Positions 1-64,000 of a DNA stretch of 64,000 bases are shown piece after piece; position 1 is the stretch's first letter, and the number at the start of each line of letters is the position of its first letter. The stretch spans positions 12,868 through 76,867 of the forward strand of contig CAJOCN010000004.1 of NCBI GenBank assembly GCA_905233255.1, read 5' to 3'. The notes beneath the pieces were generated by a model, which saw only the letters and a program-made list of their open reading frames with translations, ran no database searches and was not told the DNA's origin. Both the position numbers and the translations under genes were made by a program. Source of the stretch: Paludibacteraceae bacterium. GTDB taxonomy: Bacteria; Bacteroidota; Bacteroidia; Bacteroidales; Paludibacteraceae.

Positions 1-1221
1 GAGAGACTGCGTCCGAAGACGCTAAACGAATATATAGGCCAGAAACACTTGGTGGGGCAAGGAGCTATCCTGAGACAGATGATCGAGAGCGGCAACATCG
101 CCAGTTTCATTTTGTGGGGTCCTCCGGGTGTTGGCAAGACGACCCTCGCGCGCATCATTGCGCATGAGTTACAGAGGCCGTTCTATACGTTGAGCGCAGT
201 GACGAGCGGCGTGAAGGAGGTGCGCGATGTGATCGACAAAGCCAAACGGAATGCGAGCCTCAACAGCGGGCTCTTTGCGCCGGCTGACAGCCGCAGTCCA
301 ATCCTGTTCATCGACGAGATCCACCGGTTCAGCAAGAGCCAGCAGGACAGTCTGTTAGGGGCAGTGGAGGAAGGTACGATCACCTTAGTGGGTGCGACGA
401 CGGAGAACCCGAGTTTCGAGGTCATCACTCCGCTGCTGAGCCGGTGTCAGGTGTATGTGCTGAAGGCGCTGGAGAAAGCGGATCTGATGGAGTTGCTCCA
501 CCGAGCGCTGACGCAAGACGAATATATCAAGTCGCTCGGGTTGCAGGTCAAGGAGACGGAAGCGCTCCTTCGGTACAGCGGAGGCGATGCACGCAAGTTA
601 CTCAATATCATTGAGTTAGTAAGCAACAGCGGTGTGAAAGTCATTGATAATGAGACCGTCACCAAGCAGTTGCAGCAAAACCCCGTAGCGTACGACAAGG
701 ACGGCGAGATGCATTATGACATCATCTCCGCTTTCATCAAATCGGTTCGCGGGAGTGATCCGCAGGCGGCTATCTATTGGCTGGCACGTATGATTGAGGG
801 CGGCGAAGATCCGAAGTTCATCGCCCGACGGTTGGTTATATTAGCGAGCGAAGATATAGGGTTAGCCAACCCGAACGCCCTGCTGTTAGCTAATGCCTGT
901 TTTGACACGGTGAATAAGATCGGATGGCCGGAAGGGCGTATTCCGTTAGCAGAGACGACCATCTATTTAGCCACCTGCAAGAAAGACAACTCCGCCATCA
1001 TGGCTATCGACGGGGCACTCGCGAAGGTGCGTGAGACAGGTAATCTGCCTGTTCCGCTGCATTTGAGAAACGCACCTACGAGTCTGATGAAAGAGTTAGG
1101 CTATGCCGACGGGTACCTGTATCCGCATGATTTCCCGGGACACTGGGTAGCGCAACAATACCTGCCGGACGAGTTGACGGGAACAGTCTTTTGGGAAGTG
1201 AAGAACCAAAAGGAGAAGTAA
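1..1221 (+). CDS. rarA: Replication-associated recombination protein A (RarA/MgsA AAA+ ATPase); 5' end cut by the window edge
   Basis: Frame 1 is open from nt 1 (ERLRPKTLNEYIGQKHLVG...) into the listed ORF. Walker A GPPGVGKTT, Walker [11 protein letters not shown], and a MgsA-type C-terminal region (AAIYWLARMIEGGEDP, HLRNAPT). Confidence 0.9.
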   Translation, partial: ERLRPKTLNEYIGQKHLVGQGAILRQMIESGNIASFILWGPPGVGKTTLARIIAHELQRPFYTLSAVTSGVKEVRDVIDKAKRNASLNSGLFAPADSRSPILFIDEIHRFSKSQQDSLLGAVEEGTITLVGATTENPSFEVITPLLSRCQVYVLKALEKADLMELLHRALTQDEYIKSLGLQVKETEALLRYSGGDARKLLNIIELVSNSGVKVIDNETVTKQLQQNPVAYDKDGEMHYDIISAFIKSVRGSDPQAAIYWLARMIEGGEDPKFIARRLVILASEDIGLANPNALLLANACFDTVNKIGWPEGRIPLAETTIYLATCKKDNSAIMAIDGALAKVRETGNLPVPLHLRNAPTSLMKELGYADGYLYPHDFPGHWVAQQYLPDELTGTVFWEVKNQKEK

Positions 1222-1224
1222 CGC

Positions 1225-2310
1225 GTGGCGGGGCTGTACATACATATACCTTTCTGCAAGCGGCGATGCCTGTATTGCGATTTCTACTCCACCACCCTAT
1301 TGGCGCGGCGCGAGGAGTACGTGAGGGCCGTGGTGAAAGAGATCGAGCAGCGGCAGCACGAGGCCGGCGAACCGATACGGACGGTGTATATCGGCGGCGG
1401 AACGCCAAGCACGCTGGAGATTGAGTTGGTGACAGCACTTACTAAGGCAATAGATAGCACCAACATAGCAGAATATACCGTTGAAGTCAATCCGGGCGAT
1501 GTGACAGAGGAGTATCTGAGGGGACTGAGAGCGTTGGGTGTGAACCGGCTGTCAATGGGTGTACAATCGTTCCAGGACGAGTTGCTGCAGAAAATAGGCA
1601 GAAGGCACAATGCCGCAGAAGCGATAGAGGCTGTGCGGACGGCACAGAGAGCAGGGTTTGAGAATCTCTCCATTGACCTGATGTACGCCCTGCCGGGACA
1701 GACAATGGCGCAATGGAAAGCCGATATAGAGAGGGCGTTGGAACTTGGCGTACAACACCTGTCGTCGTACGGGTTAATGTACGAAGAAGGAACGGCGATG
1801 ACGCAGATGCGCGAGAGAGGCGAGATAGAGGAGACGGACGAGGAGACGGAGAACGCTATGTATGACTACCTCTGCGAAAGGCTGAAAGAAGCCGGGTTCA
1901 GACATTATGAGGTTAGCAATTTTGCGTTGCCGGAGTACGAAGCCAAACATAACAGCAGTTACTGGGACGGCACTCCGTACGTGGGCGTGGGCGCGGGTGC
2001 GCATAGTTATATAAGGAACGTGCGGAGTTGGAATCCCGACGACTTGGAGGAATATATACAGGGGATAGAGAGCGGCACGCTGATACGCGAGAGCGAGACG
2101 CTGAGTGAGACAGATTTATACAACGAACAGGTCATGTTGGGGCTACGTACAGATAAGGGATGTAGGCTTTCACCGTCGGTTGACCGTCGGTTGACTGTCG
2201 GGAAACTAAGGCAAAAAGGCTTAGTCAGAGTGGAAGAAGACGGGAGAGTCATTGCGACCCAGGAAGGCCTGCATGTGCTCAACAGAATAATAGAAGAATT
2301 GATGATATGA
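1225..2310 (+). CDS. hemW: Radical SAM family heme chaperone HemW (HemN-like, oxygen-independent coproporphyrinogen oxidase-like)
   Basis: N-terminal CxxxCxxC radical SAM motif (IPFCKRRCLYCDF). About 360 aa, which fits HemW size. GTG start 4 nt after the rarA stop. Confidence 0.85.
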   Translation: MAGLYIHIPFCKRRCLYCDFYSTTLLARREEYVRAVVKEIEQRQHEAGEPIRTVYIGGGTPSTLEIELVTALTKAIDSTNIAEYTVEVNPGDVTEEYLRGLRALGVNRLSMGVQSFQDELLQKIGRRHNAAEAIEAVRTAQRAGFENLSIDLMYALPGQTMAQWKADIERALELGVQHLSSYGLMYEEGTAMTQMRERGEIEETDEETENAMYDYLCERLKEAGFRHYEVSNFALPEYEAKHNSSYWDGTPYVGVGAGAHSYIRNVRSWNPDDLEEYIQGIESGTLIRESETLSETDLYNEQVMLGLRTDKGCRLSPSVDRRLTVGKLRQKGLVRVEEDGRVIATQEGLHVLNRIIEELMI

Positions 2311-4577
2311 AAATGAAGAGTTGGTACAAAACGTTTTTATTGTGGTTCTGGGGATTGTTCTTCGGAGGCATTTTGGTAGTATGGCTGGTGATGTGGTTGA
2401 TCATCCGCGGGGTGTTAGGATATATGCCGCCGTTGGAGGAGTTGCAGAACCCGAAAAACACGTTCGCGAGTGAGATTATCTCGTCGGACATGCAGTCATT
2501 GGGTCGTTACTACCGGTACGAGAACCGTATCGGTGTGGAGTACACGGACCTGTCTCCGAATCTCATCCATGCCCTGATTGCCACAGAGGATGTGCGTTTC
2601 TACGAACACACGGGTGTGGATTTCAAGTCCATGTTCCGCGCGATTATCAAGTTAGGCCGTGCGGGCGGTGGTTCGACCATTACCCAGCAGTTAGCCAAAC
2701 AGTTGTGGTCGCCGCGTGCGAACAACAAGTTAGAGCGCGCGATGCAGAAACCGATCGAGTGGATCATAGCCACGAAATTAGAGCGGCTGTACAGCAAGGA
2801 TGAGATACTACTGATGTACCTCAACCAGTTTGATTTCCTGTACAACGCCGTAGGTGTACAATCGGCGTCGCAGGTGTATTTCTCGACCACTCCGGCTGAG
2901 TTGAAGTTGGAGCAAGCGGCGATGTTAGTAGGTATGTGCAAAAACCCGTCTCTTTATAACCCCGTCCGTCACCCTGAGCGCGCGACAGGCCGCCGCAACA
3001 CGGTACTCGGGCAGATGGAGAAATACGGTTACATAGACGAGGCTACGCGTGACTCGGTAGCGGCCATCCCTCTGGAGTTGCACTATAGTTCAGTGGATCA
3101 CAAGCAAGGTATTGCGCCGTATTTCCGGGAGTACCTGCGCGGTGTGCTGACCGCCAAAGAGCCCAAAGAGAGCGATTACTCGGAGTGGAACAAACAGCAG
3201 TACCAACTGGATGCCTGGCAATGGGAGAACAACCCGTTGTACGGTTTTTGCGAGAAGAACAAGAAACCCGACGGCAGCCGTTATGACCTGTACCAGGACG
3301 GTCTGAAGATCTATACGACGATTGATTCGCGCATGCAGCGTTACGCGGAAGAGGCAGTGAGTGAGCATATGCAGGCCCAACAGAAATCGTTCTTCAAGGA
3401 ACTCAAAAAGAAGAAAAACGCTCCCTTCTCCCGCCAGTTGACGCAGGAAGAAGTGGACGGGATCATGAACCGCTCGATGCGTCAGACCGACCGTTATCGG
3501 ATGATGAAACGCGCGGGCGTAAGTCATGACTCGATCATGAGGTCCTTCAAAGAGCCTCGGGAGATGCAGATCTTCACGTACGACCGCGGGATGATCGACA
3601 CGACGATGAGTCCGTACGACTCCATCAAATGGCAGAAGAGCTATCTGCGTTGCGGTTTCATGTCGATGGATCCGCATACGGGTCATGTGAAGGCTTATGT
3701 GGGCGGTCCTAACTTCGCACATTTCCAATACGACATGGCCACCAAAGGTCGCCGTCAGGTTGGTTCGACCGTCAAGCCGTACCTCTATACGCTGGCGATG
3801 GACGAAGGAATGTGGCCATGCGAGAAATGGGTGTATGACTCGGTGGTCTTCGTACTGCCGGACGGCAATAGATGGGTACCGCGCGACACGCATGAGAAGT
3901 ATCAGGGCGACACCGTGAGTCTGACATGGGGTCTGAAAGAGTCGTCCAACTGGATGGCGGCGTATCTGATGTCGCTCTTCACACCGGAACAGTTAGTCAA
4001 AATGATGCAATCGTTCGGTATTCAGGGCCAGTTAGACCCGGTGGTATCGCTGTGTCTGGGTCCGTGCGAAGTGAGCGTAGAAGAGATGGTGGACGCCTAT
4101 ACGGCTTTTGCGAACAAAGGAATCCGCACCGAGCCGCTGTACGTGACGCGTATTGAGGACGCCAACGGCAATGTGATCGGTATGTTCACGCCTCGGACGC
4201 ATGAGATCATCAGCGAGACAACCGCCTATAAGATGATTTATATGCTGCGCGCGGTGATTGACCACGGAACGGGTGTGCGTACCCGTTATAAATACGGTAT
4301 CAAAGCTCCCATGGGCGGTAAGACGGGAACGACGAACAACAACTCCGACGGATGGTTCATGTGCTTCACACCGTCTCTGGTAAGCGGCACATGGGTCGGC
4401 GGCGAAGACCGTGGCATACATTTTGATAATATGGCAGAGGGACAAGGTGCGTCCATGGCACTGCCAATCTGCGCGCTGTATATGCAGAAAGTGCTGGCAG
4501 ACCCGGATTTAGGTTACAGCGAGGACGAGCAGTTTGACGTACCGGCATGGTTTGACCCGAATGAAGGATGTAATTAA
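2307..4577 (+). CDS. mrcA: Class A penicillin-binding protein (GT51 transglycosylase plus transpeptidase), PBP1A-like
   Basis: N-terminal TM helix. GT51 motifs (EDVRFYEHTGVD, GGSTITQQLAK). Transpeptidase motifs STVKP (SxxK) and KTGTTNN (KTG). The start overlaps the hemW stop. Confidence 0.88.
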   Translation: MKMKSWYKTFLLWFWGLFFGGILVVWLVMWLIIRGVLGYMPPLEELQNPKNTFASEIISSDMQSLGRYYRYENRIGVEYTDLSPNLIHALIATEDVRFYEHTGVDFKSMFRAIIKLGRAGGGSTITQQLAKQLWSPRANNKLERAMQKPIEWIIATKLERLYSKDEILLMYLNQFDFLYNAVGVQSASQVYFSTTPAELKLEQAAMLVGMCKNPSLYNPVRHPERATGRRNTVLGQMEKYGYIDEATRDSVAAIPLELHYSSVDHKQGIAPYFREYLRGVLTAKEPKESDYSEWNKQQYQLDAWQWENNPLYGFCEKNKKPDGSRYDLYQDGLKIYTTIDSRMQRYAEEAVSEHMQAQQKSFFKELKKKKNAPFSRQLTQEEVDGIMNRSMRQTDRYRMMKRAGVSHDSIMRSFKEPREMQIFTYDRGMIDTTMSPYDSIKWQKSYLRCGFMSMDPHTGHVKAYVGGPNFAHFQYDMATKGRRQVGSTVKPYLYTLAMDEGMWPCEKWVYDSVVFVLPDGNRWVPRDTHEKYQGDTVSLTWGLKESSNWMAAYLMSLFTPEQLVKMMQSFGIQGQLDPVVSLCLGPCEVSVEEMVDAYTAFANKGIRTEPLYVTRIEDANGNVIGMFTPRTHEIISETTAYKMIYMLRAVIDHGTGVRTRYKYGIKAPMGGKTGTTNNNSDGWFMCFTPSLVSGTWVGGEDRGIHFDNMAEGQGASMALPICALYMQKVLADPDLGYSEDEQFDVPAWFDPNEGCN

Positions 4578-6612
4578 AATAGACCGCTCACTGCGTTCGC
4601 TGAAAGAGCAAAGACCGCTCACTGCGTTCGCTGAAAGAATAAAGACTAAACGGATTCGACGATTCATTTTAGTCCTTTGTCTTATGTCTTTGAGTGCAGC
4701 GGTCTTTACTCCGGCATACGGACAGCTGAATACCGACCGCATCACCGCGATCGGTCGGAACGCGCTGTATTTCGAGGACTATGTGCTCTCCATACAGTAT
4801 TTCAACCAAGTCATCCACCTCAAACCGTATCTGCCCGAGCCGTATTTCTACCGCTCGATAGCAAAGATTCAGTTAGAGGACTATCAGGGAGCGCTCAATG
4901 ATTGCAATGCCGCCATCGAGCGCAATCCTTTCTCGCCGGGTTATTACTATGCGCGCGGTTATATCTACCGCCAGTTAGGAAGGGATGAGGATGCGGAGGC
5001 GGACTACACGCAGGCGTTGCGTTTTGCGCCGGAGAACCGCACCTATATGTTACTGCGCGCGGACACACGTGCGTCTCTGAAACGGTACGACGAGGCGCTG
5101 GAGGACATTGATCAGATGCTCAAACGCGAGCCGCAGTCGGCTTCCGTGTGGTCGGAAAAAGGGCGTGTATGTATCCTCAAGAAAGATACAATGAGTGCTC
5201 TGGAAGCCTTTGAACAGGCATCCAAATACGACAAGACAAATCCGGCAGTATGGTCGGCATTGGGCGTGACGAACCTGATGTTAGATCGCGAGGACGAAGC
5301 GTACGTACAACTGACACAAGCCATCAACTTAGGTTCCAAATGGGCAGGTGACTATATTAACCGCGGTATTATCCATTACCACCGGCATAATTTCCGCGGG
5401 GCGCTGGCGGACTATGACCAAGCCGTGAAGATCTCTCCGAGGGATGCCGATTGCTACTATAACCGCGGAGTGATGCGGCAGGAAGTAGGCGACTACAACC
5501 GGGCTCTGGAAGACTTTAATACCGCTATCTCGTTAGCTCCTGAACGCACGGAGATGCGGTACCAGCGAGGGCTCGTAGAGATGCAGCTCAAGCAGTGGAG
5601 CGCCGTAGTGAAAGACATGAACGTGCTGATAGCACAGTACCCGTATTTCCTGCCGGCATACTACATGGCGGCGCAGGCGAAGACGCACCAGGGCGACACC
5701 AAAGAGGCGTACCGTTACCGCAAAGAGGCGTACGATCTGGAGCAACGCAAGGATGAGATCCAGGCGCAGCAGGCATCACAGCCCAACACAGACATGCAGA
5801 TAGCTGACGCCCAGCCGCAGAAGAAAGATTACCGCAAGGAGTTCTCCACCTCCGCAGCGCAGAACCAACCGGAGATACCGGACGAGGAGCAGAAATACGA
5901 CTCGCAGACACGCGGAACGGTTCAGAAGAAATATCAGGACGTTGTGAACGAGCCTAATATCGTGTTGTCCTATTACACGCACGACCAGAGCCTCAAGAGC
6001 ACGAACTACTACCACCCCACCGTAGATGCCATCAACAAGAGCGAGATGTTGCCGGCAGCACTCAAGTTCACGAGCCAGGAGTTGACGCTGACCGCCGAGA
6101 TGGTGGACTACCATTTCAGCCAGATCAACCGCTTGACGACCCTCATGAACGAAGCGCCGACAGCACAACTGTATTTCGCGCGCGCCATGGAGTTCGCAAT
6201 CATCAAAGACTACGCGAGCGCGATAGACGATTGCACGAAAGCGATTGTCATTGCGGACAAGGAGCTGGAGGCAGTGCTCTGTTTCTGCCGCGCCAACTGG
6301 CGTTACCGAATGGAGGAAGTGGATTACGAACTGATGCACCGCGACTATGATCAGGTGCTCCGGCTACAACCGGATTTCTCCTTCGCGCTCTACAACAAAG
6401 CGAATATCCTCTGCGCTCAACGCGAGTATAAGGAGGCCATCAACTATTATACAAAGGCTATCGCAGTGGACCGCGATTTCGCAGAGGCGTATTTTAACAG
6501 AGGTCTGACCTATATCTATACCGGCGAGAATGAGAAAGGTCTGGCGGATTTGAGCAAAGCCGGTGAGTTAGGTATCTATCAGGCCTATAATTTGATTACA
6601 CGGTTCAAGTAA
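4561..6612 (+). CDS. Tetratricopeptide-repeat protein with an N-terminal signal/anchor segment
   Basis: Many TPR-like units (YYxRGxxYxxLGxxxxAxxDYxxAL pattern repeated). Hydrophobic segment FILVLCLMSLSAAVFTPAYGQ. The start is uncertain (ATG at 4534 or 4561), and the N-terminal about 40 aa are read through a 31-nt tandem repeat. Confidence 0.75.
   Translation: MKDVIKIDRSLRSLKEQRPLTAFAERIKTKRIRRFILVLCLMSLSAAVFTPAYGQLNTDRITAIGRNALYFEDYVLSIQYFNQVIHLKPYLPEPYFYRSIAKIQLEDYQGALNDCNAAIERNPFSPGYYYARGYIYRQLGRDEDAEADYTQALRFAPENRTYMLLRADTRASLKRYDEALEDIDQMLKREPQSASVWSEKGRVCILKKDTMSALEAFEQASKYDKTNPAVWSALGVTNLMLDREDEAYVQLTQAINLGSKWAGDYINRGIIHYHRHNFRGALADYDQAVKISPRDADCYYNRGVMRQEVGDYNRALEDFNTAISLAPERTEMRYQRGLVEMQLKQWSAVVKDMNVLIAQYPYFLPAYYMAAQAKTHQGDTKEAYRYRKEAYDLEQRKDEIQAQQASQPNTDMQIADAQPQKKDYRKEFSTSAAQNQPEIPDEEQKYDSQTRGTVQKKYQDVVNEPNIVLSYYTHDQSLKSTNYYHPTVDAINKSEMLPAALKFTSQELTLTAEMVDYHFSQINRLTTLMNEAPTAQLYFARAMEFAIIKDYASAIDDCTKAIVIADKELEAVLCFCRANWRYRMEEVDYELMHRDYDQVLRLQPDFSFALYNKANILCAQREYKEAINYYTKAIAVDRDFAEAYFNRGLTYIYTGENEKGLADLSKAGELGIYQAYNLITRFK
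4581..4638. repeat. 31-nt tandem duplication (AGACCGCTCACTGCGTTCGCTGAAAGA x2)
   Basis: Identical 27-nt cores at 4581-4607 and 4612-4638. Starts 4 nt after the PBP stop. Confidence 0.95.
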
Positions 6613-6613
6613 A

Positions 6614-6646
6614 GTGAAAAATGAAAAATGAAAAATGAAAAGTGAA
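6614..6646. repeat. Heptamer array GAAAAAT x4
   Basis: gtgaaaaatgaaaaatgaaaaatgaaaagtgaa read directly. Contains three staggered ATGs, and the third (6635) opens the downstream gene. Confidence 0.9.
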
Positions 6647-7531
6647 CGGATCATAGTAATACTCCTGTTCTTAGTTTGCACGACGATGAGTATTCGGGCG
6701 GAGTTGCTGTACGAGATCTCGGGCAACGGGGCGAGGGGGAAGTCCTATCTGCTGGCTACCAACCGGTTTGTGGACATGACGTTTCTGGACACAATACCCA
6801 ATGTATTCAAGTGTTTCGGCCGGTGCAAAAGTGTGGTGACGGAGTTCGCGATGCAGGACTACGAAGCCCTCGCGGCCCTTCGTCAAGCCGCTATACTCCC
6901 CGACTCCGTCAAACTGACCAATTTCTATACGCCGGAGGAATATAAATACATTGACAACTCGCTGAAAATCAATCTGGGGATGGGGCTCGACCAGCTATGC
7001 CGGATGAAGCCGTCGTACCTGACGGAAATGTTCCGCACAGAGCTCATGAAACAGTGGATCGGCTACAGCGAGGAGCGGTCGATGGAATCATTCTTTGAGA
7101 ACGTAGCGGCACAACGCGACATGCCGGTAATCGGGCTCGACAACATAGGCGAGACGATGTATATGCTCTTTGACCGTGAGCCTTTCCACTGGCAGTGCCA
7201 GGAACTCCTGAAAGTGATTGAGTACCCGGAGAAAGAGGTACAGCAGGAGCGAACGCTCAAGACCATGTACCTGGACGGACGGCTATCCGACATAGCCTAC
7301 CAAGTAGAGGGGCCGGACAACACAACCTCTATCTCTTTCTCCGATTACAAGGTCTATACCCAGCGTAACCAACAATGGGTCAAACGGCTCAAACCGATCC
7401 TTACGAAAGGAGAGGCATTTATCACCCTCAATGCCATCTATTTAGGCGGCGAGAAGGGCCTGATCGAACAACTGCGGGCAGCCGGTTACCGCGTGCGCCC
7501 CTATAATAGGAAATTAAAAATTACAAATTAA
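6635..7531 (+). CDS. Secreted protein, divergent TraB/GumN-like family
   Basis: Signal peptide. The N-terminal LLYEISGNGARGKSYLLATNRF resembles the GumN/TraB opening motif, but the usual His is absent. The ATG lies inside a GAAAAAT heptamer array. Confidence 0.45.
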   Translation: MKSERIIVILLFLVCTTMSIRAELLYEISGNGARGKSYLLATNRFVDMTFLDTIPNVFKCFGRCKSVVTEFAMQDYEALAALRQAAILPDSVKLTNFYTPEEYKYIDNSLKINLGMGLDQLCRMKPSYLTEMFRTELMKQWIGYSEERSMESFFENVAAQRDMPVIGLDNIGETMYMLFDREPFHWQCQELLKVIEYPEKEVQQERTLKTMYLDGRLSDIAYQVEGPDNTTSISFSDYKVYTQRNQQWVKRLKPILTKGEAFITLNAIYLGGEKGLIEQLRAAGYRVRPYNRKLKITN

Positions 7532-7541
7532 TTATCATATT

Positions 7542-8105
7542 ATGAACAAGGTATTTTCTGTATTCGTAGCGCTGGTAATGGCGCTGAGCATGAGTGTTAA
7601 CGCTGCAGAGCGCGGCAAGTTTATTCATGTCGATTGCACCTCGGCAAAAAATATCAAGCCGCAGATCGCATTCTGTCAGGAGCATAAGGACGGCACGGAT
7701 GTCACCACTCTGATCGTCAAGACTGTTAACACGAATGAGTTCAATGAGTTCAATGACGCTTCGCGCGTTCTCGTGAAGTTCGCAGACGGTAAGAACATGC
7801 GCCTCAACCGCGTGCCGGGCAGCGAGGTGAAGAAAAACAAAGCTACGGAGAAAGTAGCCCGTGCAACAATCACCAAATACTGGACGGAGACGACATATGA
7901 GGTAGCTCCGGAAATGATTGAGAAACTCGAAGCCGGTATTGCCATCACCAAACTGCGCATCGTCTTCAAAGAGAACGAAGCCAAGGATTATGAGATCATT
8001 GAGGGCTACCAGCCTAAAATGGCTGAAGACCTGCTGAAATCTTATCAGGAAGCCGCTCTGAAGAACAAGAAAGCGAACACCGATATTAGCGATGAGGACT
8101 TCTAA
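7542..8105 (+). CDS. Hypothetical secreted protein
   Basis: Clear signal peptide (MNKVFSVFVALVMALSMSVNA). Coding-like composition. No family recognised. Confidence 0.6.
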   Translation: MNKVFSVFVALVMALSMSVNAAERGKFIHVDCTSAKNIKPQIAFCQEHKDGTDVTTLIVKTVNTNEFNEFNDASRVLVKFADGKNMRLNRVPGSEVKKNKATEKVARATITKYWTETTYEVAPEMIEKLEAGIAITKLRIVFKENEAKDYEIIEGYQPKMAEDLLKSYQEAALKNKKANTDISDEDF

Positions 8106-10311
8106 ACGCTTCTTTCTTTTTCTTCTTGGAATTATTATCCTGACTCCTGCATATGCCCAGATAGGCATGCAGGAGTTGGGTGACTCGCTGTTTGCGTACA
8201 CCGGTTTTTCGCGCGTGTGGTCTCCAGCCGTGCGGGTGAAAAACCTCCGCGTAAGCGGCAATAAGATTAGTCTGTACACCAACGGGACATTAAAGGATTT
8301 CCGTTGGACGCCTGCGTCTGTCGCCGATATTAAACGAAAGGTCAGTCTCTGGACATTAGGGCACGAGAACGGACAGGTGACTATCTATACCGCCAAAACG
8401 GATATAGAGACGCTCGTCACCGCCTGTGCGAAAGGTTCCACAACAGCGCCCAAAGAGAAAGATCTAACCGACCGTACGGTAGTGGTTTATCCATCGCACG
8501 GCCTTTATTTCAACCGCGATCGGGACGAATGGATCTGGCAGCGTGCCACGCTCTGGACAACTGTGGAGGACCTCTATTCACAGGAATATGTACGTTTAAT
8601 CAAACAGATGTTGGAGAACGCCGGCGCCACCGTTCTATCCCCTCGTGCAGGGCTGGACGAGGAGGAGTTAGGCGTCTCGGGAATGCCCAAATGGACTGAA
8701 GGCGCGCGGTATTGGCTCGCCGCCCAAGGTGAGGACTCTACCCTCTGGGATCTGTATCAAGGAAACGAATACAAGGACGACATGAAATGTCGGGCCATGT
8801 GGGTCAACAGTCTGGAGAATGCTCCAGACCTCTGCCTTGCGCTGCATACCGACGGCCTGGATAGCGGCAATGACTCCACAATAGCCGGCACACTCGCTAT
8901 CTATACCGCCCGTGACGATGACGGACACACCGAGCTGCGGGACGGTCGGGACCGCGAGAAGGTCAATCGTAACTTAGCCGACTGGATCCAGACGACGGTT
9001 ACGGAGGATCTGACGCACTGGGCACCCGAGTGGACACGCCGCCAGCTCAAGGAGGCAAACTACTGCGAGACGCGCGTGCCTGTAGTACCGAGTATCATTC
9101 TGGAGTTGCTCTCTCATAAGAACATGGCGGATATGCGTTACGGCCTCAATCCGGCTTTCCGTTTTGCTGCCGCGCGCGCCGTCTATAAGGGTATTCTGAG
9201 GTATTTCAACGGTCCTAACGCCATCGTTCAACCGCTACCGGTGAAGCAAGTGGCTCTCCATCCTGACGGACTGTTACAATGGACCCCCACCCCGGACACA
9301 CTCGAGCAAAGCGCTGCGCCCACTTATTACATGATTTACACCCGTGCCAACGACGGCGAATGGGATGTACAGCAGGTGGAGAAAGCCACCCAGCTCCGGC
9401 TCACGCTGGAGCACGGAATACTCTATTCCTGCTATGTGGTAGCCGGCAACGAAGGCGGTTTGAGTATGCGCAGCCCGATTGTCAGTGCCTATCTCAGCGA
9501 CCGCGACGAGACGACTATGGCGCTTGTAGTAGATGGGTTTGACGAGGTGTACGGACCGGAATGGTTCGCCGACTCCACCTTCGCGGGAATAGTGCCGGGC
9601 ACTTATGCCTGCGAGGATGAGTTCTCCTGCGCCTATATAGGCCAGCAATGGAACTACGACCGTGCGGATGAGTGGAAGAACGATGATAACTGCGGTTGGG
9701 GTTCCTGCTACCGCGATCACGCGGGTCAACTGACCATCGGCAACACCCACGACTACACCTTCCAGCACGGACGCGAGTTACGCAAGATGCATATCAGCTA
9801 CGGGAGTTGTACGGCGGCTTTTCTGGAGAACATGCTTAGGGATACCACCGCGCATTTCACGATGATCGACTATGTCTGCGGAAGGAACAGACAACCGCTG
9901 AACGCCCTTACACAAATGCTGCTAAGCGGCTATCTGGCACAAGGAGGACGACTGCTCATGAGCACTGACCATTTCAGTGCAATCGACCCCGCATGGGCGA
10001 AGAGCCAACTGCACGCTGCGTATTATGCCGCGCAGGCTACGCGTTCCGGCAGAGTTTCCACGCCGCGGCACCGAATGTACCAATTGTACCTGGAGCCCAA
10101 CCCTGACCAACTCTTTACCGCCCACCCGGAGGCGCTGAAAGCGACCGACAAAGAGGCGGTGAAGATGGCTACCTACGAAGATATGCGTTGCCCGGCTGCT
10201 ATCGGACAGCCCGGAAAAACATTAGTGTACAGTTTCCCGCTGGAGGCTGTCATGGATTTTGATAAGATGTACCGCCACTCGGTGGAATGGTTATTAGACA
10301 GACGGAGATGA
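8092..10311 (+). CDS. Large secreted protein with a MurNAc-L-Ala amidase (Amidase_3)-like domain
   Basis: Signal peptide LTPAYAQ. Segment LALHTDG...TLAIYTA...SIILELLSHKNMADMRYGLNPAFRFAAARAVYKGILRY resembles the Amidase_3 core. The remainder is unassigned. Confidence 0.5.
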   Translation: MRTSKRFFLFLLGIIILTPAYAQIGMQELGDSLFAYTGFSRVWSPAVRVKNLRVSGNKISLYTNGTLKDFRWTPASVADIKRKVSLWTLGHENGQVTIYTAKTDIETLVTACAKGSTTAPKEKDLTDRTVVVYPSHGLYFNRDRDEWIWQRATLWTTVEDLYSQEYVRLIKQMLENAGATVLSPRAGLDEEELGVSGMPKWTEGARYWLAAQGEDSTLWDLYQGNEYKDDMKCRAMWVNSLENAPDLCLALHTDGLDSGNDSTIAGTLAIYTARDDDGHTELRDGRDREKVNRNLADWIQTTVTEDLTHWAPEWTRRQLKEANYCETRVPVVPSIILELLSHKNMADMRYGLNPAFRFAAARAVYKGILRYFNGPNAIVQPLPVKQVALHPDGLLQWTPTPDTLEQSAAPTYYMIYTRANDGEWDVQQVEKATQLRLTLEHGILYSCYVVAGNEGGLSMRSPIVSAYLSDRDETTMALVVDGFDEVYGPEWFADSTFAGIVPGTYACEDEFSCAYIGQQWNYDRADEWKNDDNCGWGSCYRDHAGQLTIGNTHDYTFQHGRELRKMHISYGSCTAAFLENMLRDTTAHFTMIDYVCGRNRQPLNALTQMLLSGYLAQGGRLLMSTDHFSAIDPAWAKSQLHAAYYAAQATRSGRVSTPRHRMYQLYLEPNPDQLFTAHPEALKATDKEAVKMATYEDMRCPAAIGQPGKTLVYSFPLEAVMDFDKMYRHSVEWLLDRRR

Positions 10312-11618
10312 AGATCGCTTTTACTACATTAGGATGCAAACTCAATTTTGCGGAGTCCAGTGCCTTGGGTAAGGCACTCTTGGAGCGTGGTCACACGCGT
10401 GCCAAGCAAGGCGAGGAGGCGGATATATGCGTCATCAACACCTGTTCCGTCACGGACGCTGCGGACCATAAGGACCGCCAGATGATCCATCGCATCCGCC
10501 GCAATAACCCGAAGGCCATTCTCATCGTCACGGGTTGCTACGCCCAGCTCAAGCCCGAAGAAATCGCGCATATAGAGGGTGTTGATTATGTCCTTGGTCA
10601 GAACGAGAAATTCAACCTCCCGGCTTTCATCGATAAACTGGAGGCTAATCAGCAATCAGCAATCAGCAATCAGCAATCAGTAATCCACCTCTCCCCAATC
10701 CGCGAGATAGACGATTTCTACGGGGCATACAGCAAGGACGACCGCACGCGGTGCTTCCTCAAGGTGCAGGACGGCTGTAACTATTTCTGCTCCTATTGCA
10801 CCATTCCTCTGGCGCGCGGCAAGAGCCGTAACCCGTCGATCGAATCACTGGTAGAGGAAGCCAAAGAGGCTATCTCCGGCGGCGCGAAGGAGCTTATCCT
10901 GAGCGGTGTGAATATCGGTGATTTCGGGCGGTCCACCAACGAACATTTCATCGACTTGCTCCGTGCGCTGGACAGTATTGAGGGGGATTTTAGGATCCGT
11001 ATATCCAGTTGCGAACCCAACCTGCTGAGCGACGAGATCATTGATTTCGTAGCTGCCAGCCGCCATTTTGCGCCGCATTTCCATATACCTCTCCAGAGCG
11101 GCAGTAACACCGTTCTCAAGATCATGGGACGGCGTTATACGCGCGAGTTGTTCGCCGAACGCGTGGCGCATATCAAGTCCGTCATGCCGCACGCTTTCAT
11201 CGGCGTGGATTGTATGGTGGGAGTTCGCGGCGAGACAGAAGAGTGCTGGGCGGAGTACGTTGATTTTATCAGTTCGTTGGACGTGAGCCAGTTGCATGTC
11301 TTCACCTATTCGGAGCGCGCGAACACGCGGATGTTAGATATGGATCTGATCGTTGTGCAGCAACGCGAGCGGGAGCGCCGCAGCAAACAGCTCCACGCCA
11401 TCTCGGCGGCGAAGACAGAGGCGTTCTACCGCGCCCATGAGGGCTACGAAGCGACCGTCTTATGGGAGGCAAAGAAAGCCGACGGACTCATGTACGGCTT
11501 CACGGAGAACTACATCAAAGTCTCCTGCCCGTACGATAAGGCTAAAGTGAACACGTTTGAGCGCATAATCGTGCCGCGTCCGGATTCGGCAGACATTCCA
11601 ACCGATACACCGGCGTAG
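10308..11618 (+). CDS. mtaB: tRNA methylthiotransferase MtaB (radical SAM MTTase)
   Basis: MKIAFTTLGCKLNFAES opening with the N-terminal Cys triad, and radical SAM CNYFCSYC. ATGA overlap with the upstream stop at 10308-10311. Contains an in-frame AATCAGC heptamer tract. Confidence 0.85.
   Translation: MKIAFTTLGCKLNFAESSALGKALLERGHTRAKQGEEADICVINTCSVTDAADHKDRQMIHRIRRNNPKAILIVTGCYAQLKPEEIAHIEGVDYVLGQNEKFNLPAFIDKLEANQQSAISNQQSVIHLSPIREIDDFYGAYSKDDRTRCFLKVQDGCNYFCSYCTIPLARGKSRNPSIESLVEEAKEAISGGAKELILSGVNIGDFGRSTNEHFIDLLRALDSIEGDFRIRISSCEPNLLSDEIIDFVAASRHFAPHFHIPLQSGSNTVLKIMGRRYTRELFAERVAHIKSVMPHAFIGVDCMVGVRGETEECWAEYVDFISSLDVSQLHVFTYSERANTRMLDMDLIVVQQRERERRSKQLHAISAAKTEAFYRAHEGYEATVLWEAKKADGLMYGFTENYIKVSCPYDKAKVNTFERIIVPRPDSADIPTDTPA
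10647..10685. repeat. Heptamer array AATCAGC x about 5.5 inside mtaB
   Basis: Read directly. Encodes NQQSAISNQQSVI. Confidence 0.95.
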
Positions 11619-12417
11619 TCTCCAGCAGCTGCGCGATCGTCTCGTACAGCCAATCCATCATTTCCGGGCGGATCTTCAGCCCGCTCACGGAGGCTAAGAT
11701 ATACGGGTACGCCTGTGTCATTCTCAGTTTAGATATCTCATTATGCGGCGCTTGGGCTAACTGCACGAGCGCCGCTACCGGTACACTCTCGTTCTTATAA
11801 CACGGCGTCTTTCCCGACCACGGCGTGCCATAGACCGTCACCTGCCCTGCCTCGTCGATACGCACCGCGGGATTATCATCATTGAGCAGCGTGGCATCCT
11901 CAAACGCCGCTTTCCACTGCTGCGAATGGGTGCTCTTGCCGGTGCCGGAATGACCGAGGAACATATACCCTTTGCCGCCACGTACCGTCACGGACGAATG
12001 GAAAAGAAGTGTCTTTTTCCCCGCTGTAGCAAAGGCGAAAGTAAGCATCGCAGCATTGTCTATCGCAAACCGCGCACTCTCGTCCCGCAGGTACAGCCGG
12101 ACATCCCGCCAATCCCCGCTGCAGACCATTGCACTGACAATCTCGCCCTCGCGGCTCATCGACACCGCAAAAAGCCATTCCTCCTCGCGGCGGTACATCT
12201 CTATGCGCGGCATATCGGCATCCGAACTATCGGTATAGAGGTGCTCCCACCCTTCCGTAGAGGGGATCGGTTCATCACTCGCGTGGATGATGAAGAGCGG
12301 CGTCGAGCCACTCGGTGCTATTCTGAAAGGAGCGTAGTTAGGCAGCCGTTGGAGATATTTCTCTTCGGCCTCAATGCCGAACACATAGCCGGCGACTTGG
12401 TAGTATTGTTTCGTCAT
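11542..12417 (-). CDS. HPr-kinase-related P-loop protein (HprK C-terminal-like)
   Basis: P-loop GHSGTGKSTHS in a context resembling the HprK/ScmC-type kinase fold. Assignment is by eye only. The 3' end overlaps the convergent mtaB by 77 nt. Confidence 0.4.
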   Translation of the reverse strand: MTKQYYQVAGYVFGIEAEEKYLQRLPNYAPFRIAPSGSTPLFIIHASDEPIPSTEGWEHLYTDSSDADMPRIEMYRREEEWLFAVSMSREGEIVSAMVCSGDWRDVRLYLRDESARFAIDNAAMLTFAFATAGKKTLLFHSSVTVRGGKGYMFLGHSGTGKSTHSQQWKAAFEDATLLNDDNPAVRIDEAGQVTVYGTPWSGKTPCYKNESVPVAALVQLAQAPHNEISKLRMTQAYPYILASVSGLKIRPEMMDWLYETIAQLLETTPVYRLECLPNPDAARLCAQTCSL

Positions 12418-12422
12418 AATCG

Positions 12423-15179
12423 TTAGAATTCTTTTACTTTACGTCCGCAGAGGGTGAAGAACGGACAGAACGACGGACACTTGCTCTCCTCGCACTGCGG
12501 GTACTCGGTGGCGGTCATGACCTCCTTGAGTTTCGCTTGCAGCGCCTCGTAGAACTCGCTCGCTACTGAACGGTAGTCATGCACCGTCTCGTTCGCCACG
12601 TCGATAGTCGTCACTATCTCTGTCAGTTTGCGACGGCAGAAGAACAGGTTCGGCTCTATCGGCAGCCCCGTCTTATCGGCTTGCATCACCGCGTGGCTGT
12701 ATATCATCGTCTGTCGCATGTAGCCCTTGTCCTCGCTCGCCATCAGATCATCCCAACCGGCAGACATCTTCTGCGTGTGCGTCAGGTCGTTGTACCCGCC
12801 GGACTTGTAATCCACTACGCGGAGCGCCTCGTTCCCTTCCTCGCCGTATATATCCAGACGGTCGATCGTACCGCCTGTCTGCACTTCGCCCACGCCTTCA
12901 ACCTCCACAGGGAAGTACCGTGGCTGCTCCAAGAGGTATATCTGCAGACCCTTTCTCGCATCCTCGCGGTCGCGCTCCAGAATATTCCGCACATAACCTT
13001 TGATAATCACGTTTTCCGCCACGTGCCGCTCAGGCAGGTAATGATCTTCCGTCTCCTCCGGATAGTCCTCGCGCCACTCGTCGTTCATCGCCTGATACGC
13101 CGCCATGAGCGCATCCTGCATCTTCCCTTCGTCCGTCCGCACCGCCTCGATAGCTTCCGGCGTCACTCTTACCGGAGCGGTGTTGTCGCAGTGCATGAAA
13201 CGAGTGTAGATATACTCCATCGCGTGGTGTACAAACGACCCTATCGTGTTGCTCTCGAACTGTCCGTCCTCTTTGTTCTCCTGCCGTTTCAGCCCCTCTA
13301 TATACTGGTGGTAGAACGATCTCGGGCAGGATATATACGTGTTCAGCGCGCTGGGCGAGAGGCGCAACCTGCCCATTGAGGCGAGCGACTCTTTGCGGGG
13401 CTCGACGGGCGTGTAAGCCTGCACGGTGTTCGGCTCTTGCAGCACGCCGCGCGTCACCTCGAACTCGTCCGAATAGAGGATCTGCATGATAAACCGCGAC
13501 ATGCCTCTGCTGCCGCCTATCGTGTCCGGCTGACCGTACAGCAGCGTTGTGTGACCCGAGCGGCTCAACAGTCTGAAGAAGTTATACGCATAGACCGTGG
13601 CGCGCTCGTCCGGGGTCTGCATGTGGTATGTCTTGCGCAGGTAGAACGGTATAAAACTGGTGTCCGCCTGTCGTTGCGGCAGGATTCCCTCGTCCACGTT
13701 CAGTAGCAGCAGCCTGTCGAAATCCAGCAATCGTGTCTCCAGCACACCCATTACCTGTATATCCGTCACCGGCTCGCCGTGGAAAGGCATGGAGACCGCC
13801 TCCATCGCCCTGCGCATCAGCATCCTTAGCAGTTTGAGTGTGAATGGCACATCGCCTAAACCGGTGGCGAGAATGAGCCGCATTTGGTTGATGATCTTAT
13901 GCACCTGGTATTCGGACTCCAACACCAGTAACTCTCGCCAGGTGAGGTCTTGGCAGTCCTCCGCGGGCTGGTCTGCTGCCGTCTCTTCAAACACCGCTTT
14001 CACCAACTCGTCCATGATCGGAGGTCCGACGACCTCATCGGCTTTGCCGCGCGCCTTGTCGTACAGCCACGCCACCACGCGGGCATAGACTGCCGTGTTA
14101 CGGAGCGGAAAACCCTTGGTGATATTCACCGGTTCGGGCGTTTCCTGTCCCTCTAAGGTGATTGCCGGCAGGGCATAGATCACAGGCTCCAGCATCGTCT
14201 CGTCGCAGATCACCACACCCACTTTCTGGCCCTTCGCCGTATAGTTCTCCTCCAGCCACCGGTGCACGTACTGGGCCTGCGCCTCTTTCGACGCACAGCT
14301 CATCACCCTCACCTGCATCTTACCGTCCCGCGTCTCGTGCTTCCCGTTGTCACCTAAGATGCCGCTGTTCAGTCGGGCGAAGGAGAACGCCTTCGTGTTG
14401 GTCTCAAAATCCCGCACGTAGTCCCAATAGAACTGCGCCTGTCCTTGATCGCGGAGCCGCATCATCAGTTCGCGCTCTACCGGCAGCAGGTAGTTGAAGC
14501 CCACGAAGATATATGTTCTACCCTTGATTTTCTGTTGCGTTTCCTCGTCCTCCCAGTGCTCAATCACGGCTCTCTGCCGCAGCCCCGGATAGCCTTTTTG
14601 CTCCGCCTCCATCTCTGCGCGCAGACCCTTGTATAGCACATACAACTGCCGCCAAAGCTCCTCGTACCGGGCTCTCACGGAGTCCTCGCTGTACGACGTC
14701 TGATCCTCGCGGAAGAGCGCTTTGAGACGCGCCTCCACCTCCTCGTCCAACTGCCATTGCTCCAACTCATGGGCAGCAATCGTGTTGTCAAAGAAATTCG
14801 GCACTTCGGCTGCCGGCATGGACGCATCCACGTTCGTAAAATCGGCTATCATCTGCCGTCCCCAACCGTAGAAGAGGTCAAGCGGCATTGGCTCCTCGCC
14901 ATCGTGCATGGATGCGCAATATAACTTATACAGCCGCAGCACGGTGAACAGCTCGTCCTCCGGATAGAGCGGCGAGAGTTCGTCTTGCAGCTGCGTGAGG
15001 GTCTGTACCTGCGGTGCCCAGACGGCTTGCGCGTGTTGTTCCTGTTGCAGTCGCAGCAACTCATCCTTCAGCACTAATCCCGCACGATGGGACGGCAGCA
15101 CAAGCGTCGTGTGCTGTAACTGTTGCCAATCGATACTCGCCAAGATCGATTCCGCCGTTGTTCTCAAGAAACTATCCAT
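12423..15179 (-). CDS. AddB/RexB-like PD-(D/E)XK nuclease subunit of a helicase-nuclease complex
   Basis: 918 aa. C-terminal nuclease region (VVDYKSG) with one upstream Cys (YISCPRSF) and a terminal Cys cluster (QCEESKCPSFCPFFTLC), as in iron-staple AddB nucleases. Overlaps the addA-like gene by 8 nt. Confidence 0.8.
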   Translation of the reverse strand: MDSFLRTTAESILASIDWQQLQHTTLVLPSHRAGLVLKDELLRLQQEQHAQAVWAPQVQTLTQLQDELSPLYPEDELFTVLRLYKLYCASMHDGEEPMPLDLFYGWGRQMIADFTNVDASMPAAEVPNFFDNTIAAHELEQWQLDEEVEARLKALFREDQTSYSEDSVRARYEELWRQLYVLYKGLRAEMEAEQKGYPGLRQRAVIEHWEDEETQQKIKGRTYIFVGFNYLLPVERELMMRLRDQGQAQFYWDYVRDFETNTKAFSFARLNSGILGDNGKHETRDGKMQVRVMSCASKEAQAQYVHRWLEENYTAKGQKVGVVICDETMLEPVIYALPAITLEGQETPEPVNITKGFPLRNTAVYARVVAWLYDKARGKADEVVGPPIMDELVKAVFEETAADQPAEDCQDLTWRELLVLESEYQVHKIINQMRLILATGLGDVPFTLKLLRMLMRRAMEAVSMPFHGEPVTDIQVMGVLETRLLDFDRLLLLNVDEGILPQRQADTSFIPFYLRKTYHMQTPDERATVYAYNFFRLLSRSGHTTLLYGQPDTIGGSRGMSRFIMQILYSDEFEVTRGVLQEPNTVQAYTPVEPRKESLASMGRLRLSPSALNTYISCPRSFYHQYIEGLKRQENKEDGQFESNTIGSFVHHAMEYIYTRFMHCDNTAPVRVTPEAIEAVRTDEGKMQDALMAAYQAMNDEWREDYPEETEDHYLPERHVAENVIIKGYVRNILERDREDARKGLQIYLLEQPRYFPVEVEGVGEVQTGGTIDRLDIYGEEGNEALRVVDYKSGGYNDLTHTQKMSAGWDDLMASEDKGYMRQTMIYSHAVMQADKTGLPIEPNLFFCRRKLTEIVTTIDVANETVHDYRSVASEFYEALQAKLKEVMTATEYPQCEESKCPSFCPFFTLCGRKVKEF

Positions 15180-18100
15180 GTACTTCTCTCAATTCGTTTT
15201 TACGGGCGAACCACAGATAGCCGTGCACAGGGCTGTAGCCCATGCGCCGCAGCGCCTCCATGTATTCGCGCACTTGGGTCAGGTAATGTTCGTCCCATCC
15301 GCCGAACTTATAATCCAGCACGACGGCTTCGTTCGTCTCGGGGTTGATCATCACGCGGTCGGGACGCAACTCACGGTGATCCATGTATATCGCCTCCTCC
15401 AGCCGCAGTTCCCAGGGTTTGGTAAACCAATCCCGCATCTTCGGACTGCCTTCCCACGCCGAGGAGATCAAGTCTCTCAGTTCCTCTCTTTTCTCTTTGG
15501 AACCGATTTCTCCGCGGGTCTCGAAATCGTCCAGCACTGCCTCCAACTCATCGGCTTTGCGGATATGCGCGAAGATTTCGTGGCAGAGCGTGCCTTCGTC
15601 CATCCGCGCCACGCGCCGGTACGCCTCGTCGCCGTAGTCCGTATATAGCGCACCTTCCTGCGATTGCACGAACCGCACGTGGTCACTGTTCGCCCACAGC
15701 TCCGCCTCTACGGCTTCATTTTCAATTTCTAATTTTTCATTTTTAATTTTTAATTCCCCTCTCTCATACCCTTCCTCGCCGGCGAAATCCAGCAGATACT
15801 TACCCACATGGTTGCACACGCCGCGTTTGCCGTCTTTCTTCACCGAATAAGAGGTGTTTACAAACAGGTTGTCCTCGGCTCTCGTCAGCGCCACGTAGAG
15901 CATATTCAGGTTGTCGATCCGCAGGTTCATCTGTTCCTCCGCGTACTCCGCCGCATAGTCCGAATCCGCCATCTCTGTTCCGTAGAGCACCGGCACATAA
16001 TCACCCCGCTCGTCAATCCGAGGGGACACCTCGCACCACACTTTGGGTTTATGCCGTCCGTCCTCTTTCTCCCAGTGGCAGAAAGGCACGAAGAGCGTCT
16101 GCGCCTGCAGTCCCTTGCTCGCATGAATGGTCATGATCTGAATCGCGTTGGTGGCAGTCACGGGAATCGGTTTGGCGTGCATCGTGTCGTCCCAATAAAC
16201 GAGAAAATCCTCAATCGAACTCCCGTACGTACCCACGTACTCGCGCGTGCGGTCCAATAAGGAGTTGAGATACGCCGTTTCGGTGCCTTTATACTGCCCT
16301 TTCTCGTCCGTCAGCAGTACGCGCATCAACTCACTCACCGCCTCATACAGCGGCGTCTTGGCGTTGATTGTTAATTGTAAATTGTGAATTGTAAATTGTG
16401 CATTGTTCACCATCCTCCCCGCCACTTCATCGCCGTGCACCAGGTATCGCAGCGCCGCGATGATGAGTTGCACGTCTGCCGAAGCGTCGAGTTGGAAACT
16501 GTCGGCCGACACCACAGCCGTCTTCGTCAGCAGCGGGAACTGCTCCTCGTCCAACCCGGCTTTCATGTCGGTAATGGCGACAGCCTCCGACCTAAACCGC
16601 ACCAAGACCATCATATCCTCCGGCCGCACACCTCTCTGCAGCAACGCCTCCATCTGCATAAACATATCCGCCGCCAGTTCATCGTCCTTCGCGTTCGGGA
16701 ACGCCTTGAACCGCACATAGCCGCCTTTGTTGTCCGCTTGGTAAAAACTGTCCAGCTTCTCCGGTTTGTATCCCTCGCCGTATATCCGTTCCGCCAATTT
16801 TCCTAATTCGTCATTCGTAATTCGTAATTCGTCATTCGTAATATAGTCAAACAACGCCAAATTGAACTTCACCACCTCTTCGCGGCTTCGGAAATTCCGC
16901 GTCAGCGAGGTGAACCGCTCATTGATGCTCCCTTTGCCTCTAACCTTTCTACTTTCGTCCTTTAATTCTTCCATAATGTGCCAATCGCCGTTGCGCCAGC
17001 GGTAGATGGACTGTTTGATGTCCCCCACGATCAGCAACGTATTACCTGCGCCGGCGAGCACGTCGCGCAGCAGCTGTTCTATTACGCTCCACTGAAGCCG
17101 GCTCGTGTCCTGAAACTCATCGATCAGCACGTGCTTGTAGCGAATACCTGCTTTCTCCAGAATAAAATCCGCATCTCCGGTCTTCAGCGCTTTGCTCAGC
17201 GTGCTTGCCGTACGGGCGAGCAGCGCACTGTTCGCTTCCGCCAAGTCGCGCAGGATAATAGCTTGCAGCGACGCCATCAGCTCCTGATCCCTGCTGAACT
17301 TGATCGTCAGGAAGAGTGTGTTGTATGTCTTTGCCAACTCCTCGGCTATCGCCGTTGCCTGCTCCAACCCTTTCGCCTCTAACCCTTCGCCTATAACCTT
17401 TCCCCCTTCGCCCTTTAGTCCGCGGAAACGGTCTTTGGCAGGCACTTTCTCCGGTTTCTCCACAGACCGCCTCAGCCGGTCGTACGCCGCTTTGGAATAG
17501 CGGTTATAACCTTCGTATTGTGCTTTGCATGTGTCCAGGATAGTCTTCAACTCCTCCACTCGCTCGTCGTTCTGCCACTGCCGCTCTACCTGCTCGCGGC
17601 GACGTTGTATCGCCTTGGCGTCAAAGAGGATCTTACCCTCCGCGTCTAACATCTGCACCGACTCGTTGTACAGCTCTTTGACCATCGCCACCAGACTGCC
17701 GCGCACATCCCACTGGCTCTCCTGATCCAACTTGAGTTGCATGTAGTCCTCTAATATCTCCTTGTCCGCCTCCGTCATCTCCGTGCTCAGCAACTCATCC
17801 ACAGCCTTCCTTATCACATGATCCACATCGAGCTCCGTACTCTGCCCTGCCCCGATGCGCAGCACACCCGCCAAACCCGACAGCAGACTCTGCAGAAACG
17901 AGTCTATCGTCTGTACCTGCACGTTGTCATAGTCTAACAGCATTTTTCGGAAACACTCGCCGGCGCGAGCTCGCAGCACACTCTCCGGCGCACCCGCGTC
18001 ACGAACCATGAACGAACGCGCGTACTCCATGAACTCGCTCTCGCCGCCTTCCGCTATTCCGTGAAGGCGACCGATGATACGCTCGCTCATCTCCGCCGTC

Positions 18101-18252
18101 GCTTTGTTCGTAAAAGTGATAGCGAGGATCGAGCGGTAATCCTCACCCGACAACAGCAGACCCACGTAGTACGCCGCCAGCGTGTACGTCTTTCCCGTTC
18201 CCGCCGATGCCCTGCATATCGTCACCGGCTTATGTATATCTATCAGTTGCAT
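15172..18252 (-). CDS. AddA/RecB-like UvrD-family helicase with C-terminal PD-(D/E)XK nuclease
   Basis: Walker A ASAGTGKTYTL, VLIDEFQDTS (motif II), TIHASKGLQ (motif V/VI region), C-terminal VLDYKFG nuclease motif. I prefer the ATG at 18252 (MQLIDIHKP) to the TTG at 18276. Carries four in-frame short-repeat tracts. Confidence 0.85.
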   Translation of the reverse strand: MQLIDIHKPVTICRASAGTGKTYTLAAYYVGLLLSGEDYRSILAITFTNKATAEMSERIIGRLHGIAEGGESEFMEYARSFMVRDAGAPESVLRARAGECFRKMLLDYDNVQVQTIDSFLQSLLSGLAGVLRIGAGQSTELDVDHVIRKAVDELLSTEMTEADKEILEDYMQLKLDQESQWDVRGSLVAMVKELYNESVQMLDAEGKILFDAKAIQRRREQVERQWQNDERVEELKTILDTCKAQYEGYNRYSKAAYDRLRRSVEKPEKVPAKDRFRGLKGEGGKVIGEGLEAKGLEQATAIAEELAKTYNTLFLTIKFSRDQELMASLQAIILRDLAEANSALLARTASTLSKALKTGDADFILEKAGIRYKHVLIDEFQDTSRLQWSVIEQLLRDVLAGAGNTLLIVGDIKQSIYRWRNGDWHIMEELKDESRKVRGKGSINERFTSLTRNFRSREEVVKFNLALFDYITNDELRITNDELGKLAERIYGEGYKPEKLDSFYQADNKGGYVRFKAFPNAKDDELAADMFMQMEALLQRGVRPEDMMVLVRFRSEAVAITDMKAGLDEEQFPLLTKTAVVSADSFQLDASADVQLIIAALRYLVHGDEVAGRMVNNAQFTIHNLQLTINAKTPLYEAVSELMRVLLTDEKGQYKGTETAYLNSLLDRTREYVGTYGSSIEDFLVYWDDTMHAKPIPVTATNAIQIMTIHASKGLQAQTLFVPFCHWEKEDGRHKPKVWCEVSPRIDERGDYVPVLYGTEMADSDYAAEYAEEQMNLRIDNLNMLYVALTRAEDNLFVNTSYSVKKDGKRGVCNHVGKYLLDFAGEEGYERGELKIKNEKLEIENEAVEAELWANSDHVRFVQSQEGALYTDYGDEAYRRVARMDEGTLCHEIFAHIRKADELEAVLDDFETRGEIGSKEKREELRDLISSAWEGSPKMRDWFTKPWELRLEEAIYMDHRELRPDRVMINPETNEAVVLDYKFGGWDEHYLTQVREYMEALRRMGYSPVHGYLWFARKNELREVHG
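15715..15756. repeat. Degenerate heptamer array (TTCATTT TCAATTT CTAATTT TTCATTT TTAATTT TTAATTC) inside addA
   Basis: Six units, 42 nt (hand count). Encodes LKIKNEKLEIENEA on the minus strand. Confidence 0.85.
16367..16408. repeat. Heptamer array (ATTGTTA ATTGTAA ATTGTGA ATTGTAA ATTGTGC ATTGTTC) inside addA
   Basis: Six units, 42 nt. Encodes NNAQFTIHNLQLTIN on the minus strand. Confidence 0.9.
16804..16842. repeat. Heptamer array (TAATTCG/TCATTCG x about 5.5) inside addA
   Basis: Read directly. Encodes ITNDELRITNDEL on the minus strand. Confidence 0.9.
17368..17418. repeat. Degenerate CCCTTCG/CCTNTAA array inside addA (reverse-complement relative of the AAAGGCG family)
   Basis: Read directly. 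Encodes GLKGEGGKVIGEGLEAKGLE on the minus strand. Confidence 0.8.
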
Positions 18253-18359
18253 GCCTCTAAACCTTTGCGGCTGCAAAGGTACTATAAATTTTTCAATTAT
18301 GCAAGATTTTCAGCAAAAAATATCGCCTGTGCTTGTACAAGCAATTTTTTTATTATGCC

Positions 18360-18434
18360 GGATCGACGATTTTGTGCAGAATCGCAGATTATTTTGTATA
18401 AAATCGCAGATTTTTCTTGCAAGAATCGGAGATT
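18360..18434 (+). promoter_or_regulatory. Phased direct-repeat array (GATCGACGATT, AATCGCAGATT x2, AATCGGAGATT) abutting a promoter
   Basis: Motif starts at 18361, 18380, 18402 and 18424. The last three are exactly 22 nt apart. The array ends 5 nt before the -7 box TAccTTTG at 18440-18447. Confidence 0.5.
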
Positions 18435-18484
18435 TTCCGTACCTTTGCACCCGAAATCGTTTATACAAACAATAGTATTAGTAT

Positions 18485-18622
18485 ATGGACCTGAATCACA
18501 ACTCCAAAGAAGCACCGATTACCACCGAGGTGTCGAGTGCCGGCAATGTGCAGAAGAAGTACTATACGGCAGACGAAGCTATCGCCTTCCTTGAGCCGCG
18601 TATCCGTGCTATGTTCCAATGA
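18485..18622 (+). CDS. Possible 45-aa small protein (MDLNHNSKEAPITTEVSSAGNVQKKYYTADEAIAFLEPRIRAMFQ)
   Basis: ATG about 38 nt downstream of a TAccTTTG -7 box. It is followed by copy 1 of the 84-nt repeat, which contains a terminator. Too short for the ORF track and no family recognised. Confidence 0.3.
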   Translation: MDLNHNSKEAPITTEVSSAGNVQKKYYTADEAIAFLEPRIRAMFQ

Positions 18623-18716
18623 AAGAAGTCGTTCACACGCAGCAGGCTCTTTTGCAAATAGGTCATTTATTGGACATTTGTTTATAACCCTCGTCACTCA
18701 CTGACGTTAAACAGGA

Positions 18717-18800
18717 CCAGGTCTGACCTCACCGACAGCGTAAAAAAGCGGTGAATAATTTTATATACAGAGTTTCGGGAACGAGGCTCTGTTTTTTTGT
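18717..18800 (+). repeat. Copy 1 of an 84/85-nt direct repeat (contains an AGGTCTGACCT palindrome, a TCACCG/CGGTGA stem and a terminator)
   Basis: Matches 19489-19573 with two substitutions and a one-T length difference (hand alignment). Confidence 0.9.
18768..18798 (+). terminator. Intrinsic terminator inside repeat copy 1
   Basis: CAGAGTTTCG-GGAA-CGAGGCTCTG (10-bp stem including two G-U pairs, GGAA loop) followed by T7. Confidence 0.7.
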
Positions 18801-18863
18801 GCCTGCTTTTCAGCCCGTAGATGCATCAAAATTTGTAAAAATCAAAAATACTTTCCTATATAC

Positions 18864-18894
18864 TTGCGTATTTCAAAAATTATTTGTAATTTTG
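18864..18894 (+). promoter_or_regulatory. Bacteroidetes-type promoter for the DUF4160/DUF2442 pair
   Basis: cTTG at 18864-18866, then a 20-nt A-rich spacer, then TAatTTTG at 18887-18894. ATG follows at 18923. Confidence 0.6.
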
Positions 18895-18922
18895 CAGCGC
18901 AAAATCATTAAACACGGAATGT

Positions 18923-19225
18923 ATGCCAAAGATTTTTGAATATTTCGGATTTGTCTTTTTCTTTTATTCGAATGAACATGAGCCTATCCATGTGCATGTC
19001 ACCCATAAAGGATGTCAAAGTATTTTTGAACTTATCATGGACAATGGCATTTTAGTAGAGATTCGTGTTCGCGAGAAGGCAGGGGAAGAACCGTTGTCAT
19101 CCAAGGATCAAAAGACAGCCGAGGAATTTATTCGGAAATACAGCAAGAATATAATCACCAAATGGATTAAATTCTTTGTTTTAAGACAGGCAGTAAAGAG
19201 TACAACCATTAAAACCAAATTATAA
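18923..19225 (+). CDS. DUF4160 family protein
   Basis: Opening MPKIFEYFGFVFFFYSNEHEPIHVHV matches the DUF4160 signature (FYxNDHxPxHxH). Confidence 0.8.
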   Translation: MPKIFEYFGFVFFFYSNEHEPIHVHVTHKGCQSIFELIMDNGILVEIRVREKAGEEPLSSKDQKTAEEFIRKYSKNIITKWIKFFVLRQAVKSTTIKTKL

Positions 19226-19227
19226 CT

Positions 19228-19482
19228 ATGAACAGACTTTATATAATAGGAGCAAAAGATGCGGGTAACTGTACTGTGGATTTGCAGTTTAGCGACCAAA
19301 CGACCCGCCGAGTAGATATAGGTGACTTCATCCGTCGTCACCCTCATCCGCAATATAATAAATATCTTGACCCTCGCCATTTCCGCCGCTTCGAAATTGA
19401 GGACGGTAATATTGTCTGGGGCAAGAATTGGGATTTGGTATTCCCGGTAGAACAGTTACACGCAGGTGTAATTGAAGATTAG
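19228..19482 (+). CDS. DUF2442 family protein
   Basis: 84 aa, 2 nt after the DUF4160 stop. Has a DUF2442-like layout (VDLQFSDQTTRRVDI ... IVWGKNWDLVFPVEQL). DUF4160 and DUF2442 genes commonly occur as a pair. Confidence 0.75.
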   Translation: MNRLYIIGAKDAGNCTVDLQFSDQTTRRVDIGDFIRRHPHPQYNKYLDPRHFRRFEIEDGNIVWGKNWDLVFPVEQLHAGVIED

Positions 19483-19488
19483 TGCTAT

Positions 19489-19573
19489 CCAGGTCTGACC
19501 TCACCGACAGCGTAAAAAAGCGGTGAAAAATTTTATATAAAGAGTTTCGGGAACGAGGCTCTGTTTTTTTTGT
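19489..19573 (+). repeat. Copy 2 of the 84/85-nt direct repeat
   Basis: See 18717-18800. Starts 6 nt after the DUF2442 stop. Confidence 0.9.
19540..19571 (+). terminator. Intrinsic terminator inside repeat copy 2
   Basis: Same stem-loop as copy 1, followed by T8. Confidence 0.7.
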
Positions 19574-19625
19574 TTCGATAAAAATGCAGATTTTTTTTGT
19601 GGATGTCTAAAAATCTTTGATTATA

Positions 19626-19657
19626 TTTGCATATTTGAAAAAAAATCTATAATTTTG
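19626..19657 (+). promoter_or_regulatory. Bacteroidetes-type promoter upstream of the WYL gene
   Basis: TTTG at 19626-19629, 20-nt A-rich spacer, TAatTTTG at 19650-19657. Confidence 0.6.
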
Positions 19658-19667
19658 CACACTCATT

Positions 19668-19702
19668 CACTTTGTGGGAGTTTGAAGCAGTAATTTTGCA
19701 GC
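19668..19702 (+). promoter_or_regulatory. Copy 1 of a 35-nt island-specific promoter/operator element (CACTTTGTGGGAGTTTGAAGCAGTAATTTTGCAGC)
   Basis: 32/35 identical to 22499-22533. Contains TTTG and TAatTTTG boxes with a 16-nt spacer. Lies 18 nt before the WYL ATG. Confidence 0.65.
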
Positions 19703-19719
19703 CGAAAAATTTAACGCAC

Positions 19720-20661
19720 ATGGAAACGAAGAAAAAACTGAAATCATCAACTGCTTATCTTTTCAACTGCTATATTTGGCTGTTGAACACTATCGCACGC
19801 GGTCCTATTTCACGCGCAGCGATAGACGAGAAATGGGCGCACGCTTCTGCTAATTCATATAAGCAGGATTGTATCCCTGAGAGTAATTTCCATCGTTGGA
19901 AAGACACTATAAAAGAGCTTTTCGGCATCAAAATCAAATGTAACGGGAATAACGAGTACTACATTGAGGAAGCTACCGACTTGCGCGGTGGGGATCTGCG
20001 TATGCGTGCTCTAAACCTTATGTCCGCAAACAATCTACTCAAGGACAGCGAAGAACTATCCGACAGGATTTTGTTTGAGCCTGTTCCTTCCGGAGAAAAG
20101 TTCTTGACTCCTATCATTGAAGCTATGCGTGATATGACCGCCATCAACATGACGTATCAAGGTTTTACGCGTCAAAAACCGGCTACTTTCATCGTTGAAC
20201 CATATTGTCTCAAGGTGTTCAGGCAACGCTGGTATATGCTTGCGTACTCTCCCGGTCTTGATAAGGCGATGATTTACTCTCTCGATCGTGTTCACGCAGT
20301 TGAACCGACCAAGCAGAAATATAAGTTGCCAAAGGGCTTCAATGCAGAAGAGTACTTTAAGAATACGTACGGAGTTACCGGCATGGATGAAGAGCCGGAG
20401 GATATCGAGATATGTATCGATGCTATGCAGGCAAATTACTTACGTACACTGCCTCTCCATTCCTCACAAGAGGAGATGGAACGCAATGATGATTATTCCA
20501 TATTCCGCTTTCATATGGTTCCTTCCTACGAGTTCTTGCAGGAACTTCGCAAGTATGGATCTGACGTGGAAGTGATTTCTCCGGAATCGGTTCGTGCTGA
20601 ATTTAGAGCAGACACTGAAAGTCTATATCGTATTTATAAACAAATGGAATCCTGGGTATGA
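19720..20661 (+). CDS. WYL-domain transcriptional regulator (N-terminal HTH, central WYL, C-terminal extension)
   Basis: FRQRWYMLAYSPG is a typical WYL-domain core. The N-terminal YLFNCYIWLLNTIARGPISRAAI is HTH-like. ATG at 19720 chosen (METKKKL), and it sits downstream of two promoter-like elements. Confidence 0.8.
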   Translation: METKKKLKSSTAYLFNCYIWLLNTIARGPISRAAIDEKWAHASANSYKQDCIPESNFHRWKDTIKELFGIKIKCNGNNEYYIEEATDLRGGDLRMRALNLMSANNLLKDSEELSDRILFEPVPSGEKFLTPIIEAMRDMTAINMTYQGFTRQKPATFIVEPYCLKVFRQRWYMLAYSPGLDKAMIYSLDRVHAVEPTKQKYKLPKGFNAEEYFKNTYGVTGMDEEPEDIEICIDAMQANYLRTLPLHSSQEEMERNDDYSIFRFHMVPSYEFLQELRKYGSDVEVISPESVRAEFRADTESLYRIYKQMESWV

Positions 20662-21179
20662 AAGATTTTGTAGCTATAGACTTTGAGACCGCTAATGGTA
20701 AGCGCTCCAGTATCTGCTCTGTTGGCGCAGTGATTGTGAAGAACGGAGAAATCGTTGATTCCTTCTATTCCCTGGTGAAGCCCACTCCCAACTACTATGC
20801 ATGGTTCTGCCAAGAGGTGCACGGTTTGGACTACTGCGACACAGATGACGCTGACTTCTTCCCGGAAGTGTGGTCGCGGTTGCAGGAAAAGGTGCATGCT
20901 TATTTCCCGTTCATCGAAGATGGAGAAGTGCCCTTTGTTGCACATAACGCACGCTTTGATGAAGGATGCTTGCGTGCTGCCTTTGCTACCTTTGAGTTGG
21001 CTTTGCCGAACTATGAGTTCATGGACACCCTTGCAGCATCGCGCAATTATTTTGGCTCCGCGCTCCTGAACCACCAACTGCACACGGTCGCAGCTGCTTG
21101 TGGCTACGATCTGCAGAACCACCACCATGCTCTCGCCGACGCTGAAGCCTGCGCATGGATAGCGAGAGAAATTGTTTAA
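20658..21179 (+). CDS. DEDDh 3'-5' exonuclease (DnaQ/epsilon-like)
   Basis: ExoI AIDFETAN, ExoII VAHNARFDEGCL, ExoIII HHALADAEACAW (H-x4-D). ATGA start/stop overlap with the WYL gene. Confidence 0.85.
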   Translation: MKDFVAIDFETANGKRSSICSVGAVIVKNGEIVDSFYSLVKPTPNYYAWFCQEVHGLDYCDTDDADFFPEVWSRLQEKVHAYFPFIEDGEVPFVAHNARFDEGCLRAAFATFELALPNYEFMDTLAASRNYFGSALLNHQLHTVAAACGYDLQNHHHALADAEACAWIAREIV

Positions 21180-21261
21180 TTAATCTATAAATTTACCATT
21201 ATGAAAACAGATGAAGAGTTATTGCTAAATGTTATTAATCACATGAATAGCCTCGCTATGT

Positions 21262-21723
21262 TTGCTCCGCGCACAAATAGAAAAGCTAAGTGATTCTCAA
21301 ATTGCAAAATACGAGGAAGGTGTAGTTTGGCTTTTGACCCAATTGGCCCATCAGACAGAAAATGCCAGCCTGCAAGGAGAGTTCGAGAGCAACGATATGG
21401 TTGCAATAAAAATTTTCCAGTATATATTCGACAGATCAATAGAGGCATTGTACTATGTTATAAAAGGCGAAGACCCAAGCAACATAGTCTTCGATCTAAA
21501 TGAAGTAGGAGACTATTACGAATTATCAATACCCATAGATCTTCAGATGACCATCAACAACGTCGTTCCGCGTATTGTTGGGATTGCCTCAAATCTATAC
21601 CAATTCATGGAAGAGGAAGGGTATATGAAATTACCTCTTGCCAAATGGATGTATTTTTACATGTATGCCTCATCTTTCCTTGCCATGAATTTCCTTTTAG
21701 AACAAGATTTAACAGATAAATAA
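21262..21723 (+). CDS. Hypothetical protein (possibly frameshifted; may originally have started at 21201)
   Basis: The listed ORF begins at a TTG. An ATG ORF starting at 21201 runs into it one frame off at a TTT run. No family recognised. Confidence 0.5.
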   Translation: MLRAQIEKLSDSQIAKYEEGVVWLLTQLAHQTENASLQGEFESNDMVAIKIFQYIFDRSIEALYYVIKGEDPSNIVFDLNEVGDYYELSIPIDLQMTINNVVPRIVGIASNLYQFMEEEGYMKLPLAKWMYFYMYASSFLAMNFLLEQDLTDK

Positions 21724-21750
21724 TTTGTTTAACCTTTAAATTTTAGAATT

Positions 21751-22479
21751 ATGACCGTTGAAGAATTAACTCAAAAACAAGAGAAGTTGCATCAAAAAAT
21801 CAATGCAATAGCAGAAAAATTAAACAATGGACTTGAACCCATTTATGATGGTGTTGGTAATATTCCTATTTACCTCAATTCGCCACTGAAAATAATGTGG
21901 CTGCTCAAAGAATCGTATGACCAAGACAAACAGGGCAATAAAGGTAATGGCAATTGGAGCATATATGATGCCGTTCAAAATGACACTGCATGGTCATATT
22001 TGTCATTTCAAAGAATGGCATATGTGCTCTATGGATATAATAATGGTGTTTATTGCGAGGATAAAGATATGCCGAAGATTAGAAATCGCAAAGAAATGGT
22101 TAAAGATCTTGCAAATCTTGCCTATATTAACATTAATAAACTACCAGGAGGAACCTCATCTGATGATTCTCATATCGCAAGATGTTACAATATATGGAAA
22201 GATATCATTAACGAGCAAATTGAAGTATATAATCCAAATGTTATAATTTTGGGAGGAACAGAGAAATTCTTGGATTTTAAAAACGAATTCATTCAATGTA
22301 AGCATTATGAAAACAAGGATGTAAATCCAAAAATAGAATCAAAGATTTACAAATGGGGCAATCGTTGGGTGATTTCCGTATACCACCCAGGATACATGAT
22401 GAGCACAGAGGTTTATGTGGACATAATAATAGATAGTCTTAAATATGTAGATGAACAAATAAAATCGCACAGAAAATAA
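21751..22479 (+). CDS. Hypothetical protein; weak by-eye resemblance to the uracil-DNA-glycosylase fold
   Basis: 242 aa. The order of short motifs (IMWLLKESY ... ININKLPGG ... VIILGGTEKF ... VYHPGYMM) loosely parallels the UDG-superfamily layout. This is not a confident assignment. Confidence 0.5.
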   Translation: MTVEELTQKQEKLHQKINAIAEKLNNGLEPIYDGVGNIPIYLNSPLKIMWLLKESYDQDKQGNKGNGNWSIYDAVQNDTAWSYLSFQRMAYVLYGYNNGVYCEDKDMPKIRNRKEMVKDLANLAYININKLPGGTSSDDSHIARCYNIWKDIINEQIEVYNPNVIILGGTEKFLDFKNEFIQCKHYENKDVNPKIESKIYKWGNRWVISVYHPGYMMSTEVYVDIIIDSLKYVDEQIKSHRK

Positions 22480-22498
22480 CGGTTTTTACAATCTCCTC

Positions 22499-22533
22499 CA
22501 CTTTGTAGGAGAATGAAGCAGTAATTTTGCAGC
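22499..22533 (+). promoter_or_regulatory. Copy 2 of the 35-nt island-specific promoter/operator element (CACTTTGTAGGAGAATGAAGCAGTAATTTTGCAGC)
   Basis: See 19668-19702. TAatTTTG at 22522-22529. Precedes the metallopeptidase gene at 22577. Confidence 0.65.
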
Positions 22534-22576
22534 GTGATTCGAAAGAGTCGCGCTGTAATTTTAATGTTTTAATGAT

Positions 22577-23362
22577 ATGACGCCCCCTTATTTATCAAAT
22601 TTTGAACAAATCCATCATGAGGCTATAAGACTAGCCGGTTATAAAATGAATGAGATCCGTAATATGGATGAAGAATATATTATAAATGCTTGTTGTGCTT
22701 GCGTTGCTGTTGCATATACTAAGATTCAGAAATATGGTGAAAAGTATTTTGGCGGTTTCTCAAGCAAAATAAATCTTTTTTATCACAAACTATGTCAGGG
22801 ACGTTATTATTTTGAGTCTGGAAATATCAGTATTAATCCGGATGTTATCTTCTCCAAGGAAGAATGCTTTAATGAAGTTCTTTTGCATGAGTTAACGCAT
22901 TCGATATATTATGACCATAGTATTGAATTTTGGCAACACTTGCAGCATCTTTTATATTTGGAAGGTCTCATAAAGGAAAAGAAAGACTTTCGCATAAGTG
23001 AGCAGTCTGGCTCTTACGCAGTATATTATGGGGATAGAAAAATAAATAACGGTAAAAAAATTATGATGCGTTTTATAGAAACTGGGGGTGGTTGTTGGTC
23101 TGACAATATCGAATGTTTGTTCCGTAGAGTCTTTTATTATCAAGATATATTGCGATATCGTAAAACTGGAACTTCTTCTTACCTTATAGATGACAATAGT
23201 AATTTCATTGTGATGGAGCCTATATGGAGAAAATATGCTTTAAGGTACAATATTGAGCCGATATTTCTCTTACAGATGAGTTGTATGGATGAGGATAGGA
23301 TGAGAAAAAATGCAGTCAATGTTAATAACTATGAAACATTCAAGCCAATACAGCAGTTATGA
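22577..23362 (+). CDS. DUF45/YgjP-like HExxH metallopeptidase-fold protein with a C-terminal extension
   Basis: LLHELTHSIYYDHSIEFWQHL matches the DUF45 signature (HELxHxxxxxHSxxFW). Confidence 0.7.
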   Translation: MTPPYLSNFEQIHHEAIRLAGYKMNEIRNMDEEYIINACCACVAVAYTKIQKYGEKYFGGFSSKINLFYHKLCQGRYYFESGNISINPDVIFSKEECFNEVLLHELTHSIYYDHSIEFWQHLQHLLYLEGLIKEKKDFRISEQSGSYAVYYGDRKINNGKKIMMRFIETGGGCWSDNIECLFRRVFYYQDILRYRKTGTSSYLIDDNSNFIVMEPIWRKYALRYNIEPIFLLQMSCMDEDRMRKNAVNVNNYETFKPIQQL

Positions 23363-23651
23363 TAAATCAGAGTGGAGTCATAGCCATGACTTCCCTATCG
23401 AGGAGATCTGGAATACAGAAACCACGATGGCTGCTTTTATCGCTCCTCGATTAAGAGCATTTAAGAGTTTAAAGAAGCATGGCTTCCCTTCGGAGATGGG
23501 TAGCGAGCGACAGTGGAATAGCACTATCCAAAAGATGATAGATGCCTTTGAAATATTAAGTCGCCCCTATACTCCAACAGACGAAGAGAATCCAATCGTA
23601 GAGGAAGGTCTTGACCTCTTCCGCAAATACTATCGTAATCTTTGGGACTAA
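23331..23651 (+). CDS. Hypothetical protein
   Basis: Same-strand ORF that overlaps the upstream gene end. The start is uncertain (ATG at 23310, 23319 or 23331). No family recognised. Confidence 0.45.
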   Translation: MKHSSQYSSYDKSEWSHSHDFPIEEIWNTETTMAAFIAPRLRAFKSLKKHGFPSEMGSERQWNSTIQKMIDAFEILSRPYTPTDEENPIVEEGLDLFRKYYRNLWD

Positions 23652-23669
23652 TGTAAATTTTTAACAGTT

Positions 23670-23924
23670 ATGGATACTCGATCTATCAATGACCAACTCG
23701 AACTGTTGCGTCTCAAAGAACTCTTTATGTCTGATATTGACATCCGTAGCAAAATGGCTATGCTTATCTGCGAAGAAGACTCATCCTACAGCGAGTTCTG
23801 TCAACTCACACATTGCACACCGGACATAGCGAAAATGTTTGCAGAACAATTGTTAATAGATGTTTTTCTTACTCCAGAAGAAATTGCCTCCGAGCGCGAA
23901 AGATTAGAAAGGATGAAACTATAA
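23670..23924 (+). CDS. Hypothetical protein (84 aa)
   Basis: Tightly spaced same-strand ORF in the island operon. No family recognised. Confidence 0.5.
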   Translation: MDTRSINDQLELLRLKELFMSDIDIRSKMAMLICEEDSSYSEFCQLTHCTPDIAKMFAEQLLIDVFLTPEEIASERERLERMKL

Positions 23925-23936
23925 TTCTATTTTACT

Positions 23937-24575
23937 ATGATACAATATGACGAACAGACCCTTCAACTTATTGAAGAAGAAATTACCTACATTTATCAAT
24001 CCGATGTAACAGGCTATCCGCAAAGTGAATTTTTGCTTGACTTACGGAAAAGTATCTTGAACGAGCAAGCATGTACGCGTAAAGCTCAAGAAGAACTTCT
24101 TCCTGACATAATAGCCTTTAATGACGCCTTGCATGACGCGCTTAAACATATGTTTGACCGCGCGCATGAACTTTATCGTCAGATGTCAGCTATTCAACCA
24201 GACATTATGTTAACCGCCAAATGTTATCTTGCATATGACTATCCTGCCTTGCACCCCTACCAAAAAGAAGACAGACAAGATTTGTTTGATGCAATATGTG
24301 ATTTCGGTTGGAACCAACTTTATGCAGATGGGGTTACTTTTGCGTTGGAATTACCGCGTGATATAGACATGCCTTTCGACACCATCAGAGGTATGGACTG
24401 CACGCCGTTTAACTGGAATGAAGGTCTTGACCCAGAACTTACGAAAGATCTCCATATCAATCGTGCCTTCCACAATCTCTTTGACCATACAAAATTTGCT
24501 CTCACAGATTTTATCTTTTGTCGAGATTTTGTCTTTGAGTATAGCACTATTAGCGAGGAAAAACTACTAATCTAA
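23937..24575 (+). CDS. Hypothetical protein (212 aa)
   Basis: Tightly spaced same-strand ORF. No family recognised. Confidence 0.6.
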   Translation: MIQYDEQTLQLIEEEITYIYQSDVTGYPQSEFLLDLRKSILNEQACTRKAQEELLPDIIAFNDALHDALKHMFDRAHELYRQMSAIQPDIMLTAKCYLAYDYPALHPYQKEDRQDLFDAICDFGWNQLYADGVTFALELPRDIDMPFDTIRGMDCTPFNWNEGLDPELTKDLHINRAFHNLFDHTKFALTDFIFCRDFVFEYSTISEEKLLI

Positions 24576-24584
24576 TTAACAAGC

Positions 24585-24809
24585 ATGAAAACATTTGTAA
24601 GAAAACACTTTAGAGATGAGTATGGAGTAGAATTTTCCACTTGTGGTGACATTACCACACTCACGCGAATGCCATCGGGGTTAAAGGGAGCATATCGAAT
24701 ACCGGATTTTGTGACTGACATATCAAAAAAAATAATTTTTGACTCATTTTTGGTAATTTTGGACAAACAAATAAAAAATATCTTCTTCCGATTTTGCCGC
24801 TTGATGTGA
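24585..24809 (+). CDS. Hypothetical protein (74 aa), possibly a gene fragment
   Basis: Last ORF of the same-strand run. The segment YRIPDFVTDISKKIIFDSF faintly resembles BspA-type LRR units. Confidence 0.35.
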   Translation: MKTFVRKHFRDEYGVEFSTCGDITTLTRMPSGLKGAYRIPDFVTDISKKIIFDSFLVILDKQIKNIFFRFCRLM

Positions 24810-24944
24810 ACGTAATCGCAAAATCTATATGAATTTTGTGGTTATAATCGTAAAATCTTTATAAAACATTTTAATATTTTATGGTATGATCTACATCCTC
24901 CGCGGGGAGAAGGTTTACAATGCGCAAGGCCGTTAGTAAAGTGA

Positions 24945-24995
24945 CAAAGGGACTAAGTACAAAGTACTAAGGGACTAAGTACCAAGTACAAAGGA
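24945..24995. repeat. Degenerate tandem repeat (AAGGGACTAAGTAC.AAGTAC units)
   Basis: AAAGGGACTAAGTACAAAGTACT / AAGGGACTAAGTACCAAGTACAAAGG read directly. Lies near the 3' side of the island operon. Confidence 0.7.
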
Positions 24996-25083
24996 ACAAA
25001 ACGGGCGGCTTAAAGAATGAGTCGCCCGTGTGTTGTGTCCAGATAATCATAGATGTATTGCTTAAGCATCTTATAAGTGCTGA

Positions 25084-25144
25084 AAATGTGTAAAAATCAC
25101 AAAATATAGTGCCATAAATGTGTAAAATTACACAAAAATAGTAC
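25084..25144. repeat. Two adjacent about 29-nt direct repeats (AAATGTGTAAAA(A)T(C/T)ACA(C)AAAA(T)ATAGT(G/A)C)
   Basis: Copies at 25084-25112 and 25116-25144, period 32 nt. They lie just upstream of a TTTG/TAtcTTTG promoter (25150-25182). Confidence 0.7.
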
Positions 25145-25149
25145 TTTTA

Positions 25150-25182
25150 TTTGTATGACTCAAAAAAAAAATAGTATCTTTG
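25150..25182 (+). promoter_or_regulatory. Bacteroidetes-type promoter
   Basis: TTTG at 25150-25153, 21-nt A-rich spacer, TAtcTTTG at 25175-25182. A 36-codon ORF (25221-25331) follows, and its stop lies inside the GAAAGAT array. Confidence 0.5.
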
Positions 25183-25320
25183 CAGTGCAAAATCAAATAT
25201 AAATTTAAACTATTACAACTATGAAAAAATCCATTCTTTTCCTGCTGGCGGAAGACGGCTGGTTCAAATGGTCATCAATCAGCAGACCTTATGCTGACGT
25301 TGAGCCGAGGTTAGGGAGAA

Positions 25321-25399
25321 GTGAAAAATGAAAGATGAAAGATGAAAGATGAAAGATGAAAGATGAAAGATGAAAAATGAAAGATGAAAGATGAAAGAT
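25321..25399. repeat. Heptamer array, GAAAGAT/GAAAAAT x about 11
   Basis: Read directly: gaaaaat, gaaagat x5, gaaaaat, gaaagat x3, gaaaaat (hand count). Confidence 0.95.
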
Positions 25400-25652
25400 G
25401 AAAAATATTTGCATATTTCAAAAAAAAGTTGTACCTTCGGTCCTCCCTATTTATAAAATATAAACAGGGTCCCACCGAAAATACGTTCGCATATTGCCGG
25501 ACATATACTAAGCACCGCGGACATTTTTTGAGAACCGCTAAAACGGTTTCCTGTTTTGCCCATACAAATACCATCTTATGCAAGCATAGCTATTATTTGT
25601 CTGTGCTAAACAGATAAAATTTCATTTTATTTTTCAAAAAAATATCCGAACG

Positions 25653-25684
25653 TTTGTGTATGTGCAAAATTTGTAGTATCTTTG
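25653..25684 (+). promoter_or_regulatory. Bacteroidetes-type promoter for the wHTH gene
   Basis: TTTG at 25653-25656, 20-nt spacer, TAtcTTTG at 25677-25684. ATG at 25708. Confidence 0.6.
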
Positions 25685-25707
25685 CAGACGCAAAAGAAAA
25701 ACGAGTT

Positions 25708-26064
25708 ATGGCAGGGAAAAGTTTTTATTTCATTATACAATCATGGATGTTGGAGGACATGCAACTTCCGCTGGGCGATGCGGCTGTATATGCCTATATC
25801 CATGGTCTGACGCGGTCGGAAGAGTTAGGAAAGAAAGGATGGCATGGATCCATCCGCAGGTTGGCAAAAGTGTTACACACCAGTCCTTCCACGATGAATG
25901 ATATCATAAATCGATTAGAAAAGAAAGGTTTCATCCATCTCTATAACGGCTTTATTACCAGCACAATAAACCGAGAATCGGCTCCCGGAACTCCTGAAGA
26001 AAAGCCCATTGACCGAAATCCGGACAAAAAATCAGAGGAGAAGCCTGATGGAGTGCCATTTTAG
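25708..26064 (+). CDS. Winged-helix/HTH DNA-binding protein (replication-organiser-like N-terminal domain)
   Basis: FYFIIQSWMLEDMQLPLGDAAVYAYIHGL...GSIRRLAKVLHTSPSTMNDIINRLEKKGFI looks like a wHTH. The tail is low-complexity and charged. ATG at 25708 is preferred to the listed 25654 start. Confidence 0.55.
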   Translation: MAGKSFYFIIQSWMLEDMQLPLGDAAVYAYIHGLTRSEELGKKGWHGSIRRLAKVLHTSPSTMNDIINRLEKKGFIHLYNGFITSTINRESAPGTPEEKPIDRNPDKKSEEKPDGVPF

Positions 26065-26403
26065 GTATGTGTGATGCACGGATTTCGGATAGCATGTACG
26101 GATTTTGTACACCATTGTACGGAATCCGTTTACATTTGTGCGAAAATCGAACACATATAATAAATAATATAATAATAAATAACCAGCCTGATGATTATTA
26201 ATGGAAGGACAGAACGGACTGAACAGGACAAAACAAAAAAATCATTATATATTTTATGGCAGGCTGGCTGGCATTTAATTGTTCTTGGGTTTATCTCGGG
26301 AGATGGTCCCGTGATGGTCACGATATTGAACCGTAAACGGAGGCTAACAATACTTAAACAAGGTGTAAGTAAGGGGTAAGAGCGAATCAAAACATCATTT
26401 TTA

Positions 26404-26435
26404 TTTGCATATCTCAAAAAAAAGCAGTAAATTTG
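26404..26435 (+). promoter_or_regulatory. Bacteroidetes-type promoter
   Basis: TTTG at 26404-26407, 20-nt A-rich spacer, TAaaTTTG at 26428-26435. ATG at 26470. Confidence 0.6.
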
Positions 26436-26469
26436 CAGCCGCAAATGGAACAAATTAATCATCATACAT

Positions 26470-26898
26470 ATGAAAAAGTATCTGTTTATTATTTTAGGTA
26501 CCCTGCTGCTCGTGCCGGCTATGGCGCAGAGTCTGCTCACCCCCGAACAACTCGCTAAACGCGAGAAGAGAAAGAACCTGACCGTCAAGGAATGGAACAC
26601 CGACGCCAAATCCAAAACGCGCTGGTTGGACCATGTCAAGGTCTATGACGACCAGGGACGCTGCATCGAGGAGATCGAGTATGCTTCTTACGGCCAGCGC
26701 AGCCGCGTCACCAGCAAGTACGACGACGTCACCGGAAAAGTAGTGGAGGAAGTGGAGTACAACGACCGCAACCGCCCCGTACGTATCCGCAAATACGAGT
26801 GGAACGAAGATGGCACCAAAGCCAAGCAGTACAACTATCTGCCCAACGGAAAACTCTACTCCGTCAAAGTCTTCGAATATATCTTCTCGGACAAATAA
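26470..26898 (+). CDS. Small secreted protein with short beta-hairpin-like repeats
   Basis: Signal peptide MKKYLFIILGTLLLVPAMAQ. Repeated xEEIEY / xEEVEY / KYEW / VFEY units. Confidence 0.6.
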   Translation: MKKYLFIILGTLLLVPAMAQSLLTPEQLAKREKRKNLTVKEWNTDAKSKTRWLDHVKVYDDQGRCIEEIEYASYGQRSRVTSKYDDVTGKVVEEVEYNDRNRPVRIRKYEWNEDGTKAKQYNYLPNGKLYSVKVFEYIFSDK

Positions 26899-27020
26899 AT
26901 GCAGAGAGGACGATTTTTTTACTGTTTTTCTTGGATAATTCAAAAAAAAGTCGTATCTTTGCACAAAATTTGTAACGAACGGATAATTCACATTACTAAT
27001 TATATAAAAAACAACACATT

Positions 27021-27260
27021 ATGCGTACAACATTTAATCGCCTTCGTGCAGTAAAAGACAGTCTTCCTCACGGAAGTATGGACGCCATCGCAGCAGAGTT
27101 AGGTCTTAGTGGAGATGAGGTTAGAGCTTACTTCAATGGTGAAGGAAACGCTGACTACCATCTGGAGCCGGGTTTTGATGGCGGTATTGTTGATTTTACC
27201 AACACTCGTATTCTGGAGGTTGCCCTGCGTCGCGCATGGGAGGCTCAGAATGCGTTATAA
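27021..27260 (+). CDS. Small hypothetical protein (79 aa), possibly HTH-like
   Basis: Preceded by TAtcTTTG at 26954-26961. The segment MDAIAAELGLSGDEVRAYF is HTH-like. No family recognised. Confidence 0.4.
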   Translation: MRTTFNRLRAVKDSLPHGSMDAIAAELGLSGDEVRAYFNGEGNADYHLEPGFDGGIVDFTNTRILEVALRRAWEAQNAL

Positions 27261-27300
27261 GGCAGTGACCGCCCATCTGTTAACGGTTACAAAGAGAGTA

Positions 27301-28221
27301 ATGGCTCTGGTGCTTTGCATCGGAGCGTTACCTTTTGTATTTAGCGCGGGCGCGTACGCGGGAGAAAAGGCGAAAGGCAATATAAAGGCGAAAGGCGAAG
27401 GGTTGGTTAAAGGCGAAGGGTTAGAGGCGAAAGAGGCGAAAGAGGCGAAAGAGGAAAAGAGGGATATCGCACAATGGCTCTGGGAGGACTACAAAAAGCC
27501 GGTAGGGCTGACCTACAACGCCCAGGCAAGGTTACAAGCCTCCTACCTCTGGCGCGGTCTGTATGCCGGAGCAGCCAACATACAAGCCTCGGCGAACGTG
27601 GGCTACGGAGGGCTCTATCTGGATATGTGGTGGAACGTCGGCGTAACGGACTGGACTTTCCGCACATTCCAGCCGGAGGTCGATCTGAGTCTCGGTTTCA
27701 ACCGGTGGGGACTGGAGGTGTTTGTACTGTACGTGTATAATTTCAATACGGGCTTCTTCGATTTCGGCAATTATCCGAACAAGGGCAACCGCTTGGAGAT
27801 AGACGCCGCTTACACGCTGAGCAAAAAGATTCCGCTGAAGTTCCTGTGGTCGAGCCGCGTAGCCGCTTCGGATTGCTTTGTCAACGCCGCCGGAGACACC
27901 GTACGGGCGTTCTCCAGTTATTTCGAACTGAGTTATACCCATAACTTCCCGTTGGGGTTCAGTCTGTACGGAGCTGTCGGCATGACGCCATGGAAAAGTA
28001 TCTATAGCGACTTTGACAAGGATTTTGCGGTGGTGAATGTAGAACTCCGCGCACGCAAAGACTGGTCCGTAAGCACCCGTTGCGGCATGATGCTGCAAGT
28101 CCAGCTGACCGTCAACCCGAATGCGCTGGCAACCGACAGAGCCACCGCACGGTGGCACCCCTATGCACCCGAAGGGCAGAGCATAAACGCCAATATTACA
28201 TACGGAGTGTACTTGAAATAA
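27301..28221 (+). CDS. Outer-membrane beta-barrel protein, paralog 1 (TorF/Gcw_chp-like putative porin)
   Basis: Signal peptide MALVLCIGALPFVFSAGAYA (an alternative ATG is at 27250). Shares SYLWRGLY...ASANVGY and MTPWKSIYSDF...FAVVNVELR blocks with the next gene. A K/E/G-rich tract after the signal peptide is encoded by a short-repeat array. Confidence 0.6.
   Translation: MALVLCIGALPFVFSAGAYAGEKAKGNIKAKGEGLVKGEGLEAKEAKEAKEEKRDIAQWLWEDYKKPVGLTYNAQARLQASYLWRGLYAGAANIQASANVGYGGLYLDMWWNVGVTDWTFRTFQPEVDLSLGFNRWGLEVFVLYVYNFNTGFFDFGNYPNKGNRLEIDAAYTLSKKIPLKFLWSSRVAASDCFVNAAGDTVRAFSSYFELSYTHNFPLGFSLYGAVGMTPWKSIYSDFDKDFAVVNVELRARKDWSVSTRCGMMLQVQLTVNPNALATDRATARWHPYAPEGQSINANITYGVYLK
27365..27463. repeat. 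Degenerate AAAGGCG / AAAGAGGCG tandem array inside porin paralog 1
   Basis: Read directly. Translated as GEKAKGNIKAKGEGLVKGEGLEAKEAKEAKEEKR. Reverse-complement relatives occur at 17368-17418, and a short relative at 34614-34637. Confidence 0.85.
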
Positions 28222-28306
28222 TTTGAAGATTTGAAAATTTGAAGATTTGAAGATTTGAAAATTTGAAGATTTGAAAATTTGAAGATTTGAAAATTTGAAG
28301 ATTTGA
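28213..28306. repeat. Octamer array, (A/G)ATTTGAA x about 11
   Basis: Starts at the stop codon of porin paralog 1 and ends about 28 nt before the ATG of paralog 2. Eleven ATTTGA units by hand count. Confidence 0.95.
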
Positions 28307-28333
28307 TTCACAATTTATAATTTATAATTGAAA

Positions 28334-29212
28334 ATGAAAAAGGTATTAGTAATTGCCGCTGCGATGATGGCGGTGTTGATGTCCGCTTATGCGGAGGAGA
28401 AAAAGTCTCTCGTGACCTTCCAGTACGAAGCCGGCGCAGAAGTCGTCAGCTCGTATATCTGGCGTGGTCTGTACAACGGCGGTCTGAGTTTCCAACCGAC
28501 CGCCAGCGTGGGTTTTGACGCCGTGGATGAGGATATCCAGTTCCGCGTAGGTGTCTGGGCTTCGTTAGGTGCTTCCGACTGGCAGTTCAAGAAAGGTACG
28601 CCCGACGCCGACGGCAACAAGTACTACACGTATTTCGTGCCGGAGACGGACTTCATGGCGAGTCTGCGTCTGTGGGGTGCTACCCTGGGTGTAACCCACT
28701 ATTACTACTACGGCGGCGCACCTTTCTTCTCGGGCCTGACCGACGACGGCGGTAGCCAGACGGAGGTACAGATCGGTTATGACTTAGGACAGACATTGGA
28801 GAACGTGAACCTCTATTTCAACTGGTACTCCATCGTTGCCGGTAACGACGTTTACGAAGCAACAGACAAGGACGGCAATCCCTACGACAAACGCGCCTTT
28901 TCCAGTTACATCGAGATCGGCTACCGTCTGGATCTGATGTATGACATGACCTTAGAGTTCCAGCTCGGTATGACGCCGTGGAAGAGTCTCTACACGGACT
29001 ATGAAGGCGGTTTTGCAGTCAATAATATCTATGCCCGTTTCGGCAAGACATGGAACGTAAAGGAGATTTGCGACATCGAGCTCTTCGCATCGGGTAGCAT
29101 CAACACCTACAAAATAAACAAAGACAATCTCTTTGTCAATGCTGCCGGTGATGCCAAGATAGGCGGCACGCAGAGATTGAACGGTACCATCGGTGTTGGC
29201 TTCTGGTTCTGA
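28334..29212 (+). CDS. Outer-membrane beta-barrel protein, paralog 2 (TorF/Gcw_chp-like putative porin)
   Basis: Signal peptide MKKVLVIAAAMMAVLMSAYA. SYIWRGLYNGG and MTPWKSLYTDY blocks. C-terminal ...GVGFWF. ATG at 28334 is preferred to the TTG at 28328. Confidence 0.65.
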   Translation: MKKVLVIAAAMMAVLMSAYAEEKKSLVTFQYEAGAEVVSSYIWRGLYNGGLSFQPTASVGFDAVDEDIQFRVGVWASLGASDWQFKKGTPDADGNKYYTYFVPETDFMASLRLWGATLGVTHYYYYGGAPFFSGLTDDGGSQTEVQIGYDLGQTLENVNLYFNWYSIVAGNDVYEATDKDGNPYDKRAFSSYIEIGYRLDLMYDMTLEFQLGMTPWKSLYTDYEGGFAVNNIYARFGKTWNVKEICDIELFASGSINTYKINKDNLFVNAAGDAKIGGTQRLNGTIGVGFWF

Positions 29213-29245
29213 TGAAAGACTGAGAACATAGAAGACCCTTCCCGA

Positions 29246-29263
29246 CCTCCCCTAAAGGGGAGG
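29246..29263 (+). terminator. Stem-loop after porin paralog 2 (CCTCCCC-TAAA-GGGGAGG)
   Basis: Perfect 7-bp G+C-rich stem 34 nt after the stop. There is no downstream T-run, so terminator function is uncertain. Confidence 0.35.
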
Positions 29264-29301
29264 AGAAAAAAGCAAGAAAGTAGAGAATTTAGGATTGGAA
29301 T

Positions 29302-30360
29302 ATGGACAGACGGAAAGCTCGGATAGCAAGTGCGCTGATAGCCCTTGTAGTGGCGACGGTGTTCCTTCTCCTTCGGGATGAGGAGCCGTCGTTGCAGTTG
29401 TACCACAATGAGGGAAAGATGTTCGGCACGTACTACAACATCCGTTACCGGGGTACGGAGGATCTGCAAGACAGCATTCAGGCTGCTTTTAAGGCGTTCG
29501 ACAACAGTCTCTCGATGTTCAACCCGCACTCCACCCTCTCTGCCGTCAACGCCAACCGCGACACGGTGACTGACCCTTATTTTGAGGCGATGTGGGCGGA
29601 AGCGGAAAAGGTATATACCCTCTCCGACGGAGCTTTCGACATTACCGTCGCGCCGCTGGTGAACTACTGGGGTTTCGGAACGAAAAAGTCCAACAGCGCA
29701 AGCGGTCTTACAGGCGAAGCCGGTCTTTCAGCAGAGCGGTCTGACAGCGTTAGCGGTCTATTAGCGTTTGTGGGTTTTGAGAAAGTGCAACTGATTGACC
29801 ATAAGGTCGTTAAATCCGACCCGCGGGTACAGATAGACGGCGGAGCCGTAGCCAAAGGGCAAGCATGCGACATGATTGCCGCACTACTAAGCGGGCACGG
29901 ATGCGAGAACTACCTGGTGGACATCGGCGGCGAGATAGTGGCACAGGGAGAACGCGAGCCCGGAGAACCGTGGCGCGTGGGCATCACCAAACCCAAACTC
30001 AATAACGAAGGGGCAGAGAAAGACCTGCAGGAGATTCTGGCTGTCCGCAGCATATGTATGGCTACCAGCGGCAACTACCGCAATTTCTACTACGCCGGAG
30101 AGGAGCGCCGCAGTCACACCATCGACCCGCGCACCGGATACCCCGTGCAGCACTCCGTTCTCTCCGCAACCGTGGTTAGCACGTCCTGTATGCGGGCAGA
30201 CGCACTGGCTACCGCCTGTATGGTGCTCGGCGAAGAACAAGCACTCGAGATGATCGACCATGCCGGAGACGCTGCCTGCTACCTGTTAGTCGCTAAAGGA
30301 GACAGTTTAGTGGCTGTTCCTTCACAAAATTGGGCGAAAACACTCGAAAAATCAAAATAA
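29302..30360 (+). CDS. apbE: FAD:protein FMN transferase ApbE
   Basis: FDITVAPLVNYWGFG, GAVAKG, ATSGNYRNFY...SHTIDPRTGYPV and ADALATA are typical ApbE blocks. Contains an in-frame 18-nt repeat insertion. Confidence 0.9.
   Translation: MDRRKARIASALIALVVATVFLLLRDEEPSLQLYHNEGKMFGTYYNIRYRGTEDLQDSIQAAFKAFDNSLSMFNPHSTLSAVNANRDTVTDPYFEAMWAEAEKVYTLSDGAFDITVAPLVNYWGFGTKKSNSASGLTGEAGLSAERSDSVSGLLAFVGFEKVQLIDHKVVKSDPRVQIDGGAVAKGQACDMIAALLSGHGCENYLVDIGGEIVAQGEREPGEPWRVGITKPKLNNEGAEKDLQEILAVRSICMATSGNYRNFYYAGEERRSHTIDPRTGYPVQHSVLSATVVSTSCMRADALATACMVLGEEQALEMIDHAGDAACYLLVAKGDSLVAVPSQNWAKTLEKSK
29697..29768. repeat. Degenerate 18-nt repeat x4 (GCGGTCT core) inside apbE
   Basis: GCGGTCT/GCCGGTCT cores at about 29699, 29717, 29735 and 29753. 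Encodes SASGLTGEAGLSAERSDSVSGLLA. Confidence 0.7.
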
Positions 30361-30361
30361 A

Positions 30362-30393
30362 TTTGCATATCCCGAAAAAAAGCAGTACCTTTG
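30362..30393 (+). promoter_or_regulatory. Bacteroidetes-type promoter for bamD
   Basis: TTTG at 30362-30365, 20-nt spacer, TAccTTTG at 30386-30393. ATG at 30411. Confidence 0.6.
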
Positions 30394-30410
30394 CAGGCTA
30401 TTTTGGATAA

Positions 30411-31217
30411 ATGCGCACGAAAGCATACATCATATTACTGTTATTAACGGTGTTTCTCACGGGCTGTGGGGAATACCAGAAACTCTTGAAATCACGTGAC
30501 CCCGAGGAAAAATACCAAGCGGCGTTGCGGTATTTCAACGAGAAGCAGTATGTCAAGTCGCAGACCCTGCTGGACGATGTCAGCAATTACTACAGAGGCA
30601 CAGAGCGGTCGGAAGATGTGCTGGCGTATCTGGCACGCAGTTATATGGGGCAGAAGAGCTATGAGTCCGCCACCAGTTACTATCAGGCATATATCCGTAA
30701 CTACCCGAAAGGAAAGTATGCCGCCGAGGCGTATTTCCAAATCGGGCACTGCCAGTACCTCGACTCACCGGACGCCCGTCTCGACCAAGCTATCACACGC
30801 AATGCTATTGACGCTTTCACCCAGTTCGTGGAGCTCTACCCCGAGAGTCCGTATGCCGAGCAGGCATATCAGGAAATGAGTGAGATGTATGACAAACTGG
30901 CGCTCAAGGAACTCAAATCCGCACAGCTGTACTACAACCTCGGTACCTATTTAGGCAATAACTACCTCAGCTGCGAGATCACGGCGAAAAACGCACTCAA
31001 GAACTATCCCAGCAACAAGTATCAGGAGGATTTCAGCTGGCTGATCCTGCAAGCCAAGTACCAGCAACTGATCAATTCCTTCGAGGAACGCAAGATTGAG
31101 CGCGCTCGCGATGCACAGGACGAATACTACAACTTCGTCACCGAGTACCCCAACTCCAAACACCGCAAGGACGCGGAGAAAATGATGCAACAGATACGCA
31201 AATATACACAACAGTAA
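30411..31217 (+). CDS. bamD: Outer membrane protein assembly factor BamD (YfiO, TPR lipoprotein)
   Basis: Lipobox LTGC. TPR-like repeats. Conserved bamD-rpoZ-coaBC order. Confidence 0.85.
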   Translation: MRTKAYIILLLLTVFLTGCGEYQKLLKSRDPEEKYQAALRYFNEKQYVKSQTLLDDVSNYYRGTERSEDVLAYLARSYMGQKSYESATSYYQAYIRNYPKGKYAAEAYFQIGHCQYLDSPDARLDQAITRNAIDAFTQFVELYPESPYAEQAYQEMSEMYDKLALKELKSAQLYYNLGTYLGNNYLSCEITAKNALKNYPSNKYQEDFSWLILQAKYQQLINSFEERKIERARDAQDEYYNFVTEYPNSKHRKDAEKMMQQIRKYTQQ

Positions 31218-31236
31218 ATAATAAATACAAATCAAT

Positions 31237-31569
31237 ATGGATTACAAAAAATCAAAAGCACCCAAGAACACCATTACACGCGATTTGAACCAGCTCACCG
31301 AGCCGGTTGGAAACGTATATGAGATGGTGGCTATCATTGCTAAACGTGCCAACCAGATCAGCACAGGTATCAAACGTGAGTTAGATGCCAAACTGCAAGA
31401 TTTCTCCATTCCTCAGGACAACCTGGAGGAGACTTTCGAGAACCGCGAGCAGATTGAGATCAGCCGCCAGTACGAGCGTCTGCCCAAACCGACCCTGATG
31501 GCAACGCAGGAGTTCATCGACGGCGAACTCGTATATCGCTCCGGCAACCGCGACGAGGCGTTGAAATAA
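31237..31569 (+). CDS. rpoZ: DNA-directed RNA polymerase subunit omega (Bacteroidetes long form)
   Basis: 110 aa. [16 protein letters not shown] is a typical omega core. Position between bamD and coaBC. Confidence 0.65.
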
Positions 31570-32781
31570 ATGCTCCAAGGCAAACACATCTTAGTGGGTA
31601 TCAGCGGCGGGATTGCTGCGTATAAAATACCTGAACTGATTCGTCTGCTCACCAAAGCCGGCGCCGAAGTGAAGGTGACTACAACGCAGAACGCCCTCCA
31701 ATTTGTTACCGAACTTACCCTGCAGACCGTCTCGGGAAGCAGGGTTTATTCCGATGTGTTCGCCGCCATCAACGACCACTCCACGGAACATATCTCCCTG
31801 CCCGACTGGTGCGACGCCATGATCGTTGCGCCCGCCACGGCAAACGTCCTCGCCAAGATGGCAAGCGGCATTGCGGACGATGCACTGACCACCACTATCT
31901 GCTCCTGCGTAGCACGCAAACCGATGGTGATCGCGCCCGCAATGAACGATAAGATGTGGGAGAACCCCGCCGTACAAAACGCTATCTCCACCATCCGAGG
32001 ATGGGAGAACGTTACCGTTCTCGAGCCCGCCGAAGGACTTTTAGCCTGTGGCACCAGCGGCAAAGGAAGAATGCCCGAGGTTGAGGAACTGCAGGAAGCC
32101 GTCAGATACGCACTGACGGAGCAATCCATGCGCGGCAAACACGTGCTCATTACCGCCGGCGGAACACAGGAGAAAATCGACCCCGTGCGGTTCGTCAGCA
32201 ACTACTCTACCGGAAAGATGGGCATCGCCCTCGCCGAAGCCTGCGCGCAAAGAGGCGCAGAGGTGACACTCGTCTGCGGACATATATCCGCCCCCATCCA
32301 CAACCCCATGGGACGGATCACACGTATCGACGCGCTCTCCGCACAGGAGATGTACGAAGCATGTACCAAAGCCTGGCCGACTCATGAGATAGCTATTCTC
32401 TCTGCGGCAGTAGCTGATTTCACCCCCGCAGACCCCGCCCCCGAGAAAATCAAGAAAGTCCCCGGGCAAGACACCATGAATCTGAAGATGGTCCTTGCGC
32501 CGGACATAGCCAAGGCCTTAGGCGAATCCAAACGAGCCGGACAACAGCTGATTGGTTTTGCACTGGAGACACAAAACGAAAAAGAGAATGCGCTCCGTAA
32601 ACTGGAACGCAAACACATGGACGCTATTGTGCTCAACTCCCTCAAAGACGCCGGAGCGGGCTTCGGGACGGACACGAATCGTGTGACGATACTGAAATCA
32701 GATGGGCAGTCGATCCTACTACCGTTGCAAACTAAAGCAACGATAGCCAACCAAATTATGGCGCATTTATGCGCTGAATAA
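31570..32781 (+). CDS. coaBC: Bifunctional phosphopantothenoylcysteine decarboxylase / phosphopantothenate-cysteine ligase
   Basis: [10 protein letters not shown] flavoprotein N-domain, PAMNDKMW, then [25 protein letters not shown] synthetase domain. Confidence 0.92.
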
Positions 32782-32785
32782 GGTT

Positions 32786-33169
32786 TTATTTGAAGATTCC
32801 GAAGAGGCCTTTTCTCTTAGGCTCTTCCTCCTCAACAGGAGCCTCTACAGACGCTTCTTCACGTGCCTCCGGTACCCATTCCGGACGAGACTCAATCTCG
32901 CCTAACTGGTTCTGCACATAAGCTATTACATCTTGCAGGCCTTCCGTAAAGTGAGCAAAATCTTCTTTGTAGAGGAATACTTTGTGTTTCTCGAACGAAG
33001 GAGCCTCTCCTTCCTCGCTCTGACGACGCTTGCTCTCCGTGATCGAGAGATACAAATCGTTGTTACGCGCTTTGCGCACATCCAAATAGTAGATACGCTT
33101 TCCGGCCTTTACTGAACGGCTATACACGATCTCTTGCTCGCGTCTTTCTTCTTGGCTTTTTTCCATCAT
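32786..33169 (-). CDS. PUR-alpha-like DNA/RNA-binding protein (DUF3276)
   Basis: VYSRSVKAGKRIYYLDVRKARNNDLYLSITESKRR ... KHKVFLYKEDF matches the DUF3276 pattern. Confidence 0.75.
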   Translation of the reverse strand: MMEKSQEERREQEIVYSRSVKAGKRIYYLDVRKARNNDLYLSITESKRRQSEEGEAPSFEKHKVFLYKEDFAHFTEGLQDVIAYVQNQLGEIESRPEWVPEAREEASVEAPVEEEEPKRKGLFGIFK

Positions 33170-33196
33170 TTATCAGAATTTTGTATAAAAACGCTG

Positions 33197-33244
33197 CAAA
33201 GGTACGATTTTTTTTGGATATATGCAAATTTTTTTGTATCTTTG
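33197..33244. promoter_or_regulatory. Compact 48-bp bidirectional promoter (minus: DUF3276 gene; plus: nusB)
   Basis: Minus strand: -7 CAAAggTA at 33197-33204 and -33 CAAA at 33225-33228. Plus strand: -33 TTTG at 33213-33216 and -7 TAtcTTTG at 33237-33244. Both spacers are 20 nt. Confidence 0.6.
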
Positions 33245-33304
33245 CACGATTTTTTAGTTACGCGCGCTGTGCGCGTGCACATGCGAACATTATAAAAAGT
33301 ATAT

Positions 33305-34258
33305 ATGATTAACAGAACAATGGTCCGAACGCGCGTTATACAAACGCTGTTCGCTTACTACCAAGACGAGGAAAAAACGGCCGGAACGGCACGTAAGGAG
33401 TTGACGAAAAGTTTCGCAGACACCTATGACTTGTATTTTGCGTTACTGGATTTTGCGAACGAGCTCACGGCGTACGCGCAGAAACAACTCGAGGAACAGA
33501 TCGCACGGGCAAAAGCCACCCACTCCAACTGGCAGGCCAACAGGCGTTTCGTGCGGAACAGGCTGGCGCAGCAGATTTTCGACAACCGCGCACTCCGTAC
33601 CCGTGTACAAGAGCAGAGACTGAGTTGGGACAGTGGTATGTCCGCCATCATTGACACCTATAAAAGGCTGACGGAGAGCGATTTCTACCGCGAGTACATG
33701 GAGGCGGAGACCTGTTCATACGAGGATGACAAACGGGTCTGGAGACTGATCTATCAAAACCTGCTGACCAATAACGATGCGTTGGCGGAAGCCCTCGAGG
33801 AAATGGAACTGGTGCTCGATAAGACCAACTGGGCGATGGACGCAGATATCGTACTTAGTTATGTGATCAAGACCATCAAGCGCTTCAACGCAGAGAGCGA
33901 TCCCGGCACGCCGTTATTGGAGATGTTCGACAGTGAGGACGAGTGGCAGTTCGCCACCACACTGCTCCAGAAAGCCATTGAGGGACACGCTCAGTATGAG
34001 CAACTGATCAATACCCACCTCAAGGGCTGGGACGCAGACCGTATTGCGTACATGGACCGCGTCATCATCGAGACTGCTCTGGCGGAGATCCTCGAGTTCG
34101 AAGAAATAGCCCTGACTGTCTCCATGAACGAGTACATTGAGTTAGCCAAGACTTTCTCCGGCGACAAGAACTACATGTTCATCAACGGTATCCTCACGGA
34201 GATCCTTCGCGACCTCAAGAACGACGGTGCATTCTTCAAAGTTTTAGCACTGAAATAA
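33305..34258 (+). CDS. nusB: Transcription antitermination factor NusB (long Bacteroidetes form)
   Basis: The N-terminal RTRVIQTLFAYYQ and C-terminal DRIAYMDRVIIETALAEILEF...VSMNEYIELAKTFS...FINGIL are NusB blocks. Confidence 0.85.
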   Translation: MINRTMVRTRVIQTLFAYYQDEEKTAGTARKELTKSFADTYDLYFALLDFANELTAYAQKQLEEQIARAKATHSNWQANRRFVRNRLAQQIFDNRALRTRVQEQRLSWDSGMSAIIDTYKRLTESDFYREYMEAETCSYEDDKRVWRLIYQNLLTNNDALAEALEEMELVLDKTNWAMDADIVLSYVIKTIKRFNAESDPGTPLLEMFDSEDEWQFATTLLQKAIEGHAQYEQLINTHLKGWDADRIAYMDRVIIETALAEILEFEEIALTVSMNEYIELAKTFSGDKNYMFINGILTEILRDLKNDGAFFKVLALK

Positions 34259-34276
34259 CATTTAATTTTTAACTAT

Positions 34277-34615
34277 ATGACACTCAATTTGATTTTATTG
34301 CAGGCAGAAGGCGCTGCACAGCAGAGTCAGTGGTCCTTCTGGATCATGATGATTCTTATTTTCGTAGTATTCTATTTCTTTATGATTCGTCCGCAGACCA
34401 AGAAGCAGAAAGAGCTTCAGGCGCAGCGCGAGGCTATGAAGAAAGGCGATAAGGTAGTGACCGCCGGCGGTATTTACGGCGAGATCAAGGAGGTTCAGGA
34501 AACCACTTTTATCATCACTATCGCTAAAGACGTCACCATCAAAGTAAGCAAAGACAGTGTCTTCGCAGACGCCGCTGACGCGCAGCAAGCTGCCGCTAAG
34601 GAAGAGAAGAAATAA
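34277..34615 (+). CDS. yajC: Preprotein translocase subunit YajC
   Basis: Single TM helix followed by FFMIRPQTKKQKE...MKKGDKVVTAGGIYGEIKEV. Confidence 0.9.
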   Translation: MTLNLILLQAEGAAQQSQWSFWIMMILIFVVFYFFMIRPQTKKQKELQAQREAMKKGDKVVTAGGIYGEIKEVQETTFIITIAKDVTIKVSKDSVFADAADAQQAAAKEEKK

Positions 34616-34631
34616 AGGCGAAAGGTTAGAG

Positions 34632-35546
34632 GTGAAACGGGACGTTTGGACATTTCTGCTCTTTCTCGTTCTGGCTACCGCCCTGTGGTATGGCCACGCG
34701 ATGCAGTCCGTGCGTAACACGCGCGTACCGGTATTGATCCAATATACCGGTAAACCGGGTGCTATCGGGCTCCAATCGCCGGGACTGCCGGACACCGTAA
34801 TGATCGAGGTACGGGACGCGGGTGCGCGACTCAATACATACCACCGCGATCCGTTGCGTCTAACCATCGATCTAAGGTCATATATCCATGGAGAGAAAGG
34901 TACCATTCATGTTCCGTCTGATGCTTTAAGACGCAGTATCAGCGATATTCTGCAGGGTACAAGCAGGCTCATTGAGACCCGCCCGGAAGAAATCTCCTGC
35001 GACTATTTCACCGAACAGGAAAAGAGCGTAATGGTGATCTTTGACGGAGAGGTGAATCCCGCGCGGGAATACCAACTGGTGAGCGGTCCCACTCTCTCCC
35101 GCAAGCGTATCAAGATTTACGGCGAGGACAAAACCCTCAACTCCATCGACACCATCTATACGGAGCCGGTGGTACTGGATAACCTGATGGACACTACAGA
35201 TACACGCCTCGCTATCATCACACCTCATAACACGCGGGCGGAGATCGACAGCGTTGACGCGCGCATCGTCACAGAGCGTTTCACGGAGAAGAAAATCATC
35301 GTCCCGATACACGTTAGAGGAGTACCGGAAGGCTGTCACATAAGGCTCTTCCCGAAAGAAGTGGAGGTCAACGCCCGCGTAGGCATCAGCCATTTCCAGC
35401 AGGTACAAGCCTCGGATATCAAAGCCACTTGTACCTATTCGCCCGGATATACGGACAAACTGGACGTCGATATCTATTACACCAACCCTTATATCACCAC
35501 GGCTTGGGCATACCCGAGCACGGTAGAATTTATATTGGAGCAATGA
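34632..35546 (+). CDS. YbbR-like domain protein
   Basis: N-terminal TM segment (DVWTFLLFLVLATALWYG) followed by repeated beta-rich modules. Position after nusB-yajC. The start is uncertain, and I suggest the GTG at 34632. Confidence 0.6.
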   Translation: MKRDVWTFLLFLVLATALWYGHAMQSVRNTRVPVLIQYTGKPGAIGLQSPGLPDTVMIEVRDAGARLNTYHRDPLRLTIDLRSYIHGEKGTIHVPSDALRRSISDILQGTSRLIETRPEEISCDYFTEQEKSVMVIFDGEVNPAREYQLVSGPTLSRKRIKIYGEDKTLNSIDTIYTEPVVLDNLMDTTDTRLAIITPHNTRAEIDSVDARIVTERFTEKKIIVPIHVRGVPEGCHIRLFPKEVEVNARVGISHFQQVQASDIKATCTYSPGYTDKLDVDIYYTNPYITTAWAYPSTVEFILEQ

Positions 35547-36670
35547 GAGCAATTCAAATGGTAGACCTGCAGACGCAGTACCAACGCATCAAGCAGGAGA
35601 TAGACGCAGGAATAGAAGAAGTGATCTCTTCTGCTGCATTCGTCAAGGGGCCTAAAGTGACCGCTTTTCAGGAGCATCTGGAGGCATACACCGGAGCCAA
35701 GCACGTGATCAATGTCGGCAACGGTACCGATGCCCTGCAGATAGCCTTAATGGGGCTCGGGCTGAAGCCCGGAGACGAGGTGATTACACCGACTTTCACC
35801 TTCATCGCGACCGCCGAAGTAGTAGCGTTATTAGGTCTGACGCCGGTGGTAGTGGATGTGGAATGGGAGACGATGAACATGGATATCGAGTCCGTGAAAC
35901 GTGCTATCACTCCGCGTACGAAAGCCATCGTACCGGTGCATCTGTTCGGTCAGTGCGCTAATATGGAAGCCATCATGACTCTCGCCAAGGAGCATGGGCT
36001 TTATGTGGTGGAGGACGCGTGTCAGGCTATCGGTGCCCGATACACTTTCTCTAACGGAGAAACCAAACAAGCCGGTACAATGGGGCACATCGGTTGCACC
36101 TCTTTCTTCCCGTCAAAGAACCTTGGTTGCTACGGAGACGGGGGTGCTATTTTCACCAACGATGACGAACTGGCCTCCCGCATGAAAGCGATTGCTAACC
36201 ACGGCATGGTCGTTCGGTACCACCATGACATGATCGGAGTAAACAGCCGTCTGGATAGTATTCAGGCCGCTGTGTTGGATGCCAAACTACCCCATTTGAA
36301 CGAGTTTATCGCTGCCCGCCAGAAAGCCGCAGCATACTACGACGACGCTTTCCGCGGAAACAACAAACTCCTCATCCCCGGTCACGAAGCGCACTCGACA
36401 CATGTGTTCCATCAATACACTCTCCGCGTCATAGGCGCAGACAGAGATGCCTTACGCGAAGAATTATCAGCACGAGGCATTCCGGCTATGATATATTATC
36501 CGGTACCGCTCCACCAACAGAAAGCATACTTGGACCCGCGTTACAAAGACGGCGATTTCCCTGTGGCAGAACGCTTGGCCGGATGTGTTCTGTCGCTCCC
36601 GATGCACACCGAGTTAGACGAAGAGCAGTTGGCTTACATAACCCGTAATGTACTGGATTTAATCGGATAA
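35543..36670 (+). CDS. DegT/DnrJ/EryC1/StrS family PLP-dependent aminotransferase
   Basis: MVDLQTQYQRIKQEIDAG opening, GTDALQIAL, SFFPSKNLGCYGDGGA (PLP lysine region). ATGA overlap with the upstream stop. Confidence 0.9.
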   Translation: MRAIQMVDLQTQYQRIKQEIDAGIEEVISSAAFVKGPKVTAFQEHLEAYTGAKHVINVGNGTDALQIALMGLGLKPGDEVITPTFTFIATAEVVALLGLTPVVVDVEWETMNMDIESVKRAITPRTKAIVPVHLFGQCANMEAIMTLAKEHGLYVVEDACQAIGARYTFSNGETKQAGTMGHIGCTSFFPSKNLGCYGDGGAIFTNDDELASRMKAIANHGMVVRYHHDMIGVNSRLDSIQAAVLDAKLPHLNEFIAARQKAAAYYDDAFRGNNKLLIPGHEAHSTHVFHQYTLRVIGADRDALREELSARGIPAMIYYPVPLHQQKAYLDPRYKDGDFPVAERLAGCVLSLPMHTELDEEQLAYITRNVLDLIG

Positions 36671-36672
36671 GT

Positions 36673-38181
36673 ATGCAGAAATTCGGAATACAACAGACCC
36701 TGACGCAGACAACCAAGTTGTCCCCCACCCAGATTCAGGTAATTCGCATGCTCGAGTTACCGTCCGTAGAATTGGGCCAACGGATTACGGAGGAACTGCA
36801 GGAGAACCCTGCTCTGGAAGAAGGCAAAGACGAAGATCTAACGCCCCAAGAGAGTTTGGATGAATTCGATGATAACTACCAACCGGATGACGGCTACGAT
36901 GATGGGCGTCAGCGCGATCCGCTGCAGAACGAGGATTTCAATTACGAGCAGTATGTCTCCGATGATGAGACTCCGAGTTATATGCTGCAACCGCAGTACA
37001 ACCCGGCGGATGAGGACCGACGCGAAGTACAATATATCGGCGGTAGCAGTCTCATTGAGGAACTCAAAGCACAGGTCTATATGACCCACATGACCAAGCC
37101 CCAGCGGCACATCGCCAAATGGGTTTTGGGCAATATTGATGATGACGGATACTTGCGTCGGACCACAGAGCAGTTGGTGGACGACCTGATGTTCCAGGAG
37201 CAGATATCCGTTACGGACGAAGAGATGGCGGACATCGTCGCGCAAATCAAGCGTTTCGACCCGCCCGGCATTGCTGCCGCTAACCTGCAGGAGTGCCTCT
37301 CACGACAACTGGAAGTGAAACTGGAAGAGCATCCTAACTCCGAGAGTCTGGGGTTTGCAGCGGCTATCATCCGGAACTATTTTGACGATTTCTCCAAACA
37401 TCATTTCGATAAAATTAAACAGCGTCTGGAGCTGGACGATGAGTCTTTCCAAGCCGCCGTGCAGGAGATTGTACGCCTCAACCAGAAACCGGCAAACGCC
37501 CTGACAGGCAACGTATATGAGACTCAGCGGCAGACGATTATTCCGGATTTCACCATCGAGGAGCGGGACGAAGAACTGTTCGTCGTGCTCAATACCGGCG
37601 ACCTGCCGGAACTGCATGTCAGCCGAGACTATCAGGAGATGTTAGACTCCTATAAATCGCTCCCGAAAGACCCGAAGACACGCGAGGCAACCCAGTTCAT
37701 CAAGCAGAAAATAGATGCTGCCCGCTCGTTCATCGATGCCATCAAGCAGCGTAACGAAACGCTCATGAAAACCATGACCGCCATCCTCAAAGCCCAGTAC
37801 GACTTCTTCCTGGACGGCGAGGAGAGCAGTCTCAAACCGATGATCCTGCAGGACATCGCAGACCGCACGGGATACGATGTATCCACCATCTCCCGCGTCA
37901 GCAACAGCAAGTATGTACAGACGCGGTTTGGTATCTATCCCCTCAAATATTTCTTCTCCGAATCGATGCTCAATGCCGAGGGAGACGAAGTATCCACACG
38001 TGAGATCAAGAAGCTCCTCAAGGAACTCATTGACTCGGAGGACAAACGCAATCCGCTGACTGACGAGCAGTTGGTGGAAGAGATGGGCAAACATGGTTAT
38101 CCTATCGCGCGACGCACGATTGCCAAATACCGTGAGATGCTCGGTATTCAGGTGGCGCGCCTGCGCAAACAGCATATTTAA
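36673..38181 (+). CDS. rpoN: RNA polymerase sigma-54 factor
   Basis: Region I LxLxQxL-type opening, acidic linker, C-terminal HTH and RpoN box (ISRVSNSKYVQTRFGIYPLKYFF ... ARRTIAKYRE). Confidence 0.95.
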   Translation: MQKFGIQQTLTQTTKLSPTQIQVIRMLELPSVELGQRITEELQENPALEEGKDEDLTPQESLDEFDDNYQPDDGYDDGRQRDPLQNEDFNYEQYVSDDETPSYMLQPQYNPADEDRREVQYIGGSSLIEELKAQVYMTHMTKPQRHIAKWVLGNIDDDGYLRRTTEQLVDDLMFQEQISVTDEEMADIVAQIKRFDPPGIAAANLQECLSRQLEVKLEEHPNSESLGFAAAIIRNYFDDFSKHHFDKIKQRLELDDESFQAAVQEIVRLNQKPANALTGNVYETQRQTIIPDFTIEERDEELFVVLNTGDLPELHVSRDYQEMLDSYKSLPKDPKTREATQFIKQKIDAARSFIDAIKQRNETLMKTMTAILKAQYDFFLDGEESSLKPMILQDIADRTGYDVSTISRVSNSKYVQTRFGIYPLKYFFSESMLNAEGDEVSTREIKKLLKELIDSEDKRNPLTDEQLVEEMGKHGYPIARRTIAKYREMLGIQVARLRKQHI

Positions 38182-38822
38182 TGAACGCTTTTCTCAACAT
38201 AATAGCCAAGACGCTGAGCGTGATTCTCTACCCGCTTTTCGTTCCGACTTACGGGGTGGTACTCTTCTGCCTCGCCCACGCGCTCCATACCGGTACACCG
38301 CTGCATTGGGTCTGGACTACTATTGCTATTGTAGGAACAATGCTACTGACCTGCGTGCTGCCTGTCACCGCCATTTGGATACTCAAGAAACGAGGTTTTG
38401 TAACGGACATGCAGATAGCCGACTCCCGAGAGCGCACGATGCCATATATCTACACCATCATGGGCTTTGGTTTCTGGGCATACCTCATGGTAGCCGTACT
38501 CAAAGCGCCACTATATCTATCATGTATCACCATCGGCGCAGTGGTAGCCATCACGCTCGTTACACTCATCAACCGCCGGTGGAAAATAAGCGCTCATCTA
38601 ACCGGCTTCGGCGGACTCGTAGGAGGCATGTTGTGTTACTGCCTCGGCATAGGTGGTATCCCCTCTTGGACGACGCTCGCCGTGTGGATGGGGATTTCAT
38701 GGATCCTTATGTGGGCACGTCTCTATCTGGACGCCCATACACCCGCACAAGTGTGTACAGGCTGGCTCTTGGGTATCGTTTGTACTTTTATACCCTATTG
38801 TATTCTCAGTTATGCGTTGTAA
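38181..38822 (+). CDS. Polytopic membrane protein, PAP2-superfamily-like
   Basis: Six hydrophobic segments. RERTMPY ... ISAHL ... RLYLDAHTPAQV loosely fit the PAP2 tripartite motif. Confidence 0.45.
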   Translation: MNAFLNIIAKTLSVILYPLFVPTYGVVLFCLAHALHTGTPLHWVWTTIAIVGTMLLTCVLPVTAIWILKKRGFVTDMQIADSRERTMPYIYTIMGFGFWAYLMVAVLKAPLYLSCITIGAVVAITLVTLINRRWKISAHLTGFGGLVGGMLCYCLGIGGIPSWTTLAVWMGISWILMWARLYLDAHTPAQVCTGWLLGIVCTFIPYCILSYAL

Positions 38823-39801
38823 AAAGCTATATATCACCCTCTTGGCACTTCTCACAACGCTTACCCTGAGCGCACAAGCACTCAGCGAAGAGGTGCGTAT
38901 ATCACTCTTAACCTGCGCGCCGGGGGAAGAACTCTACGCCCATTATGGGCACACCGCACTGCGGGTCAATGACTCGGAGAACGATCTCGACATCGTCTTC
39001 AACTATGGTATTTTTGACTTCAACACCGATCATTTCTATTGGAAATTTGTCCGTGGGGAGACTTGGTATGAATTAGGCGCAACGCCCTATTGGTGGTTCA
39101 TGCGCGAATATGAGGAGACCCACAGACCTGTTTATGAGCAGGTCTTGAATCTCACGCCCGAGCAGGCAAAGGTTCTATGGGAAAGACTGGTAGAGAACTA
39201 CCGGCCGGAGAACCGCAAGTACCTCTATAATTTTGTATTCGACAACTGTGCCACACGCCCATACGTATTGATAGCAAAGGTCATGGGAGACACCATCACC
39301 TCGGATTACAACGGCCATACCGGTACTTCGTACCGTTCTTTTATTAGGAATTATACGGGCGCTATGTCACTCGCCAATGCAGGTATCAACCTGCTCTTTG
39401 GTCCCAAAGCGGACAAGCCAATGACCTCCGACGAGCGGCTCTTTTTGCCCGAAGAACTGATGTTTTTCATTGAGCAAGCACATACTTCCGATGGCACTCC
39501 GTTAATAAAGGAGAGCCAAATCGGTTCTTTTGCTATAGCCACTACCCCGTGGTACGCCTCGTGGCCTTTCTGGCTGGCGGTTTATGCACTCATCGTAGCT
39601 GCTGTCAGCCTCTATGACCGCAAGCGCCAACGATGGTCTTGGGCGCTCGAAATGGCAGCCGGCATCCCCTTTGCTCTGCTGCTCATCATCGTTACATTCC
39701 TCACTTTCTTCTCCTGCCACCCACTTGTGGGGTTCGGCTGGCGGTTATTAATCATTCCTTTGGTACACCTATGCGCAAGACTTATTTATATTATACGTTA
39801 A
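38812..39801 (+). CDS. DUF4105 / Lnb-like protein (periplasmic N-domain plus C-terminal TM helices)
   Basis: Signal peptide. ISLLTCAPGEELYAHYGHTALRV is the DUF4105 signature. ATG at 38812 chosen, in frame with the listed ORF. Confidence 0.7.
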   Translation: MRCKKLYITLLALLTTLTLSAQALSEEVRISLLTCAPGEELYAHYGHTALRVNDSENDLDIVFNYGIFDFNTDHFYWKFVRGETWYELGATPYWWFMREYEETHRPVYEQVLNLTPEQAKVLWERLVENYRPENRKYLYNFVFDNCATRPYVLIAKVMGDTITSDYNGHTGTSYRSFIRNYTGAMSLANAGINLLFGPKADKPMTSDERLFLPEELMFFIEQAHTSDGTPLIKESQIGSFAIATTPWYASWPFWLAVYALIVAAVSLYDRKRQRWSWALEMAAGIPFALLLIIVTFLTFFSCHPLVGFGWRLLIIPLVHLCARLIYIIR

Positions 39802-41231
39802 TCGCTTGTTGGACGGTCCTGACTCTTCATGCCACACCGCGGCTGACGGTGGTTGCCGTGGTGGACGGACTGACTGCTGATAACTTGGCTACTCTCCGCC
39901 CGTATTGGCAACAAGGCGGACTACGTACCCTCAGCGAGGAGGCCTTCCAGACCACGATCGCTTATCCGCACATCGTGTATGGGGGCAACGAGACTACCGC
40001 CACGCTCATGACCGGTGTCACTCCTGACCGTCACGGTTATACTATGGATACCTATTTCGCGCGACGGGACAGAAAAATCCATACCATGCTGGAGGACGAG
40101 ACTATCCGGGGAATCGGTACGAAAGAGAAGATTTCTCCTAAACATCTGCTCTCGCAGACGCTCACAGACCGCCTGCGGCTGATGTACCCGGAGGCGAAGA
40201 TCTATGCCGTCGGTCTGCAAGCGCCGACTTCCGTTCTTCTGGCGGGACATGCAGCGAATGCGTGCTGTTGGTTGGACCCGGAGACACAACAATGGGTGGC
40301 TACTACTGCCTATAGCGGCGGACTGCCGGCCGCAGCTTTTGACCAAAACAATTCCGGTCGGATTGCTACCATCGCGGCGCGTCAATGGATTCCGCGCATG
40401 GATATCGACACTTACACTTCGCCCACACAGCAAGAGCGTAAGAAAAGTTTTGCATACTCCGCAGCGGATGTGTTACTCCATAGCCCGCAGGCAAACACGC
40501 TGGTCATCGAGTTGGCACTCGCGATTCAGAAATCAGAGTCACTCGGCTTGGACGCTACGCCTGACCTCATGATGCTGCAGCTCAACACCCTCTCGCCAAC
40601 GGCTACATCCGACAAGATCAGTTCTGCCGAGCAGGAAGATATGTACCTATGTCTCAACCAAGACCTCGGTTTTCTCATGGAGCAGTTAGACAAACGCATC
40701 GGCCACGCGAACTATCAGATATTAGTAGTGGGCAGGCCTGTTTTAGGCATCGATCCGCAGACCCTGAGTGATATCCATATGCCTGTTCAGCAGTTCAACG
40801 CCGACCGCGCAGCAGCTCTCACCGGTACGTATCTTATGGCGTTGTATGGCCACGAGAGATGGGTGGATGGCGCTTATGGACAGTCGATTTACCTCAACCG
40901 AACGCTCATCGAGCAGAAACGCCTCAGTCTGGAGACTCTACAACGCCAAGTAGCGAATTTCCTCATGGATTTCGAGGGAATCCAGATTGCCATGCCCGGC
41001 CATGAAGCAATGCAGTATCCGCTACTGGGATCGACCCTTTGCAAGAGACACACGGGTGACGTGGTCTTCATGCTCCAACCCGGCTGGCAACTGATGCAAG
41101 ATGAGAAAAAAACGGTGGACCGCGTCATTGACGACAAACCACTCTCACCGCTGCTCCTATGGTCCGGGACGATCCGCCCGATGCCGCAGGGAAAACTCGA
41201 TGCTACCGATGTAGCTGATCTGATTTTCTAA
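39771..41231 (+). CDS. Alkaline-phosphatase-superfamily protein (type I phosphodiesterase/nucleotide pyrophosphatase-like)
   Basis: Signal peptide, then VVAVVDGLTADNL (metal-ligand Asp region) and VTPDRHGY. ATG at 39771 chosen. Confidence 0.5.
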   Translation: MRKTYLYYTLIACWTVLTLHATPRLTVVAVVDGLTADNLATLRPYWQQGGLRTLSEEAFQTTIAYPHIVYGGNETTATLMTGVTPDRHGYTMDTYFARRDRKIHTMLEDETIRGIGTKEKISPKHLLSQTLTDRLRLMYPEAKIYAVGLQAPTSVLLAGHAANACCWLDPETQQWVATTAYSGGLPAAAFDQNNSGRIATIAARQWIPRMDIDTYTSPTQQERKKSFAYSAADVLLHSPQANTLVIELALAIQKSESLGLDATPDLMMLQLNTLSPTATSDKISSAEQEDMYLCLNQDLGFLMEQLDKRIGHANYQILVVGRPVLGIDPQTLSDIHMPVQQFNADRAAALTGTYLMALYGHERWVDGAYGQSIYLNRTLIEQKRLSLETLQRQVANFLMDFEGIQIAMPGHEAMQYPLLGSTLCKRHTGDVVFMLQPGWQLMQDEKKTVDRVIDDKPLSPLLLWSGTIRPMPQGKLDATDVADLIF

Positions 41232-41266
41232 ATAACTAAATGGCAAATGACTAAATAGTAAATAAT
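41230..41266. repeat. Degenerate heptamer tract (AAATAAC TAAATGG CAAATGA CTAAATA GTAAATA) in an intergenic leader
   Basis: Read directly, between the phosphatase-family gene stop and the DUF4494 ATG. Confidence 0.6.
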
Positions 41267-41683
41267 ATGATTTTTCACGAGATTAAAGTACATTACGATC
41301 GTCAAACCGGCGAGGATAACCCCGGTAAAGTAAAAGAGATCTACCTCATTGACGGAGCGGTTAGTTTTGCCGATGCGGAGAACTGTCTCATGGAGGAGAT
41401 CAAACCCTTCATCTTTGGTGACTGCGAAGTGCAGAACTGCAAGCGCAGCCAGTATTTTGAGGTTTTCCCCAACCAAGACGGCGCTTATTGGTATAAAGCA
41501 CGCGTAGAGATGATTACCATCGATGGCGAGAAAGAGACCCGCAAGAATGTGTCCGTCCTCGTACAGGCGAACACGCTTGAGGATGCTGTTTTTGCCCTCA
41601 AGCAAGCCGTTAAGTCCTATGACTGCGAGCTCAATTCCATCGCCAAAACTCCAATTGTAGATATCCTGCACGCCGTACAATAA
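41267..41683 (+). CDS. DUF4494 family protein
   Basis: The MIFHEIKVHYDRQTGEDNPGKVKEIYLIDG opening resembles the DUF4494 family. The antisense ORF 41228-41680 is rejected. Confidence 0.6.
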   Translation: MIFHEIKVHYDRQTGEDNPGKVKEIYLIDGAVSFADAENCLMEEIKPFIFGDCEVQNCKRSQYFEVFPNQDGAYWYKARVEMITIDGEKETRKNVSVLVQANTLEDAVFALKQAVKSYDCELNSIAKTPIVDILHAVQ

Positions 41684-42516
41684 TGGCCCTTCAGTTTGAT
41701 ATACGAGCCATCCTGAAAAGCAAAGCGCCTAACGCGCACGTTCCCGGGTTCCTGATCCGGTACTTGGAGCGTATCGTGCATGTCAAGCAGATGAACGCCT
41801 TCCTGCGTGTACACACCACGGAGCGCGACTACGACTTCATCCGACTTGTCATAAGCGAGGAGTTAGGGTGTTCTGCATCTATTGACGGTACGGAGAATAT
41901 TCCGCAGGACGGCAAACCCGTGATTTTTGTCTCCAACCACCCACTGGGAGGGCTGGACGGTATGATCATCGCCCAGATGATTCACGAGAATCATCCGCGC
42001 CAGCTCAAGGTCATCGTCAACGACCTGCTGATGCACATGGAGCCGATTGCCGATCTATGGGCGCCGGTCAGCAAACTGGGTAAACTGAGCAAGGAGCAAG
42101 CCGTTGAACAACAGCGGATGTGGGAGTCCGAGACCGATGTGCTCACCTTCCCTGCCGGCGCATGCAGCCGACTCCAGCGTATCAACCATAAATGGGTGAT
42201 ACAGGATCTGGAGTGGCAGAAGAACTTTATTCAGTGCGCGAGGGAATACCACCGCGACATAGTGCCCATCTACTTCGAGGGACGCAACAGTCGCTTCTTC
42301 TATGCCCTGGCGTATATACGCAAATTGCTGCATATCAAACTCAATATTGAGATGTTATACCTGGTGGACGAGATGTACGGTGCACACGGCAAGCACTTCA
42401 AGGTGCACGTCCTGCCGCCAATCCCTTACACCACTTTTGATTCTTCCAAAACGCCCAAAGAGTGGGCGCAATACGTAAAATCTATTGTCTATGCAACCAA
42501 TCATACCACCCGTTGA
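41683..42516 (+). CDS. glsA: Lysophospholipid/glycerol acyltransferase family protein (GlsA-like O-acyltransferase of glycine-lipid synthesis)
   Basis: VSNHPLGGLDG (HX4D-type motif) and FPAG. Adjacent to an OlsB-like N-acyltransferase, as in the Bacteroides gls locus. Confidence 0.6.
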   Translation: MALQFDIRAILKSKAPNAHVPGFLIRYLERIVHVKQMNAFLRVHTTERDYDFIRLVISEELGCSASIDGTENIPQDGKPVIFVSNHPLGGLDGMIIAQMIHENHPRQLKVIVNDLLMHMEPIADLWAPVSKLGKLSKEQAVEQQRMWESETDVLTFPAGACSRLQRINHKWVIQDLEWQKNFIQCAREYHRDIVPIYFEGRNSRFFYALAYIRKLLHIKLNIEMLYLVDEMYGAHGKHFKVHVLPPIPYTTFDSSKTPKEWAQYVKSIVYATNHTTR

Positions 42517-43426
42517 GACTTCGCTTTTGTTACAAGAACTGGAGGGACACCTATTACGCCCGTCCAACAAAGCGGACAACCTCATTTATGACATCACTGC
42601 CCATGAGTGCCCGAATGTAATGAGGGAGATTGCGCGTTTGCGGGAAATCAGTTACCGCGATGGAGGAGGAGCCACCGGTTTGGAAATGGACATCGACGAG
42701 ATGGATACGATGCCCAAGCCATACCACCAACTCATCGTCTGGGATCCCACCAACCAACAGATCATCGGCGGCTACCGATACCTCTTTGGGCATGAAGCGG
42801 AGATCAGAAACGGACAGCCCTTTATCACTTCCGCCCACCTCTTCCACTACTCGGACCGGTTCATCCGCGACTACCTGCCCAACACCATTGAGTTCGGCCG
42901 CGCCTTCGTACAACCGATGTACCAGAAACGCGAGATGGGAGTCAAGGCGCTCTTTGCCCTTGATAACATCTGGGATGGTATAGGTGCTCTCATGCACAAT
43001 AACCCCGACATCCGGTGGATGATCGGGAAGGTCACCATCTATCCCGACTACAATGAGACAGCCCGGGAACTCATCTACAACTATCTCAACCTTTACCATA
43101 AAGGCGAAGAAGGACTCTTTGAGCCATACAACAAACTGCCCATTCAGTCCATTGACACGCCTTTCCAGGGGACAGACAAACAGGAGAATTACCACATTCT
43201 CCAGCACGCGGTACGCGAGCAGGGAGCGGTTATTCCGCCTATGTTCTCGGCTTACCTCAACCTTACCAACGATCTTCAGTTCTTCGGCAATGCTATCAAT
43301 GACGAACTGGCGAACGTCTATGAGACAGGAATCATGGTGGACCTTGAATCCGTTTACCCCGAGAAAAAAGAACGCTATATCACCCCGTACGTAGAATGGC
43401 TGAAGAATAGTTCTATGCCCCAATAA
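42485..43426 (+). CDS. glsB: GNAT/hemolysin-like N-acyltransferase (GlsB/OlsB-like)
   Basis: REIARLREISYRDGGGATG ... GGYRYLFG ... IEFGRAFVQPMYQ is a typical OlsB-like acyl-ACP N-acyltransferase pattern. Overlaps the upstream gene. Confidence 0.6.
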   Translation: MSMQPIIPPVETSLLLQELEGHLLRPSNKADNLIYDITAHECPNVMREIARLREISYRDGGGATGLEMDIDEMDTMPKPYHQLIVWDPTNQQIIGGYRYLFGHEAEIRNGQPFITSAHLFHYSDRFIRDYLPNTIEFGRAFVQPMYQKREMGVKALFALDNIWDGIGALMHNNPDIRWMIGKVTIYPDYNETARELIYNYLNLYHKGEEGLFEPYNKLPIQSIDTPFQGTDKQENYHILQHAVREQGAVIPPMFSAYLNLTNDLQFFGNAINDELANVYETGIMVDLESVYPEKKERYITPYVEWLKNSSMPQ

Positions 43427-43433
43427 ATCGTAA

Positions 43434-44780
43434 ATGGTTAATTGTCAGATTGTAAATAATTTAAGGAACGTGCGCACGCACATACCCGCGCACGTGACGC
43501 TGGTATGCGTCAGTAAGTTCCAGTCCGTGGAAGCGATCCGCGAGGCGTACAACGCCGGCGAACGACATTTCGGCGAGAGCCGAGTGCAGGAACTCAAAGC
43601 GAAGAAATCCCTCCTGCCCGCAGATATCCACTGGCACTTCATCGGACACCTCCAAACCAACAAGGTGCGCGACCTCTTGAAACTCCGCCCCTACCTTATC
43701 CACTCCGTGGATTCGGAGCACCTGCTCAAAGCTATCAACGATGAGGCACTCAAACAGGGATTCACCCAGGACATCCTCCTCGAACTCCATGTGGCCAAAG
43801 AAGACTCAAAGTCGGGTCTATTGCCTTCCTCCGTGCATTCAATCCTAGACTTTACGAATATAACTACAGGTGGGTTAAGGGTCCGTGGGTTGATGGCAAT
43901 GGCCACTAACACAGACGACGAGGATGAAATACGACGGTGCTTTGAGACCACGAAAAATGTGTTCGATGAGATCAACCGACAGCAGCCGGAAGCTCCTTTG
44001 GACATGCTATCCATGGGTATGAGCGATGACTACCAAATCGCTATTTCCTGCGGCGCAAACATGGTACGTATCGGTTCGGCCATCTTCGGCGAGCGCGATT
44101 ACTCGCACAAACTGAAGGCGGTTTTCTTTGATCAGGACGGTGTACTCTTCAACTCGATGCCATACCACGCGCAGGCATGGGAACTGGCGATGAACGAGAA
44201 CGGACTGCCCTTCACCGCCCTGCAAACCTACCGTAATGAGGGCAGAACAGGACCTTCCGTCATACACGAGAACTACCAGCTGGTACATGGTACCGATGCT
44301 CCGGATGAGGTGATTGAGCGTATATATAAATTTAAGTGTGCCCACTTTAACCGTCTCACTGGTGGCCAACTGCCGGAGTTAGTACCCGGTGTACGGGAGG
44401 TGCTTAACTATCTGAAAGTCCACGGCGTACAATGCTGGGTGGTCACCGGTTCCGGTCAACGCTCGCTGCTGGAGAACCTCAATAAGACTTTCCCTGACAT
44501 CTTCTCGGGGATCATCTGTGCGTACGATGTGACGCACGGCAAGCCTGATCCTGAACCGTATTTGAAGGCATGGGAGCGCTCCGGTTTTAAGAAAGAGGAG
44601 TGTGCCGTCGTGGAGAACGCACCGTTAGGTGTGCGCGCCGGAAAAGCCGCAGGGTTATACACCTTTGCCGTCAACACCGGTATCCTGCCCGACTCCGAGT
44701 TAGCCGCTGAAGGCGCAGACCTCGTACTACCTAATATGCAGGCGCTGCTACAACAGTTGACTGCCATTTTGTCAGTCTAA
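43434..44780 (+). CDS. Fusion protein: YggS-family PLP-binding protein (N) plus HAD-IA hydrolase (C)
   Basis: N half: VTLVCVSKFQS (PLP Lys), HFGESRVQE, HFIGHLQTNK, SMGMSDDY, VRIGSAIFG. C half: AVFFDQDGVLFNS (DxD), VVTGSG, HGKPDPEPY, VENAPLGVRAGKAAG. One continuous 448-codon ORF. Confidence 0.8.
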   Translation: MVNCQIVNNLRNVRTHIPAHVTLVCVSKFQSVEAIREAYNAGERHFGESRVQELKAKKSLLPADIHWHFIGHLQTNKVRDLLKLRPYLIHSVDSEHLLKAINDEALKQGFTQDILLELHVAKEDSKSGLLPSSVHSILDFTNITTGGLRVRGLMAMATNTDDEDEIRRCFETTKNVFDEINRQQPEAPLDMLSMGMSDDYQIAISCGANMVRIGSAIFGERDYSHKLKAVFFDQDGVLFNSMPYHAQAWELAMNENGLPFTALQTYRNEGRTGPSVIHENYQLVHGTDAPDEVIERIYKFKCAHFNRLTGGQLPELVPGVREVLNYLKVHGVQCWVVTGSGQRSLLENLNKTFPDIFSGIICAYDVTHGKPDPEPYLKAWERSGFKKEECAVVENAPLGVRAGKAAGLYTFAVNTGILPDSELAAEGADLVLPNMQALLQQLTAILSV

Positions 44781-44868
44781 GTACCTTTGGAACATAGTTT
44801 GTACATCGTTTAGTGAAGTCGGTTTGCCGACGAAAAACACAAAGTAACTAACTAAACGATATACAACT

Positions 44869-46944
44869 ATGAACAGCAACAACAATTACAATTCCAACAA
44901 CCAGAACGAAAACCTGAAGAAGTTCGCGATTAACCTCTGCGAGCGGGCGCAGGAAGGCAAACTGGATCCCGTCATCGGTAGAGATGACGAGATAAGACGT
45001 GTTCTGCAGATTCTGAGCCGTAGAACCAAGAACAATCCTATTCTGATCGGTGAACCGGGTGTCGGTAAGACAGCTATCGCCGAAGGTCTGGCGCAACGTA
45101 TCGTACGAGGCGATGTACCGGAGAACCTCAAGAAGAAACAGATTTACTCCCTCGACATGGGTGCCCTTATTGCGGGCGCTAAATACCAAGGTGAGTTTGA
45201 GGAACGACTCAAAGGCGTAGTCAACGAAGTGGTTGCCGCCGCGGGCGAGATCATCCTCTTTATCGATGAGATTCACACCCTCGTAGGAGCCGGTAAATCC
45301 AGCGGAGCCATGGACGCTGCGAATATACTGAAACCGGCTTTGGCGCGTGGTGATTTGAGAGCCATCGGTGCTACGACACTCGATGAGTACCAGAAGTATT
45401 TCGAGACCGATAAAGCCCTTGAGCGGCGTTTCCAGAAAGTGATGGTAGATGAGCCGGACGAGGCGGCTACGATCTCTATTCTCCGTGGTCTGAAGGAGCG
45501 GTACGAGACCCACCACAAAGTGCGTATCAAAGATGACGCCATTATAGCGGCGGTCACCCTCTCCGCACGGTATATAACGGACCGTTTCTTGCCCGATAAA
45601 GCGATTGACCTGGTCGATGAAGCAGCCGCCAAACTGCGTCTGGAGGTGGACTCCAAGCCGGAAGAGATCGATACGCTCGACCGCCAGATCAAGCAGTTGG
45701 AGATCGAGCGCGAGGCAATTAAGCGCGATAAGGACGATGCCAAGCTTGGAGAGATCGAGAAGCAACTCCAGGAACTCAAGAAACAATCCGATGAACTGAA
45801 CGCGCGGTGGAACAAAGAGAAGGGGTATGTGGCTACTATCCAGAATGAGAAAGCGCGTATCGAGACCCTCAAACACCAAGCCGAAGTAGCGGAGCGTGAA
45901 GGTGATTACGGCAAGGTAGCGGAGATCCGTTACAGCCAGATTCCGGCGGCCGAAGCGAATATCAAATCGGCACAGGACACCTTGCACCAATTGGGTACCG
46001 AGTCCCTCATCAAAGAGGAAGTCGATGAAGACGACATCGCCGATGTAGTAGCCCGCTGGACGGGTATTCCGGTAGCCAAGATGATGCAATCCGAGCGGGA
46101 CAAACTGCTCCATCTGGAGGAAGAACTGCACAAACGCGTCATCGGTCAGGACCAAGCCATCGAGGCGGTCAGTGATGCTATCCGCAGAAGCCGAGCCGGC
46201 CTGCAGGATCCGAAACGTCCTATCGGTTCGTTCATCTTCCTCGGTACCACGGGTGTCGGTAAGACCGAGTTGGCAAAAGCCCTCGCGGACTACCTCTTCG
46301 ATGACGAGAATATGATGACCCGTATTGATATGAGTGAGTACCAGGAGAAGTTCAGTGCCACTCGTCTTATCGGAGCCCCTCCGGGATACGTAGGTTACGA
46401 TGAAGGCGGTCAACTGACTGAGGCCATCCGACGTAAACCTTACTCCGTGGTCCTCTTCGATGAGATCGAGAAAGCGCATCCGGATGTATTCAATGTCCTG
46501 CTGCAGGTACTCGACGACGGCCGTCTGACGGACAACAAAGGGCGTGTGGTCAACTTCAAGAACACCTTGATCATCATGACCTCCAACCTCACCGAGGAGC
46601 AACTCCGCGCTTCCGTACGACCCGAGTTCATCAACCGTATTGATGAGATCATCCACTTCAGCGAACTGAGCGAAGACGACATCAGAGCCGTAGTCGGTCT
46701 GCAAGTCAACCGCATCCATAAGATGTTGGAGGGCCAAGGTATCGACCTGCGCGTCACGGATGATGCCATCCGCTACATAGCCAAGGAAGGTTACGACCCG
46801 CAGTTTGGCGCCCGTCCGGTGAAGAGAGCCCTGCAACGACTCGTTCTCAACGAACTGTCGAAGGCCATCATTGGCGGTAAGGTAGATCAAAATAAACCCG
46901 TCGTCGTAGAGTTACGAGACGGGGAGTTGAAATTCCGGAACTAA
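44869..46944 (+). CDS. clpB: ClpB-type AAA+ disaggregase lacking the N-terminal domain
   Basis: Starts just before [40 protein letters not shown] (NBD1). Long coiled-coil M-domain. NBD2 [17 protein letters not shown]. 691 aa, compared with about 860 aa for full-length ClpB. Confidence 0.9.
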
Positions 46945-46950
46945 ATCTGA

Positions 46951-47928
46951 TTAACTCAGATCATATCCGTAATGGCGAAGACGAGAGGTGTTGGAACGCC
47001 AGTCGCGGTCCACTTTGACGAACAGTTGTAAGAAGACCTGTTTCTGGAAGAAATCCTCAATCTCTTTGCGAGCCTGGGAGCCGACACGCTTTAGAGCGCT
47101 GCCGGCTTTTCCTATTATTATACCCTTCTGGCTCTCGCGCTCGCAGTAGATGACAGCAGAAATCTCGATGAGAGATTTCTTGGTGATTGGTGATTGGTGA
47201 TTGGTGATTGGCTGTTCATCGTGGTCTATAAAGGACTCCACCTCCACTTCGACCGAATAAGGAATCTCCTTATCGTAGTTCTGGAGGATCTTCTCGCGGA
47301 TAATCTCGTTGACGAAGAACCGCTCGGATTTATCGGTCAACTGGTCTTTGGGGAAGAACGGAGCCCCAACGGGCAGTGCCTCTTTGATGGCATCAAAGAG
47401 TTGCGCCACGCCGAAACGCTCCTGCGCGGAGATGGGGAAGATCTCCGCCTCCGGCAGTTGGGTATGCCAGAAAGCAACGAGGTTCTCCAATGTCTCCTGG
47501 GTCGTCAGGTCAATCTTATTGATGATGAGGAACACTTTCGTGCCCGCTTCCGCCATCCGCTTGACTTTCGTCAGGAAATCGGGATTACGGTCAATGGTAT
47601 CTTGTGGCTCCGTCACATAGAGCAGCACATCCGCGTCCACAAGGGCGGAACGGCTGAACTCCAGCATTTTCTCCTGCAGTCTGTAATTAGGCGAGAGCAC
47701 GCCCGGCGTATCGGAATAGACCATCTGGAAATCCTCTCCGTTGACGATTCCCATGATCCGGTGACGCGTCGTCTGGGCCTTGGAGGTAATGATTGAGAGT
47801 CGCTCACCCACCAGCGCGTTCATTAATGTAGATTTGCCGACATTGGGATTACCAACAATGTTCACAAACCCACTTCGGTGGGCCTGTGAACATTGTTTAT
47901 TTGTCATTTGTAATTGGTTATTTGCCAT
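46951..47928 (-). CDS. era: GTPase Era
   Basis: GNPNVGKST (G1), DTPG (G3), NKID (G4), C-terminal KH domain (IIGKAGSALKRVG). Two heptamer tracts lie in frame. Confidence 0.92.
   Translation of the reverse strand: MANNQLQMTNKQCSQAHRSGFVNIVGNPNVGKSTLMNALVGERLSIITSKAQTTRHRIMGIVNGEDFQMVYSDTPGVLSPNYRLQEKMLEFSRSALVDADVLLYVTEPQDTIDRNPDFLTKVKRMAEAGTKVFLIINKIDLTTQETLENLVAFWHTQLPEAEIFPISAQERFGVAQLFDAIKEALPVGAPFFPKDQLTDKSERFFVNEIIREKILQNYDKEIPYSVEVEVESFIDHDEQPITNHQSPITKKSLIEISAVIYCERESQKGIIIGKAGSALKRVGSQARKEIEDFFQKQVFLQLFVKVDRDWRSNTSRLRHYGYDLS
47182..47211. repeat. Heptamer array GGTGATT x4 inside era
   Basis: Read directly. Encodes ...QPITNHQSPITKK... on the minus strand, between the GTPase and KH domains. 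Confidence 0.9.
47890..47924. repeat. Degenerate heptamer tract (CATTGTT TATTTGT CATTTGT AATTGGT TATTTGC) at the era 5' end
   Basis: Read directly. Encodes the N-terminal extension MANNQLQMTNKQ. Confidence 0.7.
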
Positions 47929-47929
47929 A

Positions 47930-50839
47930 TTACATTACAGCATCCATTAACTCCTGCGTAGAGTTGAACAGTTTAGCCGGTGAGAGTTTGGTAACCTTGC
48001 AACCCATCTTCTTCTCGATTGCCTTCAGGTCAATCTTCTTCGGGTCGCCCATGAGGATGATGGTAACGGGTTTGCCCTTGATATTCTCCTCGTAGAACTT
48101 CTCAATGTCATTGAAAGTGAGGGCATCGATAGCCGCAGCGTTGACTTTCGACGGGTCGTCTTTGTAACCCAGACGCTGCCAGTACTCATAAGCAGCGGCT
48201 TTAGAACGCATCGACGGTTTAGCGGTCTGAGCAGCCTGCTTGAGGGCGGCTTTGAGAGCTACTAACTGTGTCGAGTCCTTCGGCATGTCGGTCAGGATAT
48301 CCATATATACGGAGATGGCATCGTTGACCTTATCCGACTGGGTACCCACGTAACCGATGAAGTAGCAGTCCTTACCCGGGAGTTCCGGCGTAGCGTTCAC
48401 ACCATAAGCCGAGTATGCCATGGAGCGTTTTACACGGATCTCGTTCATGATCACACCCGTGAAGCCGCCGGACATGTACTGGTTGAAGGCGTCGGATTGT
48501 ACATCCGAAGCGATGTCATACGGACGGCCGTTGATGTAGAAATAGAGGTCCGCCTGCTGTACATTGCTATTCGGCAAGAAGAGCACAGTCGGTTTGTCAT
48601 ATTTCTGACGGTCCTGAACGAACGGCGAGTTGGACGGTTTCATACCTTCGGTCAGCGGCAGTTCGGGCACGAGTTTATCCTCGGGGAGCGTACCGCAGTA
48701 GAATACATCGAGTGCATACGTACGAGCAGCAGCTACGAGCGATTGTACTTTCGGCAGACCGAGTCCCCAGATGTCGGCAAACGGTACTTCGTCCAGGAAC
48801 GCAGACTTCTTGCCGTACATAGCGTATTGCATGAGCGCCGATTTCTGTACAGCAGTACGTTTCTGACGGCTATAGCGCGAGAAGAACTCGTTACCCTTGA
48901 CCGCATCGAGCTGTTTCTGCTCGAGGTACGGCATGAGCAACTGACGGTTCACGAGGTTCATGATCTTATTCATGTTCTCGTCCTCGCCGGAGATAGAGAT
49001 ATAGAAGTACGAGTCGTTGCAACCATAAGCGACCGAAGCACCTAACTCAGCCATCTGCTGTTTGAAGTCCTTACCCTCTGTAGCCGGCGCGCCCATGATA
49101 CCTGCGTTGTTCATCAGGTCAGCAGCGTACGGCAGCAGCGGCATCTCATGCTCCCCCACACCATAGCGGAGTACCAGCGTGAAGATATCGTTCTTCTTGT
49201 TCGGGGTGTAATGAAGCGTGATATTCTCGCCCAGCGAGCTCACCTTCACATCATTGAAATCATTGAAGGTCTGTTTGAGTTCGCCCTTCGGCAGTTTCAT
49301 GAACTCAGCAGCATACTCGGTCTTCGCGTTCTTCACCGGATCAAGCGGTTTGATATTCGGCTTCGGCAGCGGTTTTGCCTTCAGACTCTTGGTATCCTCG
49401 TCGAAGGAGATAGTCATATGATCCGCATTGAAATATTTCTTTGCTACACGTGCAATCTCCTCTTTGGTGAGTGCCTGAATCTTTGCGTTAGCCGTGAAGA
49501 TGTCGTCAACCGGTTTAGCATACGTAAAGGCATCTACGAGTACGCTCATCTTGGTAGCCGGCGACTCATTGAACGCCTTGAACGATTGTGCGTACATGTG
49601 CTTCACGTTCGCGATGAGATCGTCGGAGATCTCGCCACGTTTGATCTTGTCGATCTCTTTCATGACGATGGCCTCGGTAGCCTTGTCGGACTCGAACATC
49701 TGTTGGTTAGCATCGTAGTACGGTACCGCCATTACGATAACACGACCGTCGTTACGACGCGCATCCAGGAAGGCATAAGAAGCAGAGACATCACCCTTGG
49801 TGTTCACCTGATCGAGGAGGCCGGTTTGACCGTTGTAGAGCAGATCGCAAACGAACTCCAGTACATCCTGGTCCGGGTCACCCTCTTTCACACCCTGGTA
49901 AACCCACGCGATCTGCGGGTTGTAGCCCATGTTGTAGTGTTTCTTGCCGGTGAGTTGTACAGCAGGGTACGAAGGACGAGCGGGCAACTCTTTCGGCTCC
50001 AAGCGACCGAAAGTCTTCTCAATCATCGGTCTGGTGGACTTGGTATCAAAATCACCAACGATGATCAGCGCCATGTTGTTAGGTACATACCAAGTGTTGT
50101 AGAACTCAATCAGACGGCTTAGACGCGGGTTCTTGAGGTGCTCGGGCAGACCGATGACGTCACGCTCATACGGTGAACCTTTGTAGATATCCTCCATCAG
50201 CTGTTTCTGTGCCTGAGACGAAGGCTCGTTGGCGTACATGTTGTACTCCTCGAAGACGTTCTCCAACTCGGCCTGGAACGTACGGAAGACAGGGTTGATC
50301 AGACGGTCAGAGAAGATCGTCAACCAACGGTACATCTCTGCAGCCGGGAAGGAGTTATGATACGCCGTGAGGTCATAAGACGTGTACGCGTTCACGCCCT
50401 CAGCACCGATGAGGTCCAGCATGTTGAAGAAGTCTTCGGTCGAAGAGATCTTCGCCTCACGCATGGAGCACTCATTGATTTGGGTAGCGAGTTGCTCACG
50501 TACCTTCGGATCGGTTGCATCGCTGTACTGATCATAAAGCGCAATGATGGAATCATAGATCGGTTTCTCAGCCTCCCAGTCGAGCGCACCGATACGTTGC
50601 GTTCCCTTGAAGAGCATGTGCTCCAAGTAGTGCGCCAAACCGGTATATTCACCCGGTTCGTCCACCGCTCCGGCGCGAACCACTACATAACCGGTTACGT
50701 CCGGTGCGTCGTGATCCTCCCAGAGGAGCACAGTGAGTCCGTTCTCTAACTTGTACTCAGTCAGTCCCTCGCGGGTTTGAGCTGAGAGAAATGCGGTGCC
50801 GCAGATGAGCAGCAGAGCGCTAAGTAAATACTTTCTCAT
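47930..50839 (-). CDS. M16 family (pitrilysin/insulinase-like) zinc peptidase, two-unit fused form
   Basis: Signal peptide and the inverted zinc motif HYLEHMLFKGT (HxxEH). 969 aa. Confidence 0.9.
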   Translation of the reverse strand: MRKYLLSALLLICGTAFLSAQTREGLTEYKLENGLTVLLWEDHDAPDVTGYVVVRAGAVDEPGEYTGLAHYLEHMLFKGTQRIGALDWEAEKPIYDSIIALYDQYSDATDPKVREQLATQINECSMREAKISSTEDFFNMLDLIGAEGVNAYTSYDLTAYHNSFPAAEMYRWLTIFSDRLINPVFRTFQAELENVFEEYNMYANEPSSQAQKQLMEDIYKGSPYERDVIGLPEHLKNPRLSRLIEFYNTWYVPNNMALIIVGDFDTKSTRPMIEKTFGRLEPKELPARPSYPAVQLTGKKHYNMGYNPQIAWVYQGVKEGDPDQDVLEFVCDLLYNGQTGLLDQVNTKGDVSASYAFLDARRNDGRVIVMAVPYYDANQQMFESDKATEAIVMKEIDKIKRGEISDDLIANVKHMYAQSFKAFNESPATKMSVLVDAFTYAKPVDDIFTANAKIQALTKEEIARVAKKYFNADHMTISFDEDTKSLKAKPLPKPNIKPLDPVKNAKTEYAAEFMKLPKGELKQTFNDFNDVKVSSLGENITLHYTPNKKNDIFTLVLRYGVGEHEMPLLPYAADLMNNAGIMGAPATEGKDFKQQMAELGASVAYGCNDSYFYISISGEDENMNKIMNLVNRQLLMPYLEQKQLDAVKGNEFFSRYSRQKRTAVQKSALMQYAMYGKKSAFLDEVPFADIWGLGLPKVQSLVAAARTYALDVFYCGTLPEDKLVPELPLTEGMKPSNSPFVQDRQKYDKPTVLFLPNSNVQQADLYFYINGRPYDIASDVQSDAFNQYMSGGFTGVIMNEIRVKRSMAYSAYGVNATPELPGKDCYFIGYVGTQSDKVNDAISVYMDILTDMPKDSTQLVALKAALKQAAQTAKPSMRSKAAAYEYWQRLGYKDDPSKVNAAAIDALTFNDIEKFYEENIKGKPVTIILMGDPKKIDLKAIEKKMGCKVTKLSPAKLFNSTQELMDAVM

Positions 50840-50853
50840 TGTTGTTAATAATT

Positions 50854-50906
50854 TTAGTTTTGTTCTAGTTTATCTAGTTTAACTAGTTGTACTAGTTTTT
50901 CTAGTT
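50854..50906. repeat. CTAGTT-type 9-nt array (five CTAG at 9-nt spacing)
   Basis: CTAG starts at 50865, 50874, 50883, 50892 and 50901 (hand count). Lies between the tdh stop and the M16 peptidase start. Confidence 0.9.
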
Positions 50907-51932
50907 TTACCATTCAAGCAGTACTTTGCCGCACTGGCCGGAGACCATGACGTCGAAGCCCTTCTGGAAGTCCTCGAACTTGAAACGGTGTGTGATTACC
51001 GGGCTCAAGTCCAGACCGCCGAGGAGCATCTGCTCCATCTGGTACCAAGTCTCCCACATGCGGCGTCCCGTGATACCTTTGATGGTCAGGGCATTGAAGA
51101 TGACGTCGGACCAGTTGACCTGGGTGTCAGAAGGCAGGATACCGAGTTGGGCGATATTGGCACCTTTGTACATGTGCTCGATCATCTCGTTGAAGGCTGC
51201 GGGTGCGCCGGACATCTCCAGTCCCACATCGAATCCCTTGATACCGAGTTGCTGCATGGCGCCTTGTACGGTCTCTCCTTTGGAGCCATCGACCGTCAGC
51301 GTGGCACCCATCTTCTTAGCGATCTCCAGCCGAAGCGGATTAATATCCGTCACGACTATATTCTTCGCGCCTGCGTAGCGGCATATACCAGCCGCCATCG
51401 TTCCGATGAGTCCTGCACCAGTGATCAGCACGTCTTCGCCTAAGAGCGGGAAAGCCAATGCCGTGTGCGTAGCGTTACCAAAGGGATCCATGATTGCTGC
51501 GAAATCGTCTGGTATCTCAGGGCGGAGTTTGACTACGTTGCTTTCCGGGATGGTTACATATTCGGCGAAACAACCATCCTTGCCCATTATTCCGACGGAG
51601 ATGGTGTTCTCGCAGACGTGCCCCATTCCCCGGCGACAGTTACGGCAGTGTCCGCAGACGATGTGCCCTTCGGCGGTCACACGTTCACCGACCTTGAAGT
51701 TACGCACACCTGCGCCCACTTCGGCTACTACTCCCACGAACTCGTGGCCCATCGTATAAGGCGGTTTGCAGTGACTCTGCGACCAAGCGTCCCATTTGTA
51801 CATGTGCAGGTCGGTTCCGCAGATGGCGGCTTTGATGACCTTAATCAGCACGTCGTTGACTCCCACTTCCGGCATCGGCACTTCTTCCATCCAGATGCCG
51901 GGCTCTGCATATTTCTTTACTAAAGCTTTCAT
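50907..51932 (-). CDS. tdh: L-threonine 3-dehydrogenase
   Basis: MKALVKKYAEPGIWMEEVPMPE opening, zinc-ADH motifs (GHEFVG, CGHCRNCRRG), GAGLIG Rossmann motif. The listed ORF's extra 33 N-terminal codons read through the repeat array and are rejected. Confidence 0.9.
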   Translation of the reverse strand: MKALVKKYAEPGIWMEEVPMPEVGVNDVLIKVIKAAICGTDLHMYKWDAWSQSHCKPPYTMGHEFVGVVAEVGAGVRNFKVGERVTAEGHIVCGHCRNCRRGMGHVCENTISVGIMGKDGCFAEYVTIPESNVVKLRPEIPDDFAAIMDPFGNATHTALAFPLLGEDVLITGAGLIGTMAAGICRYAGAKNIVVTDINPLRLEIAKKMGATLTVDGSKGETVQGAMQQLGIKGFDVGLEMSGAPAAFNEMIEHMYKGANIAQLGILPSDTQVNWSDVIFNALTIKGITGRRMWETWYQMEQMLLGGLDLSPVITHRFKFEDFQKGFDVMVSGQCGKVLLEW

Positions 51933-51933
51933 T

Positions 51934-51983
51934 TTTTCTAGTTTATCTAGTTTAACTAGTTCTTCTAGTTTGACTAGTTCTTT
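51934..51983. repeat. CTAGTT-type 9-nt array (five CTAG at 9-nt spacing)
   Basis: CTAG starts at 51938, 51947, 51956, 51965 and 51974. It fills the kbl-tdh intercistronic gap, and the kbl stop codon (TAG) is part of the last unit. Confidence 0.9.
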
Positions 51984-53170
51984 TTCAATACACCAAGAAC
52001 CGTGCCAATCTTCGTGAAGGCGGCGATACATTTATCTAATTGTTCGCGCGTGTGCGCCGCGGAAACCTGCACGCGGATGCGCGCCTGACCCTTCGGCACT
52101 ACCGGATAATAGAAGCCCGTAACGTATATTCCCTCCTCTTGGAGCGCGGCAGCGAACTCTTGCGAGAGCCGTGCGTCATAGAGCATGACGGCACAGATAG
52201 CAGACTGAGTCGGTTTGATATCAAAGCCGGCGGCTTTCATCTTATCTACGAAGTATGCCGTGTTCTCGTGCAAGCGGTCCTGCAGTTCGTTGGAACGGGT
52301 GAGAATCTCAAAGGTCTTGATACCTGCGGCAGCAATCATCGGCGGAATGGAGTTCGAGAAGAGATAAGGACGGCTGCGTTGGCGCAGGAGGTCAATAATC
52401 TCTTTCTTGCCGGTTGTGAAACCGCCGACCGAACCGCCGAAGGCTTTTCCGAGCGTGCCGGTGATGATCTCCACCTTACCGCGCATGTTGTAGAGTTCGG
52501 TTACTCCATGTCCGGTCTTGCCGACTACTCCGGCGGAGTGGCTCTCATCGACCATGACGAGGGCATTGTATTTCTGCGCCAACTCGTAGATCTTATCCAG
52601 CGGGCACACATTGCCGTCCATGGAGAACACACCGTCGGTAGCGATGATGCGGAAACGCTGTGCCTGCGCTTTTTTGAGTTGCTCCTCGAGGTCTGCCATG
52701 TCGCCGTTGGCGTAGCGGTAACGCACCGCCTTACAGAGACGCACACCATCGATGATAGAAGCGTGGTTGAGCGCGTCGGAGATGATGGCATCCTCTTCGG
52801 TCAACAGCGGTTCGAAGAGACCTCCGTTGGCGTCAAAGCAAGCCGCATAAAGGATGGTATCCTCCGTTCCGAAGAAATCGGAGATGACACGTTCCAGTTC
52901 CTTGTGCGTATCCTGCGTACCGCAGATAAAACGCACCGACGCCATGCCGTAGCCGCGCGCATCCATGCGCGCTTTAGCTGCTTCGATGAGTTCTTTGTTA
53001 TCCGCGAGGCCGAGGTAGTTGTTCGCACAGAAGTTAATTACTTCCTGTCCGCCCTCTACTTTGATGCCGGACGACTGCGGAGTGATGATCACCCGCTCGT
53101 TCTTATATAGTCCTGCCTCCTTGATCTCTTGCAAGGTCTGTTGCAGGTGTTTTTGAAAATCCTGATACAT
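51974..53170 (-). CDS. kbl: Glycine C-acetyltransferase (2-amino-3-ketobutyrate CoA ligase)
   Basis: Class II aminotransferase blocks (NYLGL, DESHS, GTLGKA with the PLP Lys). Located upstream of tdh. Confidence 0.92.
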   Translation of the reverse strand: MYQDFQKHLQQTLQEIKEAGLYKNERVIITPQSSGIKVEGGQEVINFCANNYLGLADNKELIEAAKARMDARGYGMASVRFICGTQDTHKELERVISDFFGTEDTILYAACFDANGGLFEPLLTEEDAIISDALNHASIIDGVRLCKAVRYRYANGDMADLEEQLKKAQAQRFRIIATDGVFSMDGNVCPLDKIYELAQKYNALVMVDESHSAGVVGKTGHGVTELYNMRGKVEIITGTLGKAFGGSVGGFTTGKKEIIDLLRQRSRPYLFSNSIPPMIAAAGIKTFEILTRSNELQDRLHENTAYFVDKMKAAGFDIKPTQSAICAVMLYDARLSQEFAAALQEEGIYVTGFYYPVVPKGQARIRVQVSAAHTREQLDKCIAAFTKIGTVLGVLKKN

Positions 53171-53183
53171 AGTTGTTTGTTTT

Positions 53184-53215
53184 TTCTAGTTGACTAGACG
53201 ACTAGACGACTAGTT
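53184..53215. repeat. CTAG(TT/AC)GA 8-nt array (four CTAG at 8-nt spacing)
   Basis: CTAG starts at 53186, 53194, 53202 and 53210. Lies in the kbl 5' leader. Confidence 0.85.
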
Positions 53216-53258
53216 AAATTATTCCCTGTTCCATGATAAATCACCTTGAACAGCTGCA

Positions 53259-54602
53259 TCAGATGATGCCCTGTTCGAGCATCGCGGTTGCGACCTTCAT
53301 AAAGCCGGCGATGTTGGCGCCTTTGACATAGTCGATTGTGCCGTCGGGCTGAGTGCCGTAGCGGACACATTGCTCGTGGATGGACTCCATGATATGATGC
53401 AGACGCTCATCGACTTCTTTTCCTGTCCAGGACAGGTGCTCGGCGTTCTGGGTCATTTCGAGGCCCGAGGTTGCCACGCCTCCGGCGTTAACCGCCTTAC
53501 CCGGAGCAAAGAGCACGCCGTTGTGCTGGAAGAAATGGATCGCTCCCGGCTGGCAGCCCATGTTCGACACCTCGCAGCAGCACCAGCAGCCGTTTGCCTT
53601 CAGTTCCTTGGCGTCGTCTTCGCTCAGTTCGTTCTGGAACGCGCAGGGCAGTGCAATGTCGCACGGGATAGACCATGCTTTCTTGCCGGCGGTAAAGACA
53701 CAGGCTTGCGGGAACTTGTCCGCCATGTCCTGCACTTTGTTGCGGTTGGACGCACGCATAACGAGCATGTAGTCGATCATGTCTTTGGTGATACCATCCT
53801 TGATGGCTACAACGCCGTCCGGTCCGGAGATAGCGACTACCTTTGCGCCCAACTCAACTGCCTTAGTGGCAGCTCCCCATGCCACATTACCGAAGCCGGA
53901 GATGGCTACTTTCTTGCCCTTGATATCTTTGCCCGCTTTGTGCAGGAGGTGTTGCGTAAAATAGAGTGCGCCGAAGCCGGTTGCCTCCGGACGGAGAATC
54001 GAGCCGCCCCAAGTCATGCCTTTGCCGGTGAGGACACCTGTGTGATACTCACGTGCCAGTTTCTGGTACATGCCGTTGAGGAATCCGATCTCTCGACCGC
54101 CGACGCCCACATCACCGGCAGGAATATCCTGGTCCGGACCGATGCAACGCCAGAGTTCGAGCATGAAGGCCTGGCAGAAACGCATGATCTCCGCGTCTGA
54201 TTTGCCAACCGGATCAAAGTCCGAACCACCCTTTGCGCCGCCCATCGGCAGTGTCGTCAGCGCATTCTTGAAGGTCTGCTCGAAGCCCAAGAACTTGAGC
54301 ATAGACGGGGTAACGGCTCTGTGGAAGCGGAGACCGCCTTTGTACGGGCCAATCGCGGAGTTGAACTGCACGCGGTAACCGAGGTTGGTCTGTACCTCAC
54401 CCTCGTCGTCGATCCACGTCACGCGGAAAGTGAAAATACGGTCGGGCTCTACCATTCGCTCAACAATCTTCGCTTTCTCAAACTCAGGGTGTTGGTTGTA
54501 CACCTCTTCAATCGACTCCAACACTTCTTGCACGGCTTGCAGGTACTCTGCCTCGCCCGGATGTTTCGCAGCTAACTGCTGCATAATGTCTTGTACTTTC
54601 AT
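53259..54602 (-). CDS. gdhA: NAD(P)-specific glutamate dehydrogenase
   Basis: GPYKGGLRFH, LPMGGAKGGSDFDP and GFGNVAW are hallmark GDH motifs. 447 aa. Confidence 0.95.
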   Translation of the reverse strand: MKVQDIMQQLAAKHPGEAEYLQAVQEVLESIEEVYNQHPEFEKAKIVERMVEPDRIFTFRVTWIDDEGEVQTNLGYRVQFNSAIGPYKGGLRFHRAVTPSMLKFLGFEQTFKNALTTLPMGGAKGGSDFDPVGKSDAEIMRFCQAFMLELWRCIGPDQDIPAGDVGVGGREIGFLNGMYQKLAREYHTGVLTGKGMTWGGSILRPEATGFGALYFTQHLLHKAGKDIKGKKVAISGFGNVAWGAATKAVELGAKVVAISGPDGVVAIKDGITKDMIDYMLVMRASNRNKVQDMADKFPQACVFTAGKKAWSIPCDIALPCAFQNELSEDDAKELKANGCWCCCEVSNMGCQPGAIHFFQHNGVLFAPGKAVNAGGVATSGLEMTQNAEHLSWTGKEVDERLHHIMESIHEQCVRYGTQPDGTIDYVKGANIAGFMKVATAMLEQGII

Positions 54603-54752
54603 TGTTTTTGTGTTTTAAATGGTATTTTGTATATTAATTTGTATATGTTTATTAGTGTCTAATAAAATCGGCTACAAAGTTACACAAAAAAATTGAATTA
54701 CGCAAGCGCGCGCGTACTTTTTTATAAAAAATACGTTTTTTGAGGAACGGAA

Positions 54753-54784
54753 TTTGGATATTTGAAAAAAAAGTATTATCTTTG
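54753..54784 (+). promoter_or_regulatory. Orphan plus-strand Bacteroidetes-type promoter between two minus-strand genes
   Basis: TTTG at 54753-54756, 20-nt A-rich spacer, TAtcTTTG at 54777-54784. Confidence 0.55.
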
Positions 54785-54875
54785 CATCGGATTTGAGAGA
54801 AATGCATATCCGCCAATCTTGGCGGATGCGACAAGTCCTTTCCCTTCCTTTGTCGTTACGACGACGTCAGCTTAG

Positions 54876-54917
54876 CAACCAACTAATCACTAACTAATCA
54901 CTAACTAATCACCAACT
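54876..54917. repeat. 11-nt repeat AACTAATCAC(T/C) x3
   Basis: Read directly. Lies inside the candidate sRNA. Confidence 0.85.
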
Positions 54918-54933
54918 CGGAGTCTTGCAAAAT

Positions 54934-54954
54934 ACCGACAATGAGTCGGTTTTT
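54934..54954. terminator. Stem-loop ACCGAC-AATGA-GTCGGT followed by T-run (possibly bidirectional)
   Basis: Perfect 6-bp stem. TTTTT follows on the plus strand and ATTTTG on the minus strand, 65 nt downstream of the receptor gene stop. Confidence 0.5.
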
Positions 54955-55018
54955 CATGCAGGTTAAACTGCGGGAGGAAGGCAGCGGGGAAATTGTCGCA
55001 AGATGCGACAAAAGGACT

Positions 55019-57571
55019 TTATTTTCCTCCCACTCCACCTCCTCCGCCGAGACGGGAGGATTCGTCCATGTCGCCCACTTTGCGGTATTTGGTGCGTTGC
55101 TGCTGGCCGAACATCCATGTGACGGAGAGCATGACACGCTGCTGGCGGACGGTGTTCTTATACCACGAATGATAGCCCGGTTGCTGGCCCAAATCATCGG
55201 TTTGGAAACTAAGCGAACGGAGCAGGTCCTGGACGTTGAGATTGAAGATCAAGCCTTTCTGCATCCACATCTTGCGCACGCCGAAGGAGGCAAAATAGGT
55301 ACTCCCGGAGCGGTTATAACCCGTGGTCATAGGCGAGGACCAGTTTCCATCGAGTGTGAGCGTCCAATCCTTGGGCAGATAGGCGGAGAGTGTGCCTCCC
55401 ACATAGCCGTAATGGTTCCTATTCTCATACACCGGCTTCCCATCCGCCTTTTTCTCGTACGACTTGTTGATGAAATGCATCCATCCGGCATTGACCGTTA
55501 GTGCCAGCCATGCGCCAACGATTTGACGATTTGAAGATTTGAGGATTTGAGAATTTGAAGATTGATTATTCTCATCGTTAGAAAATTTCGGCACAAGGGG
55601 AAGTTCAGTGAGCGAGATATTCATGCCGTGGGTGGTACAGGTACCGAAATTCGACCATTGGGAGAGACCTATTCCGTTCGGCAAAATCGTCACTTTGGAG
55701 GAGAACATGTCCTGCGTGTGCGCGAAATTGAAAGTCATGTTGAGGTATTGTGTCCATGAGAAATGCAGCTCCACATCGTTGTTGAACTCCGGCGTGAGGT
55801 TTGTGTTTCCTTTCTGAATCGAATAGGCATCCACATAAGATGTGAAGGGATTGAGCATCCAATAGGACGGACGTTTGATACGCCGCGTATAAGTCGCGGA
55901 GACGGTTATCGGCTGTTGGAGTTTGCCAAGCGGTATGGTCGTATAGCCGATATAGGCGGTCGGGAAGGGGTCAAAATAGGTCTTGTTGATGACCGAATCC
56001 AATCCTCCGTCCCTCCAGTCGCCGTGGGAGAAGGTATATTCGCCGCGAAGTCCAATTTTGACCGACCAGTGCTCTCCGAACTGCTTGCCGACGGATATAT
56101 ATGCCGCCGCGACGTGTTCGTCATAGCGGAAGGCATCGTAATCCGTAGGACGCACTACTCCATTGCGTGTCGAATCGGTCGTCATGTTATTGTCGGTCGA
56201 AGATAGCGCATACTTGACGCCGGCTTCAATCATACCGGTTTTCCAGAACTTGGTCTGGAAGTCCATCTTCGCAGAATAGATATTGACGATTTGCTTGCTT
56301 TTGATGTCAATACCCAGCGCGCTAATACCGTTGAAAGGCTTGTCGTAAGTCGTCTCTTGGAAATTCGAGGAACCGTTGTTGTAGCGGTTGTAGTCGATAT
56401 TGACGGTCAGTTCGCGCTCCAAGTCCTCCGAAAAAGTGTGGGTATAGTTGAGGTTCGCCGTGTGCTGCGGAGCTTTGAGAAGGTTTTGCGAATTGGTCGT
56501 ACTATTCGTCGTATCCGCGCCTTGAATCATATAGGCGTAGTTGAGTCCCGGCACGATGTGCTGATCGACGTTCATGAAGGGCACTTGGAGAATGAAACCA
56601 AGCGTGTTGAGCGAGTCGATATACCAATCGTTACCGAGTTTGAGCATGTAGTACTGGAAAGCGATGTCGTAGTCCGAATAGGAGTAGTTCTTCAATGCCG
56701 GCGTCTCGCGAGAGGACTCAAAATCGATGTCATTCTGCGCAAAGACCTGCGTAAACTGACCGAAAGTATAGGTTTTCTCGCCGCGATAATTGAGGTTGAG
56801 CGAGACCATTTCGTTGTTCAACCAACGTTTGACATCACCGAAATACATGCCGCCGTACGCAGCAGAGAGCATTCCGTTGAGTCCGCGCATCATGTTGCGC
56901 TTGGTCTTGATATTGATGATTCCACCCTGCCCCGAGGCGTCGTATTTGGCGGAGGGGTTGGAGATAATCTCGATTTTCTCAATCGTGTTTCCGTCCGTAC
57001 CGTCGAGCATCGCTTTGAGTTGCTGGCCGGAGAGGTACGAGGGTTTGCCGTCCACGTAGATTTCCACGGATTTGCCGTTGACGGTAATGTTGCCGTCCTT
57101 GTCGATGCGCACACCCGGCGAGCGGCGGAGTATATCGTTGCCGTTGGAACCGGCTGCAAGAGGCGAAGCGGAGACATTGACCACCAGTTTGTCCATCTGG
57201 CGCTCAATAAGCGGTTTCTTCGCCTTCACCTCCACTTCCGCGAGGCGTTCGGTCTCTTCGCGTAGGACGAAATCCGGTCCACCGAATGCCGTCTGATAGC
57301 CGATATAGGAGGCCTGGAGGATGAGATTTGACATTTGAGATTTGACATTCGAGATTTCAATCTCGTATTTGCCTTTTTCATCCGTGATGGCACCGGTGAG
57401 GAGGGTCGAATCCTGCGCGAGGACGGAGATAGTCACAAACGGCATGGCCTCGCCTCGGGAATTAATGACGGAACCTTTGATGGTCTGAGCCGAACAGTGA
57501 GCAGAAAGAGCTGAAAGGGCAAATACCAACACTACCCATAACGCTAATTTTATCGCATCTTTTGTCTTCAT
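55019..57571 (-). CDS. TonB-dependent-receptor-like outer membrane beta-barrel protein with an N-terminal carboxypeptidase-regulatory-like domain
   Basis: Signal peptide, IKGSVINSRGEAMPFVTISV (CarboxypepD_reg-like), plug-like region, long beta-barrel. ATG at 57571 chosen. Two in-frame repeat tracts. Confidence 0.8.
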   Translation of the reverse strand: MKTKDAIKLALWVVLVFALSALSAHCSAQTIKGSVINSRGEAMPFVTISVLAQDSTLLTGAITDEKGKYEIEISNVKSQMSNLILQASYIGYQTAFGGPDFVLREETERLAEVEVKAKKPLIERQMDKLVVNVSASPLAAGSNGNDILRRSPGVRIDKDGNITVNGKSVEIYVDGKPSYLSGQQLKAMLDGTDGNTIEKIEIISNPSAKYDASGQGGIINIKTKRNMMRGLNGMLSAAYGGMYFGDVKRWLNNEMVSLNLNYRGEKTYTFGQFTQVFAQNDIDFESSRETPALKNYSYSDYDIAFQYYMLKLGNDWYIDSLNTLGFILQVPFMNVDQHIVPGLNYAYMIQGADTTNSTTNSQNLLKAPQHTANLNYTHTFSEDLERELTVNIDYNRYNNGSSNFQETTYDKPFNGISALGIDIKSKQIVNIYSAKMDFQTKFWKTGMIEAGVKYALSSTDNNMTTDSTRNGVVRPTDYDAFRYDEHVAAAYISVGKQFGEHWSVKIGLRGEYTFSHGDWRDGGLDSVINKTYFDPFPTAYIGYTTIPLGKLQQPITVSATYTRRIKRPSYWMLNPFTSYVDAYSIQKGNTNLTPEFNNDVELHFSWTQYLNMTFNFAHTQDMFSSKVTILPNGIGLSQWSNFGTCTTHGMNISLTELPLVPKFSNDENNQSSNSQILKSSNRQIVGAWLALTVNAGWMHFINKSYEKKADGKPVYENRNHYGYVGGTLSAYLPKDWTLTLDGNWSSPMTTGYNRSGSTYFASFGVRKMWMQKGLIFNLNVQDLLRSLSFQTDDLGQQPGYHSWYKNTVRQQRVMLSVTWMFGQQQRTKYRKVGDMDESSRLGGGGGVGGK
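55519..55568. repeat. Octamer array GATTTGA(N) x about 6 inside the receptor gene
   Basis: Read directly. Encodes NQSSNSQILKSSNRQIV on the minus strand. Confidence 0.85.
57322..57364. repeat. Heptamer array (GATTTGA CATTTGA GATTTGA CATTCGA GATTTCA) inside the receptor gene
   Basis: Read directly. Encodes EISNVKSQMSNLI on the minus strand, within the N-terminal domain. Confidence 0.85.
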
Positions 57572-57652
57572 AACACGTTTTATTTTGAAATACGGTGCAA
57601 AGGTACTGCCTTTTGTGCAAACGGCATATGAAAAAACGGACATTATGCTTTT

Positions 57653-58513
57653 TCAGGCAAAAAATATAGAGAAATCTTGCGATAAAGGGATGCCGAGGAT
57701 GCGGAACTGCCCCGGCGAGACGCACCCCATCTGCTGAAACTCCAGCGCAGCATGACTCAGATCGTAGTATCCGTGCCGCAAAACGGTAGCCAGGAGATCA
57801 ATCGGTTTGCCCTGCGCGGCTTGCTGCTGCATGTCCTGAATGGTACGATGGAAACGCCTGAGGCGGATGAATTGTTTGGGCGGAACGCCGACGTATTGGC
57901 GGAAGACGCGCAGGAACTGCCGCTCGCCAAGGCACGCCACAGAGGCCATTTCCGCTGCCGAGATACTACCTTTGGCGTCATCGCAAGCGGCGATCACCTT
58001 CCGGATACGGCGGTAGTTGAGGTCTTCCCTCACGGGAATGCGCCCCAAGAAAAAAGCGTCCAACTGCGGCGCGATGTCCTCCGCTTTGAGCGTGGATTTG
58101 AAGATCCGGTCAAGGTGTGTCAGCCCCTCATCGCCGGTTTCACTGACCGTCAGCACTTTGCCGGACAACTGCTGCAAATCCATCCCCGCCAAGATATGCA
58201 TTCCTCCCGGTTCAAAATCCATCATCATTCCTTCGAACCAGCCGCTAAGGGTGGTTAGCCCCTGCGTAGTCTGGTTGGCGCCGAGCAACACCAGTTCGTC
58301 GGATTGCTTTCCGCCGATTTCTATTACGACACTCCGGACAAAGATCAGACTGCCGTAGTTAGGGAGCAGCGGCTGCACGTGCTTGCCGTTCACAAACCGC
58401 GGATCGTCCGCCGGCGGGGTCATGGTATCCGTCGAACCCTCCGCACGCACAAACACGTAGCGGGATATATACGGCCGCAGGGCCTCTGCCGGATAAATAA
58501 TCTGGAAAAACAT
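57653..58513 (-). CDS. AraC family transcriptional regulator
   Basis: C-terminal double-HTH region (ERQFLRVFRQYVGVPPKQFIRLRRF ... HGYYDLSHAALEFQQMGCVSPGQF). Confidence 0.8.
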   Translation of the reverse strand: MFFQIIYPAEALRPYISRYVFVRAEGSTDTMTPPADDPRFVNGKHVQPLLPNYGSLIFVRSVVIEIGGKQSDELVLLGANQTTQGLTTLSGWFEGMMMDFEPGGMHILAGMDLQQLSGKVLTVSETGDEGLTHLDRIFKSTLKAEDIAPQLDAFFLGRIPVREDLNYRRIRKVIAACDDAKGSISAAEMASVACLGERQFLRVFRQYVGVPPKQFIRLRRFHRTIQDMQQQAAQGKPIDLLATVLRHGYYDLSHAALEFQQMGCVSPGQFRILGIPLSQDFSIFFA

Positions 58514-59970
58514 CAGTTCTGCTTCTTTCTGAGATAGATATAGAAGGTAGTGCCTTTGGGCGAAGTGTCGAAGTCAATGCGGCCGCCGGAGCCCTCTACG
58601 ATGTGTTTGGAGATCGCGAGACCAAGGCCGTTTCCGTTGGACTTGGTGGTGAAATTCGGGCGGAAGATACGGGGCTGGATATTCTCGGGAATACCGGTGC
58701 CGTCGTCCGAAATGGATATCTGTATCTCTTTGTCCGAGAAGGAGGGGTTGAGCATGACGATGATGTCCGTGGGCGAGGCTTGCAGGGCGTTGCGGATGAT
58801 GTTGACGAAAACCTGACTGATTTGTTCCTTGTCCGCAAGTACCCCCACTCCGCTGTCCGGACCGATATACCGGATGGGAATCTGCTCGTCGTTCTCGCGC
58901 TGAAGGGTAATGACATTCGACAGTTTCTCGGCGATGTCCACCTCCGTGGTGACTACCTCCGGCTGTTTGGCGAAGGTAGAGAAAGACTGCGCGATGTGCG
59001 CGAGGTTGTCGATCTCGTCTATCAGCATTTTCGTAGTGCGGTTGAAGTACTCGTCAAACTGGTCTGTGCCGTGCTTGAGTTGGAGCTTCTGTACCGACAG
59101 TTTCATGGGCGTCAAGGGGTTGTTGATCTCATGTGCAATCTGGCGTGCCATGGTTCGCCACGCGCCTTCGCGTTCCGCCCGTGCCAGTTGCTCCGCACTC
59201 TCTTCCACCTGATCCACCAAGAGGTTGTACCTCTCCACCAATGCACCCAACTCATCGTGGTACGGGTAGTCGATATGATTATCCCGTCCGCCGATCTCAA
59301 ACCGCCGCATCTTATCCGTCAGGACCTTCAGCGGCGAAGTGATGGAACGGGTAGCGAGGTATGAGAAAATGAGCGAGAGCACCAATGCAATCAGGTACAC
59401 GGGGATCAGGAGCGAGAGCAACTCCCGCAGCTGGGCGTTCCGGGTCTGCTCGCTCAGGAAATAAGGGACGGCAATATAGCCGATTGTCACGAATGCTCCG
59501 TTATGGAACGGCAGGTAAGCTATCAAGTACGGTTGTTCATTAATCTGCTCGTAACAAAGGGCTATATGGTCGTCCGAAAAGAAGGGTTTGTCGATACTCA
59601 GGCTCCGCGAGAGGGCTCCGCCGTCGAAGAGCTGGGGCGAGGAAGAGGCGAGCAGTTCGCCGTTGAGCGAATAGACGTGCAAGTCCTGCTGCATGTCGAT
59701 ACTCAGGTCCCGAAGGTCGATAGACAGTCCCTCCGCCTGGTTCGGAGCAAGCGCGACATCCCAGTAATAAAGGGACCTCAGATAAGACTGAATGTACTCC
59801 GCGCGGGTGATCAGTTCGTGCCGCTGCTGCTGCGCCACGCTCCAATAGACATAGCGGATGGACATCCCCAACATAAACAGGAAGATGATCGTCACGCACG
59901 CAAAAACGACGTACATGATACGCGTAGAGATGGGTCTGTTACGCAGCGATATTTTGAATTTCTCCGCCAT
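58513..59970 (-). CDS. Sensor histidine kinase (NtrY-like H-box), two TM segments
   Basis: H-box IAHEINNPLTPM, N-box NIIRNALQA, G-boxes DDGTGIP and GNGLGLAI. No adjacent response regulator. Confidence 0.85.
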   Translation of the reverse strand: MAEKFKISLRNRPISTRIMYVVFACVTIIFLFMLGMSIRYVYWSVAQQQRHELITRAEYIQSYLRSLYYWDVALAPNQAEGLSIDLRDLSIDMQQDLHVYSLNGELLASSSPQLFDGGALSRSLSIDKPFFSDDHIALCYEQINEQPYLIAYLPFHNGAFVTIGYIAVPYFLSEQTRNAQLRELLSLLIPVYLIALVLSLIFSYLATRSITSPLKVLTDKMRRFEIGGRDNHIDYPYHDELGALVERYNLLVDQVEESAEQLARAEREGAWRTMARQIAHEINNPLTPMKLSVQKLQLKHGTDQFDEYFNRTTKMLIDEIDNLAHIAQSFSTFAKQPEVVTTEVDIAEKLSNVITLQRENDEQIPIRYIGPDSGVGVLADKEQISQVFVNIIRNALQASPTDIIVMLNPSFSDKEIQISISDDGTGIPENIQPRIFRPNFTTKSNGNGLGLAISKHIVEGSGGRIDFDTSPKGTTFYIYLRKKQN

Positions 59971-59987
59971 AATTATATTTTAGCACG

Positions 59988-60035
59988 CAAAGGTACTAAA
60001 AAATTTGCATATGTGCAAAAAAAAGTGTACCTTTG
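59988..60035. promoter_or_regulatory. Compact 48-bp bidirectional promoter (minus: histidine kinase; plus: His-rich membrane protein)
   Basis: Minus strand: -7 CAAAggTA at 59988-59995 and -33 CAAA at 60016-60019. Plus strand: -33 TTTG at 60004-60007 and -7 TAccTTTG at 60028-60035. Same geometry as 33197-33244. Confidence 0.6.
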
Positions 60036-60062
60036 CACGCTTTTTCGTAAAAAACAGGTACA

Positions 60063-60794
60063 ATGATACAACTTTTCACGGCATTGCTATTGGGATTGCT
60101 GACTATTTTAGACCCTTGCACACTGATGACGAGCATCACCGCCATCAGTTATATCGACAAGGAAATCAATAACAAACGAATGGTTCTGACGAACGGTCTT
60201 ATGTTCGTTCTGGGCAAACTGGCGACGTATATTCTGCTCAGTATTCCATTCCTTGCCGGCGCGCAGACAGAAGGAATCCAGCACGTGCTTTCGCATTGGG
60301 GCGAACCGATTCTGGCGGGTTTCATGCTCATCTGCGGCTTGGTGCTCCTTTTCAGCGGTCATCACCACCACGAGCACGACCACGGCATCAGCAAATGGCT
60401 CAAAGACACGGACAGCAAAGAGAGTTGGCTCTGGTCGTTCATACTCGGTATTTTCTTTGCAATCGCTTTCTGTCCTCACCGTCTGGTCTATTTCCTGACG
60501 ATGATCGATATCACCCTCACGCTACCAGGTTCCTGGAACTGGCTCATGCCCGTTGTTTTCGGCCTCGGAACGGGTCTGCCTATCATGCTGATTGCGTGGC
60601 TGGTAAGCTACAGCGCGGTGAGTATCGGCAAGCTGACCAGCAAGATGCAGAGTTTCGAGAAATGGTTTAGGCACATCTGCGCAGTACTGTTTATCGTCTT
60701 GGGATGCTATCTGGCAGTTCATTGCGTCATTGAGTACCACGAACACGAGCACAATGGTAGTTGCCACCATTGTGAATTGAGATTTGATATTTGA
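60063..60794 (+). CDS. DsbD_2/CcdA-like polytopic membrane protein with His-rich loops (putative metal or thiol-redox transporter)
   Basis: LLGLLTILDPCTLMT opening typical of DsbD_2-like proteins. GHHHHEHDHG loop and C-terminal EYHEHEHNGSCHHCE. Confidence 0.5.
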   Translation: MIQLFTALLLGLLTILDPCTLMTSITAISYIDKEINNKRMVLTNGLMFVLGKLATYILLSIPFLAGAQTEGIQHVLSHWGEPILAGFMLICGLVLLFSGHHHHEHDHGISKWLKDTDSKESWLWSFILGIFFAIAFCPHRLVYFLTMIDITLTLPGSWNWLMPVVFGLGTGLPIMLIAWLVSYSAVSIGKLTSKMQSFEKWFRHICAVLFIVLGCYLAVHCVIEYHEHEHNGSCHHCELRFDI

Positions 60795-60807
60795 GATTTG
60801 AGATTGG
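60774..60807. repeat. Heptamer array (AATTGAG ATTTGAT ATTTGAG ATTTGAG ATTGG)
   Basis: Spans the last codons and stop of the upstream gene, and ends at the ATG of trmN6 (60808). Confidence 0.85.
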
Positions 60808-61554
60808 ATGGCTTCGGAGGGTTTTCAGTTCAAGCAGTTCTTTGTGGCACATGACCGCTGTGCGATGAAAGTCGGCACGGACGGCGTGTTGTTAGGCGCG
60901 TGGGCTCCGATAGATTTCAATATTTCTTCATTTACAAATTTTCGCATTCTCGATGCCGGAACGGGCAGCGGGTTGATTGCTATGATGCTTGCGCAGCGAT
61001 TCCAACAGGCGCAGATAGATGCCATAGATATCGATGAAGCAGCAGTGGACCAAGCCGCAGACAATTTCCGCTCTTCCCCTTGGTCAGAACGATTACATGC
61101 CTATTGCGCCAAATTGCAGGAATGGCAGGGGTGCTACAACCTCGTTGTATCTAACCCGCCCTATTTCCAAAACAGCCTCAAGAACCCCGACAAAGCGCGT
61201 GAGTTAGCGCGGCACACCGACACACTCAGTTACACGGAGCTGCTCCGTCACAGCGCACAGTTGTTGCGTGAGGAAGGGCGGCTGAGCCTTATTCTGCCCG
61301 CCGAGACGGAAGAGGAAGTATGCACTCTGGCGGCAAAAGAGGGATTTGTCCTCACGCGCGTCACGCGCGTTTATAGTAAGGAGTCCAAACCGGCGCGGAG
61401 GATTTTATTAGCCTTCGAGAAATCGACATCTCGACATGACGGCATAACGACATCTCGACATCTCGTCCCCATCGAAGACACACTCGTTTTAGAGGATGAC
61501 AAAAGCGGGCGTTCCGCCGCCTACCGGGAAATAACAAAGGACTTCTACCTATAG
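60808..61554 (+). CDS. trmN6: tRNA1(Val) (adenine37-N6)-methyltransferase (YfiC/TrmN6)
   Basis: FQFKQFFVAHDRCAMKVGTDGVLLGAW opening, DAGTGSGLIA SAM motif, SNPPYF catalytic motif. Has an in-frame octamer tract near the C-terminus. Confidence 0.85.
   Translation: MASEGFQFKQFFVAHDRCAMKVGTDGVLLGAWAPIDFNISSFTNFRILDAGTGSGLIAMMLAQRFQQAQIDAIDIDEAAVDQAADNFRSSPWSERLHAYCAKLQEWQGCYNLVVSNPPYFQNSLKNPDKARELARHTDTLSYTELLRHSAQLLREEGRLSLILPAETEEEVCTLAAKEGFVLTRVTRVYSKESKPARRILLAFEKSTSRHDGITTSRHLVPIEDTLVLEDDKSGRSAAYREITKDFYL
61424..61463. repeat. Octamer array (CGACATCT CGACATGA CGGCATAA CGACATCT CGACATCT) inside trmN6
   Basis: Read directly. Encodes STSRHDGITTSRHLV. Confidence 0.8.
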
Positions 61555-61592
61555 GCGGAAGTCCTTTGTATATATCAGCCATGCATGGCTGA

Positions 61593-63116
61593 TTACTTGG
61601 CGACATTGACGGCGCGCACCTCGCGGATGACGGTCACTTTGACCTGCCCCGGATAGGTCATCTCATCCTGGATACGTTTCGCCAGATCGAAGGAGAGGAG
61701 CTCGGTATCCTTATCGGAGATCTTGTCGGCGCCAACGATCACGCGGAGCTCACGGCCCGCCTGCAGCGCGTAGGTCTTCACTACGCCCGGGAAGGACATA
61801 GCCAGATTCTCGAGGTCCTTGAGCCTCTTGACATAGCTCTCCACAATCTCACGGCGGGCACCCGGACGGGCACCGGAGATTGCATCACAAGCCTGTACAA
61901 TCGGCGCAATGAGGGTCGTCATCTCGCACTCGTCGTGGTGTGCCCCCACGGCGTTGCAGATATCGGGTTTCTCGCCGTATTTTTCACACAGTTTCATACC
62001 TAACTCTGCGTGCGGCAGCTCAACATCATCGTCCGCCACCTTACCTATATCGTGCAGCAGTCCGGCACGCTTGGCAGCCTTCACATTGAGGCCCAACTCG
62101 CCCGCCATCGCGGCACAGAGGTTAGCGGTTTCACGGCTGTGCTGGAGCAGGTTCTGACCGTACGACGAACGGTATTTCATCTTACCTACCAGACGCACCA
62201 GCTCGGGGTGCAGACCATGGATGCCCAGGTCGATAGTAGTACGTTTTCCGGTCTCGACGATCTCGTCCTCGACCTGTTTGGTCACCTTGGCAACGACCTC
62301 TTCGATACGCGCGGGGTGGATACGTCCGTCCTGTACCAACTGGTGCAACGCCAGACGCGCTATCTCGCGGCGTACGGGATCGAACGCAGAGAGGGTGATT
62401 GCCTCCGGGGTGTCGTCCACAACGATCTCCACACCGGTAGCCGCCTCGAGCGCGCGGATGTTACGTCCCTCGCGACCGATGATACGACCCTTGACCTCGT
62501 CATTCTCAATATGGAAAACAGAAACGGTGCTCTCTGCCGCAGTCTCGGAAGCCACACGCTGAATGGTCTGGATAATAATCTTCTTGGCCTCTTTGTTCGC
62601 CTCCAGACGCGCGTTGTCCATGATCTCGTTGATATAGGACATAGCGGCTGTCTTGGCCTCGTCACGGAGTGCCTCCACCAGCTGTTTCTTAGCCTCCTCG
62701 GCGGACATTCCGCTCAGTTGCTCGAGTTGTTTCTCCGCCTCGTGGTGCATTTTCTCCACTTCCTGCTGCTTGTAGTCCAGCGCCTGCTGCCGTTGCTCTA
62801 TAGCCTGGGATTTCTGGTTCACTTCGTTGAGGGCACGCTGTACATCTCCCTGACGCTGGTTGAGCTGCTGCTCGCGCTGCTGCAAGCGCTGCTCCTGCTG
62901 CTGTATGCGTTTGTCCTGCTCGCGCACGGCATTGTCGTGCTCCAGCTTGAGGGCGATGAATTTCTCTTTAGCCTCAACAATCTTGTTCTTCTTCACCACT
63001 TCCGCCTCTTCGGTTGCTTTTTTGAGTATGTTGGCAGCCGCAATCCGGGAAATGAGGTAGTAGATTCCTGCTCCAAGCAGAAGGCCTACTACTGCACAAA
63101 TAATTGCTACGATCAT
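61593..63116 (-). CDS. rny: Ribonuclease Y
   Basis: N-terminal TM helix, long coiled coil, KH domain ([15 protein letters not shown]), HD domain (LLHDIGK). Confidence 0.95.
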
Positions 63117-63403
63117 TGATTAATGGTTTTTTCGATTTGTTTATTAATTTCTGTGAGTGTCTTTTCTATGGGTTCCAAGCTCTTCTCTCTTGCATCGGAT
63201 TGCAGCGCCACTGCAACCTCCAGCGCCGTGTACATCCACAACTGCTCTGCAGAAGCGTTCGGACGGAGTTTGAGATAGTACCGGAACCTCCTGTTCAACA
63301 GATCCGCCGCGTAGCGATAGTTGGGTTCCTGCTCACGCGGTACATCCAGCCCCACCGAATGGGCGTCCAACTGGAGGTTGATATGTTGTTTGTCGGAAAT
63401 CAT
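63113..63403 (-). CDS. zapA: Cell division protein ZapA
   Basis: 96 aa directly upstream of rny, which is the conserved zapA-rny arrangement. ZapA-like N-terminal beta region followed by a helix. Confidence 0.65.
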
Positions 63404-63675
63404 TTCTTCAGTGCCGCAATCGCTCTGTCCACTTGTGCAATCAGTGCATTAATGCGTTTCATCGCCTCTTCACTCCCCTCTGCATTAGTAAGCGCATTCG
63501 CCATAGCAATACGCTTATTCTTCTGCTGCAACTCCGCTAACTCGCTATGCGTGCGGACCAACTCAGCGCGCTGGTGCTCTATCTCCTCGCGCAGACGCTC
63601 ATTCTCCTCCCGCAACGCCGTGTAGCGTTCCAGGAGAAGATGCACATTTTGCGAAAGGTCGTCCAGCGCCTGCAT
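63400..63675 (-). CDS. Coiled-coil protein (ZapB-like in character)
   Basis: 91 aa, predicted almost entirely helical with heptad-like character. Overlaps the zapA start by 4 nt. Confidence 0.45.
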   Translation of the reverse strand: MQALDDLSQNVHLLLERYTALREENERLREEIEHQRAELVRTHSELAELQQKNKRIAMANALTNAEGSEEAMKRINALIAQVDRAIAALKK

Positions 63676-63677
63676 AC

Positions 63678-64000
63678 TTAGAAGCTGTATCCTACGCCGA
63701 GACCGATAACGCCCTTGAACTGAACGCGTTCAGCCTCTACGCCATTGCGGTCTGCTATCAGCGTTCCGTTGTAGTATTTCAAACTGGTCTGGAGAGTAAC
63801 CTGCAGACATTTCAGGAACTGATAACTCAGCGCCACATCCCAATCTACATCGAAGTGACCGAAATAACGGTTGTTGTTCGAATACATGAAATAGCCGGTA
63901 TATGTCTCACCCGGGTGGCTAGCCTCAAATTTCTCTTGTACATTGAAACCTTTTCCCTGATACGGAGAGAAGAGACCGAGCGTGGTGCTCAACTTGAAAT
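63678..64000 (-). CDS. Outer-membrane beta-barrel protein, C-terminal part (5' end beyond the window)
   Basis: The reading frame stays open to the window edge. Alternating beta-strand pattern and C-terminal ...GLGVGYSF. Confidence 0.5.
   Translation of the reverse strand, partial: FKLSTTLGLFSPYQGKGFNVQEKFEASHPGETYTGYFMYSNNNRYFGHFDVDWDVALSYQFLKCLQVTLQTSLKYYNGTLIADRNGVEAERVQFKGVIGLGVGYSF

What the first reader, a model, noticed from the sequence alone, without database searches (positions are those of the whole stretch)
19668..22533. A 35-nt promoter/operator element is duplicated in front of the WYL gene and the metallopeptidase gene
CACTTTGT(G/A)GGAG(TT/AA)TGAAGCAGTAATTTTGCAGC occurs at 19668-19702 and again at 22499-22533, with 32/35 identical by hand alignment. 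Each copy carries a TTTG and a TAatTTTG box with an unusually short 16-nt spacer, where the typical promoters in this window have about 20 nt. Each copy lies 18-44 nt upstream of an ATG. Conservation well beyond the two core boxes suggests a shared operator. That would make the two halves of the island one regulon, most simply under control of the WYL protein, with autoregulation at copy 1. The short spacer is consistent with a promoter that needs an activator or is poised for de-repression.
Basis: seen in the sequence. Interest (0 to 1): 0.6.

Follow-up and report, generated by a model that had tools for sequence, protein, structure and literature searches.

The report
WYL-regulator operator-promoter, repeated within island
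The duplicated 35-mer is real and is a special promoter: a 17-bp palindromic box, most likely the binding site of the island's own WYL regulator, replaces the usual upstream promoter element in front of both the regulator gene and a downstream cargo operon, an arrangement that recurs in related rumen and gut Bacteroidales.

Summary
In detail: 32/35 identity at the stated coordinates, 0 of 100 shuffles matching. The 35-mer has two parts.

- **3' 19 nt:** this is the genome's generic extended -7 promoter consensus.
- **5' part:** this is specific. It is an imperfect palindrome, C-T-Y-Y-C / N7 / G-R-R-A-G (window 19664-19680 and 22495-22511). It ends exactly 10 nt before the -7 box and sits where the canonical TTG (20-nt spacer) would be. 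That TTG is present at 111 of 125 strong -7 boxes in this genome.

The genome has four copies, in two paralogous islands. Each island has one copy before a WYL gene and one before unrelated cargo.

In 29 Paludibacteraceae loci the element always accompanies the WYL gene: 63 copies in all (57 distinct), constant spacing, variable linker sequence. Cargo copies also carry a terminator-like hairpin that starts inside the -7 box.

More distant WYL homologues carry different 5-7-5 palindromes in the same register.

The WYL protein's fold is closest to the activators DriD and PafBC, whose promoters also lack a -35 element and carry the factor's site there.

Best reading: a WYL operator with a factor-dependent promoter forming a local regulon. 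Activation versus repression is unresolved. No transcription data could be obtained. It is a new member of a known kind.

The parts
19626..19657 (+). P1: canonical promoter upstream of copy 1. TTTG at 19626-19629, 20-nt spacer, TAATTTTG at 19650-19657. Its predicted start lies at the left edge of the box.
   Evidence: Sequence. The 20-nt spacer is the genome norm. A -7 box at this position is present in 22/27 distinct WYL-proximal elements and 0/30 cargo elements.
19664..19680 (+). Box A: 17-bp imperfect palindrome CATTC-ACTTTGT-GGGAG (geometry CTYYC-N7-GRRAG, centre T at 19672). Putative WYL operator.
   Evidence: Among 57 distinct elements, C(-4) is invariant (57/57) and C1, A2, T4-T6, G7, T8, G9, A12 and G13 are near-invariant (48-57/57). 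Sense and antisense fold energies are equal. Weak as an RNA hairpin, z -0.7.
19691..19698 (+). P2(A): -7 box TAATTTTG, 10 nt after the box, within the generic extended consensus 19684-19702.
   Evidence: Invariant in all copies. The generic consensus is seen at dozens of promoters. There is no TTG at the canonical 20-nt spacer.
19720..20661 (+). WYL transcription factor gene (313 aa; wHTH, WYL and WCX domains).
   Evidence: Pfam WYL 2e-12 and WCX 2.1e-10. AF2 model pLDDT 72.7. Foldseek top hits are DriD at E 3.5e-12 and PafBC at 5e-10; CapW and BrxR score 1e-7 to 1e-5.
20658..22479 (+). Rest of the WYL operon: DEDDh exonuclease (20658-21179), an apparently frameshifted family-F7 gene (21201-21723), and a 242-aa protein of unknown family (21751-22479).
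   Evidence: Pfam RNase_T / Rv2179c-like. PADLOC DEDDh. Gene-family clustering.
22495..22511 (+). Box B: 17-bp palindrome CCTCC-ACTTTGT-AGGAG. An alternative 6-bp pairing is TCTCCT 22492-22497 with AGGAGA 22507-22512. It starts 16 nt after the upstream stop codon.
22522..22529 (+). P2(B): -7 box TAATTTTG. No other promoter-like box lies upstream.
22527..22568 (+). 14-bp hairpin (TTGCAGCGTGATTC-GAAA-GAGTCGCGCTGTAA) followed by a T-rich tail. It is terminator-like and begins inside the -7 box, so it spans the predicted start site.
   Evidence: Flagged by the terminator scan. dG -21.9 kcal/mol, z -6.0. Present in all 16 distinct cargo elements folded, dG -14.6 to -22.4. The hairpin's conserved first bases follow the -7 box in all 30 distinct cargo-type elements.
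22577..24575 (+). Cargo operon: SprT/YgjP-like metallopeptidase (22577-23362) and three small proteins of unknown family (23310-23651, 23670-23924, 23937-24575).
   Evidence: Pfam. Gene-family clustering across loci. No PADLOC hit.

Best explanation
The specific part of the 35-mer is the operator of the island's own WYL transcription factor. The proposed mechanism has four steps.

1. A dimer of the wHTH-WYL-WCX protein binds the 17-bp palindrome CTYYC-N7-GRRAG. This palindrome occupies the place of the -33 element and ends exactly 10 nt before a consensus -7 box.
2. RNA polymerase alone uses these promoters poorly because they lack the TTG at the canonical 20-nt spacer. The ligand-activated WYL protein helps it, as DriD and PafBC do at promoters without a -35 element. 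By analogy, the ligand would be ssDNA or another nucleic-acid signal.
3. At the WYL gene the same box lies at about +3 to +19 of a canonical constitutive promoter, P1. The bound factor would therefore also damp basal expression. This gives negative autoregulation at P1 and positive autoregulation at P2.
4. At the cargo operon the promoter is embedded in a terminator-like hairpin. The hairpin stops read-through from the WYL operon, while transcripts starting inside its 5' arm lack the full stem. Cargo expression would then depend on the box promoter alone.

**Shown:** the sequence architecture, its conservation, its exclusive linkage to WYL genes, and the fold class of the protein.

**Inferred:** binding, the ligand, the direction of control, the start sites, and the insulating role of the hairpin.
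For: **Specificity**
- There are four full-length copies in the genome, all in two WYL islands. The next-best hits match only the generic -7 box.

**Linkage**
- 63 full-length copies (57 distinct sequences) occur in 29 related loci and the two own-genome islands, all co-oriented with a WYL gene.
- WYL is the only gene family always present.
- The element is present in 3/81 family genomes, always beside a close WYL orthologue, and in none of about 396 other Bacteroidales genomes.

**Constraint**
- The box and the -7 box are invariant and the linker length is constant, while the linker sequence varies.

**Palindrome is DNA-level**
- Sense and antisense fold energies are equal: 29 vs 27 elements, p 0.34.

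**Missing -33**
- 111/125 strong -7 boxes have TTG at exactly 20 nt. These elements are among the 14 exceptions.

**Family-wide rule**
- Distant WYL homologues (30-48% identity) carry other 5-7-5 palindromes (CTGCC-N7-GGCAG and similar) in the identical register, next to the WYL gene. This holds for 19/253 boxes in their loci against 16/1740 in the whole genome. For the 17 boxes co-oriented with the WYL gene, tested against half of the 253 boxes, Fisher p is 2e-12.
- One such case in this genome precedes hsdM.

**Protein**
- Pfam WYL and WCX domains.
- Fold closest to DriD and PafBC.

**Literature**
- DriD promoters lack a -35 element. The DriD site overlaps that position at a fixed distance from the -10, and DriD also binds its own promoter (PMC13004042).
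- The DriD site is CGXC(X)7GXCG with an AT-rich gap (PMC10853764).
Against: - No binding data and no transcription data.
- The left arm of the palindrome is degenerate. In many copies, including both window copies, it pairs better when shifted by 2 nt. That is awkward for a rigid dimer site.
- WYL regulators found in defence islands (BrxR, CapW) are repressors. BrxR also has one box before its own gene and one before cargo (PMC9122601). The same architecture therefore fits repression.
- Fold similarity to DriD rests on a model of moderate confidence (pLDDT 72.7) and does not decide the direction of control.
- Many of the 57 distinct elements are related by descent, so the counts overstate independent support.
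Confidence: 0.5

Rival explanations
1. Same operator, opposite sign. The WYL protein is a BrxR/CapW-like repressor. By sitting on the -33 region of P2-type promoters, and on +3 to +19 of P1 at its own gene, it keeps the island silent until a phage-derived or damage-derived ligand releases it.
For: - BrxR represses, and has R-BOX1 between its promoter and brxR and R-BOX2 before cargo. One half-site is better conserved than the other, as here (PMC9122601).
- The box lies downstream of a canonical promoter in 22/27 WYL-proximal elements.
- The island is patchily distributed with swappable cargo.
- A paralogous WYL-box promoter precedes a type I R-M methylase gene.
- CapW and BrxR are significant fold matches.
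Against: - Cargo promoters have no canonical -33 element and no other promoter.
- The register relative to the -7 box is exact across clades that have different box sequences. That is more typical of a factor that must contact polymerase.
- Sequence and fold scores are orders of magnitude better for DriD and PafBC than for BrxR and CapW.
- No cargo protein of this island matches a known defence family.
Confidence: 0.3
2. The inverted repeat acts as a nucleic-acid structure rather than a protein site. It could be an RNA hairpin at the 5' end of P1 transcripts or in read-through RNA, or an ssDNA hairpin. It would affect stability, processing or recombination of cargo modules.
For: - The arms co-vary: GGGAG/CTCC, GAAAG/CTTTC, GGAAG/CTTCC, CGAG/CTCG.
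- G-T combinations outnumber C-A at two arm positions.
- Cargo modules differ on either side of conserved elements.
Against: - No strand asymmetry in fold energy.
- The hairpins are weak, z -0.7 to -2.3.
- The centre is more conserved than the arms.
- The fixed distance to the -7 box has no explanation under this reading.
- Cargo copies are not preceded by a promoter that would start at the hairpin.
Confidence: 0.08
3. There is no dedicated regulator. The box is a hitch-hiking remnant of promoter duplication within a mobile island, and the promoters are simply constitutive variants with a displaced -33 TTTG.
For: - The 3' half is generic.
- Elements in different loci are related by descent.
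- A TTTG does lie in the box.
Against: - Box positions stay invariant while the linker, the flanks and the downstream genes diverge.
- Distant clades keep the geometry with different sequences.
- The TTTG is replaced by GAT in L040 without any change of spacing.
Confidence: 0.07

Closest known systems
DriD (Caulobacter) and PafBC (Actinobacteria) activator-dependent promoters
   Same: - The factor has the same wHTH-WYL-WCX architecture and is the best sequence and fold match.
- The promoter has a good -10 equivalent and no -35 equivalent.
- The factor site sits at the -35 position at a fixed distance.
- There is a site in the factor's own promoter.
- The half-sites are separated by 7 bp with an A/T-rich centre.
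   Different: - The host is Bacteroidota, with a -7/-33 promoter type and a different housekeeping sigma factor.
- The box sequence is unrelated.
- The regulon is local to a small variable island, not a genome-wide damage regulon.
- A canonical promoter stands in tandem upstream at the regulator gene.
- The cargo promoter is fused to a terminator-like hairpin.
- Activation is not demonstrated.
BrxR (BREX and defence-island WYL repressor) with R-BOX1 and R-BOX2
   Same: - One box lies between a promoter and the regulator gene, and a second lies before the cargo.
- The inverted repeats are imperfect, with one half-site better conserved.
- It sits in a patchy island with variable content.
   Different: - BrxR boxes are 11-5-11 repeats downstream of the -10.
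- Here the box is 5-7-5 and replaces the -33 of the promoter it precedes.
- The fold match is weaker.
- The cargo of this island matches no known defence family.
CapW (CBASS-associated WYL repressor)
   Same: It is a WYL factor that binds a palindrome overlapping a promoter of an adjacent defence operon. It is a significant fold match.
   Different: The gene arrangement is divergent, repression is established, and there is no relation to the box sequence. I did not test this further.

Membership tests
WYL-domain transcription factors (wHTH-WYL-WCX) | WYL domain | tested here: met
   PF13280, E 2e-12, residues 128-195.
WYL-domain transcription factors (wHTH-WYL-WCX) | C-terminal WCX dimerisation domain | tested here: met
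   PF25583, E 2.1e-10, residues 226-301.
WYL-domain transcription factors (wHTH-WYL-WCX) | N-terminal winged helix-turn-helix | tested here: met
   There is no Pfam hit. The AF2 model has three helices plus a beta-hairpin at residues 10-83 with pLDDT 73-93. Full-length Foldseek alignments to DriD give E 3.5e-12.
WYL-domain transcription factors (wHTH-WYL-WCX) | Dimer binds a palindromic DNA site | not testable with these tools
   A conserved imperfect palindrome is present next to every orthologue. Binding needs EMSA or footprinting.
DriD/PafBC-type activator-dependent promoter | Recognisable -10 equivalent but no -35 equivalent | tested here: met
   The extended -7 consensus is perfect. There is no TTG at the 20-nt spacer, unlike 111/125 strong boxes.
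DriD/PafBC-type activator-dependent promoter | Factor site overlaps the -35 position at a fixed distance from the -10 | tested here: met
   The box ends 10 nt before the TA in all 57 distinct elements, and in 19 boxes of distant clades.
DriD/PafBC-type activator-dependent promoter | Transcription requires the ligand-bound factor | not testable with these tools
BrxR/CapW-type repressor-operator | Operator within or downstream of an autonomous promoter | tested here: inconclusive
   This is true relative to P1 at the WYL gene (22/27). It is not true at cargo copies, where no autonomous canonical promoter exists.
BrxR/CapW-type repressor-operator | Controls a recognised defence system | tested here: not met
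   PADLOC matches only the WYL and DEDDh proteins, and none of the cargo proteins of this island. A paralogous WYL in the genome does precede hsdM.

The most novel reading that the evidence does not exclude
Paludibacteraceae, and perhaps Bacteroidales more widely, may have a whole class of 'WYL-box promoters'. In these, a clade-specific 5-7-5 palindrome ends exactly 10 nt before the -7 box and substitutes for the -33 element. A WYL factor would then recruit the Bacteroidota housekeeping polymerase in a DriD/PafBC-like way. These promoters, fused to terminators, would act as insulated plug-in sockets for exchangeable cargo such as nucleases, a peptidase and R-M systems.
Probability: 0.35. Interest if true: 0.65.

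Novelty: new member of a known kind. Interest (0 to 1): 0.5.

Why it matters
WYL regulators have been studied in Proteobacteria and Actinobacteria. I found no description of their operators or promoter logic in Bacteroidota, whose promoters and housekeeping sigma factor differ.

The comparative data give three things:
- a precise, testable operator: 17 bp with defined invariant positions;
- a positional rule: 10 nt to the -7 box;
- natural variants in many genomes.

This makes binding, activation-versus-repression and ligand questions directly testable with short oligonucleotides and reporters. It also offers a way to predict the regulons of WYL factors in gut and rumen Bacteroidales, and to flag the uncharacterised cargo genes they switch on.

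Tried and rejected
- **Generic promoter variant: rejected for the 5' half.** A fuzzy search and an nhmmer profile of the whole genome find only four full-length copies. It is accepted for the 3' half.
- **Strand-specific RNA hairpin around the box: rejected.** Sense and antisense energies are equal and z-scores are weak.
- **The TTTG in the box acting as a displaced -33 element: unlikely.** L040 keeps the spacing with GAT at the centre.
- **Collection-wide exact-pattern scan:** it returned only 5 hits in unrelated taxa, about the number I estimated for chance matches, and did not list the known loci. It was uninformative.
- **Looking for the upstream sequence of each distant WYL homologue repeated downstream, using 16-mers:** little was found. 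The register-based palindrome test worked instead.
- **Literature search for WYL regulators in Bacteroides or Bacteroidetes:** nothing relevant to this element.
- **PADLOC, PHROGs and Pfam on cargo proteins:** most remain unassigned.
Full report
**Observation**

None of 100 shuffles of the window gave a second match. A repeat finder extends the similarity to 50 nt at 84%. The stated 16-nt TTTG-to-TA spacer is correct.

The window belongs to a 2.27-Mb, 51% G+C genome of 74 contigs. Related loci come from Paludibacteraceae and uncultured Bacteroidales MAGs from rumen and gut.

**The 35-mer has two parts**

A fuzzy search of the whole genome shows that the 3' 19 nt (GAAGCAGTAATTTTGCAGC) is essentially the organism's generic extended -7 promoter consensus. 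Dozens of promoters read ...TTGCrTATgTCAAAAA-AAAGCAGTAnnTTTGCAGC.

Among 795 TAnnTTTGC boxes, 223 have TTTG at exactly 20 nt and 8 have it at 16 nt. Among 125 strong extended -7 boxes, 111 have TTG at exactly 20 nt. The elements studied here are among the 14 exceptions. So the 3' half is ordinary, and what is special is what replaces the -33 region.

**Copies in the genome**

There are four copies, all in two paralogous islands.
- In the window, one copy precedes the WYL gene and one precedes the SprT-like peptidase gene.
- On contig C52, one copy precedes a WYL paralogue (79% nucleotide identity over the WYL-exonuclease pair). One precedes an unrelated 265-aa ORF.

An nhmmer profile of the element gives these four as the only full-length hits in the genome. 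The next hits, at 17.6 bits or less, match only the generic -7 box.

**Related loci**

A search with the WYL protein returned 29 loci at 61-90% identity. In them I found 63 full-length elements (57 distinct sequences), every one co-oriented with the WYL gene. They fall into two types.

- **Type A** sits directly before the WYL gene, or before the first gene of its operon in L025/L026. In 22 of 27 distinct copies it is preceded by a fully canonical promoter, P1. The -7 box of P1 ends about 6 nt before the box.
- **Type B** occurs once or twice per island, 1.9-3.6 kb downstream. It starts within about 20 nt of the stop codon of the preceding gene and lies before cargo genes that differ from island to island. 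It never has a P1.

Type B is always followed by a GC-rich hairpin (GCAGCGTGATTC-loop-GAGTCRCGCTG) and a T-rich tail. In the window this hairpin is flagged as terminator-like at 22527-22558 and folds at -21.9 kcal/mol, z -6.0.

WYL is the only gene family present in every island. The partner genes include:
- a DEDDh exonuclease;
- a PD-(D/E)XK nuclease;
- FtsK-like and DnaB_C-like proteins;
- LRR proteins;
- DUF6140;
- several families with no match.

**Distribution**

Among 81 evenly drawn genomes of the family, the element occurs in three. Each time it lies beside a close WYL orthologue. More distant WYL homologues occur in 44 of the 81. Among about 396 other Bacteroidales genomes there is no genuine copy. 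The element is therefore island-specific and patchy.

**Anatomy of the specific part**

In the 57 distinct elements:
- C(-4) is invariant (57/57) and C1, A2, T4-T6, G7, T8, G9, A12 and G13 are near-invariant (48-57/57);
- the -7 box is near-invariant;
- the linker between them has constant length but variable sequence.

The conserved positions form an imperfect palindrome, CTYYC-AyTTTrT-GRRAG. In the window this is 19664-19680 and 22495-22511. It is centred about 31 nt upstream of the predicted start. The arms co-vary between copies: GGGAG/CTCC, GAAAG/CTTTC, GGAAG/CTTCC.

I tested whether this reflects an RNA hairpin.
- Fold energies of the sense and antisense strands do not differ (29 vs 27 elements, Wilcoxon p 0.34).
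- The hairpins are weak (z -0.7 to -2.3).
- The centre is better conserved than the arms.

A double-stranded palindromic protein site fits better. One caveat: in many copies, including both in the window, the left arm matches better when shifted by 2 nt.

**A family-wide rule**

I fetched the loci of 20 more distant WYL homologues at 30-48% identity. Their upstream sequences differ. A register-based test asked for a 5-mer, N7, its reverse complement, then exactly 10 nt to the TA of a TAnnTTTG box. It finds 19 such boxes among 253 in these loci. Seventeen are co-oriented with the WYL gene and lie directly before or after it. Most read CTGCC/CTGAC-N7-GGCAG/GTCAG. The own genome gives 16 of 1740. 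A Fisher test on the 17 co-oriented boxes, taking half of the 253 boxes as the co-oriented total, gives p 2e-12.

The clade studied here has the same geometry. One homologue (L040, 42% identity) keeps CTCCC...GAGAG and the spacing but has GAT at the centre. The central TTTG is therefore probably not a -33 element.

Two of the own-genome hits read GTGCA-N7-TGCAC. One stands immediately after a third WYL+WCX gene on contig C8 and in front of an hsdM gene; the other lies 10 kb downstream.

Box sequence therefore changes with the WYL clade while its position relative to the -7 box does not. This is the strongest computational evidence that the box is the WYL factor's site and that its position matters.

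**The protein**

- Pfam finds WYL and WCX domains.
- The best PDB sequence match is PafBC, followed by DriD.
- An AlphaFold model (pLDDT 72.7) shows an N-terminal winged helix, a linker helix, the WYL barrel and WCX.
- All 32 significant Foldseek hits are WYL transcription factors. DriD is first (E 3.5e-12), then PafBC (about 5e-10), then CapW and BrxR (1e-7 to 1e-5).

**Comparison with what is known**

DriD-dependent promoters have a clear -10 and no recognisable -35. The DriD site overlaps the -35 position at a constant distance from the -10, and DriD also binds its own promoter (PMC13004042). Its site is CGXC(X)7GXCG with an A/T-rich gap that the protein barely contacts (PMC10853764). All of these features have counterparts here.

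BrxR, by contrast, is a repressor. It has one imperfect inverted repeat between its promoter and brxR and a second before the cargo, with one half-site better conserved (PMC9122601). That also resembles the present layout, especially relative to P1.

**Most likely mechanism**

The WYL factor binds the box at both sites. In my preferred reading (about 0.5), it acts like DriD and PafBC:
- it enables the housekeeping polymerase to use promoters that lack a -33 element;
- its position at +3 to +19 of P1 damps basal expression of its own operon;
- the hairpin at the cargo promoter terminates read-through from the WYL operon, whereas transcripts that start within its 5' arm lack the full stem.

The main rival (about 0.3) is the same operator used for repression. 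Structure-based readings (0.08) and no-regulator readings (0.07) are less likely.

Binding, start sites, ligand and sign are inferred, not shown.

**Verdict**

It needs three corrections:
- half of the 35-mer is generic;
- the operator is a palindrome, not a short-spaced -33 element;
- copy 1 has a tandem canonical promoter, and copy 2 is fused to a terminator-like hairpin.

It is a new member of a known kind: a WYL factor with cognate boxes. It has features specific to Bacteroidota promoters, and a positional rule that appears to hold across a family of WYL regulators.

Noticed in passing
own genome contig C8, minus strand, about 42383 and 52415 (outside the window): A third WYL+WCX protein (334 aa) is followed by GTGCA-atatctt-TGCAC, 10 nt, then TACTTTTG, in front of an hsdM gene (PF02384, PF12161) and ORFs that I judged HsdS- and HsdR-like only from their size and position. 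The same box recurs 10 kb downstream before a 192-aa lipoprotein-like ORF. This looks like a WYL-box promoter controlling a type I R-M system.
   Followed up: partly
L035-L054 (loci of distant WYL homologues): CTGCC/CTGAC-N7-GGCAG/GTCAG palindromes end exactly 10 nt before a -7 box, directly before or after the WYL gene, in most of the 20 loci. In L036 the cargo promoter is also followed by a hairpin that starts at GCAGCG.
   Followed up: partly
window 21201-21723: The gene after the exonuclease appears frameshifted. An ATG at 21201 opens a short frame that ends at 21293, and the 153-codon ORF starts in another frame at 21262. Homologues in other loci are 181-202 aa.
   Followed up: no
window 18717-18798 and 19489-19570: An 82-nt direct repeat (98% identical), each copy carrying a terminator, brackets the DUF4160 gene and its small partner gene. 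The promoter regions 18859-18896 and 19622-19659 are also similar. This suggests the two-gene module was inserted or duplicated together with an intergenic region.
   Followed up: no
L001-L029, cargo regions: The same few cargo families recur in different orders and combinations between conserved type-B elements (for example DUF6140, a 203-aa secreted protein, an ~88-aa plus ~212-aa pair, and LRR proteins). The nearly identical promoter-hairpin cassettes could serve as sites for homologous exchange of modules.
   Followed up: no
L008 2167-3133: A second WYL paralogue in the same locus is followed at once by a perfect 8-3-8 palindrome, ACTTCCAT-CTT-ATGGAAGT, then a -7 box and hairpin, before a DnaB_C-like gene.
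   Followed up: no
window 25001-25029 and 25308-25419: A strong terminator-like hairpin closes the cargo operon. It is followed by a GAAAGAT heptamer array.
   Followed up: no
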